NCBI GenBank assembly: GCA_034189385.1
Contig: JAXHVD010000015.1
Coordinates: 1 to 64,000, forward strand
Length of the DNA: 64,000 bases
Reading direction: 5' to 3'
Source: Thermodesulfobacteriota bacterium
GTDB taxonomy: Bacteria > Desulfobacterota > Desulfobacteria > Desulfobacterales > C00003060
The translations under genes were made by a program, and so were the position numbers. Below, piece by piece: positions 1-64,000 of the stretch; within the stretch, counting starts at the first letter, position 1, and the number at the start of each line of letters is the position of its first letter. The notes under the pieces are model-generated. The model made no database searches, was not told where the DNA came from, and saw only the letters and a list, made by a program, of their open reading frames with translations.

Positions 1-46
1 TGAGGTCTACTTCGCCCTTCCTCATCCGTTCAAGGAGGCTGCCTGA
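1..46 (+). CDS. 3' end of a probable IS3-family transposase (partial)
   Basis: Frame 2 reads EVYFALPHPFKEAA*, resembling the TP(D)EVY...EAA tail of IS3 OrfB proteins; an IR-like sequence follows. Confidence 0.5.
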   Translation, partial: EVYFALPHPFKEAA

Positions 47-121
47 GGCCTGGTTCTCTAACGCTGGCGGCTCAGAGCTTATTCTGCCTCTCAGGCTGTC
101 CAACTAATTGGGTCCATCGCC
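1..121 (+). mobile_element. Right end of a probable IS3-family element; IRR-like CTGTCCAACTAATTGGGTCCATCGC at ~96-120
   Basis: CTGTCC...GGGTCCA resembles IS3 right ends; it follows the transposase tail and is followed by a start-less membrane ORF. Confidence 0.45.
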
Positions 122-359
122 CCTCTTAGTCCTTTGGTTACTTTTCTTATTCTTCCCGAGCGCGCTTGATCGAATTCCCGTGATATTCCTAATGCTAGGT
201 TTCGTTGGAATAGTAGTCTTCTATTGCTGTGCTGCGGGATTCATACAGGGTTTAGGACAGGCTACTGGTGTTTCTGGCGTTCCGGCAAAAAGGATACTCA
301 CAGAGCTTTGCCAGGCGTTTTCGAAAAATCCAAAGACTTCAAATCGAACGAAACCATAA
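122..359 (+). pseudogene. 3' fragment of a membrane-protein gene, probably interrupted by the IS
   Basis: Hydrophobic reading frame (LLVLWLLFLFFP...) begins at the IS boundary; the ORF-track start at 108 lies inside the IR. Confidence 0.4.
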
Positions 360-495
360 CCACTTGCCGTAGCGAAGTGCCTGTGCCCTCGTTGCCTAGA
401 CTGTCAACGCTGTTGGCACCATTCCTTGATCTGATGTCGGCCTTCGTCCGTTTTTGGCGTTGCCAGGAGCAGTTAATGTTTGGGTTGAAAGAAGA

Positions 496-1233
496 ATGCA
501 AAAGATGATAGGTGAGAAGAAGCGATTATCAAAACTCCTTTTTGTTGCCATTCTTCCATTAGTGTCGCTACTTGCGTTTTTTGTCTCAATACAATTTCAT
601 CGAGGGGGTACTAGGGACGGCGGAAAAATTGCTGTAACCCACAAGAAAGAATCCGTCAGCTACGCGGATCTCCCCCTTCCCGTGTACGACCTAGAGACGT
701 TATCCCTTGCCAATAGGTTAGTCACCTGTTTCAACAAAGGCGACGCCGCCTGCATTTACGATATGCTCTCTCGTGAGTCTAAGATTCTGTATACAGGCCC
801 TGATGTTCTTAAACCGGCCTTAGAAGCCCTCAAGAACACCTTTGGGAACATCGACCGGCTGGAAAGGCTGAAGAGACCATCACCGGGTATGCCTCTCAAC
901 CATCCAGACAATCAGTTTCCATATCTGTACAGTAGAGTCGACGATTGGAAATGGCATATAGGTCAAGGGTAAACGGTCAGGATCTGGAAAGCACACTGCA
1001 AGAGGCAACATGCCGTCCTCTTTCTTGTTCTTTCGGGCGAGACTGGCACCTACGCTATAGAGAGGTTTGAACTAGGGACCGTAACTCCTGTCGACAATGG
1101 TGAAGCAGGGGAAACCCCGGCGTCGCTCATTGAAGAAGTCGTCACCCAGATGGGAGGCCAGACCAAAGCCCGGAAGGCAGAAGCCGAGACGGCATCATCG
1201 GAAGTCCTTGAAATCAATAGGGGAAATCAATAA
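496..1233 (+). pseudogene. Membrane-anchored hypothetical protein split by an in-frame TAA at 970-972
   Basis: N-terminal TM helix; after the TAA the same frame stays open for 86 codons to TAA 1231-1233, 2 nt before the next ATG. Confidence 0.6.
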
Positions 1234-1235
1234 AA

Positions 1236-1583
1236 ATGGGCATACAGCACCTCCTCGAACACACATCAAAGGGCCAGCTTCTTTTTCTCGGAGCCCTGGG
1301 TGCCTGTATTGGTGTCCTGTACTTCGCCTACCTTGTGTACGTCAGGTTCTCGGCTGAAGGCGGTGCCACTTTTGCCGATGTGCTTCGTACGATCTATAAG
1401 GTAGCTGCCGATAGTCCAGGTATTTCGGCCCTCCTTCTCACTGCGGGAACTGTTTTCTTGGGTGTGATGGTTTACGATCTGTTGGAAAAACTTTCCGAAC
1501 TGGTCTTTGTTGTTGCACTAGGCGTTTTTTTGTTCTGGTATTATGTGATGCTCTTTTGTAAGAGAAATAGGGGCCGGGACTAG
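1236..1583 (+). CDS. Hypothetical membrane protein (~3 TM)
   Basis: 115-aa ORF with three hydrophobic stretches, tightly packed in a co-directional array. Confidence 0.6.
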   Translation: MGIQHLLEHTSKGQLLFLGALGACIGVLYFAYLVYVRFSAEGGATFADVLRTIYKVAADSPGISALLLTAGTVFLGVMVYDLLEKLSELVFVVALGVFLFWYYVMLFCKRNRGRD

Positions 1584-1599
1584 TATGGGCCCTTAACAT

Positions 1600-2301
1600 A
1601 TGACAGCAACTGCAAATAGGACATACTATAGGAATGCTAGATACTTTTGGCGCATCATATCGATTGCTGCATTGGGCTTGTCCTTTCTTTCCTTCCCATG
1701 CCTGAGATTCTTTGGTTTCGTTCCATTCTTCCGCGGTTTCGGCCTATTTCTATTCTATAGTGCCTGCTATGTGGCACTTGCTGGACTTGCCTCACTCTGT
1801 CTTTTCCGGGTTCGTATCGCTGAAATAGGCGATTTGCAGAGATCTTTGACGTTATATCTTGGCATAGTGGGCTTTCGCAAACACCTCACACTAGGGCTTG
1901 ATCAGATAGAGCTTGTTGCTGTGACGAGGCGACCTATAGAGTACGTGATACCTGCTGGCGGTTTCTACTGGGGGCCGACACAATCCTGGGAAAAAGTCCT
2001 TCTGTTTCGCCTGAAAACCAATTTGCATCCGAGTGACTTGAGAAAGCTGGTTAAAATGGAACGAAACCCTTGCTATGGCATAGGTTTGAGTCGCGAAGCC
2101 AGAGAACTGTGGCTACGATGTTTTCCTAAACCGAAATATGGACAGCTTCTATCTGATCTCCCAGTGTATGGCGTATCCGTAGATCCGAAATCAATACCAC
2201 CAGTAAGATCGTGCCTTTTCAGAATATCGGTATTGCTTTTTGACCTCGTCTTGTTCTGCGTCCTTGTCTTCTGGGGCTATTATTTCGTTACCTCAGTTTA
2301 A
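1600..2301 (+). CDS. Hypothetical membrane protein
   Basis: 233-aa ORF with two N-terminal and one C-terminal hydrophobic segment. Confidence 0.6.
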   Translation: MTATANRTYYRNARYFWRIISIAALGLSFLSFPCLRFFGFVPFFRGFGLFLFYSACYVALAGLASLCLFRVRIAEIGDLQRSLTLYLGIVGFRKHLTLGLDQIELVAVTRRPIEYVIPAGGFYWGPTQSWEKVLLFRLKTNLHPSDLRKLVKMERNPCYGIGLSREARELWLRCFPKPKYGQLLSDLPVYGVSVDPKSIPPVRSCLFRISVLLFDLVLFCVLVFWGYYFVTSV

Positions 2302-2329
2302 GCAAAGCAGGTGAATTCCACTTCAAAGG

Positions 2330-2428
2330 GAAAAGCCCAGGGTCGCCCATTAAAGGAGTCGTCAAAAGGAAAAATATCCCCTTATGGCAAAAGAACTATC
2401 TCTTTGCTCCTTGACGAATAACTCTCGC
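2330..2428 (+). repeat. 99-bp direct repeat, copy 1 (upstream of vapBC)
   Basis: Aligns without gaps to 3228-3326 (16 mismatches by hand count); internal CGTCAA...TTGACG inverted repeat. Confidence 0.9.
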
Positions 2429-2474
2429 TTTCAACTTGGATTCATCCTTTCCTTATTGCCTTTCCCCAAGGCAA

Positions 2475-2516
2475 ATGATGCCTTGACATCATTTCAATTG
2501 ATGATATGATGGCTTC
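2475..2516 (+). promoter_or_regulatory. Sigma70-type vapBC promoter with operator palindromes; probably leaderless
   Basis: TTGACA (2483-2488), 16 nt, TATGAT (2505-2510), 6 nt before the ATG; ATGATG/CATCAT and CATCA/TGATG inverted repeats overlap it. Confidence 0.7.
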
Positions 2517-2762
2517 ATGAGAACCACGCTGTCAATAGACGATGATGTGATGGAGAGGGCACGGGCCATTGCGTCCAAATCGGGCACACCCTTTAAGACG
2601 ATTGTCAACGAAGCTCTTCGCGCCGGCCTTGACCAGGTAGAACAACCCACCAAACAACGGCCTTACAAAACCGAACCTCACGCCATGGGCCTCCGACCTG
2701 GCCGTAGTCTGGATAACATCCAGGAACTCCTGGCCCAAATTGAAGGCGAGGCCTCCCGTTGA
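2517..2762 (+). CDS. vapB: VapB-type ribbon-helix-helix antitoxin
   Basis: MRTTLSIDDDV...VNEALRAGL signature; overlaps the start of a PIN toxin. Confidence 0.85.
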   Translation: MRTTLSIDDDVMERARAIASKSGTPFKTIVNEALRAGLDQVEQPTKQRPYKTEPHAMGLRPGRSLDNIQELLAQIEGEASR

Positions 2763-3202
2763 TTCTAGTAGATGCCAACATTCTTCTGTATGCGGAAGAC
2801 TCACTTCACCCCTACAACCAGCAAGCGCGCTTGTGGTGGGACGACCAGCTATCGGGGACTGGGGTTGTCTGTCTGTGCTGGACAGTTCTGTCCTCATTCA
2901 TTCGAATAGGCACGAATCCACGGGTCTTCGAAAACCCACTCTCTCTCGAACAGTCACTTGATCGTGTGCAGAGCTGGTTGGAGCAACCATGTACAAGGGT
3001 CGTTCGGCCGACCGAGAGACATTGGACCGTTTTTCGGCAGATGCTTCTGGGTGGTCAGGCTATCGCCAATCTGGTCCCAGACGCACATTTGGCGGCTCTT
3101 GCCGTTGAACATGGTTGCCAACTCGTTTCCGCAGATTCTGACTTTGCCCGTTTTCCAAAACTGAAGTGGCACAACCCCCTCAGCCCCCACCTGACGATAT
3201 AG
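2759..3202 (+). CDS. vapC: VapC PIN-domain ribonuclease toxin
   Basis: ILVDANILLYA, DAHLAALAVEHG and SADSDFARF PIN motifs. Confidence 0.92.
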   Translation: MILVDANILLYAEDSLHPYNQQARLWWDDQLSGTGVVCLCWTVLSSFIRIGTNPRVFENPLSLEQSLDRVQSWLEQPCTRVVRPTERHWTVFRQMLLGGQAIANLVPDAHLAALAVEHGCQLVSADSDFARFPKLKWHNPLSPHLTI

Positions 3203-3227
3203 CCAAATGGAGACCCGGGGCCCGGGA

Positions 3228-3326
3228 GAAAAGCACAGGGTTGCCCATTAAAGGAAGCGTCAAGAAAAACCACACCCCCTTATAGCCACAGAACTACCTC
3301 TTTGCTCCTTGACGAATAACTCGCGC
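3228..3326 (+). repeat. 99-bp direct repeat, copy 2 (downstream of vapBC)
   Basis: Matches 2330-2428; identical core CTCTTTGCTCCTTGACGAATAACTC. Confidence 0.9.
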
Positions 3327-3598
3327 CCAGTATTTCACCCTATATCTCTCGCAGAGCCCAGGGAGAACAGAGTTTTCGTTTCCTCTGGGATTACTTCCCC
3401 TAATTAGCTTGGACCTGCCCTAATTGGCTCCCGGCACCATAGTATAGCTCTGATACCGTGATAGACCGGTGTCTCCAAAAAGGCTTGACCTTCTCCCTGT
3501 GCCAGAGATATGTGACATCTATCACCGGTGTTGGTGAATCTGACCTTGCTTTCTCTTTTCAACGACTCCTTGGCGCTTCGGCCAAAAGGAAGGGGCTT

Positions 3599-3790
3599 AT
3601 GGAAAAAGAAACTGCACCAAGACGGAAACCGGATCCTAAAAAAATGGAGGCTTTAAGGAGCCTGCCGATAGAAGTCAAGCAATCCCTGACCAAAGAGGAG
3701 GCCGATGCATTTCTCTATGACGATGTGTGGCCCGACTCTCTTATAGAAAAGCTTAAAGACTACATGGTAGACCAAGAAAAAGGGTCATGA
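3599..3790 (+). CDS. Small hypothetical protein (63 aa, MEKETAPRRK...)
   Basis: ATG 3599 follows purine-rich AGGAAGGGG; charged, protein-like composition. Confidence 0.65.
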   Translation: MEKETAPRRKPDPKKMEALRSLPIEVKQSLTKEEADAFLYDDVWPDSLIEKLKDYMVDQEKGS

Positions 3791-4149
3791 GCTTCTTTGA
3801 GAGCCCGGGGGGGGGTGCACAGCCCCTACTGGCCCTTGGTTGCCCACCACGAGGTGTCTTTCACAAGACACCCTTCACCGTCACTCTCTCTTCTGCGCCA
3901 AGATGACCCTTTCCCACTGGACCTGACAAATAGGACTCAAAGGCCGGCCAGGGGCAGGGACCTCTTCCGGCACTGCATTTTCACCTGACTTGTGGAATAT
4001 CCCAGTAAAATGGCGACGGCTTGGTCCTCTCTCTTCCAGACCAGACTGGCTAGAAAAATTCTTTGAGATGGCCCTAATAGCCAACGGCTTCAAGGGGTTG
4101 GGGGCTTCAGCCCTAAAAGCACCACCACCTGTACGCCAGCTAGATTTAT

Positions 4150-4165
4150 CGGCATGTATCTTGCT
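4150..4165 (+). promoter_or_regulatory. Sigma54 (-24/-12) promoter candidate
   Basis: CGGCATGTATCTTGCT is GG-N10-GC with TTGC, close to TGGCACG-N4-TTGCW; oriented toward the 4300 ORF. Confidence 0.6.
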
Positions 4166-4299
4166 TCTCTTCACTGTAGCGTTGTCGAGCCCACCAGCCC
4201 CAGAACAAAGACTAAAGGCTGGGGTCACAGGGCCGATAGAACTGTTTAGAGGGTGCGAACAACAGTTTCGCCCTTCCAAACCGGGAGAGGAGAGGACAT

Positions 4300-4611
4300 A
4301 TGGCCACGCTGGATCAAACAAGGGAGATCAAAACGCTCTACGCAGGGGTCTTCAAGGTACCTATACACGACGGCTTTTTTGAGACCTTCCTGTGTGGGTT
4401 TTCTGAAACTGGGCAGAACGTGGTAGCTCAAGCCACCGTGGAACATGAAGCCAGGGCCCTTCCATCCTTGGTGAGGCTGTGCAAACAAATCGAGTCAGAC
4501 AAAGGGCTGTCATGGCGGCTTCTGAAGTTTGACGAAGAAGGCGTGGAAGAATTGGATAAATCCCTCTATGAAGAATACTTGGACTGGATGGATACGAGGC
4601 CCCTCATGTAA
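4300..4611 (+). CDS. Hypothetical protein (103 aa)
   Basis: Strong RBS (GGAGAGGAGAGG) and ATG; no family recognised. Confidence 0.7.
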   Translation: MATLDQTREIKTLYAGVFKVPIHDGFFETFLCGFSETGQNVVAQATVEHEARALPSLVRLCKQIESDKGLSWRLLKFDEEGVEELDKSLYEEYLDWMDTRPLM

Positions 4612-4680
4612 TAAGTCTCGTCAAAACAAGGCGTCTTTTTTGCCCTTAATAAAAGGCTTTTCCGTCCATTATTTTAACCA

Positions 4681-6261
4681 TTACTTTAAGGCTACGGTCT
4701 CGCCGGCCCTAGGTGCAAAGGCCCTGTAGCCCCTTTTTTCAAGGTGTTGGCAAAAGGCCAGCGACTGATCTTCTTCGCCGTGAACCACGGCAATTCTCTT
4801 GATACTCAGGTTTGATTGCTTCAACCAGTGTAGCATCTCCTTTCTGTCTCCGTGGGCACTGAGGCCGCCCAGAGTAACGACACGGGCCTTTAGCGGATAC
4901 TCTTTGTTGAGAAACCTTAACAAGGGCGGGGAAGCTCTGCCACCGGACTCTTGATAGGCCAAGCCCTGTTCAACGATCCGTCGGCCAAGGGTATTCTGTG
5001 CCATAAAACCCACTATCAAAATGGTAGTCCTGGGATTGTGGATTTTGTACCGCAGGTGGTGCAGGATGCGTCCAGCTTCACACATACCAGATGCAGCGAT
5101 GACGATATGAGGGCTTTCGTCACGATTCAAATCCATGGATTCTTCAACGGATTGGACAAAGTGGATCCCCCGAAAGGAAAAGGGGTTCTGGCCCTGCTGT
5201 AGAAAGTTTGCATGGGTTTCCTGATCGTAAAGTTCAGGGTGTTCTCCGAATACGCGCGTGATGTTCATGGCCAGCGGGCTGTCTACGAAGATAGGAACGT
5301 GAGGCACTTCGTTTTCATTGTAGAGCTCATGGAGCAAGTATATAATTTCCTGCGTCCGTCCGAATGCAAAGGAGGGGATCAGTAAGGTGCCACCGCGGTT
5401 GTAGGTATCCACGAGAACCTTTTTCATGTGGGGCTTCAGGTCTGCTACCGGTCCATGGAGACGATTGCCATAAGTACTTTCCATGATAAGCAGATCCACA
5501 TTTCGGTCTGCCTCTTTAAAGTCCAGTGTGGGATCCTTGATGATGGGTTTCTCAAATCGGCCAATGTCCCCTGTATATCCAATAGTGTAGGGCCTGCCAT
5601 TTTCCTGGGCCCTGACAATGGTAATGGCAGAGCCGAGAATATGGCCCGCATCGTAGAGCGTACATGTTACATTCGTCCCAATGGTGATTTCATGGCCATA
5701 GGGATAGCCGTCAAAACAGGTCAGGGCATGGCGAGCGTCTTCCGACGTATAGAGGGGCTGGACACCCTCCAGGCCGTAACGCCGGATCAACTCGTTAATA
5801 GTCTCTGTGTTCAGTTCGTGGCGGCCCTTTTTCAGGAACTGCTTGATCTTTTTCATGCCCCCTTTTGATATCCTCTTTGCACGCCTCGTCTTTCTCATCT
5901 CGGCCAGGGTTGACCTCACAGCCTTATAATTCAGATATCCAGCATCTGATTCTTGGATATGGGCGCAGTCGGGCAAGAGGTATTCACAAGCTGCGGCAGT
6001 GGCCCGCGTGCAGATGACGCGTCCACTAAAATTCCCTTTGGTCAGCAGTGGGATACGTCCGGAATGATCAATGTGGGCATGGGACAGGACCAGATTCGTG
6101 ATAATCTGCGGATCAAATGGGAGGACCCTGTTCTTCTCCGCACTTTCCCTGCGCCGCCCCTGGAACATCCCGCAGTCCAGGAGGATTCTGTCGTTTTCCG
6201 TTGTCAATAGATGCATGGACCCAGTCACTTCCCGTGCGGCCCCACAAAATGTCACCTCCAT
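4681..6261 (-). CDS. MBL-fold beta-CASP metallo-hydrolase (RNA-processing, YSH1/CPSF-like)
   Basis: GAAREVTGS, SHAHIDHSG, AGHILGS, ESTYG, GRTQE, ASGMCEAGR, LSAHGD and VHGE motifs; start placed at MEVTF after AGGAGG. Confidence 0.93.
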   Translation of the reverse strand: MEVTFCGAAREVTGSMHLLTTENDRILLDCGMFQGRRRESAEKNRVLPFDPQIITNLVLSHAHIDHSGRIPLLTKGNFSGRVICTRATAAACEYLLPDCAHIQESDAGYLNYKAVRSTLAEMRKTRRAKRISKGGMKKIKQFLKKGRHELNTETINELIRRYGLEGVQPLYTSEDARHALTCFDGYPYGHEITIGTNVTCTLYDAGHILGSAITIVRAQENGRPYTIGYTGDIGRFEKPIIKDPTLDFKEADRNVDLLIMESTYGNRLHGPVADLKPHMKKVLVDTYNRGGTLLIPSFAFGRTQEIIYLLHELYNENEVPHVPIFVDSPLAMNITRVFGEHPELYDQETHANFLQQGQNPFSFRGIHFVQSVEESMDLNRDESPHIVIAASGMCEAGRILHHLRYKIHNPRTTILIVGFMAQNTLGRRIVEQGLAYQESGGRASPPLLRFLNKEYPLKARVVTLGGLSAHGDRKEMLHWLKQSNLSIKRIAVVHGEEDQSLAFCQHLEKRGYRAFAPRAGETVALK

Positions 6262-6606
6262 AGAAAGCCTCCTCGTGGATACATCATCACCGTGGGTTCG
6301 CATGTCCCAGGGGGGTGGGTTTCCTGCCTGCGATGACATTGCCCACCCCACAAGGGGGTCCGAATCCGATGGTCAAACATGGTCACCTGCCGAACTAGGC
6401 TGATACCTTTGTCTAAGAGCCCTTGAGCGTTTTGGGGACTCTCTCTTATAAAGGACCCGGGTCTTTGTTGCAACACTGGATTGAGCCGCCCCTGCCCTTT
6501 GGGCTGCCATTTCAAAACACTCCAAGTCCTTTTTTCCCTCCGCCACGGCGGACTCAATGTCCTTCGCAAAAGACTTTTGATGAAACCGTCAGAAGAGATG
6601 ATACAC

Positions 6607-6641
6607 AAAAAAAGGGGCCGCAAAGGACCCCCATTTTTTTT
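6607..6641 (-). terminator. Intrinsic terminator of the small peptide gene
   Basis: On the minus strand, a GGGGTC/GGCCCC stem then T7, ~15 nt after the stop; A/T tracts on both sides. Confidence 0.75.
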
Positions 6642-6656
6642 GAGTGATACTTCTGA

Positions 6657-6854
6657 TTACCACCAGAAGCCGCCCCACCCAAAGGACGTGGAGCTGCGAT
6701 GAAAGCCATAGCCCCCAAATGGGCCGAACCCAAAGGCGCTCATGCTCTGATGATTAAAATACCCCCAACCCCAAAAACCCCCTACCAACTTGTCCATTGC
6801 CTTTCTGTCCATCTCCTCGTTGATTTCCAGATCTTTGATTACTAAGTTTGCCAT
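6657..6854 (-). CDS. Double-glycine-leader peptide precursor (26-aa leader, 39-aa Gly/aromatic core)
   Basis: Leader MANLVIKDLEINEEMDRKAMDKLVGG; own RBS (AGGAG), sigma54 promoter and terminator. Confidence 0.8.
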   Translation of the reverse strand: MANLVIKDLEINEEMDRKAMDKLVGGFWGWGYFNHQSMSAFGFGPFGGYGFHRSSTSFGWGGFWW

Positions 6855-6908
6855 TTTTCCTTCTCCTTTCTTCTTTTGTTTTATTGCGTCTTTTTGTTTT
6901 TCTGTATT

Positions 6909-6925
6909 TGCATTGCCCGTGCCAA
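6909..6925 (-). promoter_or_regulatory. Sigma54 promoter of the peptide gene
   Basis: Minus strand TTGGCACGGGCAATGCA is GG-N10-GC, with one mismatch to YTGGCACG-N4-TTGCW. Confidence 0.75.
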
Positions 6926-7254
6926 GCCAAAAGCCACAACCCAGGTAAAAGACCTCAACTTTATGAAATACTTAGATCTTTCAATCTTCCCCTCCCTCTC
7001 TGACAGGCTCAAGGGGCCCTTGGTTGCAAACGACTAGGTGTTTTTCACACAACACTTTCAACCGTTGGTGTTTCCCTCGCGCCAACACTGTCCTTGGAAG
7101 ATGACCATGTCACTGGGCGCAGTTGACAGCGTTGTCATGTCACATTTAAAGCTTGACGCCGCCGCCCTGATAGGCCATATGGTTCTGGCGTGGCTGGCGA
7201 GGAGGCATCCTCATTGCAAGTGAAGGTACTCTGGTAAGAAGGGCGAGGTGAATC

Positions 7255-8655
7255 ATGGGTTGGCTGAAGATTAGACAGGCGTTTGAAGCTCCTTTGGGCA
7301 GTGATCTCACCATAAAGGGCTGGGTCAGGACCCGCAGGGATTCAAAGGCTGATGGAGGGCTCTCCTTTATTGCCGTCTCAGACGGGACCTGTTTTGACAA
7401 CATGCAAGTCGTCGCTCCGGGGTCTCTATCCAACTACGCAGACGACATCTTGAAGATCACCACGGGCTGCTCCGTGGAAGTCAAGGGAACGCTCGTTGAG
7501 TCAAAGGGCAAGGGACAGAAGGTGGAAATCGTGGCCAACGAAGTCAGGGTCTTGGGTTGGGTAGAGGATCCGGACACCTATCCGGTCAGCGCCAAGCGCC
7601 ACAGCTTTGAGTATCTTCGCGAGGTGGCCCATCTCCGGTCGCGGACGAACACCTTTGCAGCGGTAGCCAGGGTTCGGCACTGCCTATCGCAGGCCATGCA
7701 TCGTTTTTTTGACGAACGGGATTTCTATTACGTTCACACCCCCATCATTACCGCCAATGACTGTGAGGGCGCTGGCGAACTGTTCAGGGTGAGCACCCTG
7801 GATCTGCTAAATCTCCCTCAAAAGCCCACTGGAGAAGTGGATTTTGAAAGGGACTTCTTCGGCCGCGAGGCTTATCTCACGGTGTCCGGTCAACTCAGCG
7901 TGGAGACCTATTGCTGTGCCTTGAGCAGGGTTTACACCTTTGGGCCTACTTTTCGTGCGGAAAACAGCAATACAAGCCGGCATCTTTCCGAATTTTGGAT
8001 GATCGAGCCAGAACTGGCCTTTGCGGATCTTGACGACGATGCTCACCTCGCAGAGGCGTTCCTCAAATACTTGTTCGACGATCTGTTGACCAGGCGTGCA
8101 GATGACATGGCCTTTTTTGATCTTCGCATTGACAAGGGGGTCATTAAACGCCTCCAGAACGTCATCAAGGAGCCTTTTTTGCACATTACTTATACAGAGG
8201 CTGTGGAGATTCTGAAGAAGGCCAAGAAAAAATTTGAGTTCCCCGTTGACTGGGGAGCCAACCTCCAAAGCGAGCACGAGCGCTACCTTACAGAGGAGCA
8301 TTTCAAGCAGCCCGTTGTCGTCAGGGACTATCCCAAGAAGATCAAAGCCTTCTACATGCGCGACAATAACGACGGAAAAACCGTTGCCGCCATGGACGTG
8401 CTAGTGCCAAAGATCGGAGAAATCATTGGCGGATCCCAGCGCGAAGAACGTCTGGACGTCTTGGACGAGCGTATCGCAGAAATGGGCCTGAACGTGGAAG
8501 ACTACTGGTGGTATAGGGATCTCAGGCGCTACGGCACCGTGCCTCACGCCGGTTTCGGATTGGGGTTTGAACGTCTGGTTCAGTTCTGCACGGGCGTGGC
8601 CAATATCCGCGACGCCATTCCTTTTCCTCGGGCTCCCAGGCAAGCGGAGTTCTAG
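7255..8655 (+). CDS. asnS: Asparagine--tRNA ligase
   Basis: OB anticodon domain, [19 protein letters not shown] and GFGLGFERL class IIb motifs. Confidence 0.97.
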
Positions 8656-8725
8656 CAGGCTGTGGGAAAGGACCGTCCAGGCGAAGCAGCTGACGGCTTC
8701 TAATCCCACAGGTTACACCGACCCG

Positions 8726-9574
8726 TCAGGAGACCGTCGCTGAGAGATCCTGAGGTTCGGAAACAATGTGGACGTCTCTCTGCGGGAAGGGGATCTGAAT
8801 CTTGCCTTCTCTTAAAGCCTTGTATACGGCGAGGTTCGCCTGATAAAGGGTCTGGAAGTACTTTTTTGTGGGGATCCAATAGCGCAGACCGATGTTGATG
8901 GCCGAGTCGCCAAATGCCTGTATTCCCACCTGAGGAGGCGGCTTTTTGGAGATCTCCTGAAACGCGCCAAGGGTCTCTCTTATGATCTTGATCGCTTCCT
9001 CTGGATCGCTATCATAACTCACCCCGATCACCTCCTCCACGATCTTCCTCTCTTCCGAGTTATGGAGAATCTCGCCCATGATATGCTTGTTGGGGACCGT
9101 AATCCTCACGCCGTCTTCATCGGTCAAGACCGTGGCTCCAAGTTTGACTTCTTCCACCACGCCGCTCACGCCGGCCACGGTGATCGTATTGCCCACCACA
9201 AAGGGTCTGGTCACAATGATAGCCAGGCCTGCACCGTAGTTTGACAAGGGGCCTTGAATAGCAAAACTTGCCCCAAAAGCCATGGCAGCGAGGGCGGCCA
9301 CAAAGGGTGCGATGGTGATGCCGAATTTTCCCAGGGCAATAAGGATGGCAAACCCCAGGATAGTCCCCTTGACCCCACCAGCCGTAAACTTGGAAAGGGT
9401 GATGTCAAACTGCTTTTTCTCCAAAAGCTTGAAAAGAAAGGAGGAGACTGTCCTCGCAACTATCACTCCCACGATGAGCACGACGACAGCTCCCACAATT
9501 TGAAAACTGTAGTTCACAAAAAAGTCGATCACTCTGTTGACCACCGTCTCCATCGCCTTGATTTCTTCCTCCAT
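8726..9574 (-). CDS. mscS: Small-conductance mechanosensitive channel (MscS family)
   Basis: Three TMs, QGPLSNYGAGL...RPFVVG, VPN, IPFPQRDVH. Confidence 0.92.
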   Translation of the reverse strand: MEEEIKAMETVVNRVIDFFVNYSFQIVGAVVVLIVGVIVARTVSSFLFKLLEKKQFDITLSKFTAGGVKGTILGFAILIALGKFGITIAPFVAALAAMAFGASFAIQGPLSNYGAGLAIIVTRPFVVGNTITVAGVSGVVEEVKLGATVLTDEDGVRITVPNKHIMGEILHNSEERKIVEEVIGVSYDSDPEEAIKIIRETLGAFQEISKKPPPQVGIQAFGDSAINIGLRYWIPTKKYFQTLYQANLAVYKALREGKIQIPFPQRDVHIVSEPQDLSATVS

Positions 9575-9606
9575 GCCTCGTACCTCCCTTCCTTGGCAAA
9601 AGACTC

Positions 9607-11631
9607 TTAACGACCGAATGGCATCTGTTTGAACAGATCTTTGGCCTTGTCCTCCAGAGAGCCCGAATCACCCCCTTCCTTTGTCTGGCCGGGAAGGACC
9701 TTGAGGAGGTCGGAGGCCTGGGGAAGCCTCTCTTCAATGCCTTTTCTGATGATCCCTTCAAGGTCCGGACGGAACTTGGGGGCCGAAAAGGTTCCCGCCA
9801 CCACCACAGGCACCATGAATCCGCGACGCTCCTTGGTATCTCCCTGTGCTTTGAGAGTGGCCACGAATGTGGGCTCCACCCGAAAGTCGAGGGCCTCTGC
9901 AACCAGATCCGCCTTTCCCGCCACCGCCAGACGAAGGCCCGGCGAGGTAAGACTTGTTTGGGTTGTCTCCAGCACACCATCGGTCACAACAAATGGAACG
10001 TGGAGCTTTGAGAAATCCGTGCGTGGCTTCTTCTCCCCCGTCGGGGCTAGGCCAAAGGCAGCTTTCACATTCTGCGCCATTTGAGCCAGGTCGATTCCCA
10101 CCATGGCCCCGTCCTTGAAAAGCAAGTACCCTTTGCCGTTGAGCGTCCTCTTCATTGTCTCAGGATCATCCCCTTCCATTTGAAGGGCCAGCTCTGCATC
10201 GATGTCGCCTTCCAGAAAACCCTTTTTCAAAAGGTCTTGGAACAGGGGGGCCACCTGGATCTCTTTCCCCTGGAGTTCCATAGTGCTCCTTGGAACATCC
10301 TTTCGTAGGTCCAAGCCGGCTTTTGCAGTCACATGACCCTGGTATAGATCAAGGGTGACGGGATCCAGGTGGAACTGGCCGTCCTTTCCCAACACCCGGA
10401 CATACAGATCATGAAGCCTGGCCCCATGGGCTTTGACGCTTGCCGCGCGGATAGCGCCATCCAACACGATTTCGCGAAGGGGGCCGTAATTGGCTTCTTT
10501 CGGCTCCTGAGGGGGGCCGTTATGCTCCTTTTTCTCTTCTACGGCTCCATCCTCCCCTGAGGGCGGCAGGTATCGGTCCAGATCCATCTTGTCCAGACTG
10601 AGATCGAAAAAGACTTCAGGTTTCGAATAATCCTGGGCCCGGGCAGAAAAAATGACCCTTGACGCATCCACCTTCAAGACCCCGTCAGAGACCTCCGCCT
10701 CCTCCCGGTCTCCCATGAGCTTGACCTCCAGAGCTACGAGGTTCAAGGCCTGTGGGTCGGCAGTGGCGACGGGAAAACTTCTATTCAGGGCGGCCAAGAG
10801 TCTTCGAGGAGAAAACTCAGAAACCTGAAGGGCCAAGTCGAACCGCGGGCTGATTGCTGGATCTACTAAGTGGCCTTCAAGACGCATACGCAACTCCTTT
10901 GTCGCCTCCACGGCAAGGCTTAAGGGGATGGTCCCCTTGCCAATCTCTTTTCCCAAGGGCCCGACATTGCCTTCCACGGTGAAAGGGCACTGCATCGCTT
11001 TTCCAGTCATGGCTAGGTGAATAGGACGATCCAAGGAGACATCTTCGAGCCGGAGTGTGACATGGGAGATCTCTTTGCGATCCCCAGTGCCCTCATCGAT
11101 GTAAACAAGGGAGGCATCCTTGATGGCGCATTCCGCCACGGCCAGGGACTGGATAGGAAGGCCTTCAAGCAGTCCCTTTTCGGCCCCTCTTTCTTCTTCC
11201 CCCTCCTCTTCACTGGCTACTTGATCGGAGGTTCTTCCCATTCCATCCCAGTTCCCCTGGCCGGTCACGCTTCTTTCAACGACTATCCGCGGGTTTTCCA
11301 ATACGAAGCGTTTGACTTGAATGTCCCTGGAAAGGAGAGGCAGAAGTTTCACCCTAACCTCGAAGGAACGGACACTCAGACAATCCTTCTCGGTAAAACC
11401 TGGCGGGTTTGCCAGGTGGAGATCTGAAAGGGCCAAACCCACCCAAGGAAAGAGGGAAAACTGGAGCCTGCCGCCTATGGTCAATGGACGTCCTGTGGCC
11501 TCTGAGGCCCACCGCTCGATGTGCGGCTTGTATTTTTGAACGTCTATGAACCTCGGCACAATGACCAGCGCTGCCACAACCAGGAGGAAAAGCCCGACTC
11601 CCAAAATCAATATCCATTTCACGGCCTTCAT
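9607..11631 (-). CDS. AsmA family protein
   Basis: N-terminal TM, ATGRPLTIGG...SLFPW, LLPLLS, NW motif; beta-rich C-terminus with GTFSAPKFRPD. Confidence 0.9.
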   Translation of the reverse strand: MKAVKWILILGVGLFLLVVAALVIVPRFIDVQKYKPHIERWASEATGRPLTIGGRLQFSLFPWVGLALSDLHLANPPGFTEKDCLSVRSFEVRVKLLPLLSRDIQVKRFVLENPRIVVERSVTGQGNWDGMGRTSDQVASEEEGEEERGAEKGLLEGLPIQSLAVAECAIKDASLVYIDEGTGDRKEISHVTLRLEDVSLDRPIHLAMTGKAMQCPFTVEGNVGPLGKEIGKGTIPLSLAVEATKELRMRLEGHLVDPAISPRFDLALQVSEFSPRRLLAALNRSFPVATADPQALNLVALEVKLMGDREEAEVSDGVLKVDASRVIFSARAQDYSKPEVFFDLSLDKMDLDRYLPPSGEDGAVEEKKEHNGPPQEPKEANYGPLREIVLDGAIRAASVKAHGARLHDLYVRVLGKDGQFHLDPVTLDLYQGHVTAKAGLDLRKDVPRSTMELQGKEIQVAPLFQDLLKKGFLEGDIDAELALQMEGDDPETMKRTLNGKGYLLFKDGAMVGIDLAQMAQNVKAAFGLAPTGEKKPRTDFSKLHVPFVVTDGVLETTQTSLTSPGLRLAVAGKADLVAEALDFRVEPTFVATLKAQGDTKERRGFMVPVVVAGTFSAPKFRPDLEGIIRKGIEERLPQASDLLKVLPGQTKEGGDSGSLEDKAKDLFKQMPFGR

Positions 11632-12467
11632 GATCCATCTCCTTGTGACTGCTCCGCCTCGGCAGGTATCATGTGTACCACCTGTTGCGGGAAAGGTATT
11701 TCAATGCCGCTCTCATCAAAGGCCTCTTTGATCTTGCGGGTAAGATCAAATCTTACGGCCCAATAATCTGCCGCCTTTACCCAAGGGCGGACCACGAAAT
11801 TCACACTGGAATCGGCAAGCTCGGACACGGCAATCTGAGGGGCGGGGTCAGAGAGTATTCGGGGATCCTCATTGATGATGCGGGTCATGACGTCGTGGGC
11901 CTTTTGGATGTCAGAATCATAGCCAATGCCCATGACAAGGTCCACTCTTCGGGTGTCAAAGCCTGAGACGTTCTTGATGACATCTCCAAAGATCTTTCCG
12001 TTGGGGACCATGATCTTGATGTTGTCAGGAGTGGCAAGGACGGTAGTGAACAGCTGGACATCCTTCACACTGCCGGCTACGCCTGCTGCCTCAATGAAAT
12101 CGCCTACCCTGTAGGGCCGGAGTACAAGGATCAGTACGCCGGCCGCAAAATTGGCCAAAGATCCCTGGAGGGCAAAACCCACAGCAAAGCCGGCCGCACC
12201 AAGAACGGCCACAAAGGACGCCGTTTGAATGCCAAACTTCGCCAATGCGGCGAGCACCGCAAAGGTCAAAATGAGGATAAAGGTCAAACTGCCGACAAAA
12301 GAAACGACCGAGGGCTCGGTCTTGGCCCTTTCCAATATCCTCTTCACGATCTTACGTCCAAGGCCCGCAGCAACACGACCGACGATGAGAATGACGATGG
12401 CACCAACAGCTTTCAAGCCATACGTGGTCACGAAGATTACCATTTGGTCAATGACAGCACTGTTCAT
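11628..12467 (-). CDS. mscS: Small-conductance mechanosensitive channel (MscS family)
   Basis: GFALQGSLANFAAG...RPYRVGDFI, IPFPQ; start placed at MNSAV after GGAGG. Confidence 0.94.
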   Translation of the reverse strand: MNSAVIDQMVIFVTTYGLKAVGAIVILIVGRVAAGLGRKIVKRILERAKTEPSVVSFVGSLTFILILTFAVLAALAKFGIQTASFVAVLGAAGFAVGFALQGSLANFAAGVLILVLRPYRVGDFIEAAGVAGSVKDVQLFTTVLATPDNIKIMVPNGKIFGDVIKNVSGFDTRRVDLVMGIGYDSDIQKAHDVMTRIINEDPRILSDPAPQIAVSELADSSVNFVVRPWVKAADYWAVRFDLTRKIKEAFDESGIEIPFPQQVVHMIPAEAEQSQGDGS

Positions 12468-12663
12468 GATCTCCTCCCTTCCGGTCCTTTCAGCTTTTGG
12501 TAAAGGCAAATCCAGGGAAAGCTGGCCTTGATAGGCTCACCTTTCAGGCCCCTCCGATCGCTTGACTGCCAAAATGCCCGTCAAGCAAGCTCTATTTCTT
12601 TATCGCCATTGGCGATGAGTAGATGACCCTGGCCACTACTTCTCGCAAAACCGATAGAAGGAA

Positions 12664-13086
12664 TCACTTCATAAGCATGTGATAGGCCTGCTGAATGGCC
12701 ACGAACTTCTTATGGGCCAGCTCCTGAAACTCCCTGCCCAGGTGCTGGACCTTGTCAGGATGATATTGGGCAACAAGTCTCTTATAGGCTGCTTTGATGT
12801 CTGCCTCGGAGGCACCCTTTTCAACGCCCAGTATCTTATAAGGGTCGCCATTCTCAAAAGGCTCTTCCTTGGCTGCACCACCGGCACCAGAGGGTCTTTG
12901 CCCGCCGCTGGCAGGCCTCGGGCCGCTCCCGACTTGATAGGCCCTTCTGAGTCGTGCCGCCCACCACCATGCCAGGGCCAGCACACCAAGGTCATCCAGC
13001 CATCCAGGACCGATCAAGAGGTCGGGGATCAAATCATGGGGGAAGATAAAGTACAAAAGGGCTACAATCCAAGGTAGATACTTCAT
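12664..13086 (-). CDS. DUF1232/YkvA-like membrane segment fused to a J-domain
   Basis: [11 protein letters not shown]...GWLDDL N-terminus; C-terminal DPYKILGV...YHPDK J-domain. Confidence 0.85.
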
Positions 13087-13166
13087 GATTACGGCATCCG
13101 AGGTGTCTCACAGGTGTCATCGAGGACAAAAGGGGTTGCAAGGTCTGCCTCGATGTCTAATAATAT

Positions 13167-13369
13167 GGTAACGTTCAAAAGTGTTGACTTGCTGGATTTC
13201 TGGACAACCAACCTCGAGATAGGAATAATCGCTTATCTTCGGCATCCAATGCCTTTAGGTAGCCTATGCCATTTGTGTAGATGGCAATGGCTGTATGCCT
13301 GCGTTCAGCGATCATCCCTATCTCTTTAACTGCTTGCGAAGGCCTTTGCCTCAACTTTTGAACGTTACC
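13167..13369. mobile_element. 203-bp MITE with 16-bp perfect TIRs and 8-bp target-site duplication
   Basis: GGTAACGTTCAAAAGT (13167-13182) and ACTTTTGAACGTTACC (13354-13369); AATAATAT at 13159-13166 and 13370-13377. Confidence 0.88.
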
Positions 13370-13450
13370 AATAATATAGTTACGTCTTTGAATCAAACCT
13401 TCTTTGGGTTTTCAAGTGGAGCGTAGTTGGCTGGCAACAAGGAGGGGCCC

Positions 13451-13666
13451 ATGCCGCTATACGAGTTTCGCTGTTCCAAGTGTGGCGCTGAGTTTGAGCA
13501 GATTGTTTTTTGCGCCGATAAGGAGCCTGTAACGTGTCCAACATGTGGGGCCTCTGATCCTGAACGATTGCTTTCCGTGTTTTCCTCGGGTAGGGTGTCC
13601 GGAGCTGGTGCGACCTCGGCAGCCTCTTCTTGCGCACCCTCAGGAAGCGGTTTCTCTTGAGCGTAA
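13451..13666 (+). CDS. FmdB-family zinc-ribbon protein, probably a selenoprotein ending ...SCAPSGSGFS-U-A (ends at 13660 if UGA is a stop)
   Basis: MPLYEFRCSKCG...CPTCG FmdB signature; TGA 13658-13660, then GCG TAA and a SECIS-like hairpin. Confidence 0.85.
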
Positions 13667-13671
13667 GTCAT

Positions 13672-13688
13672 TTCAGCCGTAGGCTGAA
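13672..13688 (+). promoter_or_regulatory. Candidate bacterial SECIS element 1
   Basis: TTCAGCC-GTA-GGCTGAA hairpin starting 12 nt after the UGA; loop GU at +19/+20. Confidence 0.65.
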
Positions 13689-13698
13689 GGAGAAAGGA

Positions 13699-13863
13699 AT
13701 GTCGGAAATACTCATTCTTCTGGGAATTTTTGTTGTGTGGATCCTGCTTCAGGTTTACATCCTGCCCAAGTTCGGCATATCTACGTGACTCAAGAACGTC
13801 TGCCCGGTGGGCGACCAGACAAGACACGTACAAGAAAGGCAACTGCCAGAGCCCCCAAAATAA
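13699..13863 (+). CDS. Small single-pass membrane selenoprotein candidate, 54 aa: MSEILILLGIFVVWILLQVYILPKFGIST-U-LKNVCPVGDQTRHVQERQLPEPPK
   Basis: RBS AAGGAGAAAGGA, ATG 13699, TM helix, in-frame TGA 13786-13788, Cys five residues later, SECIS-like hairpin, TAA 13861-13863; absent from the ORF track. Confidence 0.72.
13798..13815 (+). promoter_or_regulatory. Candidate bacterial SECIS element 2
   Basis: GTC-(bulged T)-GCCC-GGT-GGGC-GAC; bulged U plus loop GU at +19/+20, like the E. coli fdhF upper stem. Confidence 0.7.
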
Positions 13864-14077
13864 GAGCCCCTCTTGTTGACAACGACTCTTCTCATCACGT
13901 TGTCCGCAGGGCGGTCATGAATCTCACCCAAATCCATTACCATTTCTCTCAAGCTGTTGGCAAAGCGCTTGCGCCTCTCCTGCTTCAGGTAATCTGATAG
14001 CTTTGCTCCTTGCTATCGCCCAAAACGGCCCAAAGCGGGCCGTCGCCGCCCAGCTCCACGCCCTTCCGGGCGCACAC

Positions 14078-14111
14078 AAAAAGGGGGTACGACATGTGTC
14101 GTACCCCCTTT
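14078..14111. terminator. Intrinsic terminator downstream of tRNA-Val, possibly bidirectional
   Basis: AAGGGGGTACGACA-TG-TGTCGTACCCCCTT perfect inverted repeat flanked by A/T runs. Confidence 0.8.
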
Positions 14112-14120
14112 ATATCAGAG

Positions 14121-14196
14121 TGGTAGGCGGTCGCGGATTCGAACCGCGGACTTCCACCGTGTGAGGATGGCACTCTCACCGCTGAGTTAACCGCCC
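14121..14196 (-). tRNA. tRNA-Val(CAC)
   Basis: GGGCGGTTAACTCAGCGG...CCATC-CT-CAC-AC-GGTGG...GGTTCGAATCC...CCGCCTACCA cloverleaf with encoded CCA. Confidence 0.96.
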
Positions 14197-14289
14197 ATAG
14201 ATGCCCTTCATCTAACTGCAACGTCTATAAGGGGTGAAGGGCCCAAAGTCAAGGGTTTTTGTCTATGCCTCTCGGTGCGTGGGAAAGGA

Positions 14290-15024
14290 CTAGGGCCCCT
14301 TTTTGCCGGTCACATGCCTTCTCAGCTTGTCCACTTCATCGGATGTAAGCTTTCGGAATTCCCCAGGTTTTAAATCTCCCAGCCGGATCGAGCCATATTG
14401 CATACGCTTCAGCTTCATCACCGGATGCCCGACAGCCTTGCACATACGCCGAACCTGGCGGTTCCTTCCTTCCCTGATGGTAATCTCAAGCCAAGCGTTT
14501 TTCCCTGTTGTGCCAGACTTCTGGACCTGAGCAGGGGCAGTGGGCCTGCCGTCCAGCATCACCCCTGATCTCAGGCGCCGCAAAACCTCCTCTGTGGGTA
14601 GCCCCTTGACCTTCGCCCAATACGTCTTGGCTATGCCGAAGCGTGGGTGCTGAAGAAGATGGGCCAGTTCTCCGTCCGTTGTCAAAATCAAGAGCCCTTC
14701 CGTATGATAATCGAGACGTCCAACGGGAAAAAGTCGGGCCTTAAGGGGCCGGACAAGGTCGGCTGTCGTAGGACGGCCCTGAGGATCACGAGAGGTGGTG
14801 AGAACCTGTTTCGGCTTATTCAGGACAATGGTGAGTCTGGGCTCCAGTCGGCGGATGATGCGGTCGTCTACCTGGATGGTGTCCCGCCCCCACAGGACCT
14901 TGGTGCCCAGCCTAGTGACGACCTTGCCGTTTACCGAGACACGACCGTCACGAATGAGTTGTTCTGCTTGACGTCGAGAGGCGACTCCGGCTCTGGCCAA
15001 GACTACGTGGAGTCGCTCGGCCAT
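14290..15024 (-). CDS. rluB: rRNA pseudouridine synthase (RluB/RsuA family)
   Basis: S4 domain (GVASRR), PVGRLD catalytic motif, EGRNRQVRRM. Confidence 0.92.
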   Translation of the reverse strand: MAERLHVVLARAGVASRRQAEQLIRDGRVSVNGKVVTRLGTKVLWGRDTIQVDDRIIRRLEPRLTIVLNKPKQVLTTSRDPQGRPTTADLVRPLKARLFPVGRLDYHTEGLLILTTDGELAHLLQHPRFGIAKTYWAKVKGLPTEEVLRRLRSGVMLDGRPTAPAQVQKSGTTGKNAWLEITIREGRNRQVRRMCKAVGHPVMKLKRMQYGSIRLGDLKPGEFRKLTSDEVDKLRRHVTGKKGP

Positions 15025-15545
15025 ACTTCTCCCAGTTCCTGCAGGTCCTCCAGGGTAGGCAGGTCGCCGAGGTCTTTCATGTCAAAGATCTCCAGAAACC
15101 GCTTGGTGGTTCCATAAAGCATGGGCCGGCCCGGCAAGTCTTTGCGCCCTAATACGCGAATGATTCCTCGTTCAAGGAGATTTCGCAAGACCCCCCCGCA
15201 GTCCACACCTCTGAGGTGTTCCACATCACTTCGAAGAACCGGTTGTTTGTAAGCAACGATGGCAAGGGTTTCCATGGCAGCCCGACTCAAACGACCTGGC
15301 CTGCTCTGCCTCATCCGCCGTACCCACTCTCTGTGCTCTGGACGGGTTCGAAGCTGATACCCACCAGCCACCTCTTTCAGGAAGAAACCACGCCGGCGGG
15401 TCTCATACTCCTCCATGAGACCGGTCAAGACGCTGCGTATAGCCGCAGAGTCCGGGGTGTCCAGAATGGACCTGATCTTTTCAATAGTCAGGGGGGCATC
15501 TGCTGCAAAGAGCAGACTTTCAACAATAGCCTTTAGATCATCCAT
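15003..15545 (-). CDS. scpB: SMC-Scp complex subunit ScpB
   Basis: VESLLFA, VAGGYQLRT, ETLAIVAYKQP, GRPMLYGTT. Confidence 0.95.
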   Translation of the reverse strand: MDDLKAIVESLLFAADAPLTIEKIRSILDTPDSAAIRSVLTGLMEEYETRRRGFFLKEVAGGYQLRTRPEHREWVRRMRQSRPGRLSRAAMETLAIVAYKQPVLRSDVEHLRGVDCGGVLRNLLERGIIRVLGRKDLPGRPMLYGTTKRFLEIFDMKDLGDLPTLEDLQELGEVWPSDST

Positions 15546-16269
15546 TGAAAATCCTAATAATGCCCGAGCTCACGTGCTGCATGACCCGTATGATTTGGGC
15601 TTTTGCCATCTCCAGGATAGCCAAGAAGGTAACAATGATCTGGCCTTTAGTGGCCTGCTCCTCAAAGATCTCCTCAAAGGTAACAGATCCCCGTTCTTCC
15701 AATAGGTCTGCGATTTCGGAGATTCTGCTTTTCACCGATATGGTGTTAAGGGTGATGTCCACAAAATGCTGCGGAGAGACCCGCTCGATGATCTTCTGAA
15801 AGGCATCTATAAGCTCAAAAAGGCTTATCTGGATCAAGCCTTCAGGGTCTTCACCCCCAGATTCATCGCCATTGGTGTAGCTCCGGACAAAGACATCCCA
15901 GTCAAGACGATCACGCTCTGTCAAGTCTTCTGCCGCATGCCTTATCTGAAGATACTCCGCCAAGGGCCGCACGATTTCCATGCGGGGATCTTCGGTTTCG
16001 TCGTCTTGTTCCTCGTCAACAGGCAGTAGCATGCGGGACTTGATGTGAGCCAGAGTGGCAGCCATGACCAGAAAATCCCCGGCCACATCAATACTAAGGG
16101 CCTTCATCAGCTTGATGTATGCCATGTACTGATCCACAATCAAGGCAATGGGGATGTCATAGATATCCAGGTCGTTCTTCTTCACAAGATGGACAAGGAG
16201 ATCCATGGGCCCGTCAAAGACATCGCCCAAGGTCACATGGTACGGTTTCTGTGCTGGTGTCTGTTCCAT
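15538..16269 (-). CDS. scpA: Segregation and condensation protein A
   Basis: FDGPMDLLVHL...DIYDIPI, IKSRMLLP, TFLAILEM. Confidence 0.95.
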   Translation of the reverse strand: MEQTPAQKPYHVTLGDVFDGPMDLLVHLVKKNDLDIYDIPIALIVDQYMAYIKLMKALSIDVAGDFLVMAATLAHIKSRMLLPVDEEQDDETEDPRMEIVRPLAEYLQIRHAAEDLTERDRLDWDVFVRSYTNGDESGGEDPEGLIQISLFELIDAFQKIIERVSPQHFVDITLNTISVKSRISEIADLLEERGSVTFEEIFEEQATKGQIIVTFLAILEMAKAQIIRVMQHVSSGIIRIFNG

Positions 16270-16421
16270 AGTGGTGACTGACGTGAACAGTCAGAAGAAT
16301 CTCAGTTTTTAATAAGTTCGGGCAAAGCTCCTAAGATTAAGTGGGGCGACAGGTTTTTGTGGAATTACAGAAAAGAATCGCTTACGTATCTAAAATAAGC
16401 GGCCTCAAGGCCACGTTGCGC

Positions 16422-17405
16422 CTAGAGCCCAACCGCTTTTCGGACTTCTTCCATGGTTCGGCGCGCCGTTTCTCGTGCCTTCCTGTTTCCCTCTTCAACG
16501 ATGGCCCGGACGATATCGGGGTGGGCCTCGTAGTATTCTCTCTTCTCACGAATCGGTGCAAGGGCCTCGATAAGACTCTCGGCCATCTTTTGCTTGCACT
16601 CCACGCAACCGATTTTCGCCTGTCGGCATTCTGGATCGATCCCCTTTACGGTCTCTTGGTCAGAATAGAGTTGATGAAAGCTGAAGACATTGCACACACT
16701 AGGGTCTCCCGGGTCCGTGCGTCTTGCCCGCTGGGGGTCTGTGATCATCTCACCCACCCTTTTTCTAATCTGCTCAGGGGAATCTGATAGGAAAATAGCG
16801 TTATGGTAGCTCTTGCTCATCTTTCGGCGATCTAGCCCAAGAATCTTCGGGGTCTCTGTCAGGATCGTCTCCGGAATAGGGAAAACATCTCCGTAGAAGT
16901 AGTTGAAACGTCTGGTAATCTCACGTGTCAGTTCGACATGGGGCGCTTGGTCTATACCCACAGGCACGCCGTTGGCCTTGTACATGATGATGTCGGCTGC
17001 CTGGAGCACAGGATAGCCCAGAAACCCGAAGGTGGAGAGATCCTTATTCTTCAGCTGGTCGATCTGTTCCTTGTAAGTGGGATTCCTCTCCAGCCACGGC
17101 AAGGGAGTGATCATGGAAAGGAGCAAGAACAGCTCGGCATGCTCTTTGATATGGGACTGTACAAAGAGGGTGCATTTTTCTGGTGAAAGCCCCACACTAA
17201 GCCAGTCCAGGAAGATGTCCATCATATAGCCCTGAATAGGCGCCGTTGTATCGTAATCGCTCGTAAGGGCATGCCAGTCGGCGATAAAAAAGAAACATTC
17301 ATAGTCATCCTGCATACTTTTCCAGTTTGCAAGGGCCCCGTGGAGGTTCCCAAGATGAAGTGGCCCTGTGGGCCTCATGCCGCTCAAAATACGCTTTTTT
17401 ACCAT
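16422..17405 (-). CDS. trpS: Tryptophan--tRNA ligase
   Basis: SGMRPTGPLHLGN, YPVLQAADI, KMSKS. Confidence 0.97.
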   Translation of the reverse strand: MVKKRILSGMRPTGPLHLGNLHGALANWKSMQDDYECFFFIADWHALTSDYDTTAPIQGYMMDIFLDWLSVGLSPEKCTLFVQSHIKEHAELFLLLSMITPLPWLERNPTYKEQIDQLKNKDLSTFGFLGYPVLQAADIIMYKANGVPVGIDQAPHVELTREITRRFNYFYGDVFPIPETILTETPKILGLDRRKMSKSYHNAIFLSDSPEQIRKRVGEMITDPQRARRTDPGDPSVCNVFSFHQLYSDQETVKGIDPECRQAKIGCVECKQKMAESLIEALAPIREKREYYEAHPDIVRAIVEEGNRKARETARRTMEEVRKAVGL

Positions 17406-17420
17406 TTCAGATCTCCTGCA

Positions 17421-18104
17421 TCACACGACGTACCTAAAAAACATGGCCAATCCCTCCCCTCCCAAGAAAAGCCGCAGGGCGGGATTCAGAAACAAAGAAA
17501 CTACACTATTGAGTGCCCCTGTGAAAAGCAAAAAAAAGAGAAGCACCATCCCAAAGCGCTCCATTCGTTGAAGGGCGTGGGCAAATCTGGCAGGCACTAG
17601 CATAGAGAGTATCCGCCCCCCATCAAGAGGGGGAATGGGGATCAAATTGAAAACCGCCAACACACAATTGATCAACACGCTATATCCCACCATGCCAAAT
17701 AGACCCACCCATAGCCCAGAATTCCAAAGGGGCTTCAGTTGGCAGAAGCATTGAAAGAGCAATCCGCACACCAGGGCACAGACTAGATTGGCGGCAACAC
17801 CTGCCGACGACACGAGGATAGTGTCCCTTCGGTAATGACGGAGATATTGAAAGCTCACCGGAACCGGCCTTGCATACCCGAAGATGACGGGAGACCTCAA
17901 CAAAAAGAGCATCAAAGGCAATATGATAGACCCCATGGGATCCAGATGTTTTATGGGATTAAGCGTCAATCTGCCGGACCGCTTGGCCGTGGGATCCCCC
18001 AGTCGGAAGGCCACCCAGCCATGGGCCACTTCATGAATCGTGACAGCAAAAAGCAGCGGCACGATCATGACCACTATTTTGCTGAAATCAAACCCTTCAA
18101 ACAT
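17421..18104 (-). CDS. Site-2 protease (peptidase M50)
   Basis: HEVAH and FNLIPIPPLDGGR motifs. Confidence 0.93.
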   Translation of the reverse strand: MFEGFDFSKIVVMIVPLLFAVTIHEVAHGWVAFRLGDPTAKRSGRLTLNPIKHLDPMGSIILPLMLFLLRSPVIFGYARPVPVSFQYLRHYRRDTILVSSAGVAANLVCALVCGLLFQCFCQLKPLWNSGLWVGLFGMVGYSVLINCVLAVFNLIPIPPLDGGRILSMLVPARFAHALQRMERFGMVLLFFLLFTGALNSVVSLFLNPALRLFLGGEGLAMFFRYVV

Positions 18105-18195
18105 CCTCTAGCCATCCGTCACCAGTCGCCCCGGGCTCGTGACCACGTCCTTATTCCCCCTTCTGAATCGGATGTTGCGCCAGCCCGAGGCGGCA

Positions 18196-20868
18196 CTAAG
18201 AAAAGTGATGGAGAACAAACTCCTCTTCGTCCTGGCGGGTCTTGAGAAGGCCATTGAGGCGTGCGTCAAGGAGGCTCTCCAGGATCTTGCGGTATATGGG
18301 ACCTGGCTTGAAGCCCATTTTCTTGAGGTCGTCACCCTTCAGCAGGGTGGTGGTCGTCCTGAGCCTCGTATAGTAATGAGAAATCGCCCGCTTTACCTCG
18401 TCTTGGGAGGTACTTGCCATCATATAAAGCAAGACCTCCGTGCGGAAACGATCTAACTTTCTGTAAAGGACACTGTTCTCAAAGGCCTTCTTGCGTTCCA
18501 TCCATTTCAAGGACGAATCTGCCGTTGCCTTTTCATCAACCAGGATTTTCTGAAACCGCTCACGGAGCTCAAGCTGTCTGCAAACCCCCTGTACGTCTGC
18601 TTGGCTGAAGGGTCTTACTAAGGCCAGCAAATAAACGATCCACTTTCTACATGAGTCTTCTAAAAAAAGCAAATTGTGCCAGGTTAGGACTTTCTCCACC
18701 GAACTGAGAAGGTCCTTAAGGGCCTTGTCATAAACAATTTCCGAATGAATGATCTTTAGCAGTCCGAATTCATTCAGTCGCCGCAACGCCATGATGGGCT
18801 TTTCTTCTTCCAGGATCTGACGGAGTTCAGAAAAAAGCCGACGGCCGCTCAACTCCTTGAAGAAATCCATCCTTACGGCGTTTTCAATGAGTCCTGACGT
18901 CAGTTTACCTATCTTGAAGCCAAAGCGCTGCTCAAATCGAACAGCCCGAAAGACCCGCGTGGGATCCTCCACAAAGCTCAGGTTATGGAGCACTCTAATG
19001 GCCCTTCTCTTGAGATCTCTCTGCCCTCCGAAGAAGTCTATAAGAGTCCCAAATCGAACTGGATTGATTCTTATGGCCAGCGTGTTGATCGTGAAATCTC
19101 GTCGATACATGTCGAGTTTCAGAGATCCCATTTCCACTGTGGGAAGGGCGCCTGGCGACTTGTAGTATTCCAATCGGGCAGTGGCCACATCGATCTTTCT
19201 ACCATTTGGCAGTACCACCACGGCCGTCCTAAATTTTTCGTGAGCCCGAACTCTGCCTCCAAGAGAAGAGCCCAAGGCATGGGCAAACCGAACGCCATCA
19301 CCTTCAATGACAACGTCAAGATCTAGGTTCTCTTGAGCCAGGAAGATGTCCCTGACAAATCCCCCTACTGCATAGGCATTGTATCCGAGGGAATCGGCGA
19401 CGTCCCCCACCTTTCTCAACAGATCTATCACCTCTTCAGGGAGACGCTCTGTCAGGACTTTGGCAACGCTTTTCTCACGGACCTGGTAGCCACTTTCTCT
19501 GCCAGCTTCTGCCAATTCAGGAATACGCCCACCATGGCTCACAAGGGTGTTAAGGAGATCGGTCCGTGTAATCACACCGATGATGCGGCCATCGTCTATT
19601 ACAGGGAGTAACCGCTGTTTGTTGTTGATGATCTTTTCCTGGATCTCCGCCAATCCGGCACCAGGATGGACTTTGTCGATTTCAGTGGTCATGTATTCCT
19701 TGACCGGCACATCATCGAGTTTGTGGTGAAGCCCCTTTTCTATGACCTGCCTGGAAATGATGCCAAGTGGACGGTCAGATTCTAAGACCACGAGCACGTT
19801 CACGTTATATCGGGTGAGCAGACTCTCGGCCTCCTTGAGGGTCACGTGGGAGGTCACGTGGATAGCGGGAGATGACATGAGGTCTCGGGCCGAATGCCTA
19901 GGATTGATATGTTCCTTGAGAAGCCCGAGGAGCCTTTCTCTGGCCTGAATGGCAGTCTGCCCCTTAATGCTGGCCGAAGCAGCTGAAGGGTGGCCGCCAC
20001 CGCCAAAGGCCATGGCAATTTCCCCAACGTCCACTTCTGGCAGGCGGCTACGCCCTACCAGGTATACACGATTCTCCATGCTGGCCAGGGCAAAAACAAC
20101 GTCCAGGCCTTCCATGTCCCTGAGCTTATGAACCAAAAGGGCAAAATCGGCCACATAGGTATCAGATGTGACAGTGGTAATGACGACATCCACGCCGTTG
20201 ATGGAGTGATGGACGGCGCCTTGAAGCATTTCGTTTAGGAGATTGACCTGTTCGGGACTTATTTCCCTGGTGACCATGTTTGAGACCACATTTAAGTTGG
20301 CTCCCTTAGAGAGCAAGAAGGAGGCGGCAAGGTAGTCTTCCTGGGTGGTAGAGGTGAATGTAAAAGAGCCCGTGTCCTCGTATAGGCCCAGGGCCATGAT
20401 CGTTGCCTCCTCAGGTGTAATGGGGATCTCTTCTTCCCGTAGAATCCTTGCCATGATCGTGATCGTAGCCCCGGTAATCTCTATGATCTCCACGGCCCCG
20501 GAGAGGTCATCGGGCATGTTGGGATGGTGATCATAGATATGGATTTCCAGGTCCGGTCGGTCGATGATCTTTGCAAAATCGCCGATACGACTGGCCTGCC
20601 TCGTGTCTACCAGCACGAGCCGATCCACAGCATCAAGGTCAATGTCCTTGAGCTTCACGATGTTGTACATGTAGGCCATGGACTTTACATAGAAGTCCCT
20701 CAGGTTCTTCTCCTGCGAACCTGGGAAGGCGACCAAGGCATCGGGGTAAAGTTTTTTTGCCGCCAGCATGGACGCAAAGGCATCAAAATCTGCATTGATG
20801 TGACTGGTAATGACGGTGAGGCCTTCTGATGGTTTTATGGAGGTGTGGTCTCTTTCGCGCATCTGCAA
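18196..20868 (-). CDS. tRNA nucleotidyltransferase with N-terminal DHH/DHHA1 and CBS domains (A-adding type)
   Basis: HINADFD, YDHH, GGGGHPSAAS, CBS pair, VGGFVRD...DLD, RRDFTIN, EDPTR. Confidence 0.92.
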   Translation of the reverse strand: MQMRERDHTSIKPSEGLTVITSHINADFDAFASMLAAKKLYPDALVAFPGSQEKNLRDFYVKSMAYMYNIVKLKDIDLDAVDRLVLVDTRQASRIGDFAKIIDRPDLEIHIYDHHPNMPDDLSGAVEIIEITGATITIMARILREEEIPITPEEATIMALGLYEDTGSFTFTSTTQEDYLAASFLLSKGANLNVVSNMVTREISPEQVNLLNEMLQGAVHHSINGVDVVITTVTSDTYVADFALLVHKLRDMEGLDVVFALASMENRVYLVGRSRLPEVDVGEIAMAFGGGGHPSAASASIKGQTAIQARERLLGLLKEHINPRHSARDLMSSPAIHVTSHVTLKEAESLLTRYNVNVLVVLESDRPLGIISRQVIEKGLHHKLDDVPVKEYMTTEIDKVHPGAGLAEIQEKIINNKQRLLPVIDDGRIIGVITRTDLLNTLVSHGGRIPELAEAGRESGYQVREKSVAKVLTERLPEEVIDLLRKVGDVADSLGYNAYAVGGFVRDIFLAQENLDLDVVIEGDGVRFAHALGSSLGGRVRAHEKFRTAVVVLPNGRKIDVATARLEYYKSPGALPTVEMGSLKLDMYRRDFTINTLAIRINPVRFGTLIDFFGGQRDLKRRAIRVLHNLSFVEDPTRVFRAVRFEQRFGFKIGKLTSGLIENAVRMDFFKELSGRRLFSELRQILEEEKPIMALRRLNEFGLLKIIHSEIVYDKALKDLLSSVEKVLTWHNLLFLEDSCRKWIVYLLALVRPFSQADVQGVCRQLELRERFQKILVDEKATADSSLKWMERKKAFENSVLYRKLDRFRTEVLLYMMASTSQDEVKRAISHYYTRLRTTTTLLKGDDLKKMGFKPGPIYRKILESLLDARLNGLLKTRQDEEEFVLHHFS

Positions 20869-21225
20869 CTCGGTTCACTCCACCGGTTATCCCATGGCAG
20901 GAAGCCGGCATGATCGTTCGAAGGACCATTGGGCCCCTTCCTTGAGCGCAACCATACTACATTGCCACGCTTTTCGCAGTAAGTATTGTCTGTTGACCGG
21001 AATCTCCTTTAGCAACCTGCGGGAACCCTACAGCACCCTTTCTGACGCGTGCCTTTGTCCCACTTCTTTGGGACAGGCCACGACTGCAAGGGCCACGTAC
21101 CAAAGGGCCTAATGTCAGAAAAAAGGGAAATTCTCGGCAGTCTTTCTTGAAGGACGTCTGGGTTGAGTCTCTGCAACTGGTGCACCACCCAGGTTGTAGT
21201 CACGGCGGAGAAAGGAACCAATCAG

Positions 21226-21675
21226 TCACAACCTTGCCACAGTCTCGGCAAAGGCGGGGTCTTGTAACATCTTCTTGGCAAACTTAAGGTACTTCTGCAG
21301 TATGGCTCTTACTGCGAGCTGCAATGCATAGGGTTTAATCGGTTTTTCCAGTAAATGATTGACATCTGACGCCACACACATATCGACCACATCATCGCTT
21401 GCATTTCCGGTGATCATCACCGTGTCGTCGTGCACTGTTGGAAACTTCTGCTGAACAGAGTCAAGAAAATAGAAACCGCTTTTTTCACCCAGAAAAACAT
21501 CTACAACAAAAATCGCCACGCTCTTGTCGCTGCCCAGACAATGGGATATGGCGGCGTCGGGATCCGTGAAGGTCAGGACATCACCCCACGTGTAGAACCT
21601 CCGAATAATCTTTGAAACCGTCTCACATACGTTGAGCTCATCATCCACAACAATGACGTCCAATCCATCAGTCAT
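21226..21675 (-). CDS. Single-domain response regulator
   Basis: VVDDE, VVDVFL, ITG, EKPI receiver motifs. Confidence 0.85.
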   Translation of the reverse strand: MTDGLDVIVVDDELNVCETVSKIIRRFYTWGDVLTFTDPDAAISHCLGSDKSVAIFVVDVFLGEKSGFYFLDSVQQKFPTVHDDTVMITGNASDDVVDMCVASDVNHLLEKPIKPYALQLAVRAILQKYLKFAKKMLQDPAFAETVARL

Positions 21676-21864
21676 GCCCTACCCTCCTCCAGCCGGTGCT
21701 AGTTGAACGGCCAAAGCAAGCGCATTTTCCGTCCCGGTTCATCGGGACTGAGGGAAGCTTCAGCCCAGATCTATCAGAGGCTTCCCTTAGAATTATACAT
21801 GACTTCCGCGCCATTTTCAACAGGTTGAGATGGAAGCTCCTGTCCTTGTGCAATGGACGCACCC

Positions 21865-22857
21865 CTATTCTGGAGCTTCTGCCAAGGACCTTTCCACTGT
21901 TGCCTCCCCTTTCAGTTTGGCCACGTATAAGTCCACTTCTTTTTGGACCTTCTCTCTTTTCAGGTTCTCCCGAATCCTCTGCTTGACGTCCTTGTAGGGC
22001 GTTGTGGCCTCAGACTTCTTGTCCTTGACCTTAATGAGGTGGTACCCGAATTTGGTCTCCACGATATCACTGACTTCACCAGGTTTCAGAGAAAAGGCCA
22101 CCACTTCAAAAGGTTTCACCATTTGCCCCCGTCTGAAGTAGCCCAAATCGCCACCCTTGGCACCAGACGGGCATTGGGAGGCCTCTTTGGCAAGGGCCGA
22201 GAAATCTTCACCCTTTTCTAGCCTGTCCTGGATTTTTTCAATTCTTTTTCGGGATTCGGCTTTCTCAGATGCTTCAGCCTTGGGATCAACCTTGACTAGG
22301 ATGTGGCTAGCCTGCACCTGCTCTGGCTGCTTGAATAGTTCTGGACGGCTATCGTAGTATTCTTTGATCTCCTTGTCGGGAACTACCATCTTCTGGGCAA
22401 TTTCCTTATCGATGAATGTCTGAATGGCCATCCCCCGCAGAAACTGGGACCTCAAAACAGCTTCAGTCAGATTCATCCTCTTTACCATCTTCTTGAATGC
22501 AGCCTCGTCTGGAAACCTTTTTTTCAGGCTTTCATCCAGGGCAGTCTCATCGGCCTGGATCCCCTTTTTCTGGCTCTCCTGATAAAGCAATTCCACGTCG
22601 ATAAGCCTTTCCAGCGTTTCCAGCTTGATTGCTGCCAACTGAGCATCGGTCAGCGCCTTTCCCCCCATCTGAAACCGCCTTTTCGCCAGGCGCAATTCCC
22701 TATCAAACTGGGCCTGCGTGATCTCTATTCCATTCACCATAGCCACGCTGTCTTGTGAAGGCTCCTCCTTCTCCGCTGCCGTAGCCGGGGAGCAGACTGA
22801 CAAGAGCGAAAAAGCCAACAACCATGCCCAAAGCCGTGTTCGAACTCTTGCTTGCAT
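21865..22857 (-). CDS. Parvulin-type periplasmic peptidyl-prolyl isomerase (SurA/PrsA-like)
   Basis: Signal peptide, VAMVNG, ASHILV, GGDLGYF...MVKPFE, FGYHLIKV. Confidence 0.93.
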   Translation of the reverse strand: MQARVRTRLWAWLLAFSLLSVCSPATAAEKEEPSQDSVAMVNGIEITQAQFDRELRLAKRRFQMGGKALTDAQLAAIKLETLERLIDVELLYQESQKKGIQADETALDESLKKRFPDEAAFKKMVKRMNLTEAVLRSQFLRGMAIQTFIDKEIAQKMVVPDKEIKEYYDSRPELFKQPEQVQASHILVKVDPKAEASEKAESRKRIEKIQDRLEKGEDFSALAKEASQCPSGAKGGDLGYFRRGQMVKPFEVVAFSLKPGEVSDIVETKFGYHLIKVKDKKSEATTPYKDVKQRIRENLKREKVQKEVDLYVAKLKGEATVERSLAEAPE

Positions 22858-23011
22858 CGTAGTTCCTCCTTACGTTTGCTCCTGTAGAGACCAAACCCCT
22901 GCCCGGCTCACGACTCCTTCAAGACCACTTGAAAAAACTGGAACAGACTGTCAGGTTGGCAGAATGGCACCAGGTAGGACAATTGGAGTTGCCAGGCGCG
23001 TAGGGCCTTGT

Positions 23012-23088
23012 TGGTGGGCCGTATAGGAATCGAACCTATAACCTTCTGATTAAGAGTCAGCTGCTCTGCCTAGTTGAGCTAACGGCCC
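23012..23088 (-). tRNA. tRNA-Lys(CTT)
   Basis: GGGCCGTTAGCTCAA...CTGA-CT-CTT-AA-TCAG...GGTTCGATTCC...ACGGCCCACCA. Confidence 0.96.
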
Positions 23089-23287
23089 CAGTGATGGGCT
23101 CTCTATAATAGACAGATTCTTCTTAACACCCCTCCCAAACCGTGTCAATCGATAATCTCTGGCGCTCGTCCCCTTGCCAGCGGGCCCCTTCCATCAAAGG
23201 GTATCATCGGATCTGCTAACCATCAGTCGTGAATACGCTCCATTCTGAAGTCCGAGATCCCACCTAAAGGAGAACGCACAAATCTCC

Positions 23288-24808
23288 TTGAAAAGTCACG
23301 ATATCTCAGTTACGTTGAGCCATTATTTTTCTTTGAGGAAATACCTTGTGAAAAATCACCCAATCAGTGCATGGCCTATCTGTATTCTGCTATGCCCTGT
23401 CTTGTTATGGATAGCTTCCTGTGCCTTGAATCCTGTGACCGGTCAGAGAGAATTGATGCTCCTGAGCGAGTCCGATGAGATGAGGTTGGGCCAGACGACT
23501 GACGCAGAGATAGTCAAGTCCTACGGCATGTATGACGATGCTACGTTGGGTGCCTACATCGGGGACTTGGGCCAACGAATAGCCAAGGTATCACACCGCC
23601 CCCATCTGTCCTTCCAGTTCAAGGTTCTGGACTCGGCCGTGGTCAATGCCTTCGCTGTCCCTGGTGGTTATGTATACCTCAGCCGCGGGATATTGAGCTA
23701 TCTGAACAGCGAAGCAGAACTTGCCGGTGTTATAGGACATGAGATAGGGCATGTGGCCGCCCGCCATTCTGCTCAGCAGGTTAGCAAGGCTCAGCTTACC
23801 CAGTTAGGATTAGGATTGGGCGCGGCCCTCTCCGAAGATTTCCGCAGATACGCTGACTTGGCCCAGTTTGGTGTAGGCATGCTCTTTTTGAGATTCAGCC
23901 GGGACAATGAGCGTCAGGCAGACGATTTGGGTGTGGAGTATGCTTCCAAGGCGGGCTTTGATGCGAGCCACATGGCCAACTTTTTTACCACATTGAAGCA
24001 CTTGCACCCATCGTCAGATCGGGCCGGCTTACCTAGTTGGTTTTCTACCCATCCCGACCCACCGGATCGCATCAGGGCAGTTCAAGAAAGGGCCCAGCAG
24101 TGGGCTCTAAGGCTGGGCACCGGCAAGTTACAGGTAAATCGAGACGCCTATTTCCGCGCCATCGATGGCCTGGTCTTTGGAGAAGACCCGCGACAGGGAT
24201 ACGTGGACGATAACGTCTTCTATCATCCTGAATTGGCATTCCAGTTTCCTGTACCTTCTGGCTGGAAGCTGAACAACACACCGGCCCAAGTGCGGATAGT
24301 GAACAAGAAGCAAGATGCCGTCATCCTATTCTCTCTTGCCTCGGGCAGGTCCCCAAAGGAGGTAGCCCTGAAATTTACCAAAGAGACCAATGCCCAAATC
24401 ATCCAATTCGATGACATTCGGATAAACGGTCTCCCTGCCACACGGATGATTTCGCATGTGGCGACGCAACAAGGGCCCGTTCGACTCATGTCTTCCTTCA
24501 TCCAGAAAGACATGCACATTTATGTGTTTCGTGGCTTTACAGAACCGTCCCTATTTCAAAAATATGCCTCTTTCTTCCAAAACACCATGGACGGATTCAA
24601 GACCCTTTCAGACCCAAGGAGGATCAATGTCAAGCCTGACCGCCTCCGCATTCGCGTCACTAAGAAGGCAGCGACTTTGAGAGACTCCTTTCGGTCCCTA
24701 GGCGTTCCGGACAAGGAGTTGGAAGATATGGCCCTGCTGAACGGAAGGGAGTTGCACGACAGGATTCTTCCAAAGACACTCCTCAAGACCGTGGAGAAGG
24801 GGCGCTAA
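23288..24808 (+). CDS. M48-family zinc metalloprotease, probable lipoprotein (start may be GTG 23348)
   Basis: IASC lipobox-like, NAFAVPGG, HEIGH, ERQAD, STHP. Confidence 0.9.
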   Translation: MKSHDISVTLSHYFSLRKYLVKNHPISAWPICILLCPVLLWIASCALNPVTGQRELMLLSESDEMRLGQTTDAEIVKSYGMYDDATLGAYIGDLGQRIAKVSHRPHLSFQFKVLDSAVVNAFAVPGGYVYLSRGILSYLNSEAELAGVIGHEIGHVAARHSAQQVSKAQLTQLGLGLGAALSEDFRRYADLAQFGVGMLFLRFSRDNERQADDLGVEYASKAGFDASHMANFFTTLKHLHPSSDRAGLPSWFSTHPDPPDRIRAVQERAQQWALRLGTGKLQVNRDAYFRAIDGLVFGEDPRQGYVDDNVFYHPELAFQFPVPSGWKLNNTPAQVRIVNKKQDAVILFSLASGRSPKEVALKFTKETNAQIIQFDDIRINGLPATRMISHVATQQGPVRLMSSFIQKDMHIYVFRGFTEPSLFQKYASFFQNTMDGFKTLSDPRRINVKPDRLRIRVTKKAATLRDSFRSLGVPDKELEDMALLNGRELHDRILPKTLLKTVEKGR

Positions 24809-25841
24809 CCGAGAATCCGGCCCCTTCCACACCCACCCTGCCGGGTTCCTTTTCCACCTGAAACTTCACCGGCAAGAACTGTTCAATGACCCCGATATTG
24901 GTCAAGAGGTGTCTTGTGACACGGCCCACAGCAAAGGAAGACCGGCCGTGGGCAAGGGCCATATAGAGCACCAACTGATCAGCCAGATGGTGGTCGACGG
25001 CACCCTGAGAGTCCATGAACTCGACAAAGGCTGAGCAGGCCTCATCAGCCACTTTTTCCGCTCTTTTGCCTCTTTTTCCCAAGGATGAAAAACCGCCCCC
25101 CCCCCTCTCAAACCGGGCCTCTATGAAAACCAACGTGCCGGCACCCAGGGAAGGAGCCTGGACTAACTCAATCCTCGCCCCACTGTGCCCTTCAGCCTGA
25201 AGGCCTCTAATGGCCTGGTCCCGCTGTCTCTTCGCGATACTCATTGGAAGATTTGATACTGCCGATAAGATGCGGGGCTCTTCGAGCCTACCCCGCTGGA
25301 TCCGTTTCATTCCATGAAAGCCTGCTATGGGTGACACGGACGCAACAAGTTCTCCCCCACCCTTGGGATACCAACCCCAATTCCCAATCTCCAAAGACAA
25401 AACACCGCCCATCTCCCTTACGGCAGGGGCAAATACGTTTTTCAGATAATGGAAACAGGGGCTCCATGGCACGTGGGTTCCTCCAGTGACGGTCACCCGC
25501 GATGGGACGTCGGCAAAGAACAAAGCTGGCAGTAGGGTCTGGAGCACCAGGCTGGTTGAACCGGCGGTACCGACGTGGAAGGTATAGGTCCCACCCTTTA
25601 GTCGCCCAGGCTCGAAATAGAGGTCCGTGGACCCCAACTCCGCTCCCTCCACATGGGCTGAGGCCAGTAATGCCAGGGCCTTGACAGCCATAAGGTGTTG
25701 TGGCCTTAAGCCCTGCTTCCTGCGACCGCCTCGAATGTTTTTCATCCTCAGCGGCCCTTGGAGTAACGCGGCCAGGCTTAAGGCTGTTCTCAATACCTGC
25801 CCTCCGCCCTCACCAAAACGGCCGTCTATTTCAAGGGCCAT
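24783..25841 (-). CDS. rtcA: RNA 3'-terminal phosphate cyclase
   Basis: GEGGGQVLR, GLRPQH, GGTHVPWSP, YPKGGG, HLADQL. Confidence 0.95.
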   Translation of the reverse strand: MALEIDGRFGEGGGQVLRTALSLAALLQGPLRMKNIRGGRRKQGLRPQHLMAVKALALLASAHVEGAELGSTDLYFEPGRLKGGTYTFHVGTAGSTSLVLQTLLPALFFADVPSRVTVTGGTHVPWSPCFHYLKNVFAPAVREMGGVLSLEIGNWGWYPKGGGELVASVSPIAGFHGMKRIQRGRLEEPRILSAVSNLPMSIAKRQRDQAIRGLQAEGHSGARIELVQAPSLGAGTLVFIEARFERGGGGFSSLGKRGKRAEKVADEACSAFVEFMDSQGAVDHHLADQLVLYMALAHGRSSFAVGRVTRHLLTNIGVIEQFLPVKFQVEKEPGRVGVEGAGFSVSAPSPRS

Positions 25842-25843
25842 CG

Positions 25844-26422
25844 TCAGAAAAGAGCCTCAATAGCCTTCCACAGCACCTGTTTGCCCATGCCGGTAGCAGC
25901 GGAAAAGAGGATGAGGGAAGAGGGATCCTTGGAGAGATCTTCTCCAATGAGCCTGGACTGATAGTGCTGTTTATTCTTCTTGAGCTTGTCGGCCTTCGTG
26001 AGGACCACAATCTCAGGGATATTGTAGCGGGCAAGCCAGGCAAGGAGATCATGGTCTGCCTCATTTGGCTGTCTGCGGAGATCTAGAATGACCACTACGG
26101 CACAAAGCCCCTCACGGGAGCTCAGGTACCTCTCCACCATGGGCCCCCACCTTTTTCGCACTTCAATGGGCACCTTGGCGTAGCCGTAGCCAGGCAGATC
26201 AACGAAATGAAACCTGTTGTTGATGAGAAAGAAGTTAATGGTCTGGGTGCGGCCCGGTGTGGAGCTGGTTCGTACAAGGTTCTTACGGCCCAACAATACA
26301 TTGATGAGGGAAGATTTCCCCACGTTTGAACGCCCCGCAAAGGCGATTTCAGGCATAGAAGACGAAGGGTAGTGGGAGGATTTTACAGCTCCCCGAACAA
26401 ATGCGGCGGACTTCACAATCAT
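25844..26422 (-). CDS. yihA: Ribosome biogenesis GTPase YihA/YsxC/EngB
   Basis: GRSNVGKSS, DLPGYG, TKADK. Confidence 0.96.
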   Translation of the reverse strand: MIVKSAAFVRGAVKSSHYPSSSMPEIAFAGRSNVGKSSLINVLLGRKNLVRTSSTPGRTQTINFFLINNRFHFVDLPGYGYAKVPIEVRKRWGPMVERYLSSREGLCAVVVILDLRRQPNEADHDLLAWLARYNIPEIVVLTKADKLKKNKQHYQSRLIGEDLSKDPSSLILFSAATGMGKQVLWKAIEALF

Positions 26423-26515
26423 CGTTTTTCGGTCTGCCTACTCAACGGCTTCCGGCAATCCAAAAGGCACGGTCAAGGAAGGCACTTTAGCCCACTTTAG
26501 ACACTCTAGCTCACT

Positions 26516-27661
26516 TTACACACTTCCTCCACGAACATACCGTTCGATCCTATCCATCCCCTCTGCAATGTTTTCAAGGGCATTGGCGTATGAAAACCGA
26601 AGATACCCTTCTGCGTTGGCCCCAAAATCGACTCCTGGCGTGACCCCAACATGGGCCTTGTCAAGAATGTCAAAGGCAAGCCTATAGGAGTCATTTGAGA
26701 ACTTCTTGGCGTTTGCCAGCACATAGAATGCCCCTGTAGGCTCCACGGTGATGCCAAACCCGATCTCTTTCAGTCGTCTGATCATGAATCTGCGCCGTTC
26801 ATCATAGACAGCACGCATCCGGGCCACATCCTCACCAGCCTCCTCCAGGGCAGCAATACCAGCCCATTGGACCATGGCATTCGCTGAGATAAAGAAGTTC
26901 TGTTGAACCTTCTGGATGGCCCGGATAAAGGGCTTTGGCGCAATGAGATAGCCTAGCCGCCAACCAGTCATGGCATAGGCCTTGGAAAAGCCGTTCAGCA
27001 CAAAGGCTCGATCCGTGTATTCCAGGATAGAACGTTCCTCCCCTTCGTACACAAGACCGTGATATATTTCATCAGAAATAATGTAGGGGGACAGCTTTGA
27101 GATGGCCTCCATGCGTTCATGGGAAAGGAGATTCCCTGTGGGATTAGACGGAGAGTTGATGAAAACTGCTTTGGTCCTTGGCCCTATCTTATCTTTGATG
27201 GCCTCTGGCCGGTACTGAAATCCATCGTCTTCATGGACTGGCACGGTAACCGCCTCACCGCCGGCAAAACGGATGAAATTGGGATAGCAGGCATAATGGG
27301 GATCTGAGATAATGACGCCGTCACCTGCCTCGAGGAGGGCCGCAAAGACCATGAACATGGCCGGTGAAGTCCCTGAAGTGACCACCACCTGATCAGGCTC
27401 CACGGTGGCACCATAAGTGCGGTGATAGTGGCGGCATATGGCTTCCCGGAGCTCAATCAATCCCAAGCTATGGGTATAATGGGTGTGCCCTTCATTCAGT
27501 GCACGGATGGCGGCCTCCTTGATGCAGACAGGCGTGTCGAAGTCCGGCTCGCCCACCTCAAGGTGAACGATCTGGATGCCCGCACGCTCCATGCTGTGGG
27601 CCTTTTCCATGACGTCCATGACGATAAAGGGCTTAATTTCCTCTGTCCGTCTGGATATCAT
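26516..27661 (-). CDS. PLP-dependent aminotransferase class I/II
   Basis: GEPDF, NSPSNPTG, DEIY, GFSKAYAMTGWRLG. Confidence 0.95.
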   Translation of the reverse strand: MISRRTEEIKPFIVMDVMEKAHSMERAGIQIVHLEVGEPDFDTPVCIKEAAIRALNEGHTHYTHSLGLIELREAICRHYHRTYGATVEPDQVVVTSGTSPAMFMVFAALLEAGDGVIISDPHYACYPNFIRFAGGEAVTVPVHEDDGFQYRPEAIKDKIGPRTKAVFINSPSNPTGNLLSHERMEAISKLSPYIISDEIYHGLVYEGEERSILEYTDRAFVLNGFSKAYAMTGWRLGYLIAPKPFIRAIQKVQQNFFISANAMVQWAGIAALEEAGEDVARMRAVYDERRRFMIRRLKEIGFGITVEPTGAFYVLANAKKFSNDSYRLAFDILDKAHVGVTPGVDFGANAEGYLRFSYANALENIAEGMDRIERYVRGGSV

Positions 27662-27725
27662 AATAGACCAGGATGAAGGAATTGCCGATGAAGGGATCTC
27701 TTATCTTAATCTCTAGATTCTTTTC

Positions 27726-28601
27726 CTATATGACCTTGTTCAGTGGGTATTCAATGATCCCTTCGGCTCCATTCTTCATGAGCTCTGGGATAAGATCCCT
27801 TACCACCGACGCGGCCACCACCGTTTCCACGGCCACCCATTCTGACTGATACAGGGAAGAGACGGTAGGCGCATTCAGGCTGGGCAGAATGTCCACGACC
27901 AATTCAAGCTTTGCCTTTGGCACATTCATCTTCAAGCCCACCATCTTCTCTGCCTGGAGCGCACCTTTCATAAGAAGCGCAATCTGCTCGATCTTTTCTC
28001 GCTTCTCACGATCGGCCCAAGCCTGGTGATTGGCAATCAGTTTTGTGTTCGTCTGCAGTAGCTCATGGATAATCTTCAGCCCATGGGCCTTAATAGTGGA
28101 ACCGGTTTCAGTCACCTCCACAATAGCGTCGGCCAGCCCTGAAACGACTTTTGCCTCTGTAGCTCCCCATGAGAACTCCACGTTCACCTCAATGCCACGG
28201 TCGGCAAAGTATCTCCTGGTGAAGTTGACCATCTCAGTGGCGATTTTTCTACCGGCCAGATCCTCCAATGTCTTGACGTCAGAATCGTACGGTACCGCCA
28301 GCACCCAACGAGCCGGCCTCTGGCTAACCTTAGAATAGATCAAGTCTTCCACTATTTGAATATCTGATTCGTTTTCATATATCCAATCTATACCCGTGAG
28401 CCCTGCGTCCAAGGTGCCGCTCTCCACGTAACGGGACATCTCTTGGGCCCGACAGATGGCACATTCAATGCTCTCATCATTAATCTCCGGGAAATAGCTC
28501 CGGCCATTCACATTAATCTTCCAGCCTGAGTGCCTAAACAATGCAATGGTAGCATCCTGAAGGCTCCCCTTTGGAATCCCCAGCTTAAGCCTTTGTTTCA
28601 C
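27726..28601 (-). CDS. hisG: ATP phosphoribosyltransferase, long form
   Basis: [25 protein letters not shown]-terminal regulatory domain; GTG start next to the hisI stop. Confidence 0.95.
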
Positions 28602-28602
28602 T

Positions 28603-28977
28603 TTACTTGTATACCTCCGTTGGATCAAAGACCTTTTCGCCAACCGTCCGAATCGATTCCCCCTCAACCAGTTTGAAGAAACAGCTCCGGTACCCTGTGT
28701 GACAAGCAGCACCACCCACTTGCTCCACCTTCAAAAGGATTGTGTCGTCATCGCAGTCGATGCGGATCTCTTTGACCAGTTGCACATTGCCCGAGGTCTT
28801 TCCTTTCACCCAGAGTTCCTGGCGGGTCCGACTCCAATAGGTGGCGTTGCCCGTCCTAAGGGTTTCTTCCCAGGCGGTCTCATTCATGAAAGCAAGCATG
28901 AGAACCTCGCCCGTACTGACATCCTGAACAATGGTCGGAATCAGGCCACCACACTTTTCGAAATTTAGTGTAATCAT
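28603..28977 (-). CDS. hisI: Phosphoribosyl-AMP cyclohydrolase
   Basis: [33 protein letters not shown]. Confidence 0.96.
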
Positions 28978-29457
28978 AAGTCCAGGGTTTTTAGTCGGAA
29001 TCTCCCCGCGATGTCAAGCATATTCCATCGGGCCAATAGAATCTATGGGCAATCCCATTCTGCCCCAATGGATGTTGCTTGTGAAACCCTTTTTTGTTAC
29101 ACAAAGACGGTGACCATTATTGGAATCGATCTTACAGTGAGAGATGTTTATTGCAGAACTGTTTTTATATTGGGTTCTGAGCCCTTTGACCCATCTTCGG
29201 CTTTGTCGGTTAGATGGGGGATTCAGTGCCTCTGTTCAGGCCGCCAGGTGTAACCTTGCACGAATTAGTCGGCTAACGGACCAGAACGGCTCATGATTTC
29301 CACCCTCGTGGGGACCTCTCACTGCAGCCAGATGGATGTTCCAAAAGCCTCACCATGAACGTTGGAAAACGTGATGGAATAGAGGCCTCAGTAATGAGCC
29401 CGACACGTTACAGGAAAAAAGCAACATCGGGCTTTTTCAAAAGGTAAACGCCCAACC

Positions 29458-31827
29458 ATGAAATCCAGACGAGGCCAGAAGGGTATCCTTAGGAGGTTAC
29501 TGTCTTTTTTCTACGTGACGATGGCTGTTCTCTGTGTGGTGGCAGGGCTGCTCACAGGAGGGGCCTATTTCTACTTTGTCAAGGATCTTCCCAAGACATC
29601 TTCCCTGGAAGATTATCGTCCTCCCATCATTACCACTGTCTACTCCGATGACCATCAGAAAATGGCAGAGTTCTACAAAGAACGAAGGATTGTCGTCCCC
29701 CTTTCCAAGATGCCAAAGATGCTCACCAAGGCCTTTGTTGCTGCAGAAGACGCCCGGTTTTACAAACACAAAGGCATCGATTTTTTTAGCATGCTTCGAG
29801 CTTTTCTCAAGAATATTGAGGCAGGCTCCATCATTCAGGGAGGAAGTACCATTACCCAGCAGGTTGCCAAGTCCTTCTTCTTATCTCCAACAAAAAGCTA
29901 CACTCGAAAGGGCCGGGAAGCTATTCTTGCCTATCGCATAGACAAAGCGCTTACCAAAAAACAAATTCTACACCTCTATCTCAATCAGATATACCTGGGC
30001 CATGGGGCCTATGGTGTGGGGGCTGCGGCAGAAAACTACTTTGGAAAATCAGTGTCCGACCTGAACTTGGCCGAATGCGCCATGCTGGCCGGCCTGCCCC
30101 AGGCCCCCAGCCGGTATTCTCCCTTTTTAGCCCCCAAGCAGGCCCGACAGCGGCAAATCTATGTGTTGAATCGAATGACTGATGAGGGATACATCTCTCA
30201 TTCCCAGGCCACCAAGGCTATCAACACCCCTCTGGACATTAAGGAGAGACCCAACTGGTACATCGAGCAGGTGCCGCACTATACGGAGCATGTTCGGCAG
30301 TATGTGGAGGGAAAATACGGCAAGAACGTGCTTTACAGAGAGGGCCTCCAGATTTACACGGCTGTCAACATTGAAATGCAAAAGATGGGGCGACATGCCC
30401 TGAACAACGGCCTTAAGGCCCTTGATAGAAGGCAGGGATACAGGGGGCCCCTCAATCACCTGGAGCCAGAGGATATGGAGGGCTTCTCGCAAGAAATCCA
30501 GGAGACCCTTGAGAGCCAGCCCCTGGAGACGGGCCAAATTCTCCAGGCAGTCGTAGAGGCCATTGACGATGATGAACAAAGGGCCATTGTCCGTATGGGA
30601 GCGGAACACGGATTTCTCCGTCTCAAGGAGATGCTGTGGGCCAGGGAACCCGATCCGGAAGTGGCTTTCCAGGACGCAAGAGTAGAAAAGGTCAGTGCCG
30701 TTCTCAACATAGGAGATGTGATCAGTGTGCGCATCAGGGGGAAAGGCGTAGAGACTGCAATGTGGGACCTTTCTTTGGAACAGACCCCTGCCGTAGAAGG
30801 CGCGCTATTTTGCATGGAGACGGAGACGGGCCATGTGAAGGCCATGATCGGAGGTCGGGACTTCAAGGTGAGCCAGTTCAACCGGGCCATACAGTCGAGA
30901 CGTCAACCCGGCTCTGCCTTTAAGCCGGTTATTTATGCCGCCGCCTTAGACAAAGGGTACACCCCTGCCACCGTGATCATAGACTCCCCCCTGGTATTTG
31001 AGGATACAGAAAGGGCATTCACCTGGAAACCGAGAAATTATGAGGAGACGTTTTATGGCCCTACCCTCCTCCGTACGGCCTTGGCCCGATCTCGAAACGT
31101 GGTAACCGTAAAGATACTCAGAGATATTGGGGTAGACTATGTAATCGACTATGCCAAGAGACTGGGTATTGATTCTGAACTGAGTAGAGACCTTTCTATC
31201 GCTCTTGGCTCCTCAGGGATTTCCCTCATGGAGTTGGTCCGAGCCTATTCCGTCTTTGCTAATCAGGGATATGGTGTGATGCCCCACTTTGTCACTAGGA
31301 TACTCGATCGGGATGGAAACGTCCTCGAGGAAAGCCAATCTGAAAAGGAAGAAGTGATTGAAGAAAGCACTGCCTACATTGTCACCAATCTGCTCCAAGG
31401 AGTCGTTAGACACGGAACGGGCCACCGAGTCAAGGCCCTGAATCGCCCTGTGGCCGGCAAGACAGGTACGACGAACAACCTCTACGATGCGTGGTTTGTA
31501 GGATACACGCCCGGCTATGTGACAGGGGTGTGGGTTGGATTTGACGAGGAGCAATCATTAGGCGTCAATGAAACTGGCTCCAGGGCTGCCAGCCCGATCT
31601 GGTTGGAGTTTATGAAGGCCATCCTCAAACACAAGCCGGTGCGTGCCTTCCAGGTGCCCGACGGCGTGGTCTTTGCCAAGATAGACACGGAGACGGGACT
31701 CCTGGCCATTCCTGAATCCAAGGACACCATCTTTGAGTGTTTCAAGGAGGGAACCGTTCCCAGCAAGTACACGGAAAAGGTGGGAACGGTCACAGATCCT
31801 GGGGAGTTCTTCAAAACGGACATGTAG
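29458..31827 (+). CDS. mrcA: Penicillin-binding protein 1A (class A PBP)
   Basis: AAEDARFY, GGSTITQQ, YLNQIYLG, QPGSAFKP, SRN, KTGTT. Confidence 0.95.
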   Translation: MKSRRGQKGILRRLLSFFYVTMAVLCVVAGLLTGGAYFYFVKDLPKTSSLEDYRPPIITTVYSDDHQKMAEFYKERRIVVPLSKMPKMLTKAFVAAEDARFYKHKGIDFFSMLRAFLKNIEAGSIIQGGSTITQQVAKSFFLSPTKSYTRKGREAILAYRIDKALTKKQILHLYLNQIYLGHGAYGVGAAAENYFGKSVSDLNLAECAMLAGLPQAPSRYSPFLAPKQARQRQIYVLNRMTDEGYISHSQATKAINTPLDIKERPNWYIEQVPHYTEHVRQYVEGKYGKNVLYREGLQIYTAVNIEMQKMGRHALNNGLKALDRRQGYRGPLNHLEPEDMEGFSQEIQETLESQPLETGQILQAVVEAIDDDEQRAIVRMGAEHGFLRLKEMLWAREPDPEVAFQDARVEKVSAVLNIGDVISVRIRGKGVETAMWDLSLEQTPAVEGALFCMETETGHVKAMIGGRDFKVSQFNRAIQSRRQPGSAFKPVIYAAALDKGYTPATVIIDSPLVFEDTERAFTWKPRNYEETFYGPTLLRTALARSRNVVTVKILRDIGVDYVIDYAKRLGIDSELSRDLSIALGSSGISLMELVRAYSVFANQGYGVMPHFVTRILDRDGNVLEESQSEKEEVIEESTAYIVTNLLQGVVRHGTGHRVKALNRPVAGKTGTTNNLYDAWFVGYTPGYVTGVWVGFDEEQSLGVNETGSRAASPIWLEFMKAILKHKPVRAFQVPDGVVFAKIDTETGLLAIPESKDTIFECFKEGTVPSKYTEKVGTVTDPGEFFKTDM

Positions 31828-32033
31828 TGGGCGTGAGCCCTCAACCTTTAGGGCTGAGAGTGCAACTGGCCATTTGCCCTGAAGCCTCAGGACCGATGGC
31901 CTCTGCACATCCTTGGACAAGGCTATTCTAGCAGCTTTCTCGCTGAGGCCTCTTAGCGTTGTGCACTGCGCTAGAAATAGGCCTCTTCGGTCTTTCATCT
32001 TTCGGCCTAGGGCCCTTCAGGTCACCCCCGTGG

Positions 32034-32729
32034 CTAGGGCACCCGAACTCTCCGCTTTTCAACTTCATCCACTAGGTCTTTGGATGTATAAAGGACCACA
32101 AACTTGTCTTCCAGCTCCTTGACCAGGGCTCTCAACTTCTCGTGTGAAAGGGTGCTGCAGCGCATGTAGACATTTCGACGGCCCTGTTCGGCCGTCTCCT
32201 TTGTAGACAGAATGCTAATAATGCGTCCCCCAAAAGATCGTATCACATCAGCAGGTTCTTTGATCGACCCCGGGCGATCTTCTAGGCTGAAGGCAAATTG
32301 AATCCCCCCGGTGTATACGCCTGCGATGTTGATCAACGCCTTGAAAATGTCTGTCTGCGTAATAATTCCCACTAGGTTGTGCTTGTCATTGATCACAGGG
32401 AGTGAAGATATCTTGTTTTCAAGCATCAAGAGGGCGGCAAATTCTACTGTCTCATCAGGCCTAACAAAAACCAGGTTCTTCGTCATAATGTCCCCAATCT
32501 TAACAGAAGAAAGGAGATAATTGAGTTCATAAACGTCCAATGTGGTCGCCTTGGACGGCGCAGCATCCTTTAGGTCTCTGTCGCTCACGATACCGATCAC
32601 TTTGCCCTTCTGATCAACGACAGGAAGACACCGGATCTTCTTCTCCTTCATAATGATAGACGCCTTCATCATGGAAGTGTCCTCATCTATGGTAATAACA
32701 TCAGTCGTCATCCAACCTTTTGCTAACAT
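32034..32729 (-). CDS. CBS-pair plus ACT domain protein (AcuB-like)
   Basis: Two CBS repeats (GIVSDRDL, GIITQTDI) and DRPGSI ACT motif. Confidence 0.9.
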   Translation of the reverse strand: MLAKGWMTTDVITIDEDTSMMKASIIMKEKKIRCLPVVDQKGKVIGIVSDRDLKDAAPSKATTLDVYELNYLLSSVKIGDIMTKNLVFVRPDETVEFAALLMLENKISSLPVINDKHNLVGIITQTDIFKALINIAGVYTGGIQFAFSLEDRPGSIKEPADVIRSFGGRIISILSTKETAEQGRRNVYMRCSTLSHEKLRALVKELEDKFVVLYTSKDLVDEVEKRRVRVP

Positions 32730-32826
32730 GACACCTTACCTCCCTTTTTTGACTTGCCCGAGCTGTCTGGCAGCTGCCCTTCGAGCGCCCCATGGCGGCG
32801 CTCCATGAATGGCCTGGCCTTGGGCC

Positions 32827-33768
32827 TTACACAACCCACACAGCCACATCCCTTCCCTGTAGCACGATCTTGTTGGAAACGCTTCCAAAAAGAAAACGCT
32901 TCGTCCTTGAGATCCCGCGACGCCCCAACACAATGGAGCCATAGCCACCTTCCTGAGTCTCCTTTAGGATGGCTCGGGCCGCACCCAGTGTCCCCGTCTC
33001 TAGACGGGTCTTGATAGCAAAGGCAGGGACTCCATTTTCGGTCAAGTACGTCTTGGCCTGGGAAAGCATGTCTTCGGCATCATCAATCAAACGTTGCTCC
33101 ACCATAGACCCGATCTCTGTCAGGCCCGTCCATGTGGAGGCCACCTCCTTTGGGATCACTGGGGCAAGGACATGAAAGATCGTCACCTCCATGGGACCCG
33201 CCTCTTCCAAGAGCCAGGTGGCCTCTTCCAGCACACGTTTAGAATTCGGAGAACCGTCCACTGTCACCAGCATTTTCCGCGCCTCGATCCTACCATGAAC
33301 CACACAAATGGGAAGCCCTTTGGCATGCTGCAGGACCTTGTGCGTGACGCTTCCCATGAAGAATTGCTCCATAGCGCTCATGCCGTGCCGCCCCAACACA
33401 ATGGCATCATAAATGCCCTCTTGTTCCAGTGCCAAGATATGCCTGGCTGTGCCTGAAGACGGCTCCTCTATGAGGGCATGGATCTTTGTCCGGGCCATCC
33501 CCGCCTCTGCCAAGATCTCCTTGGCTTCCTCTAGCACAGAGGCTGCCTTGAGGCGATTTTCATCCCGAAAGTGCTGGGAAAACGCTTGGATTTGTGACAT
33601 CTCCGCAATGCTTTCGCCTGGCTCCAGAAAGAGTAGTGGGATCTCAGGAAGAAGGTGAATGAGATCTATCTTCACCGCGGCGTTCTTCCCAAAGAGGAAA
33701 CCAAGGTACCGCACGGCGTCCATGCTCGCCTGGGACCCGTCTATCCCAACTAAAATGTGTTTGCTCAT
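32827..33768 (-). CDS. Tandem universal stress protein
   Basis: Two USP domains (ILVGIDGS...GRHG...GSVT; LVTVDGS...GRRG...GSVS). Confidence 0.92.
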   Translation of the reverse strand: MSKHILVGIDGSQASMDAVRYLGFLFGKNAAVKIDLIHLLPEIPLLFLEPGESIAEMSQIQAFSQHFRDENRLKAASVLEEAKEILAEAGMARTKIHALIEEPSSGTARHILALEQEGIYDAIVLGRHGMSAMEQFFMGSVTHKVLQHAKGLPICVVHGRIEARKMLVTVDGSPNSKRVLEEATWLLEEAGPMEVTIFHVLAPVIPKEVASTWTGLTEIGSMVEQRLIDDAEDMLSQAKTYLTENGVPAFAIKTRLETGTLGAARAILKETQEGGYGSIVLGRRGISRTKRFLFGSVSNKIVLQGRDVAVWVV

Positions 33769-33864
33769 CTTTTCTGTCCCTCCCACAGGGGCTGTCACCC
33801 AAAGGGAAATATCATCGAGCGGTTGTTTGACCTTTTTTGTCAATACATCTTGGCATCTCGCCTC

Positions 33865-35571
33865 TTACCTTGCCTGCCCCTTGATCATCTCCCGGGCGTG
33901 GGCCATGGCCTTTGCCGTAATATCGACGCCTGCCAGCATGCGGGCCATCTCCTTGACCCTTGCCTCTCCCTCTAAAAGGGTGATCGTCGTGCAGGTGCGG
34001 CCCCTGTGAACACCCTTTTGAATCTTGAAATGGTGAGTCCCAAACTGGGCAATCTGGGGCAGGTGCGTAATGCAAAGGACTTGATGAAACTCTGCCAATG
34101 AGGCCAACTTTTTGCCCACCATCTCCGCCACACCGCCCCCAATACCGGCATCCACCTCGTCGAAGATGAGGGTCTCAACAGACTCCTTGGTCGCCAGTAT
34201 CGCCTTTAGAGCCAGGATCATCCTGGAGAGCTCGCCCCCTGAGGCAATCTGGGCAAGGGGCCTGAGATCCTCACCCACATTAGGAGCCATGAGGAATTCA
34301 ATCCGATCCATGCCTGTGGTCTCAATGCCGCCTGTTCCCAAAACAAGATGAGGGTCTGCGTTCTCATCAAAGGGCACGCCCTTGAACCTCACCTCAAAAC
34401 GGGCCTTTGGCATGCCAAGGAAGACCATCTCCTTTTGCACCTTCCCCGTGAAATGGGTAGCTGCCTCTTTTCTTTTCTTAGAAAGCTTCTGGCACTGGCC
34501 TGTCAGTTTGTCATACAACGCTCCCAGTCTAGTCTCTGTTTCGACGATCTCCTCTGGCAGAGAGGAGACACGCCTCAATGCCTCTTTGATCTCCCTGCCC
34601 TGTTTCATGACAGCATCAAGGGACCCTCCATACTTCCGCTTCAACCGCTGCAGGGTGTCCAACCGCGATTCTGTGGCCTCCAGACGCTCGCTGTCAAAGA
34701 CAATGCCCTGTGCGTACTTCTGCAGCTCCTGGGCGACGTCTTCCAGCTCGTAAGATAGAGTATCCACCCTGTCTTTCAGGCTCCCCAAGGCATGGTCAAT
34801 CTTAGATACAACCTCAAGCTCTCTTCCTGTGGAGATCAGCGTTTCAACCAAGGCCCCATTGCTACCATATAGGCGATCCACGCAGCTGCCAACGGTCTCA
34901 TACAACCGCTCGGCATGCTTGAGGCGTTGAAGCTCTTGCTCCACCTCCTGGTCTTCCCCTGGCTTGACGTCCGCCTGCTCTATCTCTTTGTATTGAAATT
35001 CCAGGAGCTCACGGTATTCCGATTGTTCTATTAGCTTCCGCCTGAGGGCGGCCAGCCCCCTAATCAACGGCAGCATCTCCTGGTAACAGTCCCCCACCTC
35101 CCCTCGCAGGGGCATCAATCCTGCCGACTGGTCAAGGACCAGAAGATGGTAATCCGGATTCAGCAGATTCTGGTGGGCATGTTGACCGGCTATGCTAGCA
35201 AGGTGCAAATTGATGCTCGACAGCATCTGTGAAGTGCCCAGTCGTCCATTTATGTATATCCTGTTGCGCCCATTTCTTTGGATCGTGCGACGGACCAAGA
35301 GCCCATCTGACACATCGATTCCCCGTTGCCGCGCCGTTTTTGCTGCCACGCTCTCAGGGGGGACATCAAAGAGGGCCTCCAATTCAGCCGTCTCTTCAGC
35401 GGTTCGGATCAGTTCAGGCGAGGCACGGCCGCCAAGGATCAGGTTCACCGCGTTGATGACAATCGATTTTCCGGCCCCAGTCTCACCAGTAAGCATGGTG
35501 AGCCCTTCTTCGAAGCTAATTGACAGGTCATCTATAATGGCAAAATTTCTTATGGACAATTCTCGGAGCAC
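33865..35571 (-). CDS. recN: DNA repair protein RecN
   Basis: TGETGAGKS, ASGGELSR, IFDEVDAG, ITHLPQ. Confidence 0.97.
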   Translation of the reverse strand: MLRELSIRNFAIIDDLSISFEEGLTMLTGETGAGKSIVINAVNLILGGRASPELIRTAEETAELEALFDVPPESVAAKTARQRGIDVSDGLLVRRTIQRNGRNRIYINGRLGTSQMLSSINLHLASIAGQHAHQNLLNPDYHLLVLDQSAGLMPLRGEVGDCYQEMLPLIRGLAALRRKLIEQSEYRELLEFQYKEIEQADVKPGEDQEVEQELQRLKHAERLYETVGSCVDRLYGSNGALVETLISTGRELEVVSKIDHALGSLKDRVDTLSYELEDVAQELQKYAQGIVFDSERLEATESRLDTLQRLKRKYGGSLDAVMKQGREIKEALRRVSSLPEEIVETETRLGALYDKLTGQCQKLSKKRKEAATHFTGKVQKEMVFLGMPKARFEVRFKGVPFDENADPHLVLGTGGIETTGMDRIEFLMAPNVGEDLRPLAQIASGGELSRMILALKAILATKESVETLIFDEVDAGIGGGVAEMVGKKLASLAEFHQVLCITHLPQIAQFGTHHFKIQKGVHRGRTCTTITLLEGEARVKEMARMLAGVDITAKAMAHAREMIKGQAR

Positions 35572-35577
35572 CTGCCT

Positions 35578-36354
35578 TCAATCCCGCAGCTTCCATTGTA
35601 ATGAGTCCATTGTGATGATGGACTCAAAAATCTCATGGAGTGCCTGCATGGAACTGGCGTCATGAGGCAACTCCACGGTGGGCTGTCCTTCCGTGTCGTA
35701 TTGGGAAATCAACCCGTCCTCCGGAACACATCCAGCCAAACTCAATCCAGCAGCTTCCATGGCCCCCCTCACCGCCGGAGGCAGTTCGCCCTTCACGCGG
35801 TTTATGATCACATGGGTTTCCTTAACGTCAAGGTTGAGTTCTTGGCAGAGATCACGAATACGCTGGGCTGCCAGCACCCCTCTTTGAGTTGGATCAGATA
35901 TAATAAACAGGATGTCTGCACGACGGGCCACTAGGCGACTAATATGCTCCATGCCTGCCTCATTGTCCATGATTACAACACGGTAGTTCCTGCAAAGCCT
36001 TTCCACGCAACGCGACAACAGCGTGTTGGCATGGCAATAACATCCTGGCCCTTCGGGGCGACCCATCACCACTAGGTCATATCCCTCCCCCTCCACCAGA
36101 GCCTCGGCGACCTTATATTCCATGTAGACATCCCTGGTCATGCCCGTGGGGACACCGTCCTTGATCCCCTCTCTGGCCTCACCAAGGGTTGTCTCCACAT
36201 CAACTCCCAGAACCTCGTTTAGGTTGGCATTTGCATCGGCATCTACGGCCAAGACGGGCCTGATGCCATGTTCCAAGAAGAGCCTTAGAAAAAGACCTGC
36301 AATGGTCGTCTTGCCGGTTCCCCCCTTGCCGGCCATGGCAAGGATCATGGTCAT
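35578..36354 (-). CDS. cooC: CooC/AcsF-family nickel-insertion ATPase
   Basis: GKGGTGKTT, DAD, GPGCYC, DNEAGMEH. Confidence 0.9.
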   Translation of the reverse strand: MTMILAMAGKGGTGKTTIAGLFLRLFLEHGIRPVLAVDADANANLNEVLGVDVETTLGEAREGIKDGVPTGMTRDVYMEYKVAEALVEGEGYDLVVMGRPEGPGCYCHANTLLSRCVERLCRNYRVVIMDNEAGMEHISRLVARRADILFIISDPTQRGVLAAQRIRDLCQELNLDVKETHVIINRVKGELPPAVRGAMEAAGLSLAGCVPEDGLISQYDTEGQPTVELPHDASSMQALHEIFESIITMDSLQWKLRD

Positions 36355-38348
36355 AAACCACTCCTCTCGTGACGGATCATCTCACTGCTTGTCTCAAGAT
36401 AGTGGCTTACATGGGGAAAGAGGCGGTCCTCTGTGTGGGGAAGAAAAAGAGCTCCCATATACTTGTCCATAAAGGACTGATTGTCGCTCAACTCGATATT
36501 GGTCATCATTTGTGCGATCCTTTTTACCTCCCGGAGCATCCCTCTGGAGAGGCACACCAGTCGGGCGCCAAGCAGAGAACCATTTCCCAAAAAGTGAAAC
36601 TTCTCAACAGGAATATCCGGAAAAAGCCCGATCACCTTTCCCTTTTCAAGATTGATGTACCTGCCAAAGGCCCCTGCAATGATCACCCGATCCAAGGCAT
36701 CGAATGAAAGGGACAGGCTCTCAAGGAGCGTCAGACATCCGGCAAAGAGTGCCCCTTTGGCCCGGATCAAGTTCTCAATATCCACTTCAGTGATGACAAT
36801 ATCCTCCCCCGTTGCAGAATCCTCGGTCCAGGCCAACACGTATTCCGATCCAAAGTGCCCCTGTCGGATGCGGGTCGAAGAAAGGTCGCCTGCAAACTTG
36901 CCGTTGCGGTCGATGACACAGGCCGAGAGCAATTCCGACAGGACACTGATGAGGCCTGATCCGCATATCCCTCTAGGTTTGGCCCTTCCCACTGTTACCA
37001 CCATGGGCTCCAGTGTCACAGGGTTGATGTGGAATCCTTCAATGGCCCCGAGATCGGCCCGCATACCGTGTTTGATCCCCCCTCCCTCAAAGGCGGGGCC
37101 CATGGAACAGGCAGCACAAGCGAGCCAATCGCGATTGCCCAGAACGATCTCGCCGTTGGTTCCAATGTCTATATACAGCGTCAGTTCCTCTTTCTGAAAA
37201 ACACCGGAGCCCAAGATGCCGGAAACGATGTCTCCTCCCACATAACTGGCCACGGAAGGAAAGGTGTAAAGCTTCACACAATCAGGCAGGTCTATGCCGA
37301 TTTCTGACGCCATCTCCAGAGGCATGGAAGCTGCAGCCGGCACGTAGGGAGCTTCCCTGATGTAGCGCGTTTCCATGCCCAGAAGAAGGTGGGTCATGGT
37401 AGTATTGCCAGCAGCAGCAACATAAGAAATACTCCTTTTGGAATGCCCTGTCCTTTCCAACAATTCATCAATGACCTGATTGATGGAAGATACGACAACA
37501 GACTGCAGTTTCTTCGATCCATTAGGCTTCTGAGCAAACACGATGCGGGTAATGACATCAGCGCCGTACTGAATCTGCCCGTTGTACTCAGCCGTCTCTG
37601 CCAAGGCCTCCCCTGTTCGCAGGTCCATAAGCTGGCCACTTACCGTGGTTGTTCCAATATCCAAGGCCACGGCCAGGTTCTGGTCAGAGGTATTGCCACC
37701 TTCTATCCGGACGAGTCTCCAGGGGCCGTCCTTTTCCGCCCCCGACAAGGGTATGGCGCCTCCCACTGGGTCTGTCACGAGCGTGGCTGTTACAAACCAG
37801 TCATTGGCCCTTAAGATTTTCGGCAAGGTCTTCAAGCATGGTACGTCTGCGGAAATATGGTCGATATGATGCTGCTGTCTCATTCCTATGGAAAACCGCG
37901 TCAGATCGCTTGCGTTGTCTTGCGCTGTAGGCGGATTCAGCCTTAGCGGAACCTTCATGGCCATGGGATCCAGCTTCCATCCTTCGGCCAAGGGGATGGC
38001 ATGAAGAACAGAGATGCTACGCTCTGCCTTGCCCATGTCAAGCTGTTGGACCAGTGGCCGCTTCAGCCCCCTGGACTCCACTGGGATCAGCACCGTACAG
38101 TCTGAAAGGACAGAGGTCTTACAGGCCTGCCGCCACCCTTGCGCATACTTGTCTTCTTCTATCTTCTCCGTCTTTTCGCTTTCCACGTCGCCGGCTTTGA
38201 TGATAACCTGGCACTTGCCGCAGACCCCCTGGCCGCCACAGGTGGCATTGATGTGCACACCAGCCGCAAGGGCTGCCTCCAAAAGGTTGGCCCCTCTGTC
38301 AACCCGGATCGAAACCTGATCTGGTTCAAACGTAATGGTGTGTTTCAT
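36351..38348 (-). CDS. ASKHA-domain reductive activator of corrinoid protein (RACo/AcsV-like) with N-terminal 2Fe-2S domain
   Basis: CGGQGVCGKC...AC, DIGTTT, GADVITRI, DIGTNGE, GPAFEG, GICGSG, AGAFG. Confidence 0.93.
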   Translation of the reverse strand: MKHTITFEPDQVSIRVDRGANLLEAALAAGVHINATCGGQGVCGKCQVIIKAGDVESEKTEKIEEDKYAQGWRQACKTSVLSDCTVLIPVESRGLKRPLVQQLDMGKAERSISVLHAIPLAEGWKLDPMAMKVPLRLNPPTAQDNASDLTRFSIGMRQQHHIDHISADVPCLKTLPKILRANDWFVTATLVTDPVGGAIPLSGAEKDGPWRLVRIEGGNTSDQNLAVALDIGTTTVSGQLMDLRTGEALAETAEYNGQIQYGADVITRIVFAQKPNGSKKLQSVVVSSINQVIDELLERTGHSKRSISYVAAAGNTTMTHLLLGMETRYIREAPYVPAAASMPLEMASEIGIDLPDCVKLYTFPSVASYVGGDIVSGILGSGVFQKEELTLYIDIGTNGEIVLGNRDWLACAACSMGPAFEGGGIKHGMRADLGAIEGFHINPVTLEPMVVTVGRAKPRGICGSGLISVLSELLSACVIDRNGKFAGDLSSTRIRQGHFGSEYVLAWTEDSATGEDIVITEVDIENLIRAKGALFAGCLTLLESLSLSFDALDRVIIAGAFGRYINLEKGKVIGLFPDIPVEKFHFLGNGSLLGARLVCLSRGMLREVKRIAQMMTNIELSDNQSFMDKYMGALFLPHTEDRLFPHVSHYLETSSEMIRHERSGL

Positions 38349-38352
38349 ATAG

Positions 38353-38388
38353 AAAAAAGGCCGCCAGGGTCACATCCCCTGACGGCCT
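38353..38388 (-). terminator. Intrinsic terminator after the POR gene
   Basis: Minus strand AGGCCGTCAGGG/CCCTGGCGGCCT 12-bp stem followed by a T run. Confidence 0.8.
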
Positions 38389-38448
38389 GTCCTTTGCAAG
38401 GTCTGGCGACCCTTGGCTTTGCGAACAAGAACGGAAATGCTTGCCCTC

Positions 38449-42024
<3,576 letters not shown>

Positions 42025-42139
42025 CTATGTAGACCCACAAAGTCAACCATTTTGGGAAGATTAAAGGGATCTGCCAGGAGGGGAGGCCAAGCCTTTCGTC
42101 GATAAAAAAAGGCGGTCTGACTTCGTAGGTTCTGAGGCC

Positions 42140-43009
42140 TCAGGGGAACAGTTCGCGGGCCTGTTTGCCCAGTTCTCCCAGGCGTTCTACCACGTGAATG
42201 CCCCCATCTTCCATGGCGGCTATCTTCTCTCCGGCTGTTCCACCGCTCCCTGAAATAATGGCCCCTGCATGGCCCATGCGCTTTCCAGGGGGAGCAGTGA
42301 GACCTGCAACAAACCCCAGCACGGGTTTCGTGAAATGATCCTTCACATAGGCCGCTGCCGTCTCCTCATCACTGCCCCCGATCTCCCCGATGAGAACCAC
42401 GCCAGAGGTCTCAGGGTCCTTATCAAAGAGCTTCAAGATATCCACAAAGGAAGAACCGATGATAGGATCACCGCCAATGCCGACACACGTGCTCTGACCA
42501 AGGCCGCTTTGTGTGAGCTGGTGGACCACTTCATAGGTGAGCGTACCGCTCCTTGAGACCACCCCAATGGAGCCCTCTTGGTGGATCTGCCCAGGCATGA
42601 TGCCGGCCTTGCAGCGGCCCGGTGAGATCACCCCAGGACAGTTGGGACCAATAAGGCGGCAGTTGTTCCGTTTCAGAAAGGGGACCACCTTCAACATGTC
42701 TTTGATGGGTATCCCTTCGGTAATGCACACGGCCAACCCAAGACCTGCTGAGGCAGATTCCATGATGGCGTCTGCCGCAAAAGGAGAGGGCACAAAGATA
42801 AGGCTGGCGTTGGCGCCGGTCTCTTCCACGGCGTCGTGGATGGTGTTAAATACCGGAATCCCGTCCATGTCTTGGCCCCCTTTGCCGGGGGTAACCCCTG
42901 CCACCACCTTGCTTCCGTAGGCCACACACTGGCGGGTATGAAAACTCCCTTCCTTTCCTGTTATCCCTTGAACCACCAGGCGCGTGTCTTTATCGATCAG
43001 TATGCTCAT
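42140..43009 (-). CDS. sucD: Succinyl-CoA synthetase alpha subunit
   Basis: [27 protein letters not shown]. Confidence 0.96.
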
Positions 43010-43095
43010 CTCTTTTTCCGTTTTCCCTTGTCGGTTCTCCTTTGCTCGTCAGTTGCCATTCTTGATTTGGCTTTTCACCCTTCTCCATTGCGCCA

Positions 43096-44253
43096 CTACA
43101 CGATCCCCCTCACCTGCTCTGCCGCATTTGCCATGCTGTCGGCCACGATAAAATCAAGGTCCGATTGGGCCAGGATCCGGCGCCCCTCCTCCACATTGGT
43201 ACCGTCCAGTCGGACCACCACGGGCACCTGGATGGCGACCTTTTTGGCCGCCTCAACCACCCCGTTGGCCAGTACGTCACACCTCAAGATACCGCCAAAA
43301 ATATTGATCAAAATCCCCCGAACGTTCTTGTCTCCAAGGATAATCTCAAACCCCTTGGTCACCATCTCTGTGGTGGCCCCGCCACCCACGTCCAGGAAAT
43401 TGGCAGGACTGGCCCCTGCCTGCTTGATGAGATCCATGGTCGCCATGGCCAGCCCTGCACCATTGACCATGATCCCCACATCGCCATCCATGCGGATGTA
43501 GTTTAGGCGGTGTTGTGAGGCCTCCACCTCCAACGGGTCTTGCTCGTGCTTGTCTTCCAGGTCCAAGAGGTCCTTGTGGCGATACAACGCATTGTCATCA
43601 AATTCTATCTTGGCATCCAGGGCCAGGAGGCGTCCGTCCTCTGTGACAATGAGCGGATTAATCTCCACCAGCATGCAATCTAAGGCCTCGAAAATTCTAT
43701 AAAGCTGACTGAAAACCCCTGTGCCCGGCCGTATAAAACCGCTATCTATCCCCATGCCGAATAGCAGATTTCGTGCCTGAAAGGCCGGAAACCCCACACC
43801 CACGTCCACCCATTGCCTTACAATCCGTTCAGGGTGCGTTGCAGCCAACTCTTCAATGCCCATGCCGCCCTCAGCGCTGGCGATGAGAACCGGGCATTGC
43901 CTGGCCCGGTCTACGGCTGCTCCGACGTAGAACTCCTGCTTGATGGCAAGGCCCTCTTCCACCAGGACCGCCCTCACCTCTCTTCCCTCAGGACCGGTCT
44001 GGGGTGTGACCAGGGTCATACCGAGCATCTCTTGGGCCGTCTCGGCCACGGCTTCAGGCGACTCCACCACGCGCACGCCGCCCCCTTTGCCGCGGCCTCC
44101 AGCGTGGATCTGGGCCTTCACGACCCAGCGGTGCCCGCCGATCTCATCGGCAATCTTTCTTGCCTCTTCAGGACCACGGGCCACTGCCCCCTGAGGCACA
44201 GGGATTCCATGTTTGGAAAATATTTCTTTTGCCTGGTATTCATGAATCTTCAT
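43096..44253 (-). CDS. sucC: Succinyl-CoA synthetase beta subunit
   Basis: MKIHEYQAK, KAQIHAGGRGK, NGAGLAMAT, NIFGGI. Confidence 0.96.
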   Translation of the reverse strand: MKIHEYQAKEIFSKHGIPVPQGAVARGPEEARKIADEIGGHRWVVKAQIHAGGRGKGGGVRVVESPEAVAETAQEMLGMTLVTPQTGPEGREVRAVLVEEGLAIKQEFYVGAAVDRARQCPVLIASAEGGMGIEELAATHPERIVRQWVDVGVGFPAFQARNLLFGMGIDSGFIRPGTGVFSQLYRIFEALDCMLVEINPLIVTEDGRLLALDAKIEFDDNALYRHKDLLDLEDKHEQDPLEVEASQHRLNYIRMDGDVGIMVNGAGLAMATMDLIKQAGASPANFLDVGGGATTEMVTKGFEIILGDKNVRGILINIFGGILRCDVLANGVVEAAKKVAIQVPVVVRLDGTNVEEGRRILAQSDLDFIVADSMANAAEQVRGIV

Positions 44254-44350
44254 ATCCGCCTAACTCCGGTTTTCCCTCTTTCCTGTTTCCGTGGCAGTCT
44301 TTTCCCATGTTCTTGCCCCAGCATCAACACAAAGGCCTCCAATCGGGAGA

Positions 44351-44818
44351 CTACTCGTTCACTGGGCGCTCTATGAGGCTGCCCATGGGTCTTCCGTTGA
44401 TGCGATTAATGGCCGCCCCAAGGGCTTTGAGCACCTCCAGCTTGTCTGACCCTCGCACCTTAAGGCTCTTGTGCTGTCTCAGTTCGAAGAAGTAGAGGTT
44501 TTTCAACCTCCTGATGCCGCCCCGATACCTGCGGATCTTCCACTCTGTATCAACAGGCAAAGTAGTATTCAAAAAGACCGATGAGAAGCCATAGTGAAGC
44601 TCCAACCCCCCAGGGCCTACGGTAACGGCGCTAAACCCCCACAAGGGCCCATTGAAAAACCACATGGCAATCAAGGCCCACAGCACCACCAATATGACAT
44701 GGGTCGATTTCCGTCTCCGGATGGTGTGGATCAGGAGCCCCAGAATGATCGCCCCAATAATCCCCATAATCACATTCTGGACCATCACAGAGCGGATAAA
44801 GAACGTCTCAGGCTCCAT
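44351..44818 (-). CDS. Hypothetical membrane protein (2 TM plus small soluble domain)
   Basis: ATG MEPETFF after AGGAG; two hydrophobic helices. Confidence 0.7.
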   Translation of the reverse strand: MEPETFFIRSVMVQNVIMGIIGAIILGLLIHTIRRRKSTHVILVVLWALIAMWFFNGPLWGFSAVTVGPGGLELHYGFSSVFLNTTLPVDTEWKIRRYRGGIRRLKNLYFFELRQHKSLKVRGSDKLEVLKALGAAINRINGRPMGSLIERPVNE

Positions 44819-45125
44819 CTCACTCCTACGCCCCCTGAAACAGCCATGGGGACTGGCACCCCCTATCATCCATCAGCCCATGTGTCAAATAAAAACAGGC
44901 TGTTGCTTGGAGGCTTACAGAGGGGCTACATCCTAGGCGAATGAAGGATTCGGTAGCCATGCAACGAGGCTTCTCCTAAAGAAGATGGCAAAAAAAGGAT
45001 TGACCAAGGCCACCCTTTGTGCTAACAGGCCGAGGCACTTTTGATAAAAAAAGGAAGCTGTGTTTCCGGCTACTTCTTCAAGGCGGAGCCACGAATCCAG
45101 GAAAACAAGGGAGGAGGATTTTTTC

Positions 45126-46871
45126 ATGCGTACACTAAAATTGCTTTTGTTGGTTGTGGCGGCTGTTGCGCTTTCTGTACCCACACTTGCCTTTGCTGGT
45201 CACGGAGGAAAGAGCGCCCACGAGATGGTCCATATTGAAGGTGGAGACTATGTGACCATTTCAGGCACTATCATCGATTCCCACAAAGAACCGGTTGGAG
45301 AAGCGGTGATCACCGTGCACATGAACGGCCATGACATGGCCCATGTGGAGACTGCCCACAACGGCCACTTCGTCACCGATTTCATGGTGGAAGCAGGCAC
45401 CATGGAGACGGCCCACTTCGATATGAAGGTGGGAAAGACCAGCTTTGAGACTAAGACCGTGCCTTTCCCTGGAACGGACTTCGCCAAGATAGGAAAACAC
45501 TATTATGTTGCCGAGGAGGTGGCGCTGGACCGGGTCCTGGGTCCGGCCTTCTGGATCTCCACTGTCGTTTTCATCGTCGCCTATGCCCTCATCGCCTTTG
45601 AGCTCCTCCATCGAACCATTGCCGCCATGCTGGGCGCTGCCATGATGATGTGTCTTTCCTACACCATCGGGACCATCAATCCGGAGTTTCGCATCTTCTC
45701 CTTTGAGCGGGCCATCTTTGCCATTGACATGAACGTGGTCTTTCTCTTGATGGGGATGATGATCATCGTGGGCGTCCTCAAAAACACCGGTGTCTTTCAA
45801 TGGTGTGCCTACATATCTTACAAGATGGCAAAGGGAAAAGTCTTCGTGCTAACGGTCGTTCTGATGATCTTTACGGCCGTCTCCTCAGCCTTTCTGGACA
45901 ATGTGACCACCATGCTGCTCTTGACGGGGGTGGCCATCGAGATCGCCATCTCTTGCAGTCTCAATCCCCTCTATCTGCTGATCCCGTTGGTCCTGGCCTC
46001 CAACGTGGGCGGCACAGCCACTCTTATCGGCGATCCACCCAATATCATGATCGGCTCCTATGCAGGCCTCACCTTCATGGATTTTGTGGTTGCCCTGGCC
46101 CTTATCTGCGTGGTCTCCTTGATGGTCATGTTTATCTATACCAAGCTCGTGTGGGGCAAGGATTACGCCAAGGCACAGGCGTCGATCGCCAATGTAGAGG
46201 AGTTTACGGCCGAGCTGAAGGAAAAATACAAGATCTATGACCCCCAGCTCCTCACCTACGGTCTGATTGTCCTCGGCTTTGCCGTCTTCCTCTTCCTCTC
46301 CCATGGTTACTGGCACATGGAGGTGAGTGTGGCGGCCCTGACCGGTGCAAGCATCCTCTTTACCATCGGGGTCGTGACCAAGAAGGTGGATCTGCTCCAT
46401 CTCATTGAAAAGGATATTGAATGGCCCACCCTCATGTTCTTTATCTTCCTCTTTATCCTCGTAGGCGCCGTGGAAGAGGCCGGGCTCCTCGCCGTGATTG
46501 CCGACTGGATCCTGGATGTCTCAGGTGGAAGCTATCTCATGTCCATGACCCTGATCCTCTGGGTGGCAGCCATCATGTCCGCCTTTGTGGACAATATCCC
46601 CTTTACGGCCACCATGCTTCCCATTGTGGCCTATCTTAGCAAGGTCATCCCAGGCTCTGAAAACACCCTGTGGTGGGCCTTGGCCCTGGGCGCCTGCTTT
46701 GGTGGCAACGGTACCATCATCGGCGCTTCGGCAAACGTGGTCACCATGGGCATCGCCGAGTCCAAGGGCTACAAGATATCATTCATCGGTTTCATGAAAA
46801 CCGCCTTTCCGTATATGATACTGAGTATAGGTATCTGCCAGGTATGGCTCATGCTCTTTAAGCCTGCGTAG
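45126..46871 (+). CDS. ArsB/NhaD (IT superfamily) permease with a His/Met-rich N-terminal extracytoplasmic domain
   Basis: SAFLDNVTT, NVGGTATLIGDPPN, SAFVDNIP, GGNGTIIGASAN; signal peptide; RBS GGAGG. Confidence 0.92.
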   Translation: MRTLKLLLLVVAAVALSVPTLAFAGHGGKSAHEMVHIEGGDYVTISGTIIDSHKEPVGEAVITVHMNGHDMAHVETAHNGHFVTDFMVEAGTMETAHFDMKVGKTSFETKTVPFPGTDFAKIGKHYYVAEEVALDRVLGPAFWISTVVFIVAYALIAFELLHRTIAAMLGAAMMMCLSYTIGTINPEFRIFSFERAIFAIDMNVVFLLMGMMIIVGVLKNTGVFQWCAYISYKMAKGKVFVLTVVLMIFTAVSSAFLDNVTTMLLLTGVAIEIAISCSLNPLYLLIPLVLASNVGGTATLIGDPPNIMIGSYAGLTFMDFVVALALICVVSLMVMFIYTKLVWGKDYAKAQASIANVEEFTAELKEKYKIYDPQLLTYGLIVLGFAVFLFLSHGYWHMEVSVAALTGASILFTIGVVTKKVDLLHLIEKDIEWPTLMFFIFLFILVGAVEEAGLLAVIADWILDVSGGSYLMSMTLILWVAAIMSAFVDNIPFTATMLPIVAYLSKVIPGSENTLWWALALGACFGGNGTIIGASANVVTMGIAESKGYKISFIGFMKTAFPYMILSIGICQVWLMLFKPA

Positions 46872-46898
46872 CAGAGACCGCGTCAGTCCCAACGAAAG

Positions 46899-46934
46899 AA
46901 AGCCCCAACTGCTCCTGGCAGTTGGGGCTTTTTT
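46899..46934 (+). terminator. Intrinsic terminator, probably bidirectional
   Basis: AAAGCCCCAACTGC-TCCTG-GCAGTTGGGGCTTT followed by further T's. Confidence 0.88.
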
Positions 46935-46976
46935 GTATGGTTCCCCTAAGAAGCCATCACGACATGGGGCCGACCC

Positions 46977-47180
46977 CTAAACCCACTTCGTCGATGGCAC
47001 CAGCTCTTCCCTCGGCTTCAACATGTTGATCCGACCGTCCTGATCTTTAATGCCAATCGTGCATTGGCATTTCCCGCACCGGATGAGGTATCCACCTTGG
47101 GGAAGGGCTTCCTTTTCTGTATCTCCAAGTTGGCAGTACGCTTTACACGTGGGGCACTTGAGAATCACCGTCTTTTTCAC
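46977..47180 (-). CDS. Small zinc-ribbon protein (two CxxC)
   Basis: CPTC...IRCGKC spacing, as in MJ0042-type fingers. Confidence 0.6.
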   Translation of the reverse strand: MKKTVILKCPTCKAYCQLGDTEKEALPQGGYLIRCGKCQCTIGIKDQDGRINMLKPREELVPSTKWV

Positions 47181-47323
47181 CCTGTGGCTGTTACTTTACG
47201 ACGCGTAGCGAGCCCTTTTCGCCACCTCAGGGGAGATGACTCCACCCGCCGGAGCGCCTTTGGGACGAAGAGCGCATAGCTCTCCTTACAGGGTCTCTCC
47301 AATGAAATGAATGGGCTTGTTGG

Positions 47324-48475
47324 CTAGAATGCTATCTCTTCTTCCTTTTGGTCATTGCACGCCAGGATTTGATCCAAGGAAGGCCTCTCCTTTGCAGGGG
47401 TGTAAGCGTCCAACAGATGGTTGATCTCAGACGGCCCCATGATGGTCCCCTCTACCTGGCCAGCCGGTTTAAAGAAGGCATATTGGGGATAGTAGACATT
47501 GGAATAGGGGTAAGACCTTCCTTCAATATAGAGGTCGATTGTTAAACCTGACACCCCCAAGACCCCCTTGGAAAAGACATCCGGTATGGCATGGACGGCA
47601 TCCACGAATCGGTTAAACTCTATCCACGTGTTCACATTGGCCACTGTGACCATGGGAGCATAGTCTGCACTGCTGACGATTTCATGCATGAAAGGATGGA
47701 GCCGCCTAGTGATACCATCGGAAGCAGGCTCAGACGAAGACCAAAGGAACTTGAAGTCAGCCCCCAAAAGATCGTCCCCTATGGGGGCGGCGTCAGGGGT
47801 GATAGTCCGCTTCTTGGCTTCCAAGGCACGTTCGATGTCTGGATTGGCCTCGAAAAGGACGGAATAGGGACTCTCTGCTGTCACTGCGCCCTTTGACTCC
47901 CATCCCCCCTTTACCAAGGAACCGTCCAGGCACAGCCTCACCGGGTGCGCCGAACCAGAGCCATTCGTTCCGAGAAGTCGGCTCGGGATCTCAAGCAAGA
48001 TCCGCCCCTCTTCTTTGAAGACCCTGATACCATTTTTGGCATGCTCGTATTCTTTGAGATAGGGCCCCAGGACACCGGCCAATTTACCGCAACAGGGACT
48101 GAAGCCCCCCTCTTTTTCACGATATATCGTTCCCATGGTCTTGGTCTCATGGTCGTATCCAGTATGGCTTCCCATGACGTAGACCAGATTCTCAGCGTGA
48201 TGTGCAGCCGGGGCAATCGCCCCTACATCGAGTTCAGCTCCCACCAGCCCCCCAACAAAGGGAGACGCTCCAAAGGTGCCAAAAAAGTAGAGGGCCTTTA
48301 GGCTCTGGCTCTCGTCGGCACATTCAACGATCACGGGCAGGGTCCCGGCCAGGTCAAAGCCGCAATGATGAACCGCCACTTCCCTGAGCTTTCCAAAAAA
48401 AGCCGCCAGAGACCGTTGACAGCACATGACTGATCCATTGTCCGGAACGATACTGGGACTCTTCAAATAATCCAT
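47324..48475 (-). CDS. LCIB/theta-class carbonic-anhydrase-like protein (putative)
   Basis: ECADE...PFVGGLVG...AHH...SHTGY...GTIYR...CCGKL follows the LCIB/theta-CA Cys-His-Cys motif order; RBS GGAGG. Confidence 0.6.
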   Translation of the reverse strand: MDYLKSPSIVPDNGSVMCCQRSLAAFFGKLREVAVHHCGFDLAGTLPVIVECADESQSLKALYFFGTFGASPFVGGLVGAELDVGAIAPAAHHAENLVYVMGSHTGYDHETKTMGTIYREKEGGFSPCCGKLAGVLGPYLKEYEHAKNGIRVFKEEGRILLEIPSRLLGTNGSGSAHPVRLCLDGSLVKGGWESKGAVTAESPYSVLFEANPDIERALEAKKRTITPDAAPIGDDLLGADFKFLWSSSEPASDGITRRLHPFMHEIVSSADYAPMVTVANVNTWIEFNRFVDAVHAIPDVFSKGVLGVSGLTIDLYIEGRSYPYSNVYYPQYAFFKPAGQVEGTIMGPSEINHLLDAYTPAKERPSLDQILACNDQKEEEIAF

Positions 48476-48824
48476 ATTGTCGCAGACCTCCTCTTCCTAT
48501 CAGTGCTTGTGGTTTTGCTACCCTGTAACCGCCACGGAAAAAGACCTGGGCCGCATGTTCGCACGGCGCGCCTGACATCGGCGCATGGCTGTGCACGACA
48601 CCGGTGGTGGCTCCACCGAGGCGGCCTATTCAAGCAACATCGGTTCGGGCCTAAGCTCACACCTTACCCAAAGCCGTTGGCACCTTCGGCAAAGGGCCCG
48701 CGGCTCCCCGAGGGTAACCCCACGACACGGTTCTTCAGCAACAACCAAAGGCTTACCCCTGTAAGCCCTGACTGACCAAGCACTTAAAACCTGTCTCGGC
48801 CTCGAAGCGGGCCCTAAAGGCCGG

Positions 48825-49265
48825 CTATTTTTTCAGTGCCGACATGGGTGATGCCATGATCTCGGCCACTTTCACTGAACGGATGCGTTCTTCCTGTTCG
48901 GCCTTTCTGTCGTAGCCCCTGTCTATCTTCGCGACCAACTCGTCGATCTCGCAAGGTTTCAACACGTAATCCAAGGCACCCAGCTTCATCCCTTCCACGG
49001 CCGTTTCCACGGTGGCATTTCCGGTCAGCATGAGCACTTCGGTGAGCGGCTTCAGCTTCTTGATTTCACGAAGGGCGGCGATACCGTCCATGCCTGGCAT
49101 GGCAACATCCAGTATAACGACATCGAAGTTGTAACCCTTCACCTTCTCTGTAGCTTCTTCCCCACTTAAAGATGTGGTCACGTCATAGTCACGCATACTC
49201 AAACGTTCGGCCAGAGAGTCGACAAACTCTTTTTCATCGTCAACGATTAAGATTCTCGCTTTCAT
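48825..49265 (-). CDS. Response regulator (receiver domain)
   Basis: IVDDE, LDVAMPG, LTG, LKP. Confidence 0.92.
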   Translation of the reverse strand: MKARILIVDDEKEFVDSLAERLSMRDYDVTTSLSGEEATEKVKGYNFDVVILDVAMPGMDGIAALREIKKLKPLTEVLMLTGNATVETAVEGMKLGALDYVLKPCEIDELVAKIDRGYDRKAEQEERIRSVKVAEIMASPMSALKK

Positions 49266-49645
49266 CTTCATGTCTCCTTTCGAATACAAAAAAAGTTAGT
49301 AAATATAATGGACCTATCTTCTTCAATTCCGACGAGTTTTTTCAGCCAATTTCTTGACAACCCGATCATGGAGGTTGCCCTGGCAACGCACAACGTCGCC
49401 GCTCACGAACCTTTGGGCTCCCATCCCTCTTGAAGGATACTGAGAACACGGGCTCTCCCCTTTTTGGGGGACCTCGTAACACCTCTAGTCAACTCCTTTC
49501 TGCTCAACCTCAGGGCATATCCGGTTTACTGCCCCAATTTACCTGTCACCGCCTATTGCCCTCACCACCAGCCCTCTTCACGCTGCCCCCTATGCTATGT
49601 GCCATCTGTCCGTGAAAATGAGTCGGCCCCGTCGGCCAGGAACTC

Positions 49646-50557
49646 TCAACTGGTTGTCTCCAGGGGCCTGCCACCGCTGTCCACACGTGAATGGCCCAGC
49701 AGTTCATCGATGCGGCCGTACATCCTATTGGCCCCGTCGACGGCATAGGTGATATATCCATGGGCATCGTCATCCAGTTTGCCTCCACAGCGTCGCTCCA
49801 GAAGTCGGAGATAGCTTGCCACCGTACGAAGCGGCTCTTGAAGGTCATGTGAGACCACATAAGCAAACTCCTCCAGCCTGCGGTTGCTCTCCTCCAGCGC
49901 CCCGGCATGGGTTTCCAGCCGTTTTTCAGCCTGCTTGCGTTCCGTGATCTCTCTGGACACATTTCCTATCATGTGATTTGTCACCTTCTTCAGGGCCTCC
50001 AAGAGTTCTACTTGCGATGTGCCGTGCACCCGGGCAGTCAAGTCGCCTCTTGAAACCCTGTTCAATACATCGAAGTGTTCTGCAAGACCGATGGCAAATT
50101 CATGAGACAGATAAACAATGTCGGCCAGATTTTCAGCCGTCAGGTTGACAATATTTTTTAGTTTGCTAATGAGCTCAAGGGATGAGGATTCCGGCACCCT
50201 TGCATCGGGGTCTCCTGAAGCAATCCTCTTCAGTGCCTCGAAGACCTCGGACAGTGCCAGGGCCAACTCCATGCTAATTGCTTCCAGCTCCTTGTCCCTT
50301 TCATCTACTAACCTCCTAAAATCTTGGAATTGTTCATTGACCACCTGAAGCGTCATTCCCAGCGAAGAAGGGTCCATGTTGTTTAAAAAGGGTTCACACT
50401 GAAGGCACATCTCCATCTTCTCCAGAAATTTGCCCTGGATCTCGTTATGACAATGGGTCCCTGAGACGAGCCAACAATTCAGCTCCTTTGATTTGTAAAC
50501 CGGGCACTCCTTCTCGTCACATTTTAGAATTTCCCAGCATTTCACCTTGTTTTTCAT
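49646..50557 (-). CDS. Cys/Trp (two-CW) domain, HAMP and HisKA protein lacking the HATPase domain (truncated kinase)
   Basis: CWEILKC...CPVY...CWLVSGTHC...CLQC; GDPDARV/GDLTARV HAMP-like repeats; SHDLQEPLR; stops before any N/G boxes. Confidence 0.8.
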   Translation of the reverse strand: MKNKVKCWEILKCDEKECPVYKSKELNCWLVSGTHCHNEIQGKFLEKMEMCLQCEPFLNNMDPSSLGMTLQVVNEQFQDFRRLVDERDKELEAISMELALALSEVFEALKRIASGDPDARVPESSSLELISKLKNIVNLTAENLADIVYLSHEFAIGLAEHFDVLNRVSRGDLTARVHGTSQVELLEALKKVTNHMIGNVSREITERKQAEKRLETHAGALEESNRRLEEFAYVVSHDLQEPLRTVASYLRLLERRCGGKLDDDAHGYITYAVDGANRMYGRIDELLGHSRVDSGGRPLETTS

Positions 50558-50572
50558 GTCCTAAATCCCTTT

Positions 50573-51256
50573 TCAGGGTTGGGCACCAGCCTCATCCATA
50601 TCTCTCGACAGGGTGAGGATCAGTTCTCCGGCCTCTGCATCAAGGCTCATCCGACCCCTGAGTGCCTCAAGCAGCCTCTTTTCACGCTCCCCCGGGAAGG
50701 TACCGACCGGCAACTCGGCAACAGCTTCGACTCCCGTGAATCTCACCAAGGAACCATCTGCCGTCTCCTCGGCCGCCAGTCCAATGGTTTTCCCGCTACC
50801 GGCCGCCCCAACAGCGAAATCGAGGCACAGAGAGATAAGGTTTTGCAGGAAGAATGGGTTTGTCGTGATTGTTACCGGACTGCGCCCCCGCCTTGGTTCC
50901 AGAGTCACGCCTCCCATGAAGGCTAGTCTTCGGGAAAGGGTGACGACGAAGTCCACGAGCTCATGCAGGTCAACGTCCTTTTCGGATTCATCCACGCTGT
51001 GGGCAAACCTGTTCATGGTCGCCACGATTCCATCGGCCCGGCGGATCTGTTTGATTACTTTTGCGGCCAGGCTCTTGAGCCGCCCCGGGTCGATGGGCGC
51101 CCCTCCCTCTGACATGGCGACAAAGTCCTCCATAAGCCCTGCATTCTCATTCATAATGGCCAGGGCATTCTTGATCTCGTGGGACAAAGAAGCCGCTGTT
51201 TTTCCGTAGAACTGAAGCCCTGTCTGCCCGATGATGTCACCTTCCCAGTTCATCAC
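50573..51256 (-). CDS. Sensor-less histidine-kinase-like protein (DHp plus degenerate ATPase domain)
   Basis: SHEIKNALA H-box; no recognisable N-box Asn, DxGxG or GxGxG. Confidence 0.8.
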   Translation of the reverse strand: MMNWEGDIIGQTGLQFYGKTAASLSHEIKNALAIMNENAGLMEDFVAMSEGGAPIDPGRLKSLAAKVIKQIRRADGIVATMNRFAHSVDESEKDVDLHELVDFVVTLSRRLAFMGGVTLEPRRGRSPVTITTNPFFLQNLISLCLDFAVGAAGSGKTIGLAAEETADGSLVRFTGVEAVAELPVGTFPGEREKRLLEALRGRMSLDAEAGELILTLSRDMDEAGAQP

Positions 51257-51264
51257 ACACCTCC

Positions 51265-51624
51265 TTACGCCTTAAGGGCCTGATTCATTTTATCGATGAG
51301 GGTTTCAATCTGAAGGGGCTTGACCAGGTAATAGGCCGTTCCAGCATCGCTTAAAGCCGCCTGGAAGTAGTCTCCAGAGCCGTGACCTGTAACAAAAATG
51401 AATTTCAGGTGAGGACACTTGCCCTGCAGTTTTTTCTTCAGTTCCAGTCCGCTCATCTTCGGCATCTTCACATCCAACACGGCGATGTCAAAGGTCTTCG
51501 ACTCCACCTGCGTCAGGGCATCATGGCAGGTGGAGGCCCAGTCCGCCTCGATCCCCCTTAAAGAGAGGCGCTCTGCCAAGGCGGACACCAGTTCTATTTC
51601 GTCATCCACTAATAGCACTCTCAT
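51265..51624 (-). CDS. Single-domain response regulator
   Basis: LVDDE, LDVKMP, VTGHG, VKP. Confidence 0.92.
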   Translation of the reverse strand: MRVLLVDDEIELVSALAERLSLRGIEADWASTCHDALTQVESKTFDIAVLDVKMPKMSGLELKKKLQGKCPHLKFIFVTGHGSGDYFQAALSDAGTAYYLVKPLQIETLIDKMNQALKA

Positions 51625-53360
51625 GTGTCTACCCTTTTCCTTTGCTTTGCTTGAAGTGGCAGCGTGACGGTGAAGCTCGTACCCTTGCCCACCTCGCTTT
51701 TTACTCTCATGTCGCCACCGAGTTCACGAACAAGACCGTAGGTGATGGACAAGCCGAGACCCGTTCCCCCCTTCGTCTTCTTCGTGGAAAAAAAGGGCTC
51801 AAAGATCCGCTTCAGATCCGCCTCCGGAATCCCGCATCCGTCATCATTGACTTCCACCGAAACGGAAACCTCTGACCGTCGATAGGCCTTGATGTCCAGG
51901 TGCCCGCCGTCATTCATGGCTGCGAAGGCATTGTTGACGAGGTTCAGAAAAATCTGCTGCAGCTTCCCCCGATCGCTTTCAATGGTGGGGATTTCATTCC
52001 GGATCGCCACATTCACCTGAATCCCCCTGTACTCAGCCTCCTTGCCGATGAATCCAAGCACTTCCTCAATAAGTTCCTTAAACTTAACGGGCTGGATGTC
52101 CACATCCATATGGCGGGCGAAGCTTAAAAGCCTTCTCGTAACGGCGCCGCAACGCTCCACGGAGGACTGGACCGACTCCACAAGGCCGATGAGCTTCTCG
52201 TCCCCAGCATATTCCTGCTTCAGCGTGAAGGTATCGTGAATGAGCCCGGCCTTTTCGTTGATGATGGCAAGGGGGTTGTTGATCTCATGGGCCACGCCCG
52301 CAGCCAGCCGGCCAATGGATGCCATCCTTTCGGAGTACTCCATATGGTGCAGTGTCACCACCCGTTTCTCGTCCGCATCGTGAATCTTGTTCACCAGATA
52401 GGTGGCCACCCTCAGGATCACGACCAGGACCGCCGTGATGCTAATGACCAGAAACGCGAAAAGCGCTTTTCTGGTCTTGTGCCAGGGCTTCATGAGCAAC
52501 TCCTGGTGCTTGATAATCATCAGGATAAAGGGGGTCTCAGCGATGTAGGCATACCCCACCACAAGGGAGTCGCCACCAAGGCCTTGACACTGAAGGACCT
52601 CCGTTTTCGGCGAATACTCGGGAACGGACAACAACATCTTCTTGAGGACCTTGCCATGCCAGCGGGTCGGAGTTTGGATCGTACCCTGCTGGTTGACTAT
52701 GAAGGCATCGCCGCCGCCGTCCACTTCCAGTCCGGAAAGCAAATCGTTGAATCGTTTGGTGTCCACCGTTGCCCGGAGCACATAAAAGGACCCGTCTTCC
52801 AGCTCATGTCTGACGGCGATGACGAGATGGGGGAGTTGCCGGTATCCCAGGAACACGTCACTGATGTATACACCGCGAGCCAGGACCTCCTCAAACCACT
52901 CCTGGCCGCTGTAATCCTTACCCGTCAACTCAAAGGGCCCCACATAGGTCTGTTGTCTGCCTGAGGCGTCGATCACGCCCAGGTCAGTGAACCCTGTGAA
53001 GGCCTTCTGCAGGGCATCCAGAAGTTGGGTGAGCACCACAGGATCGTTTAGTTCTTTGAAGGGGTGATGATGAACAATGAAATCGAGTGCTGCCTTGCGT
53101 TCCGTGAGAAAGAAAGAGACCGTTCGCCTGGCATTGGACACAAGGCGAGAGGTCCGCAAAACGATTTCCGACTCCATGGCATCGTGGGTCACATTGTAGT
53201 CAAATACGGCCATGGAGATCACGGGAGAAAGGGCGACCACGGTTGTGAGCACCACCGTCAGCTTCCAGATCCGGCGGAAGTTGAACAGGTGCTTGAATCG
53301 CTCCTCCCCAGTATCCCCGTGATCCCAGAAACCTGGTTTTAGTCTTGCCAATATAGACAT
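51621..53360 (-). CDS. Membrane sensor histidine kinase with Cache-like domain
   Basis: Two TMs, AHEINNPL, NLVNNA, DDGCGI, FEPFFSTK, GTGLGL. Confidence 0.95.
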   Translation of the reverse strand: MSILARLKPGFWDHGDTGEERFKHLFNFRRIWKLTVVLTTVVALSPVISMAVFDYNVTHDAMESEIVLRTSRLVSNARRTVSFFLTERKAALDFIVHHHPFKELNDPVVLTQLLDALQKAFTGFTDLGVIDASGRQQTYVGPFELTGKDYSGQEWFEEVLARGVYISDVFLGYRQLPHLVIAVRHELEDGSFYVLRATVDTKRFNDLLSGLEVDGGGDAFIVNQQGTIQTPTRWHGKVLKKMLLSVPEYSPKTEVLQCQGLGGDSLVVGYAYIAETPFILMIIKHQELLMKPWHKTRKALFAFLVISITAVLVVILRVATYLVNKIHDADEKRVVTLHHMEYSERMASIGRLAAGVAHEINNPLAIINEKAGLIHDTFTLKQEYAGDEKLIGLVESVQSSVERCGAVTRRLLSFARHMDVDIQPVKFKELIEEVLGFIGKEAEYRGIQVNVAIRNEIPTIESDRGKLQQIFLNLVNNAFAAMNDGGHLDIKAYRRSEVSVSVEVNDDGCGIPEADLKRIFEPFFSTKKTKGGTGLGLSITYGLVRELGGDMRVKSEVGKGTSFTVTLPLQAKQRKRVDT

Positions 53361-53424
53361 GGTGGACCTGTGCAAAGCCAACCTGGGAGACGTCCGCAAT
53401 CAATAGCGGACCGGTTCTGCCCCG

Positions 53425-54651
53425 TTAGCGCGTGCTCCCCTTTTGCTCCTTAATCTTCTCGTTGGCCCTTCTAAGGGTGTCGCTTAACAAATCAATATCT
53501 ACCGGCTTGTTCAAGTATGCAAAGGCCCCGAGATCCATACACACGTCTCTGTCGGCCTCAGACCCATGGCCGGTGAGGATGATGACCTCGATCTCCGGAC
53601 GGGTCCTTTTCACTTGTCGCAGGACCTCGATGCCGTCTATGCCGGGCATTTTAAGGTCCAGGATCATGACTTCTGGCTCGTCCTCTTTGATCAGGTCGAG
53701 GGCCGATTCGCCGTCGTAAGCCACGGCTGACCCCATGCGGCGCATAATCAGCCTCTCGGACAGGGTTTCGACGAATTCGCGCTCATCATCTACGAGCAAA
53801 ACCTTGGACGGCATTTCAAAATCATACTTCCGATAGATATCTGTCTGGTAATAGTCCTTCCCCACTTTGGCCTCTGCTGATCTGACGCCTTCCACCTTTT
53901 GTGCGATTGACATGAGTTCCTCCTCCAGTCGGTGCAGCATGAGAACCTGTTTGTTGATGGTCAGGGTGACCACGCCGTCCCTGGCGTTTACACTCACGTT
54001 GTGCCCCTCTTTGGCCAGGGCCACTTCAACCTTTGCAGCCAGAAGGACATTATCTACTGCCTTTCTCGACGCCTCAGTCGGTTTCAGCACGTCTTTATCA
54101 ATGTTATCGCAAATAAGCGTGGCTGCCTCCTCAACACTTTTCTTGTGCGTGGGGATCACCATGTCGTAAAGAGACGGGTCCCAGGGGTCCTTGGTCTGAA
54201 AAAGGGTGTTCATCCAGGCGGTGCAGTCCTCGTCCTGCCGGTGGATGAGCTTTGTGGCTTCCTTTTCGGAAAGACCCTGTTGTTCCATGGCCCCAGAGAC
54301 TCTATATTTCATGTCCGCAATGAGGCACACGCGAAGCACGTGGCTCACCTCTTTAGGAATAAGCTGTCCAACAAATCCGGCGATCACGAAATTGTCACCA
54401 GTGAGCCGTTTGGCCAGGGCAAGGCGCAAAGAGGCCACGGAGCGCTCCCGCTCGTGGGTGAACTTGTTGAACACTGACGTCTTGCCTGAGAAGACCCGTT
54501 CTATTTTGCTCTTGTCCATGCCTGAGACCTCCGTCGCCTCAGCCACCAGGTCCTTATCCGTAACCAGTGCGTAGCCGGTTTTCTTTACTACCTCTTGAAT
54601 GACAGTATCTTCCTTGCAGAAGATACCGTTGAATACTGCAATGACAGACAT
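53425..54651 (-). CDS. Cytidylate-kinase-like domain, BON-like domain and C-terminal receiver
   Basis: HVLRVCLIA...R...IHRQD...YDMVI N-terminal pattern; VSVNARDGVVTL; LVDDE...LDLKMPG...NKP. Confidence 0.82.
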   Translation of the reverse strand: MSVIAVFNGIFCKEDTVIQEVVKKTGYALVTDKDLVAEATEVSGMDKSKIERVFSGKTSVFNKFTHERERSVASLRLALAKRLTGDNFVIAGFVGQLIPKEVSHVLRVCLIADMKYRVSGAMEQQGLSEKEATKLIHRQDEDCTAWMNTLFQTKDPWDPSLYDMVIPTHKKSVEEAATLICDNIDKDVLKPTEASRKAVDNVLLAAKVEVALAKEGHNVSVNARDGVVTLTINKQVLMLHRLEEELMSIAQKVEGVRSAEAKVGKDYYQTDIYRKYDFEMPSKVLLVDDEREFVETLSERLIMRRMGSAVAYDGESALDLIKEDEPEVMILDLKMPGIDGIEVLRQVKRTRPEIEVIILTGHGSEADRDVCMDLGAFAYLNKPVDIDLLSDTLRRANEKIKEQKGSTR

Positions 54652-54678
54652 CTTGATCCCCCTTTTCTTGTCAGACGC

Positions 54679-56811
54679 TTACGATAGCTGGCAAACCGTT
54701 GTGAGCGGACAGGTCTTCTCCTCGCCCTCACTGTGTGTGTCTTCGTGAACAGAACAGATGGCCTTTTCCGTGGTGGCATAAATGTGATCCCGTCCGATCC
54801 TCTCCAGAAGGTGCGTACGCTTGAACACCGCCATGACAGATTCATTCACGCCGCTCAACGAGATATCCACCCCCGCGGCCCGGCATCTGTCTATAATCAG
54901 GGACAAGGCCTCTTCTCCTGAGGCGTCCATGTCATTGATACCGTTAAAAACAATCAGGATATGCTTCAAATCCTTTATCCTCTGCATTCTCTCAGTGATC
55001 TGGTCTTCCAAAAAACTTGCATTGGCAAAGAACAGCGGGCCGTCAAAGCGAACCACGGCTATATGATCGCACTCTTTGAGGCCAAAGGCGATGGCGTCGC
55101 GCAGAGATTCATCTTCGTGTCTCGACAACGAGGCAACGGTGGGGCGCATGCTCTTGTAAAGGAATACAAGGAGCGACAGGCCCACGCCGATCTCAATCCC
55201 TTTTTCCAGATGGGGCGCAAAGGCCAGGGTACAGACAAAAGAGAGAATGGATATGGCCCCGTCATACCATTGGGCCTTCCAGGCATGGATGAACCCTGAG
55301 GCATTCACAAGGCCAATGACGGCCATCATGATCACGGCGGCCAACACGGCCTGGGGAAGGTGGTACAAGAGGGGCGTGAACAATAGAAGAACGATGACTA
55401 CCATCAGCGTGGTGATCACACTGGACATTCCTGAGATGGCTCCTGCTTGAAGGTTCACCGCAGACCTGGAGAAAGAACCTGACGTCGGATAGCTTCGGCC
55501 AAAAGAGCCGCATATATTGGCCAAGCCCTGCCCGATGAGTTCCTGGTTGGGATCCAGGCGCTGACCGGTCTTCGCGGCCATGGCCTTGGCAATGGCGATG
55601 GCCTCCATAAACCCAAGAAGCGAGATGATGGCCGCAAAGGGAAAGAGGTGCAAAAAAACCTTGCCGTCGATTTCTGGGATGGACAGAGAAGGCACGCCCC
55701 TGGGGATGACGCCCACCACGGCGCCGCCGCCCATCATGAGCAGATTCTCTTCTTTCAGCGGTTTGTTACCCACCTTAATCCGCCAGGTGCGCCCGTCACC
55801 TTTGATCCCAGCAGGGAGCTCATCCTTAAGGCAAAACCTCACAGATCCCCCTTCTTGTTCTATGCCCTCAAACAAGAAATGTCTGATTTGCTCGCGATAG
55901 AGATGGGCTTGGTGTTTTAGCCTCTCAATCTTGATCCTGAGAACACTTGCGTCGTGCTCGGCGTCTAGGACACCAATGGTGTCGTGGGCATTCTTGGCCT
56001 TGTCCAGCACTTCGCTCACATTGGACCGCTCTTGGGCAACGGGCTCCAGGGTCGTGACCGTTCTGTTGAATTCCCTGATAAGACTTCGGCACTCTGCCGA
56101 CTCAATGGCCGATATGTCAACGACGGCGTTGTGCTCAAACCCCACGGCCCAAGAGATCACCGTGGTCACCACCACGGCGATAAGCACCCCGGGTATTTTC
56201 GGCGAGATGCGTTTCAACCCATACATGATGGCGAAAGCGAGCACACCCATGAAGAGTGTGGGCCAATGGGTGTAATGACCGGCGGCCTTGCAGACCTCGA
56301 TGATCGTTTGATAGTGATGGGAGGCCTTGTCCACGTATACGCCGAACATCTTAGACAGCTGGGACGACGCGATAATGATAGCCGCCGCGTTGGTAAAGCC
56401 GTTCACCACGGGATGGGAGAGGAAGTTGACCACAAGGCCCAGCCTCAACACCCCCAGCACCAACTGGAACCCGCCCACCATCAGGGCCAGGAGGATAGCG
56501 TAGGCAACATACCCCTCGCTGCCTGCCGTAGCCAGCGGCTCAAGGGAGGCTGCCGTCATTAGGGAGACGACGGCCACAGGGCCCGTGGCCAGCTGACGGC
56601 TTGAGCCGAAGAGCGAGGCAATCATGGGAGGAAGAAAGGAGGCGTACAGGCCGTAGTACGGGGGCAGGCCTGCCAACTGGGCGTAGGCCATAGACTGAGG
56701 AATGAGCACCAGTGCCACCGTCAAGCCGGAAATAGCGTCGATTTTAAGGCTGTCGAGGCTGTAATTCCTAAACCAATTCAGAAATGGAAAGAACCTAGTT
56801 AGCATCAGCAA
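54679..56811 (-). CDS. sulP: SulP/SLC26 anion transporter with STAS domain
   Basis: PQSMAYA, GSSRQLATGP, NQELIGQG, GSFSRSAVN, GPLFFANA, DASG. Confidence 0.95.
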   Translation of the reverse strand: MLMLTRFFPFLNWFRNYSLDSLKIDAISGLTVALVLIPQSMAYAQLAGLPPYYGLYASFLPPMIASLFGSSRQLATGPVAVVSLMTAASLEPLATAGSEGYVAYAILLALMVGGFQLVLGVLRLGLVVNFLSHPVVNGFTNAAAIIIASSQLSKMFGVYVDKASHHYQTIIEVCKAAGHYTHWPTLFMGVLAFAIMYGLKRISPKIPGVLIAVVVTTVISWAVGFEHNAVVDISAIESAECRSLIREFNRTVTTLEPVAQERSNVSEVLDKAKNAHDTIGVLDAEHDASVLRIKIERLKHQAHLYREQIRHFLFEGIEQEGGSVRFCLKDELPAGIKGDGRTWRIKVGNKPLKEENLLMMGGGAVVGVIPRGVPSLSIPEIDGKVFLHLFPFAAIISLLGFMEAIAIAKAMAAKTGQRLDPNQELIGQGLANICGSFGRSYPTSGSFSRSAVNLQAGAISGMSSVITTLMVVIVLLLFTPLLYHLPQAVLAAVIMMAVIGLVNASGFIHAWKAQWYDGAISILSFVCTLAFAPHLEKGIEIGVGLSLLVFLYKSMRPTVASLSRHEDESLRDAIAFGLKECDHIAVVRFDGPLFFANASFLEDQITERMQRIKDLKHILIVFNGINDMDASGEEALSLIIDRCRAAGVDISLSGVNESVMAVFKRTHLLERIGRDHIYATTEKAICSVHEDTHSEGEEKTCPLTTVCQLS

Positions 56812-56820
56812 TACCTCTTT

Positions 56821-57450
56821 CTAAAGTTTTCTTTGTTCCAGCATCCTGCGGCACGAGTCCATGAGCTCCCGATAAAGGCCGGCTGCCTCGTAGAGGTTGT
56901 ACGTATCAAACCGCACCAGGGCATCCACCATGCTGAAAATAATCAGTGCTGCCTTTCTGGCGGCCATCTCTCGTATGGATCCGTCCCTTTGCCCAAGCAC
57001 CACACCGTGCTCAAAAATCTCGAGCAGGCAGTCATAGATGGCCTCAAGGTGTTTTCTGCAGGTAGGGTTGCTCTTGGCAAGCTCGTAGGCATCATGGCGG
57101 TGCAAGAGAAGAAACCGATTCTCCATGGCCGCCCCTAACTGGATATAGAAGGTCATGGCCCCCTCTATCATGTCCAGGCCACTATCGAATCTTGTCTCTT
57201 CCAGATATCCGTGAAACTCCCTGATGATGTCCTCTTTAACCTTCTCAAGAACGGTGAGGAAGAGCTCTTCTTTGTTCTTAAAATGGTAGAAGATGGTGCC
57301 TTCGGCCGCACCGGTCACCTTGGACAGTTCCGCCATGGAGGTATCCTTGAACCCCTTTTCAGCAAAGAGGATGGTGGCCGCTCGAATAATCGCCTCTTTC
57401 CTGGAGATCCCCCCCTGGGGTCGTCTATTTCTCATAGGATTGCCAAACAT
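56821..57450 (-). CDS. TetR/AcrR family regulator
   Basis: LFAEKGF...GTIFYHFKNKEEL HTH. Confidence 0.94.
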   Translation of the reverse strand: MFGNPMRNRRPQGGISRKEAIIRAATILFAEKGFKDTSMAELSKVTGAAEGTIFYHFKNKEELFLTVLEKVKEDIIREFHGYLEETRFDSGLDMIEGAMTFYIQLGAAMENRFLLLHRHDAYELAKSNPTCRKHLEAIYDCLLEIFEHGVVLGQRDGSIREMAARKAALIIFSMVDALVRFDTYNLYEAAGLYRELMDSCRRMLEQRKL

Positions 57451-57505
57451 GCCATTTGGTCACGGGAAAAGCCCCCTGCCGGCCAACACCCTTTGGGCAA
57501 AAACC

Positions 57506-57558
57506 GACTGAGCGCTCAGTCTAAATAACACAGTACACACTCCACTTCACTGCGTCAA
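57506..57558 (-). promoter_or_regulatory. Sigma70 promoter of the tetR-sulP operon with a perfect 16-bp operator palindrome
   Basis: Minus strand TTGACG-N17-TACTGT (TG-extended), then GACTGAGCGCTCAGTC (57506-57521) near +1. Confidence 0.75.
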
Positions 57559-57795
57559 GCAAAAAATCGCACAGAGGACAAAAAAACTTAATACTGATTT
57601 ATATCATTTGCTTATCTACTATGAGATGGCTCCCTGACCCTCTTTTCGCTGGGAATGCGGCCTCAGACACCGCCCATGGACATGAGAAAAAACAGGTGAG
57701 TGGACCTCTTCCCCCTTGCCCCTCATTCAGAGGGGCCAAAGGCAAGCGGTCCATACAGCAGACAGAGGAAACCCAACACCTAATCAGAGCGGCCC

Positions 57796-58644
57796 TCACA
57801 ATCTCGCACTGGTTAGCCTTTCAATCCTCTTTTCCACTGGCGGGTGGGTGCTGAACAGGTTCATGAGGCTCTTTCCGGACAAGGGGTTCATGATAAACAT
57901 GTGGGCCGTGGCAGGCTCTGCCTGCATCGGCACACGCCTGGAAGAGGAAGCAATCTTTTTCAGCGCACTGGCAAGGCTCCTGGGGCTTCCAGAAAAGGAC
58001 GCGCCCGCGGCATCGGCCGCATATTCCCTGGATCTGGAAATGGCCATTTGGATCAACATGGCGGCCATGGGCGCGAGGATCGACATGGCAATCAGGCCAA
58101 TGGCCCCACCACCATCATCATCGTCCCGGCTGCCAAAGCCACCAAAAAGGGCAGCCCATCTGGCCATGCTCGCCACCATCATGATGGCGCCGGCCAGGGT
58201 CGCTGCAATGGAACCGATTAGGATATCTCTATGCTTCACATGGGCCAATTCATGGGCCAGCACACCCTTTAGCTCATTTTCGTCTAGGAGTCTCAAGATC
58301 CCCTGAGTGACAGCCACCACGGCATGCTCAGGATTGCGGCCCGTGGCAAAGGCGTTGGGCGATTCAGAGGGCATGATACAGATCTTGGGCATGGGAAGGC
58401 CAGCCTGCAGGGCTAGCTGTTTCACCATGCGATGAAGATCTGGGGCCTCGGCCTCAGACACCGGTCTGGCCCGGTACATCTTTAAGACCATCTTGTCCGA
58501 AAACCAGTAGGCGCCAAAATTCATCATCATGGCAAAGACGAATGCGATGACCATCCCCTGGTTCCCACCCAGGTACCGGCCTATGAACATCACCAGGCCC
58601 GTGAGAGCCCCCAGAAGAAGCGCTGTCTTTATGGTGTTACCCAT
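57796..58644 (-). CDS. htpX: Zinc metalloprotease HtpX
   Basis: [30 protein letters not shown]. Confidence 0.96.
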
Positions 58645-58879
58645 TTGATCCTCCTATGGCCCACGGCCCGGTCAGTTGTCCACTGGACAACAGGGGCACC
58701 GCAGGCAGACCCAGTTATTGAAATCGCTATGCCCGGCCATTGACCGTGGGCGTATTCTATCCTACAAGTTAAAAATTAATCACCAAGCCAAGGGGTGTCA
58801 ACGCGCTCTTTTGCCTTTTATCGACCTCGTTTTTTTCAGAGTTTTTTCTTGACGGCTCCGCCATTTAGTTATCTAAGCT

Positions 58880-59022
58880 AGTTTCCATCCATAAACGGCC
58901 CTTTTCCGCAATCTCGGCGTCAGTCTGCGAGATTGCTTGTGCGACGTACCTCGGTACGCCTCCGCGCAATCCCTTGATTTTCTTGACCTTGCGAAAAATT
59001 GCTTGTTTCTGAATTGGAAACT
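58880..59022. repeat. ~143-bp palindromic MITE/REP-like element
   Basis: Terminal AGTTTCCA/TGGAAACT extending as ~35-bp imperfect IRs; internal GATTGC...GCAATC and CGTACC/GGTACG stems. Confidence 0.7.
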
Positions 59023-59108
59023 GACACGAGTGCCCACCTCCTTTTTGGGCATTTGCCGATGGACACAAGCTAAAGGACCAATACGCAATTAGACTCCGTC
59101 CATAATCC

Positions 59109-59819
59109 ATGCACCTCACCATTAACCAAGTGGCGACATTACTGAACTTACCGGCGAGCACGGTGCAGCGCTGGATCCGTCAGGGCAATATACCCGTATA
59201 TAGGCACGAGGGGAAATATCTCTTCCTGGAGAAGGAGTTGGTGAAGTGGGCCCAGGCCCAAGGCATTACTTTTGCGTCCAAGTCAGAAAAAGCCGCCGGC
59301 CCTGAACCGGTCCCAGACCATAGCCTTGTCTCGGCCATGAAGAGGGGAGGGGTCTTGGAGGGGGTCAGAGGCGACGATACCTCCACGGTCCTAAAGGCTC
59401 TCGTTGAGACGGCACCTTTAGCACCGTCCATTGACCGCGAGGAGTTGTTTCTCAGGCTCCTTGAGCGAGAAGACCTTTCAACCACTGGAATCGGCCGAGG
59501 GGTGGCTATTCCCCACCCGCGGTCCCCATTACCCCATGCACCGGCAGAACCGAGCATCACCACGTGCTTTTTAGAACACCCCATGGACTACAATGCCATC
59601 GACGACAGTCCCGTGTTTGTCCTGTTCTTGATGTTGAGTCCATCACCGAAGATTCACCTCAGGCTCCTGGCCAGGTTAAGCTATGCGCTCCGAGACAAGG
59701 CCTTCATAGATTTTTTGAGAGGCTCACCGCCTGAGGGCCCTCTCCTTTCAAGGGTGGCAGAGATCGAAACCAACATAGACAACGTCCGTCACCTTTCTGA
59801 GTTGCACCATGGCTCTTAA
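59109..59819 (+). CDS. PTS EIIA (PtsN-like) protein with N-terminal excisionase-type HTH
   Basis: LTINQVA...TVQRWIRQGNIP HTH; EREDLSTTGIGRGVAIPHPR phospho-His motif. Confidence 0.9.
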   Translation: MHLTINQVATLLNLPASTVQRWIRQGNIPVYRHEGKYLFLEKELVKWAQAQGITFASKSEKAAGPEPVPDHSLVSAMKRGGVLEGVRGDDTSTVLKALVETAPLAPSIDREELFLRLLEREDLSTTGIGRGVAIPHPRSPLPHAPAEPSITTCFLEHPMDYNAIDDSPVFVLFLMLSPSPKIHLRLLARLSYALRDKAFIDFLRGSPPEGPLLSRVAEIETNIDNVRHLSELHHGS

Positions 59820-61539
59820 CGTGAAGGTCCCCTCCCTGCGCCTTGCCCTTTTGCGCGCCATCTGGCGCATAGACGAGCGCCTCCTCTTGATCGTCTTTGC
59901 TGCTATCGTTGGAACAGGCGCGGGCCTTGCCGCCGTCATTTTGAATCAACTGCTCTTTCATATACATGAGGCGTTGAAACCCCTTCGTTTCCACTGGTAT
60001 GCCTTCATCCTCCCGGCATGTGGCGCCGGATTGTCTGCCCTGTTTCTAGGCCATGTGATGAAAGAAGGGGCGGGCCATGGCGTGCCTGAAGTCATATACA
60101 GTGTCTGTAAAAGAGGCGGCCTCCTGCGTTTGCGTTCCAGTTTTTCTCGCCTTATCTCAAGTGCACTCACTATTGCCAGCGGAGGTTCTGCCGGGCCTGA
60201 GGCTCCAGTTGTTATGAGTGGAGCCTCTATTGGCTCAAACATTGCCAGGGCCTTTTCATTGAATGATCGCCAGAGGACGACCATGGTCGGCTGTGGGGCC
60301 GCCAGCGCCATTTCCGCAATCTTCAACGCCCCCATAGCCGGTATTATATTCTCCGTAGAAGTCATACTGGGGGAATGGACCCCTATTAATCTTATCCCCA
60401 TTGGCATTGCATCAGTCGTTGGCACGGAGGTCAGTCGCCTTCTCCAAGGAAACCTCATCCCTTTTAGCCATCGCCAGTTTCACGCCTCTCTTTTGGACAT
60501 ACTGGCATCTGTGGGCATTGCGGTGTTGGCAGGGCTCAGCTCCGTGCTTTTCACCCGCCTCCTAAACGGCACCATACGCAAATCCCATGAGCTGGCAAGT
60601 CCCGATTGGCTCCGGGCCGCCCTTGGTGGGGCCTCTGTAGGCCTTTTGGGCTTGGCCTTTCCTTCTGTTTTGGGAAAGGGCTACGATGTGGTGAGCACCA
60701 TCATAGAGAATCATTATCAATCGGGCCTGGTGCTCGTAGCCCTTGCAACACTGGCTAAGATTGTGGCAACCTCCCTCACCATCGGAACAGGGGGCTCAGG
60801 CGGCATCTTCGCGCCCTGTCTCGTCATCGGCAGTCTGGGAGGGCTTGCCTATCAGCGTGGCCTTGTTGCTTGTTGGCCTGCTGTCCCCTGGGCAGAAGAA
60901 GGATTCTTTGCCATGCTGGGAATGGCAGGCGTCATGAGTGGCACCTTGCAGGCACCACTGACCGGGATTTTTCTCATCGTAGAGGTTACGGGCAGTTATG
61001 AAGTGGTGTTGCCTCTTATCCTGGTCTCTTTTGTGTCTGCAACCCTCTGCCACCATTTACAGCCGGTGTCGTTCTATTATGGAGAACTCGTAAGCCAGGG
61101 CCATCTGCTTCGGCCCAGAACAGATGCCCGCCTGCTGGCCGACCTAAACATCCTGGAGCTAATAGAAAAGGACTGCATCGTCATCCATGAAAATATGCGG
61201 CTGAGAGACATGATCCCCATTATAGAACAAGCCTCACGGGACTGTTTTCCCGTGGAAGACTCAAAGACAGGAGATTTCCTCGGTCTGATCCACCTCAACG
61301 ACATTCGGCCCTATCTTTTCAATCCCGGTCTTCACGACGCTGTGATTATGGGTGAGATCATGGATGTAAACGTACCGCGAGTAGCGCCCTTTGACCACAT
61401 GAAAGACGTCCTGCAGCTTATGGATGAGACCCACTCATGGAGCCTCCCTGTAGTGCGCAGAGATAAGTTCATGGGCATGGTCTCCAAAGGGACTATCCTA
61501 GATCGATACCGCAAGGAGCTGATCGTACAAACCCATTAG
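59809..61539 (+). CDS. ClC chloride channel/antiporter with CBS pair
   Basis: GHGVPE, GSAGPEAP, FNAPIAG, GGIFAP; C-terminal CBS domains. Confidence 0.93.
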   Translation: MALNVKVPSLRLALLRAIWRIDERLLLIVFAAIVGTGAGLAAVILNQLLFHIHEALKPLRFHWYAFILPACGAGLSALFLGHVMKEGAGHGVPEVIYSVCKRGGLLRLRSSFSRLISSALTIASGGSAGPEAPVVMSGASIGSNIARAFSLNDRQRTTMVGCGAASAISAIFNAPIAGIIFSVEVILGEWTPINLIPIGIASVVGTEVSRLLQGNLIPFSHRQFHASLLDILASVGIAVLAGLSSVLFTRLLNGTIRKSHELASPDWLRAALGGASVGLLGLAFPSVLGKGYDVVSTIIENHYQSGLVLVALATLAKIVATSLTIGTGGSGGIFAPCLVIGSLGGLAYQRGLVACWPAVPWAEEGFFAMLGMAGVMSGTLQAPLTGIFLIVEVTGSYEVVLPLILVSFVSATLCHHLQPVSFYYGELVSQGHLLRPRTDARLLADLNILELIEKDCIVIHENMRLRDMIPIIEQASRDCFPVEDSKTGDFLGLIHLNDIRPYLFNPGLHDAVIMGEIMDVNVPRVAPFDHMKDVLQLMDETHSWSLPVVRRDKFMGMVSKGTILDRYRKELIVQTH

Positions 61540-61549
61540 GAGGCACAGC

Positions 61550-62359
61550 ATGAAACCACAACTGCTTCATATTTTTAGAAACACCCCCTTTGGCCGAGAG
61601 ACCCTTCTTGAGTCCTGTTACTTCTGCCGGACCATCGGGACAGAATTGGTCGCCTACGTCCCCAAGACGTCCAAGTTTCTCATGTATTTTGAAAACGACG
61701 TGGTTCAGGTGGATCTGGACAGCTCGTTTCTCTCCTCACCAGACACAGCAAAAGAACATGCCACATCGATCATCCGTTCTTCCGGACTGGCCCCACTCTT
61801 CTTTGACCCAAAAGACTTCACAGCCTCGACCTTGCCCGACATCCCCACCCATTTTGACTACATGTGTTGCCCTCGCAGCATTGTAGACCTTTCTTCGAAG
61901 ATCGGCTTGGGATACATAGGACCCCGGGTAAGAAGAATTGTCCAGAGCGCGACGTTTCCGGTCTACATCCCCAATCCCGTGTTCAAGGAGTGGAAAAGCC
62001 TCGCCGTGTTGTTCGGTGGTTCGGCCAATGCTGTGAAGGCCCTTCGATTGGCCATGCGATTGAGCAGGCTCTCCGGTTATCCTCTCAAGGTCTTTACTCA
62101 GCTAGAAAGTGACAGCAGAGCAGACTATGACAGGGTCATCAAAGAAAACGGCCTTGAAGACGCCATTGAAGATTGGACCATTTTTGAGGCAGGAAAACTG
62201 AAAGCAAATCTTTACGAAGTCCCCCACGACGCCCTTGTCATTCTGGGGGCCTATGGCCATGGCTTAATTAGGCAGCTTGCCTTTGGGAGCAAGATGGAAT
62301 TGATCCAAACCATACTGCCCAATAGCCTCTTAATCGTGGGGCCCCACTGCGCCGTTTAG
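61550..62359 (+). CDS. Universal-stress-protein-like protein
   Basis: [13 protein letters not shown]...ILGAYGHG...FGSKME USP motifs. Confidence 0.8.
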
Positions 62360-64000
62360 TTCAAAGACAATCTTCTCCCCGTCTCCATGGCACCGTATAT
62401 GGCTCCCCTCAGAGAAATGGCCCTCCAGGATCTCCATGGCTAGTGGGTTTTCGATGTGCTTCTGGATAGCCCGCTTCAGTGGACGGGCACCAAAGGTAGG
62501 ATCAAAGCCCTCCCGTGCTAAAAGGGCCTTGGCGTCATCTGAAAGCGCCAGCGTCATATGCTGATCCGCCAGTCGCCTTTTCAAACCCTCCAGTTGGATC
62601 TCCACAATGGCATGCAGATGCTCCGGTGTGAGGTTATGGAAAATCATGATGTCGTCAATCCTGTTTAGAAACTCCGGCTTGAAACTGGCCTGAAGGGCCT
62701 CCATGACCCGTTTTTCCATTTCTTGGCGCTGATCTGCACCCAGTTCCTGGATCCAATGGCTCCCCACATTGGATGTCATGATGATGATGGTATTCTTAAA
62801 ATCCACTGTACGGCCTTGGCCATCGGTCATGCGGCCGTCATCAAGGATCTGCAAAAGCGCGTTAAAGACCTCTGGATGGGCCTTTTCGATCTCGTCAAAA
62901 AGGACCACGGAATAAGGACGGCGCCTCACCGATTCAGTAAGTTGCCCACCCTCTTCGTAGCCCACGTATCCGGGAGGGGCGCCGATGAGTCTTGAGACAG
63001 AGTGCCTTTCCATGTACTCAGACATGTCAATCCGGACCATGGCCTGTTCATCGTCAAAGAGAAACGCTGCCAGGGCCTTGGCCAGCTCTGTCTTGCCCAC
63101 ACCTGTGGGTCCCATGAAGATGAACGAGCCGATAGGACGATTGGGGTCCTGCAGGCCTGATCTGGCCCGCCGCACGGCATTGGACACGGCCACAATGGCA
63201 TCCTTCTGCCCCACGACCCGTTTTGAGAGGCGTCCTTCCATATGCACGAGCTTCTGCCGCTCCCCTTCCATCATTCGAGACACCGGAATTCCCGTCCACC
63301 TGGAAACCACCTCAGCTACATCTTCTTCATCTACTTCTTCCTTGAGCATCTTGCGTCCAGATTGCAGTTCGGAAAGGGTGGCATTGGCCTCTTCCAGGCG
63401 TTTTCTCAAGTCGGTGGTCACCCCGTAGCGAAGCTCTGCGGCACGGGCGAGGTTCCCTTCACGCTCGGCCTGCTGTTCCTCAATGCCAAGACGTTCCAGT
63501 TCCTCCTTTGCCTTACGAATGGTCTGGATGGCCTCTTTTTCATTCTGCCAGTGGGCCTTCATTTCCCGGCTCTTTTCCAGCATGGCGCCAATCTCTTTTT
63601 CAAGCTTTTTGAGCCGTTCTTTTGAGGCATCGTCCGTTTCCTTGCGCAGGGCCTCCCGTTCGATCTCGGCCTGGATGATTTTGCGCTCCACCTCATCGAT
63701 CTCGGCAGGCATGCTGTCTATCTCGATGCGGAGCCTGGAAGCAGACTCATCTATGAGATCGATGGCCTTGTCCGGCAGGAACCGATCGGAAATGTACCGG
63801 TGAGACAAAGTGGCCGCAGCCACTATGGCAGAGTCCTTGATCCGCACCCCATGATGGACTTCATATTTCTCTTTCAGGCCTCGCAAAATGGAAATGGTCT
63901 CCTCCACCGAAGGTTCGACTACGAGGACAGGTTGGAAACGCCGCTCTAGGGCCGCGTCCTTTTCCACGTGTTTGCGGTATTCGTTCAGTGTTGTGGCCCC
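62330..64000 (-). CDS. clpB: Chaperone ClpB (5' part outside the window)
   Basis: [23 protein letters not shown], long M-domain coiled coil, [24 protein letters not shown]. Confidence 0.97.

Follow-up and report, generated by a model that had tools for sequence, protein, structure and literature searches.

Two small genes lie side by side on the forward strand of the stretch of DNA analysed here (the window; 64 000 nucleotides), each carrying an in-frame TGA followed by a short open tail and a TAA (Table 1). The reading frames and coordinates agreed with those given in an initial annotation of the window. A single GCG codon separates the TGA of gene 1 (U70) from the stop, while in gene 2 the TGA (U30) is followed by 24 open codons, with C35 among them.

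Gene 1 had been called an FmdB-type zinc ribbon, and it scored 64.3 bits against TIGR02605 (cut-off 31.3) and 55.1 against PF09723 (cut-off 34.4). Its ribbon cysteines C8/C11/C29/C32 are followed by a Ser/Gly-rich linker and the ending C61-x8-U70-A71-COOH; C61 is the cysteine nearest to U70 (C-x8-U), and the protein ends in GFS-U-A. Gene 2, described at first as a tiny membrane U-x4-C protein, indeed reads in this order: a predicted hydrophobic transmembrane helix, LPKFGIST, U30-x4-C35 and a variable charged tail. AF2 modelled one helix (residues 2-30, pLDDT 92 over residues 1-20) and a low-confidence tail. Over 110 gene-2 loci the mean best hydropathy was 2.3, with about five K/R residues after the helix; hydropathy and positive-inside charge suggest that the tail is cytoplasmic. 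A lipoprotein or cleavable signal peptide was rejected by inspection (Thr at -1, no fixed residue at -2, and a site 29 residues into the peptide).

Table 1. Features of the two-gene locus (window coordinates).
Feature	Position	Strand	Basis
Shine-Dalgarno-like AGGAGG ahead of gene 1	13440..13445	+	sequence
Gene 1, 71-aa FmdB-family zinc ribbon (ATG 13451, TAA 13664-13666)	13451..13666	+	TIGR02605, PF09723, translation, alignment
Gene 1 putative Sec codon TGA (U70, penultimate residue)	13658..13660	+	TGA in 46/46 loci and in all of at least 116 relatives
SECIS 1, entirely in the gene 1 3' UTR	13668..13691	+	fold and covariation
SECIS 1 core stem	13671-13689	+	fold
SECIS 1 loop GUA	13679-13681	+	fold
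Shine-Dalgarno-like AAGGAG of gene 2	13687..13692	+	first three bases within the SECIS 1 3' arm
Gene 2, 54-aa predicted single-pass membrane peptide (ATG 13699, TAA 13861-13863)	13699..13863	+	translation, AF2, hydropathy
Gene 2 putative Sec codon TGA (U30)	13786..13788	+	TGA in 84/84 and 110/110 loci; Cys forms
SECIS 2, within the coding region, fdhF-like, bulged U13801, loop GGU	13798..13815	+	fold; relatives
Divergent DUF1232 + DnaJ-domain gene	12664..13086	-	Pfam; syntenic only in close relatives
Convergent tRNA-Val(CAC), closing the region	14121..14196	-	ARAGORN

The divergent DUF1232-DnaJ gene is conserved beside the pair in close-relative loci and is not a common neighbour phylum-wide. 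Just past it, at 8726-12509 on the reverse strand, an AsmA-like gene stands between two genes for MscS-family channels. We found no conserved ORF in the flanks 13090-13450 and 13864-14120 and no σ54-type promoter upstream (0 of 119 and 0 of 110 loci); upstream σ70-like sites were weak (4 found versus 1.0 expected). The sole return from the ESM Atlas was a cluster labelled 'hypothetical protein'.

Decoding of the two UGA codons

The initial annotation read both UGAs as selenocysteine (Sec) codons and looked to the genome for selA, selB, selC and selD. All four (selC as tRNA-Sec) were found over cut-off in the source genome. Its selD gene (G000:C29:10803-11726, +; L004) itself contains one in-frame TGA, as expected for a Sec form. 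Since selA is near-universal in the phylum (379 of 401 genomes), there is little contrast by which to judge a restriction to Sec-using genomes. Eight gene-2 genomes had no selA match; seven of these have selB over cut-off, and tRNA-Sec was present in all five checked. In the eighth, G422, which is 85% complete, neither selA nor selB was found. A Planctomycetota genome with a Cys (TGC) form of gene 2 gave no selA match, and selA is present in four of the five other genomes that carry Cys forms of either gene.

We determined the codon at both sites in relatives. In a first locus set, each of the 46 FmdB genes that precede gene 2 ends in GFS-TGA. An independent scan for an FmdB start, GF[ST] and TRR gave at least 120 matches, 116 in frame and four out of frame; TGA occupied the stop position in all of the at least 116 in-frame relatives, with no TAA, TAG or TGG. 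The residue after U was Ala in 91 and Gly in 23 of these, and one to three codons after the Sec TGA came a mixed true stop (TGA 60, TAA 32, TAG 24). Among the matches listed, a Cys lies 5-13 residues before U in 115 of 116 forms, mostly 7-9 before. For gene 2, a first set was collected by genome scan (71 loci) and by a search of relatives (17 of 41 genomes), and TGA stood at the site in 84 of 84 loci, a count that includes the window itself and some duplicates. A profile built from 34 of these loci matched 170 of 401 genomes drawn across the phylum, with TGA in each of the 150 matches listed; in the 110 of 175 profile matches that we examined, the site was TGA in all 110. A draw of Planctomycetota yielded gene 2 in 18 of 201 genomes, 17 with TGA and one with TGC. 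The mixed stop codons that the initial annotation had named as a sign against recoding were thus seen at neither site, and both sequence and hairpin beyond the UGA are kept in relatives.

Cys-for-Sec homologues are plentiful for gene 2 and rare for gene 1. The gene-2 profile gave 788 hits in a protein library; in the best 150, the site residue was Cys in 56, a stop in 60, Trp in 26 and another residue in six, and two were not parsed. We take the Trp forms to be gene-caller read-through of TGA as W and not true Trp. A scan for Cys versions of gene 1 gave eight pattern matches, three in frame: two are clean forms (GFS-C-xx-stop; L221 and L222), the third has a longer Cys-rich tail, and none of the three has the hairpin.

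Each TGA is followed by a hairpin that places G-U in its loop at +19/+20 (13679-80 and 13807-08; loops GUA and GGU), and folding bore out this feature of the initial annotation. In the bacterial SECIS (bSECIS) model as given in the accessible text of PMC13188914, the loop has 3-9 nt with G at loop position 1-2, lies 16-37 nt from the UGA and has an MFE of ≤ -7.5. Both hairpins fit it, with loops starting at +19 and +18 and energies of -10.4 and -8.9 kcal/mol. Hairpin 1 (25 nt) stands out from its shuffles (z -4.3, 0 of 200 as good; z -1.54 on the 48-nt piece). Hairpin 2 (26 nt, with a bulged U as in fdhF) gave z -0.92 and was matched by 34 of 200 shuffles; by itself it is therefore not beyond chance. 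Both TGAs pass a bSECIS-like filter that was devised after the two hairpins were known, which favours them, against a window background of 27 of 2434 TGAs; at the genome's ends of open stretches of at least 150 aa it passed 7 of 1160 TAA, 17 of 1571 TAG and 33 of 2021 TGA codons. The same filter passes 86 of the 116 gene-1 TGAs among the matches listed and 72 of 110 gene-2 TGAs.

SECIS 1 falls wholly after the gene 1 TAA and is thus non-coding. In 30 aligned related sequences 91.4% of its cells are paired and six of seven pairs show two-sided changes; none of 500 shuffles scored as high, and slid controls gave 30-43%. A hairpin occurs at the place of SECIS 2 in most relatives, in two registers, and RNAalifold found no consensus there. 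Each register pairs only 63-67% of cells, no better than one slid control (69.8%). Support from covariation is therefore confined to SECIS 1, whose 3' arm also pairs part of the gene-2 Shine-Dalgarno sequence; in that sequence, bases 13687-13689 have predicted unpaired probabilities of 0.01, 0.03 and 0.14. This tight spacing (128-129 nt between the TGAs) was seen in 16 of 46 pair loci, all close relatives; the overlap is lineage-limited.

Could the UGAs be ordinary stops, yielding a 69-aa zinc ribbon and a 29-aa peptide? Databases annotate them so: the best 120 FmdB proteins all stop at the Sec site, with Cys there in none, as do the 60 stop forms in the best 150 of 788 gene-2 hits. Hairpin 2 alone is unremarkable, and G422 lacks selA and selB matches. 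Against this stand the absence of TAA and TAG from the at least 116 gene-1 and 110 gene-2 loci, the Sec/Cys pairs, the covarying non-coding hairpin and the conserved residue after U, and we consider plain termination very improbable. Some termination at UGA probably occurs in any case. Collectively, the Sec machinery, the invariance of TGA, the Sec/Cys pairs, the covarying SECIS 1 and the residue after U strongly support recoding of both genes, and both UGAs are almost certainly Sec codons, decoded by SelB and tRNA-Sec in the standard bacterial way.

Two protein families and their closest known relatives

All 23 members of the gene-1 subfamily compared match the FmdB model, with C8, C11, C29 and C32 invariant. 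The record labels of gene-1 relatives, as deposited, include Desulfobacterota, Acidobacteriota, Chloroflexota, Zixiibacteriota, KSB1 and others (among the matches listed). Records of cultured Desulforhopalus, Desulfogranum, Thermodesulfobacterium and Thermodesulfatator also carry the gene-1 tail. An FmdB selenoprotein is already catalogued: in GOS reads described in the accessible text of PMC2398784, U replaces Cys in the first CxxC (UxxU/CxxU; two reads). It also appears in Table 1 of PMC13188914, in its accessible part, and has a representative in deep-Sep Table S1. It shares with gene 1 the TIGR02605 zinc ribbon and UGA/bSECIS decoding. In contrast, gene 1 keeps the four ribbon cysteines, has its Sec 2-4 residues from the C-terminus and carries its SECIS in the 3' UTR; by the rule in the accessible text of PMC13188914, the different Sec position makes it a distinct subfamily. 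The C-terminal-Sec form was not found in the deep-Sep supplements, NCBIfam or a wider search of the accessible literature. Since the catalogued FmdB selenoprotein has its U in a CxxC motif, gene 1 looks like an apparently uncatalogued C-terminal-Sec subfamily of FmdB spanning multiple phyla.

Gene 1 further resembles Ruc, which we take to be a member of TIGR02605. Ruc (Rv0991c) is a redox-regulated chaperone that binds one Zn and whose chaperone activity needs oxidation and a disordered tail; its family was reported in 86% of deltaproteobacterial genomes (PMC7448276, accessible text). The two proteins share Cys 8, 11, 29 and 32 (CxxC-x17-CxxC) and a variable hydrophilic tail. Unlike gene 1, Ruc has no Sec, and the accessible text describes no conserved GF[ST]-U end for it. 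The same text places Ruc beside chaperone genes, whereas most of the gene-1 subfamily appears to lie elsewhere; the source genome and close relatives have the divergent DnaJ-domain gene. Chaperone genes were not among the common neighbours of the pair genes within the short flanks searched.

As far as the accessible texts of bioRxiv 10.1101/2022.07.06.499078 and PMC13188914 go, SaoC, KCU-star and UXX-star have Sec at or near the C-terminus, and SaoC and KCU-star set a precedent for a SECIS beyond the true stop. Like gene 1, these proteins have the SECIS past the true stop and are truncated in databases. Their folds differ (adjacent CU or Trx-like), whereas the gene-1 Cys lies mostly 7-9 residues before U, in the tail of a zinc ribbon. 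The context GF[S/T/G]-U-[G/A] (window 13647-13663) recurs in unrelated deep-Sep selenoproteins, the radical SAM family TIGR04167 and a HesB-like protein, and is perhaps a shared recognition or chemistry motif. The 'FmdB' in the accessible text of PMC11227280 is formylmethanofuran dehydrogenase and was set aside as irrelevant.

The source genome has nine FmdB-like matches. One is a second GFS-U-A zinc ribbon (L205; G000:C63:25906-26121, -) with the same SECIS-type hairpin and no gene 2 beside it. Its cluster holds a CDF transporter with a Nitro_FeMo-Co domain, a DUF5320 gene and another FmdB gene with a Cys-rich tail, and is a NifB-NifX, metal-type cluster. As judged from ORF translations, a short paralogue (L210; G000:C5:39410-39595, -) comes immediately after groES/groEL and an Hsp20-like gene, a setting that has been reported for Ruc; no SECIS-like hairpin accompanies the TGA of L210. 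A further paralogue with a Cys-rich tail (L207; G000:C63:108083-108283, -) lies about 3 kb downstream of selA on the same strand and precedes hemC-like and cobA/hemD-like genes.

Gene 2, including 42 of its Cys forms, matched no Pfam or NCBIfam 20.0 family, and a single-sequence homologue search with gene 2 gave one match, a 29-aa truncated form. The Cys forms gave weak single-member matches to ATP synthase b' and others (E 0.02-0.07). The next Cys after U in the 110 Sec forms is at +5 in 85, at +6 in 16 and at +10 in one, and is absent within 10 residues in eight. A second Cys at +5/+6 is kept in Sec and Cys forms alike (101 of 110 versus 54 of 56) and thus does not simply reflect SECIS constraint. 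Several Acidobacteriota forms also have no Cys within 10 residues; six loci, mostly with Acidobacteriota labels (L233, L242, L271, L302, L303 and L345), read U-A-V/N-P without the +5 Cys and keep an FmdB partner downstream. An ECF sigma factor gene begins within gene 2 in one Desulfobacterales group (L011, L015, L019, L021, L026, L031, L037, L074 and L076-L078; ~1628-2236, +), and planctomycete forms also adjoin ECF/zf-HC2 pairs.

Six sequences of the gene-2 family are printed in deep-Sep Data S1 as known predicted selenoproteins, under 'all known selenoprotein sequences' for the test genomes. By eye, these six sequences share with gene 2 a TM helix, LP[KR][LM]G[IV]xT, U, a Cys five residues on and a charged tail. 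We did not find the family in deep-Sep Table S1 or in the accessible text of the 2026 review PMC13188914 and the 2022 review PMC9312934, and met no account of its range, Cys forms, topology or connection with FmdB in the material consulted. On its sequence, then, gene 2 belongs to a previously predicted but neglected selenoprotein family. The description of the pair as an undescribed module accordingly did not hold for gene 2.

SELENOK and SELENOS of eukaryotes are likewise single-pass membrane proteins, with Sec in a disordered cytoplasmic tail. The likeness is an analogy only, with no homology expected; in gene 2 the Sec comes directly after the helix.

Adjacency, neighbourhoods and possible function

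Viewed from gene 2, a U-ending FmdB gene was the top neighbour, adjacent in 21 of 110 loci (9 of 52 families), and any FmdB gene lay near gene 2 in 23 of 110 loci versus 3 of 400 random windows. The higher proportion in the first set (46 of 84 loci) is inflated by close kin. Viewed from gene 1, gene 2 lay within 300-500 nt in 27 of 116 loci among the matches listed, a lower bound because the flanks were short. Both orders occur among these matches: gene 1 comes first in 11 pair loci, with Desulfobacterota/Deltaproteobacteria labels, and gene 2 in 16, with Acidobacteriota, KSB1, Krumholzibacteria, Cytophagia and Fibrobacteraceae labels. None of the 18 Planctomycetota gene-2 loci had an FmdB gene nearby. 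Conserved adjacency, named as a check in the initial annotation, was found across phyla, but at about one locus in five: the pair is recurrent over several phyla and in both gene orders, and it is facultative, not an obligate module. Its survival of rearrangement argues for shared regulation or function.

We surveyed the genes within ~1.5 kb of gene 2 at 110 loci (52 families) and in 400 random windows. Thiol/sulfur-redox genes were near 24 of 110 loci (11 of 52 families) versus 4 of 400 windows, a contrast inflated because the neighbour queries were drawn from the same loci, in which kin are not independent. Individual neighbours were ArsR (10 of 110), Trx (9), CcdA (6), Prx/TlpA (5), 4Fe-4S dicluster proteins (5), NikR (5) and ECF sigma factors (3). 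Rhodanese, TauE and other selenoproteins were also found beside the pair genes, and planctomycete Cys forms of gene 2 sit among rhodanese, MBL-rhodanese, TauE, SQR-like oxidoreductase, Trx and ECF/zf-HC2 genes. Neighbours of gene-1 relatives included PDO_seleno_TRX (5 loci), IscA/HesB-like (4) and DUF302 (7) genes; the commonest, a convergent FtsB-like gene (18 loci, one lineage), looks like plain synteny.

Because these neighbours comprise thioredoxin, peroxiredoxin/TlpA, CcdA, ArsR, rhodanese, TauE and other selenoproteins, we tentatively favour a role for both proteins, as small selenol/thiol redox elements, in the response of anaerobes to oxidative or reactive-sulfur stress, over metal binding, a dedicated complex, selenium buffering or coupling, and plain termination. 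The Sec would be first to react with peroxide, persulfide or polysulfide, the nearby Cys would resolve the oxidised Sec to a selenenylsulfide, and thioredoxin-type enzymes would re-reduce it. The membrane peptide, with its cytoplasmic Sec-x4-Cys, would act at the inner face of the membrane. The zinc ribbon would work in the cytoplasm through its flexible C-terminal arm (Cys...GFS-Sec-Ala), and from there oxidation might be relayed to the Zn-thiolates and turn on an activity like that of Ruc. Where adjacent, the two genes would be co-expressed without forming an obligate complex. The second Cys kept near the Sec in most members of both families and the Cys register shared with Ruc, which is oxidation-activated (PMC7448276, accessible text), speak for such a role. 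Against it, 86 of 110 gene-2 loci had none of the thiol/sulfur neighbours searched for, eight of 110 Sec forms and several Acidobacteriota forms lack a Cys within 10 residues, L205 sits in a metal-type cluster, chaperone genes are not common neighbours, most loci lack the pair, and Cys forms occur in selA genomes too (4 of 5).

The paralogue L205 also bears on a possible but less than likely role in metal binding or as a metallochaperone, with Sec and Cys as ligands of soft metals or metalloids (Hg, Cu, Cd, As, Ni, or an Fe-S/metal cofactor). The CDF transporter with its Nitro_FeMo-Co domain and the DUF5320 gene beside L205 would suit it, as would the Cys-rich tails of other FmdB paralogues in the source genome, the similar C..G.GFT-U-GG end of the radical SAM selenoprotein TIGR04167 (deep-Sep Table S1), and the ArsR and NikR neighbours of gene 2, with the reservation that an ArsR hit may be either a metal or a sulfur sensor. 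However, the Trx, Prx/TlpA, CcdA and rhodanese neighbours have no specific link to metals, and no metal-efflux gene was among the common gene-2 neighbours. It is doubtful that the two proteins form a dedicated two-component module, in which the membrane peptide recruits the zinc ribbon for Se-S or Se-Se exchange. The rank of U-ending FmdB as top gene-2 neighbour, the occurrence of gene 2 near 27 of 116 listed gene-1 relatives in both orders, and a YILPKFG motif conserved beyond the needs of an anchor are in keeping with such a module, but the partner is missing in about four-fifths of loci, including all 18 from Planctomycetota, and selenoprotein genes also cluster for shared regulation (PMC13188914, accessible text).

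Tiny size and the near-exclusive use of Sec by gene 1 (at least 116 TGA versus two clean Cys forms) would fit proteins that mainly buffer or sense selenium, and the three Shine-Dalgarno bases paired in SECIS 1 a variant in which, in the source genus, SECIS 1 also masks the ribosome-binding site of gene 2 and so ties its translation to Sec read-through. We regard this as improbable: abundant Cys forms of gene 2 mean that its function does not need selenium, and the overlap occurs in only 16 of 46 pair loci. Quite doubtful, too, is a widespread and overlooked selenium relay in anaerobes, in which the membrane Sec-x4-Cys peptide would sense oxidants or reactive sulfur at the inner membrane and oxidise a Ruc-like zinc ribbon via its Sec-tipped swinging tail, switching on chaperone activity or signalling as a bacterial counterpart of SELENOK/SELENOS, with the 3'-UTR SECIS gating partner translation in the source genus.

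While the recoding mechanism is ordinary, both families appear to be among the most widespread missed bacterial selenoproteins, and taking them into account would alter selenoproteome counts and thousands of annotations. In the FmdB/Ruc family, whose tails otherwise vary, gene 1 would provide a conserved chemical handle, and its coding-free bacterial SECIS elements would form a natural collection on which SelB recognition could be defined. Both predicted proteins are short enough for direct synthesis and assay.

What the first reader, a model, noticed from the sequence alone, without database searches (positions are those of the whole stretch)
13699..13863. Unannotated 54-aa single-pass membrane selenoprotein candidate (...LPKFGIST-U-LKNVC...)
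Seen: a strong RBS, ATG, a ~20-residue TM helix, TGA at codon 30, Cys at codon 35 and TAA after codon 54. The hairpin GUC-U-GCCC-GGU-GGGC-GAC has the bulged U and loop GU of the fdhF-type SECIS. It is under the ORF-track length cutoff; a standard caller would give a 29-aa peptide or nothing. Inference: a membrane-tethered U-x4-C redox or metal-binding motif. I do not recognise it as a named selenoprotein family.
Basis: partly seen in the sequence, partly recalled or inferred. Interest (0 to 1): 0.85.

Follow-up and report, generated by a model that had tools for sequence, protein, structure and literature searches.

The report
Tiny membrane selenoprotein with hidden partner
A 54-codon gene with a TGA 'stop' in its middle likely makes a tiny membrane-anchored selenium protein, from a widespread bacterial family absent from the family libraries and selenoprotein lists searched here; the zinc-ribbon gene just upstream likely hides a selenocysteine too, and the pair likely helps cells handle reactive sulfur or oxidants.

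Summary
Confirmed. 13699-13863 has a ribosome-binding site, one membrane helix, TGA at codon 30, Cys35 and TAA; the genome has selA, selB and tRNA-Sec. A pattern blind to codon 30 gave 120 genome loci: 113 TGA, 6 Cys codons, 1 other, no TAA/TAG. Cys follows at +5 in 84 of 112. A SECIS-type hairpin is enriched family-wide (117 of 170 vs 13-21% of controls), though this copy alone is no better than shuffles and its lower stem is not conserved. No Pfam, NCBIfam or PDB family fits; a 2026 list of 119 families lacks it (two recent papers were not held). The upstream FmdB zinc-ribbon gene likely ends Sec-Ala: 93 of 96 independent relatives have TGA there, and 26 of 93 lie beside the membrane gene (0 of 27 other FmdB genes). 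Neighbours are enriched for ArsR, rhodanese/YgaP, thioredoxin-like and anti-sigma genes. Best reading: a membrane-tethered Sec/Cys redox finger for sulfane-sulfur or oxidant stress; Sec reading about 95%, this role about 55%, no experiment. The scan found both families before on other DNA.

The parts
13451..13666 (+). FmdB-type zinc-ribbon gene; likely 71 aa ending ...GFS-Sec-Ala, not 69 aa
   Evidence: TIGR02605 64.3 bits over cut-off 31.3; TGA then GCG then TAA; family pattern
13658..13660 (+). TGA of the zinc-ribbon gene, likely penultimate selenocysteine
   Evidence: 51 of 52 neighbouring FmdB ORFs end at TGA, one of them (L018) through an apparent frameshift; 93 of 96 independent GF[S/T]-type relatives have TGA here
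13671..13689 (+). Hairpin, candidate SECIS for the zinc-ribbon TGA; G-first triloop 13679-13681, 18 nt after the TGA; lies past the true stop and overlaps the next gene's ribosome-binding site
   Evidence: a stem of 5 or more pairs round a G loop in 46 of 47 relatives vs 6% of shuffles, with several pair types per position
13687..13692 (+). Shine-Dalgarno-like AAGGAG, 6 nt before the ATG
   Evidence: SD-like 4-mer in 149 of 161 family genes (no background computed)
13699..13863 (+). 54-aa single-pass membrane selenoprotein candidate (the finding)
13702..13770 (+). Predicted membrane helix, residues 2-24; predicted N-out, C-in
   Evidence: AlphaFold2 pLDDT about 90; more K/R on the C side in 159 of 161 members
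13786..13788 (+). In-frame TGA, codon 30, likely selenocysteine
   Evidence: 113 TGA, 6 TGY, 1 AGA, 0 TAA/TAG in 120 loci
13798..13815 (+). In-ORF hairpin, candidate bSECIS; loop GGU 13806-13808, 17 nt after the UGA
   Evidence: supported at family level, weak as a single copy
13801..13803 (+). Cys35, the C of U-x4-C; its codon is also part of the hairpin stem
   Evidence: also kept in Cys-for-Sec homologues
13346..13375 (+). Weak sigma-70-like promoter match upstream of the two-gene unit
   Evidence: 9 of 12 consensus matches; 4 sites found vs 1.1 in shuffles; not evidence of function

Best explanation
The gene has one membrane helix followed by a conserved in-frame TGA and usually a cysteine five codons later; the TGA is likely read as selenocysteine by the ordinary SelB/SECIS route, giving a tiny membrane protein whose predicted cytoplasm-facing Sec/Cys pair likely takes up and passes on sulfane sulfur or oxidising equivalents, likely together with the upstream zinc-ribbon protein, which likely ends in selenocysteine too. 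Shown: the ORF, conservation of TGA or Cys at codon 30, Sec machinery in the genome, hairpin enrichment, the neighbour statistics. Inferred: Sec insertion (about 95%); N-out/C-in topology (about 80%); the chemistry, in which the selenolate attacks a persulfide, disulfide or peroxide at the membrane face and the downstream Cys resolves it to a selenylsulfide that a thioredoxin-like partner or the Cys/Sec tail of the zinc-ribbon protein re-reduces (about 55%). The polar tail beyond the Cys is likely dispensable apart from carrying the SECIS.
For: Codon 30 is TGA or Cys and never TAA/TAG in 120 loci found blind to it, while the true stops of 112 of these genes are mixed (58 TGA, 27 TAG, 25 TAA, 2 not reached). 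No stop within 13 codons after the TGA in 170 of 170 genes vs 78 and 72 with an earlier stop in the other two frames. 82 database proteins carry Cys at the site with the same downstream Cys pattern. selA, selB, tRNA-Sec in this genome. In Planctomycetota TGA forms have selA in 19 of 19 and 11 of 11 (one genome shared; background 120 of 161) but Cys forms in 2 of 6. bSECIS model passed by 117 of 170 vs 13-21% of synonymous recodings. Within 4 kb of 79 diverse loci: ArsR 16, FmdB 14, rhodanese/YgaP-like 12, zf-HC2 anti-sigma 9, thioredoxin/TlpA 7, ECF sigma 6, DUF302 5, against 0-1.4 expected from this genome, while kinases, ABC ATPases and response regulators were at or below expectation. Single loci add TauE, MBL-rhodanese, DsrE, a CsoR-like repressor, CcdA, rubrerythrin and hybrid cluster protein. 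ArsR/CsoR sensors regulate sulfurtransferases, PDO and TauE (PMC13467558 passages). A fused form ends four residues after the Cys.
Against: No experiment shows Sec insertion, expression or activity. 3 of 44 TGA-form genomes outside Desulfobacterota had neither selA nor the SelB wing domain (completeness not given). 28 of 112 TGA members lack Cys at +5 and 3 have none in the tail; two more fetched members also have none. 53 of 170 fail the SECIS model; this copy's hairpin is not above shuffles. The Cys35 codon lies in the stem, so RNA constraint could contribute to its conservation. 34 of 79 loci have none of the seven enriched neighbour classes, the background is one genome, kin are not independent, and the ArsR neighbours tested score below the BigR cut-off, so they are not shown to be persulfide sensors. 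Metal transporters also occur beside it.
Confidence: 0.58

Rival explanations
1. It is a selenoprotein, but the Sec/Cys pair binds or senses a soft metal or metalloid (Cu, Zn, Hg, As) at the membrane and hands it to an exporter or regulator.
For: ArsR/SmtB regulators beside 16 of 79 loci, RND pumps beside 6, and single loci with an SO_0444 Cu/Zn exporter, a P-type ATPase, a cation efflux protein or Fur; the partner is a zinc ribbon.
Against: The same loci more often hold rhodanese/YgaP, thioredoxin-like, TauE and DsrE genes; Sec-to-Cys spacing varies from 5 to 24 residues, which suits a flexible resolving thiol better than a fixed metal site (inference).
Confidence: 0.2
2. It is a selenoprotein that acts as a signal rather than a catalyst: the ratio of full-length to 29-aa product, or its redox state, reports selenium or sulfur status to a partner (zinc ribbon, anti-sigma factor), and read-through of the upstream TGA may unmask this gene's ribosome-binding site.
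For: The upstream hairpin overlaps the Shine-Dalgarno sequence here and lies directly before it in most of the genus; neighbours include ArsR, ECF sigma and zf-HC2 anti-sigma genes; the pre-TGA part is the most conserved part.
Against: In other lineages the zinc-ribbon gene lies downstream or further away (8 of the 26 linked loci have it downstream), and 65 of 79 diverse loci have no FmdB gene; Cys forms exist in genomes without selA.
Confidence: 0.14
3. The TGA is a true stop (or is read as Trp or Cys by another code) and the product is a 29-aa membrane peptide; the downstream Cys codon is kept only for RNA structure.
For: 28 database entries end at this position and 13 have W there; tails beyond about +8 are not conserved; three TGA-form genomes showed no selA or SelB wing domain.
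Against: 0 of 120 use TAA/TAG although long ORFs of this genome end in TGA only 696 of 1750 times; Cys homologues continue in register; the same genes often use TGA as their true stop, so TGA is not generally recoded; the W entries are likely gene-caller read-through (inferred, their DNA was not checked).
Confidence: 0.04
4. The hydrophobic segment is a lipoprotein signal and the Sec (or Cys) is the lipidated first residue of a short exported peptide.
For: The three residues before the Sec loosely resemble a lipobox (lipobox consensus recalled, not from a call).
Against: Thr at -1 in 176 of 176 (fixed by the pattern in part of the set), with Pro, Gln or Arg common at -2; no basic N-region; K/R bias points to a cytoplasmic tail; the module also occurs at the end of a polytopic protein.
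Confidence: 0.03

Closest known systems
Bacterial selenoprotein genes decoded by SelB and an in-ORF bSECIS (consensus model in PMC13188914, Fig. 2 legend)
   Same: In-frame UGA, G in the first two loop positions, 16-37 nt spacing, Cys homologues, Sec machinery in the host.
   Different: A single-pass microprotein with U-x4-C; no such family or motif in Table 1 of that review, and no Pfam/NCBIfam match. For the zinc-ribbon partner the hairpin lies past the true stop codon.
Eukaryotic SELENOK/SELENOS (passages of PMC9344019)
   Same: One membrane helix, cytosolic tail, Sec without a CxxU thioredoxin motif; a possible working analogue.
   Different: SELENOK has Sec third from the C-terminus; here Sec sits about six residues after the helix with a later Cys. 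No sequence relationship is claimed or was tested.
FmdB-family predicted selenoprotein from the GOS metagenome (PMC2398784; Table 1 of PMC13188914)
   Same: Same TIGR02605 zinc-ribbon domain as the upstream gene.
   Different: The published form has Sec in a CxxU/UxxU motif; here all four ribbon ligands are Cys and the Sec is penultimate, after C-x(4-8)-GFS.
Tso selenoprotein neighbourhoods (TsoA LULAxC, TsoB rhodanese/DsbD, TsoR ArsR; names from NCBIfam and PMC13188914)
   Same: Selenoproteins beside ArsR regulators, rhodanese and DsbD/CcdA-type genes.
   Different: TsoA (144 positions) and TsoY (366 positions) models do not match this locus; the original paper was not held.
YgaP-like transmembrane proteins (PF11127)
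   Same: A frequent neighbour; its tail resembles the LP(K/R)xG(I/V)xT-C stretch over 18 columns.
   Different: hhalign probability only 47%, pairwise E 2e-4; no member hits PF11127.

Membership tests
Bacterial selenoprotein (criteria of Haft and Gwadz, 10.1101/2022.07.06.499078) | At least ten examples | tested here: met
   170 TGA genes analysed; about 2400 stored stretches estimated for the pattern
Bacterial selenoprotein (criteria of Haft and Gwadz) | The stop-type codon at the site is always TGA | tested here: met
   113 of 113 stop-type codons among 120 loci found blind to the codon; one of them (L110) is probably a chance match
Bacterial selenoprotein (criteria of Haft and Gwadz) | Similarity runs through the site, with Cys homologues of like length | tested here: met
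   conservation fades after about +8
Bacterial selenoprotein | Host has selA, selB, tRNA-Sec | tested here: met
   for this genome; 41 of 44 TGA-form genomes outside Desulfobacterota have selA
Bacterial selenoprotein | bSECIS consensus hairpin | tested here: met
   This copy passes (-7.8 kcal/mol, 17 nt, GGU); 117 of 170 vs 13-21% of controls, own implementation of the model; weak as a single copy
Bacterial selenoprotein | Selenium shown in the product | not testable with these tools
   needs 75Se labelling or mass spectrometry
fdhF-type SECIS | Bulged U between two stems, GU in the loop | tested here: inconclusive
   Present in this copy; U+13, G+18 and U+20 kept in 26 of 26 genus sequences but the lower stem is not; fdhF itself was not fetched; no Rfam match
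Catalogued NCBIfam/Pfam selenoprotein families | HMM match | tested here: not met
   No family for the query at E<=1; 33 and 87 members give only scattered weak hits to unrelated membrane families; TsoY, TsoA, DG and DF models do not hit the locus
SELENOK/SELENOS-like | Single membrane helix with cytosolic C-terminus | tested here: inconclusive
   Helix predicted; orientation inferred from charge bias only
SELENOK/SELENOS-like | Sec within three residues of the C-terminus | tested here: not met
   13-80 residues follow the Sec
FmdB family TIGR02605 (upstream gene) | Zinc-ribbon domain over the curated cut-off | tested here: met
   64.3 bits vs 31.3
GOS FmdB selenoprotein form (upstream gene) | Sec in a CxxU/UxxU motif | tested here: not met
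   Both ribbon pairs are CxxC; published motif
YgaP-like PF11127 | Profile similarity | tested here: inconclusive

The most novel reading that the evidence does not exclude
A two-gene selenium relay unknown to the catalogues: a soluble zinc-ribbon protein with a penultimate Sec (decoded by a SECIS in its 3' untranslated space) and a 54-aa membrane anchor with Sec-x4-Cys exchange sulfane sulfur or electrons through Se-S or Se-Se bonds, a bacterial counterpart of SELENOK/SELENOS; here the first gene's SECIS also covers the second gene's ribosome-binding site, so that Sec read-through would switch on the partner.
Probability: 0.25. Interest if true: 0.88.

Novelty: new variant of a known kind. 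Interest (0 to 1): 0.7.

Why it matters
If right, a selenoprotein family present in over 40% of the genomes sampled from this phylum (136 of 301) and in at least seven other phyla has been cut to 29 residues or left out by gene callers, and a second family is cut by two residues, so selenoproteome counts of sulfate reducers, Planctomycetota and Acidobacteriota are too low. It would give bacteria a single-pass membrane selenoprotein architecture so far familiar from eukaryotic SELENOK/SELENOS, and natural bacterial SECIS elements lying past the stop codon. Both proteins are small enough to synthesise and assay, and cultured Geobacteraceae carry the membrane gene, so the open question of what small Sec proteins do in anaerobes becomes directly testable.

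Tried and rejected
Viral contigs: no relative. The search for related loci could not use alignments A1 and A2; a DNA pattern was used instead. A weak own-genome hit on contig C12 is an out-of-frame chance match inside a long ORF; no second copy of the membrane gene was found in this genome. L110 and L181 of the pattern scan look like chance matches and were dropped from later counts; P0005 and P0047 are unrelated repeat proteins. selA presence in the own phylum is uninformative (282 of 301); the six family-positive genomes without a selA match each have selB or tRNA-Sec. Rfam: no SECIS family matches. PDB: no sequence match better than E 0.35 and no Foldseek match; a lone helix is uninformative. 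YgaP-like homology stays unproven. RNA runs: only small shares; in one wetland metatranscriptome two low-depth contigs of relatives (under 90% alike) cover the gene; this does not show transcription. The count 'with TM gene 0' came from a wrong motif spacing and was redone. The fused form's N-terminal part has no Pfam/NCBIfam family and only unnamed Atlas neighbours, so it gave no functional clue. No complex prediction was run, so binding between the two proteins is untested. The ESM Atlas was not searched with the Sec-containing protein, so a named Atlas cluster for the family is not excluded.

Full report
OBSERVATION. The stretch 13699-13863 (+) reads ATG, 29 sense codons, TGA (13786-13788), 24 more codons with TGC at codon 35, then TAA. 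An AAGGAG lies 6 nt before the ATG. Hydropathy and AlphaFold2 agree on one helix (residues about 2-24, pLDDT about 90) and a low-confidence tail. The genome has tRNA-Sec, selA and selB. It is unnamed; a record titled Desulfobacterales carries a protein identical to that of a same-genus genome (L134 and L011), so I take the phylum to be Desulfobacterota (inference).

A REAL, WIDESPREAD FAMILY. 50 of 61 related genomes have a match at E<=1e-4, each with a TGA inside; all 30 loci extracted have TGA at the same position and Cys five codons on. A profile found 136 of 301 genomes of the phylum; three of the seven matches listed without a stop were fetched and each has TGA at the site. These searches included the Sec column, so I ran a pattern that stops just before it over one genome per species: about 2400 stored stretches were estimated and 120 loci returned. 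The next codon was TGA in 113, TGC/TGT in 6, AGA in 1 and TAA/TAG in none; L110 (TGA) and L181 (AGA) look like chance matches and were dropped. Record titles span Desulfobacterota, Planctomycetota, Acidobacteriota, Nitrospirota, Chloroflexota, Myxococcota, Spirochaetota and Bacteroidota. The true stops of the 112 TGA genes are mixed (58 TGA, 27 TAG, 25 TAA, 2 not reached), and long ORFs of this genome end in TGA in 696 of 1750 cases. After the TGA, the frame stays open for 13 or more codons in 170 of 170 genes, while 78 and 72 have an earlier stop in the two other frames. Cys is at +5 in 84 of 112 and somewhere in the tail in 109 of 112; a subfamily mainly in Acidobacteriota, Nitrospirota and Myxococcota moves the Cys further down, often near the C-terminus. 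In protein databases the site is Cys in 82 entries, the end of the protein in 28, Trp in 13 (likely gene-caller read-through, not checked in DNA) and another residue in 5.

SEC TRAIT AND SECIS. selA is too common in the own phylum to discriminate (282 of 301); the six family-positive genomes without a selA match each have selB or tRNA-Sec. I tested 50 of the 120 loci (all 6 Cys forms and 44 TGA forms outside Desulfobacterota): selA was found for 41 of 44 TGA forms and 2 of 6 Cys forms; three TGA-form genomes had neither selA nor the SelB wing domain, completeness unknown. Within Planctomycetota the split is 19 of 19 against 2 of 6 (Fisher p 0.001, kin not independent), and in an even draw of 161 genomes all 11 family members were TGA forms with selA, against a background of 120 of 161. 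My implementation of the published bSECIS constraints was passed by 117 of 170 TGA genes, against 13-21% of synonymous recodings; Cys forms passed in 2 of 6 against 42%. In the own genus the upper stem pairs in 24-25 of 26 sequences with little variation, G+18 and U+20 are invariant, but the stem below the bulged U is not kept; twelve Geobacter/Desulfuromonadia genes use a hairpin about 6 nt further down with several pair types. The Cys35 codon is part of the stem, but Cys homologues, which need no SECIS, keep that Cys.

A SECOND HIDDEN SELENOPROTEIN UPSTREAM. The hairpin conserved before the ribosome-binding site lies 18 nt after the TGA that ends the FmdB zinc-ribbon gene (13451-13660), and that TGA is followed by one Ala codon and TAA. 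Of 52 FmdB-type genes in the fetched loci, 51 end at TGA; L004 (TAG) and L018 (TGA after a different tail) look frameshifted; the rest add 1-2 small residues before a second stop, or run off the locus, also where the gene lies downstream of the membrane gene. A stem of five or more pairs round a G loop occurs in 46 of 47 against 6% of shuffles, with several pair types per position (anchoring on the best stem favours pairing). An independent metagenome scan for FmdB head plus GF[S/T], blind to the next codon, gave 120 loci, 96 with the motif in frame: 93 TGA, 89 of them with a 1-2 codon extension, SECIS model passed by 70 of 91 against 23% of shuffles. 26 of the 93 have the membrane gene within about 600 nt on the same strand, against 0 of the 27 other FmdB loci (p 0.0009). 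Seven other FmdB-type genes of this genome lack this tail and end TGA 3, TAG 3, TAA 1; an eighth, on contig C63, has it.

HOW IT LIKELY WORKS. Charge bias (more K/R after the helix in 159 of 161) predicts an N-out, C-in anchor that holds Sec just inside the membrane. A fused form in the same genus puts the module at the end of a 141-190 residue polytopic protein and stops four residues after the Cys, so the core is helix plus LP(K/R)xG(I/V)xT-U-x4-C. In 79 diverse loci (4 kb flanks) neighbours were ArsR regulators 16, FmdB 14, rhodanese/YgaP-like 12, zf-HC2 anti-sigma 9, thioredoxin/TlpA 7, ECF sigma 6, RND 6, DUF302 5, against 0-1.4 expected from this one genome; kinases (10 vs 10.9), ABC ATPases (9 vs 8.2) and response regulators (7 vs 14.9) were not enriched; 45 of 79 loci have at least one of seven enriched classes (names). 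ArsR- and CsoR-type sensors control sulfurtransferases, persulfide dioxygenase and TauE (PMC13467558), and single loci here hold TauE, an MBL-rhodanese fusion, DsrE and a CsoR-like repressor. I therefore favour a membrane-tethered Sec/Cys finger that accepts sulfane sulfur or oxidising equivalents, resolves through the downstream Cys, and is re-reduced by a thioredoxin-like protein or the Cys/Sec tail of the zinc ribbon. The chemistry, the partner and the topology are inferred. Metal binding remains possible (metal exporters at a few loci; the ArsR proteins tested fall below the BigR cut-off), as does a signalling role: here the upstream hairpin's 3' arm overlaps the Shine-Dalgarno sequence, which would allow selenium-dependent coupling, but other lineages order the genes differently.

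COMPARISON WITH WHAT IS KNOWN. No Pfam or NCBIfam (June 2026) family matches the query; 33 members were scanned against both libraries and 87 against NCBIfam with only scattered weak hits to unrelated membrane families; TsoY, TsoA, DG and DF models do not hit the locus; PDB gives nothing. Table 1 of PMC13188914 (119 families/subfamilies by its text; I read parts 2-4 of 10 and passages) lists no single-pass microprotein or U-x4-C motif, and lists FmdB only as UxxU; PMC2398784 passages give CxxU. The nine new families of PMC12013277 (abstract and section 7) and the eight of 10.1101/2022.07.06.499078 (part 1 of 8 and passages) are different. For BSepDB (PMC13326102) I saw the abstract, section 11 and the first part of a supplement listing genomes only; its family list was not seen. 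PMC11227280 passages concern an unrelated FmdB. Paper searches found no description of either family. Haft and Tolstoy 2025 and Deng et al. 2026 were not held, and their supplements could contain it. SELENOK is the nearest working analogue (single helix, cytosolic tail; PMC9344019 passages) but places Sec near the end. A resemblance to the YgaP-like tail is unproven.

EARLIER SCAN NOTES. After my own tests, the scan's index showed the membrane family reported on other genomes, the zinc-ribbon tail likewise, and this stretch read as a tandem operon in another window. These are AI notes and not independent support; the neighbour analysis began before and the zinc-ribbon lead preceded.

VERDICT. 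A real gene and very probably a selenoprotein, decoded by the ordinary route, from a large family missing from the libraries and lists I could search, paired here with a second probable selenoprotein. New variant of a known kind; interest 0.70; function likely redox handling of reactive sulfur, untested.

Noticed in passing
window 13451-13666 (+): FmdB zinc-ribbon gene likely ends in Sec-Ala, with a SECIS-like hairpin past its true stop.
   Followed up: yes
G000 contig C63, minus strand: A second zinc-ribbon gene with the same GFS-TGA-Ala-stop tail and hairpin, next to another FmdB gene, a Gly/Arg-rich small protein, a NifB/NifX-like protein (label recalled from the motif) and a small ferredoxin-like ORF; no membrane microprotein beside it.
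   Followed up: partly
L315-L322 (same-genus genomes G008, G018, G031, G029, G015, G009, G033, G016): A 141-190 aa polytopic membrane protein of no known family ends in the same module with U-x4-C, in most loci upstream of a Mur-ligase-like gene (label recalled); a probable third selenoprotein form.
   Followed up: partly
window 12664-13086 (-): DUF1232 plus DnaJ-domain gene divergent from the two-gene unit; kept in 27 of the first 30 loci and one other.
   Followed up: partly
L067, L073, L089, L111, L135: In Nitrospirota the membrane gene sits directly after rpoA-rplQ at the end of the ribosomal protein operon, same strand.
   Followed up: no
L066, L068, L072, L085: Cys forms in Planctomycetota lie between a zf-HC2 anti-sigma-like gene and a YgaP-like gene followed by a cytochrome bd subunit I-like gene.
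   Followed up: partly
window 14121-14196 (-) and 23012-23088 (-): tRNA-Val(CAC) and tRNA-Lys(CTT) genes.
   Followed up: no
window 13866-13916 (+): An inverted repeat just after the TAA (-17.6 kcal/mol, z -1.55), without a T run; possible transcript end.
   Followed up: no
P0146-P0169: Many database FmdB proteins end in CAPSGG or CAPSG, a related tail whose stop codon was not examined; it may be another truncated Sec form.
   Followed up: no
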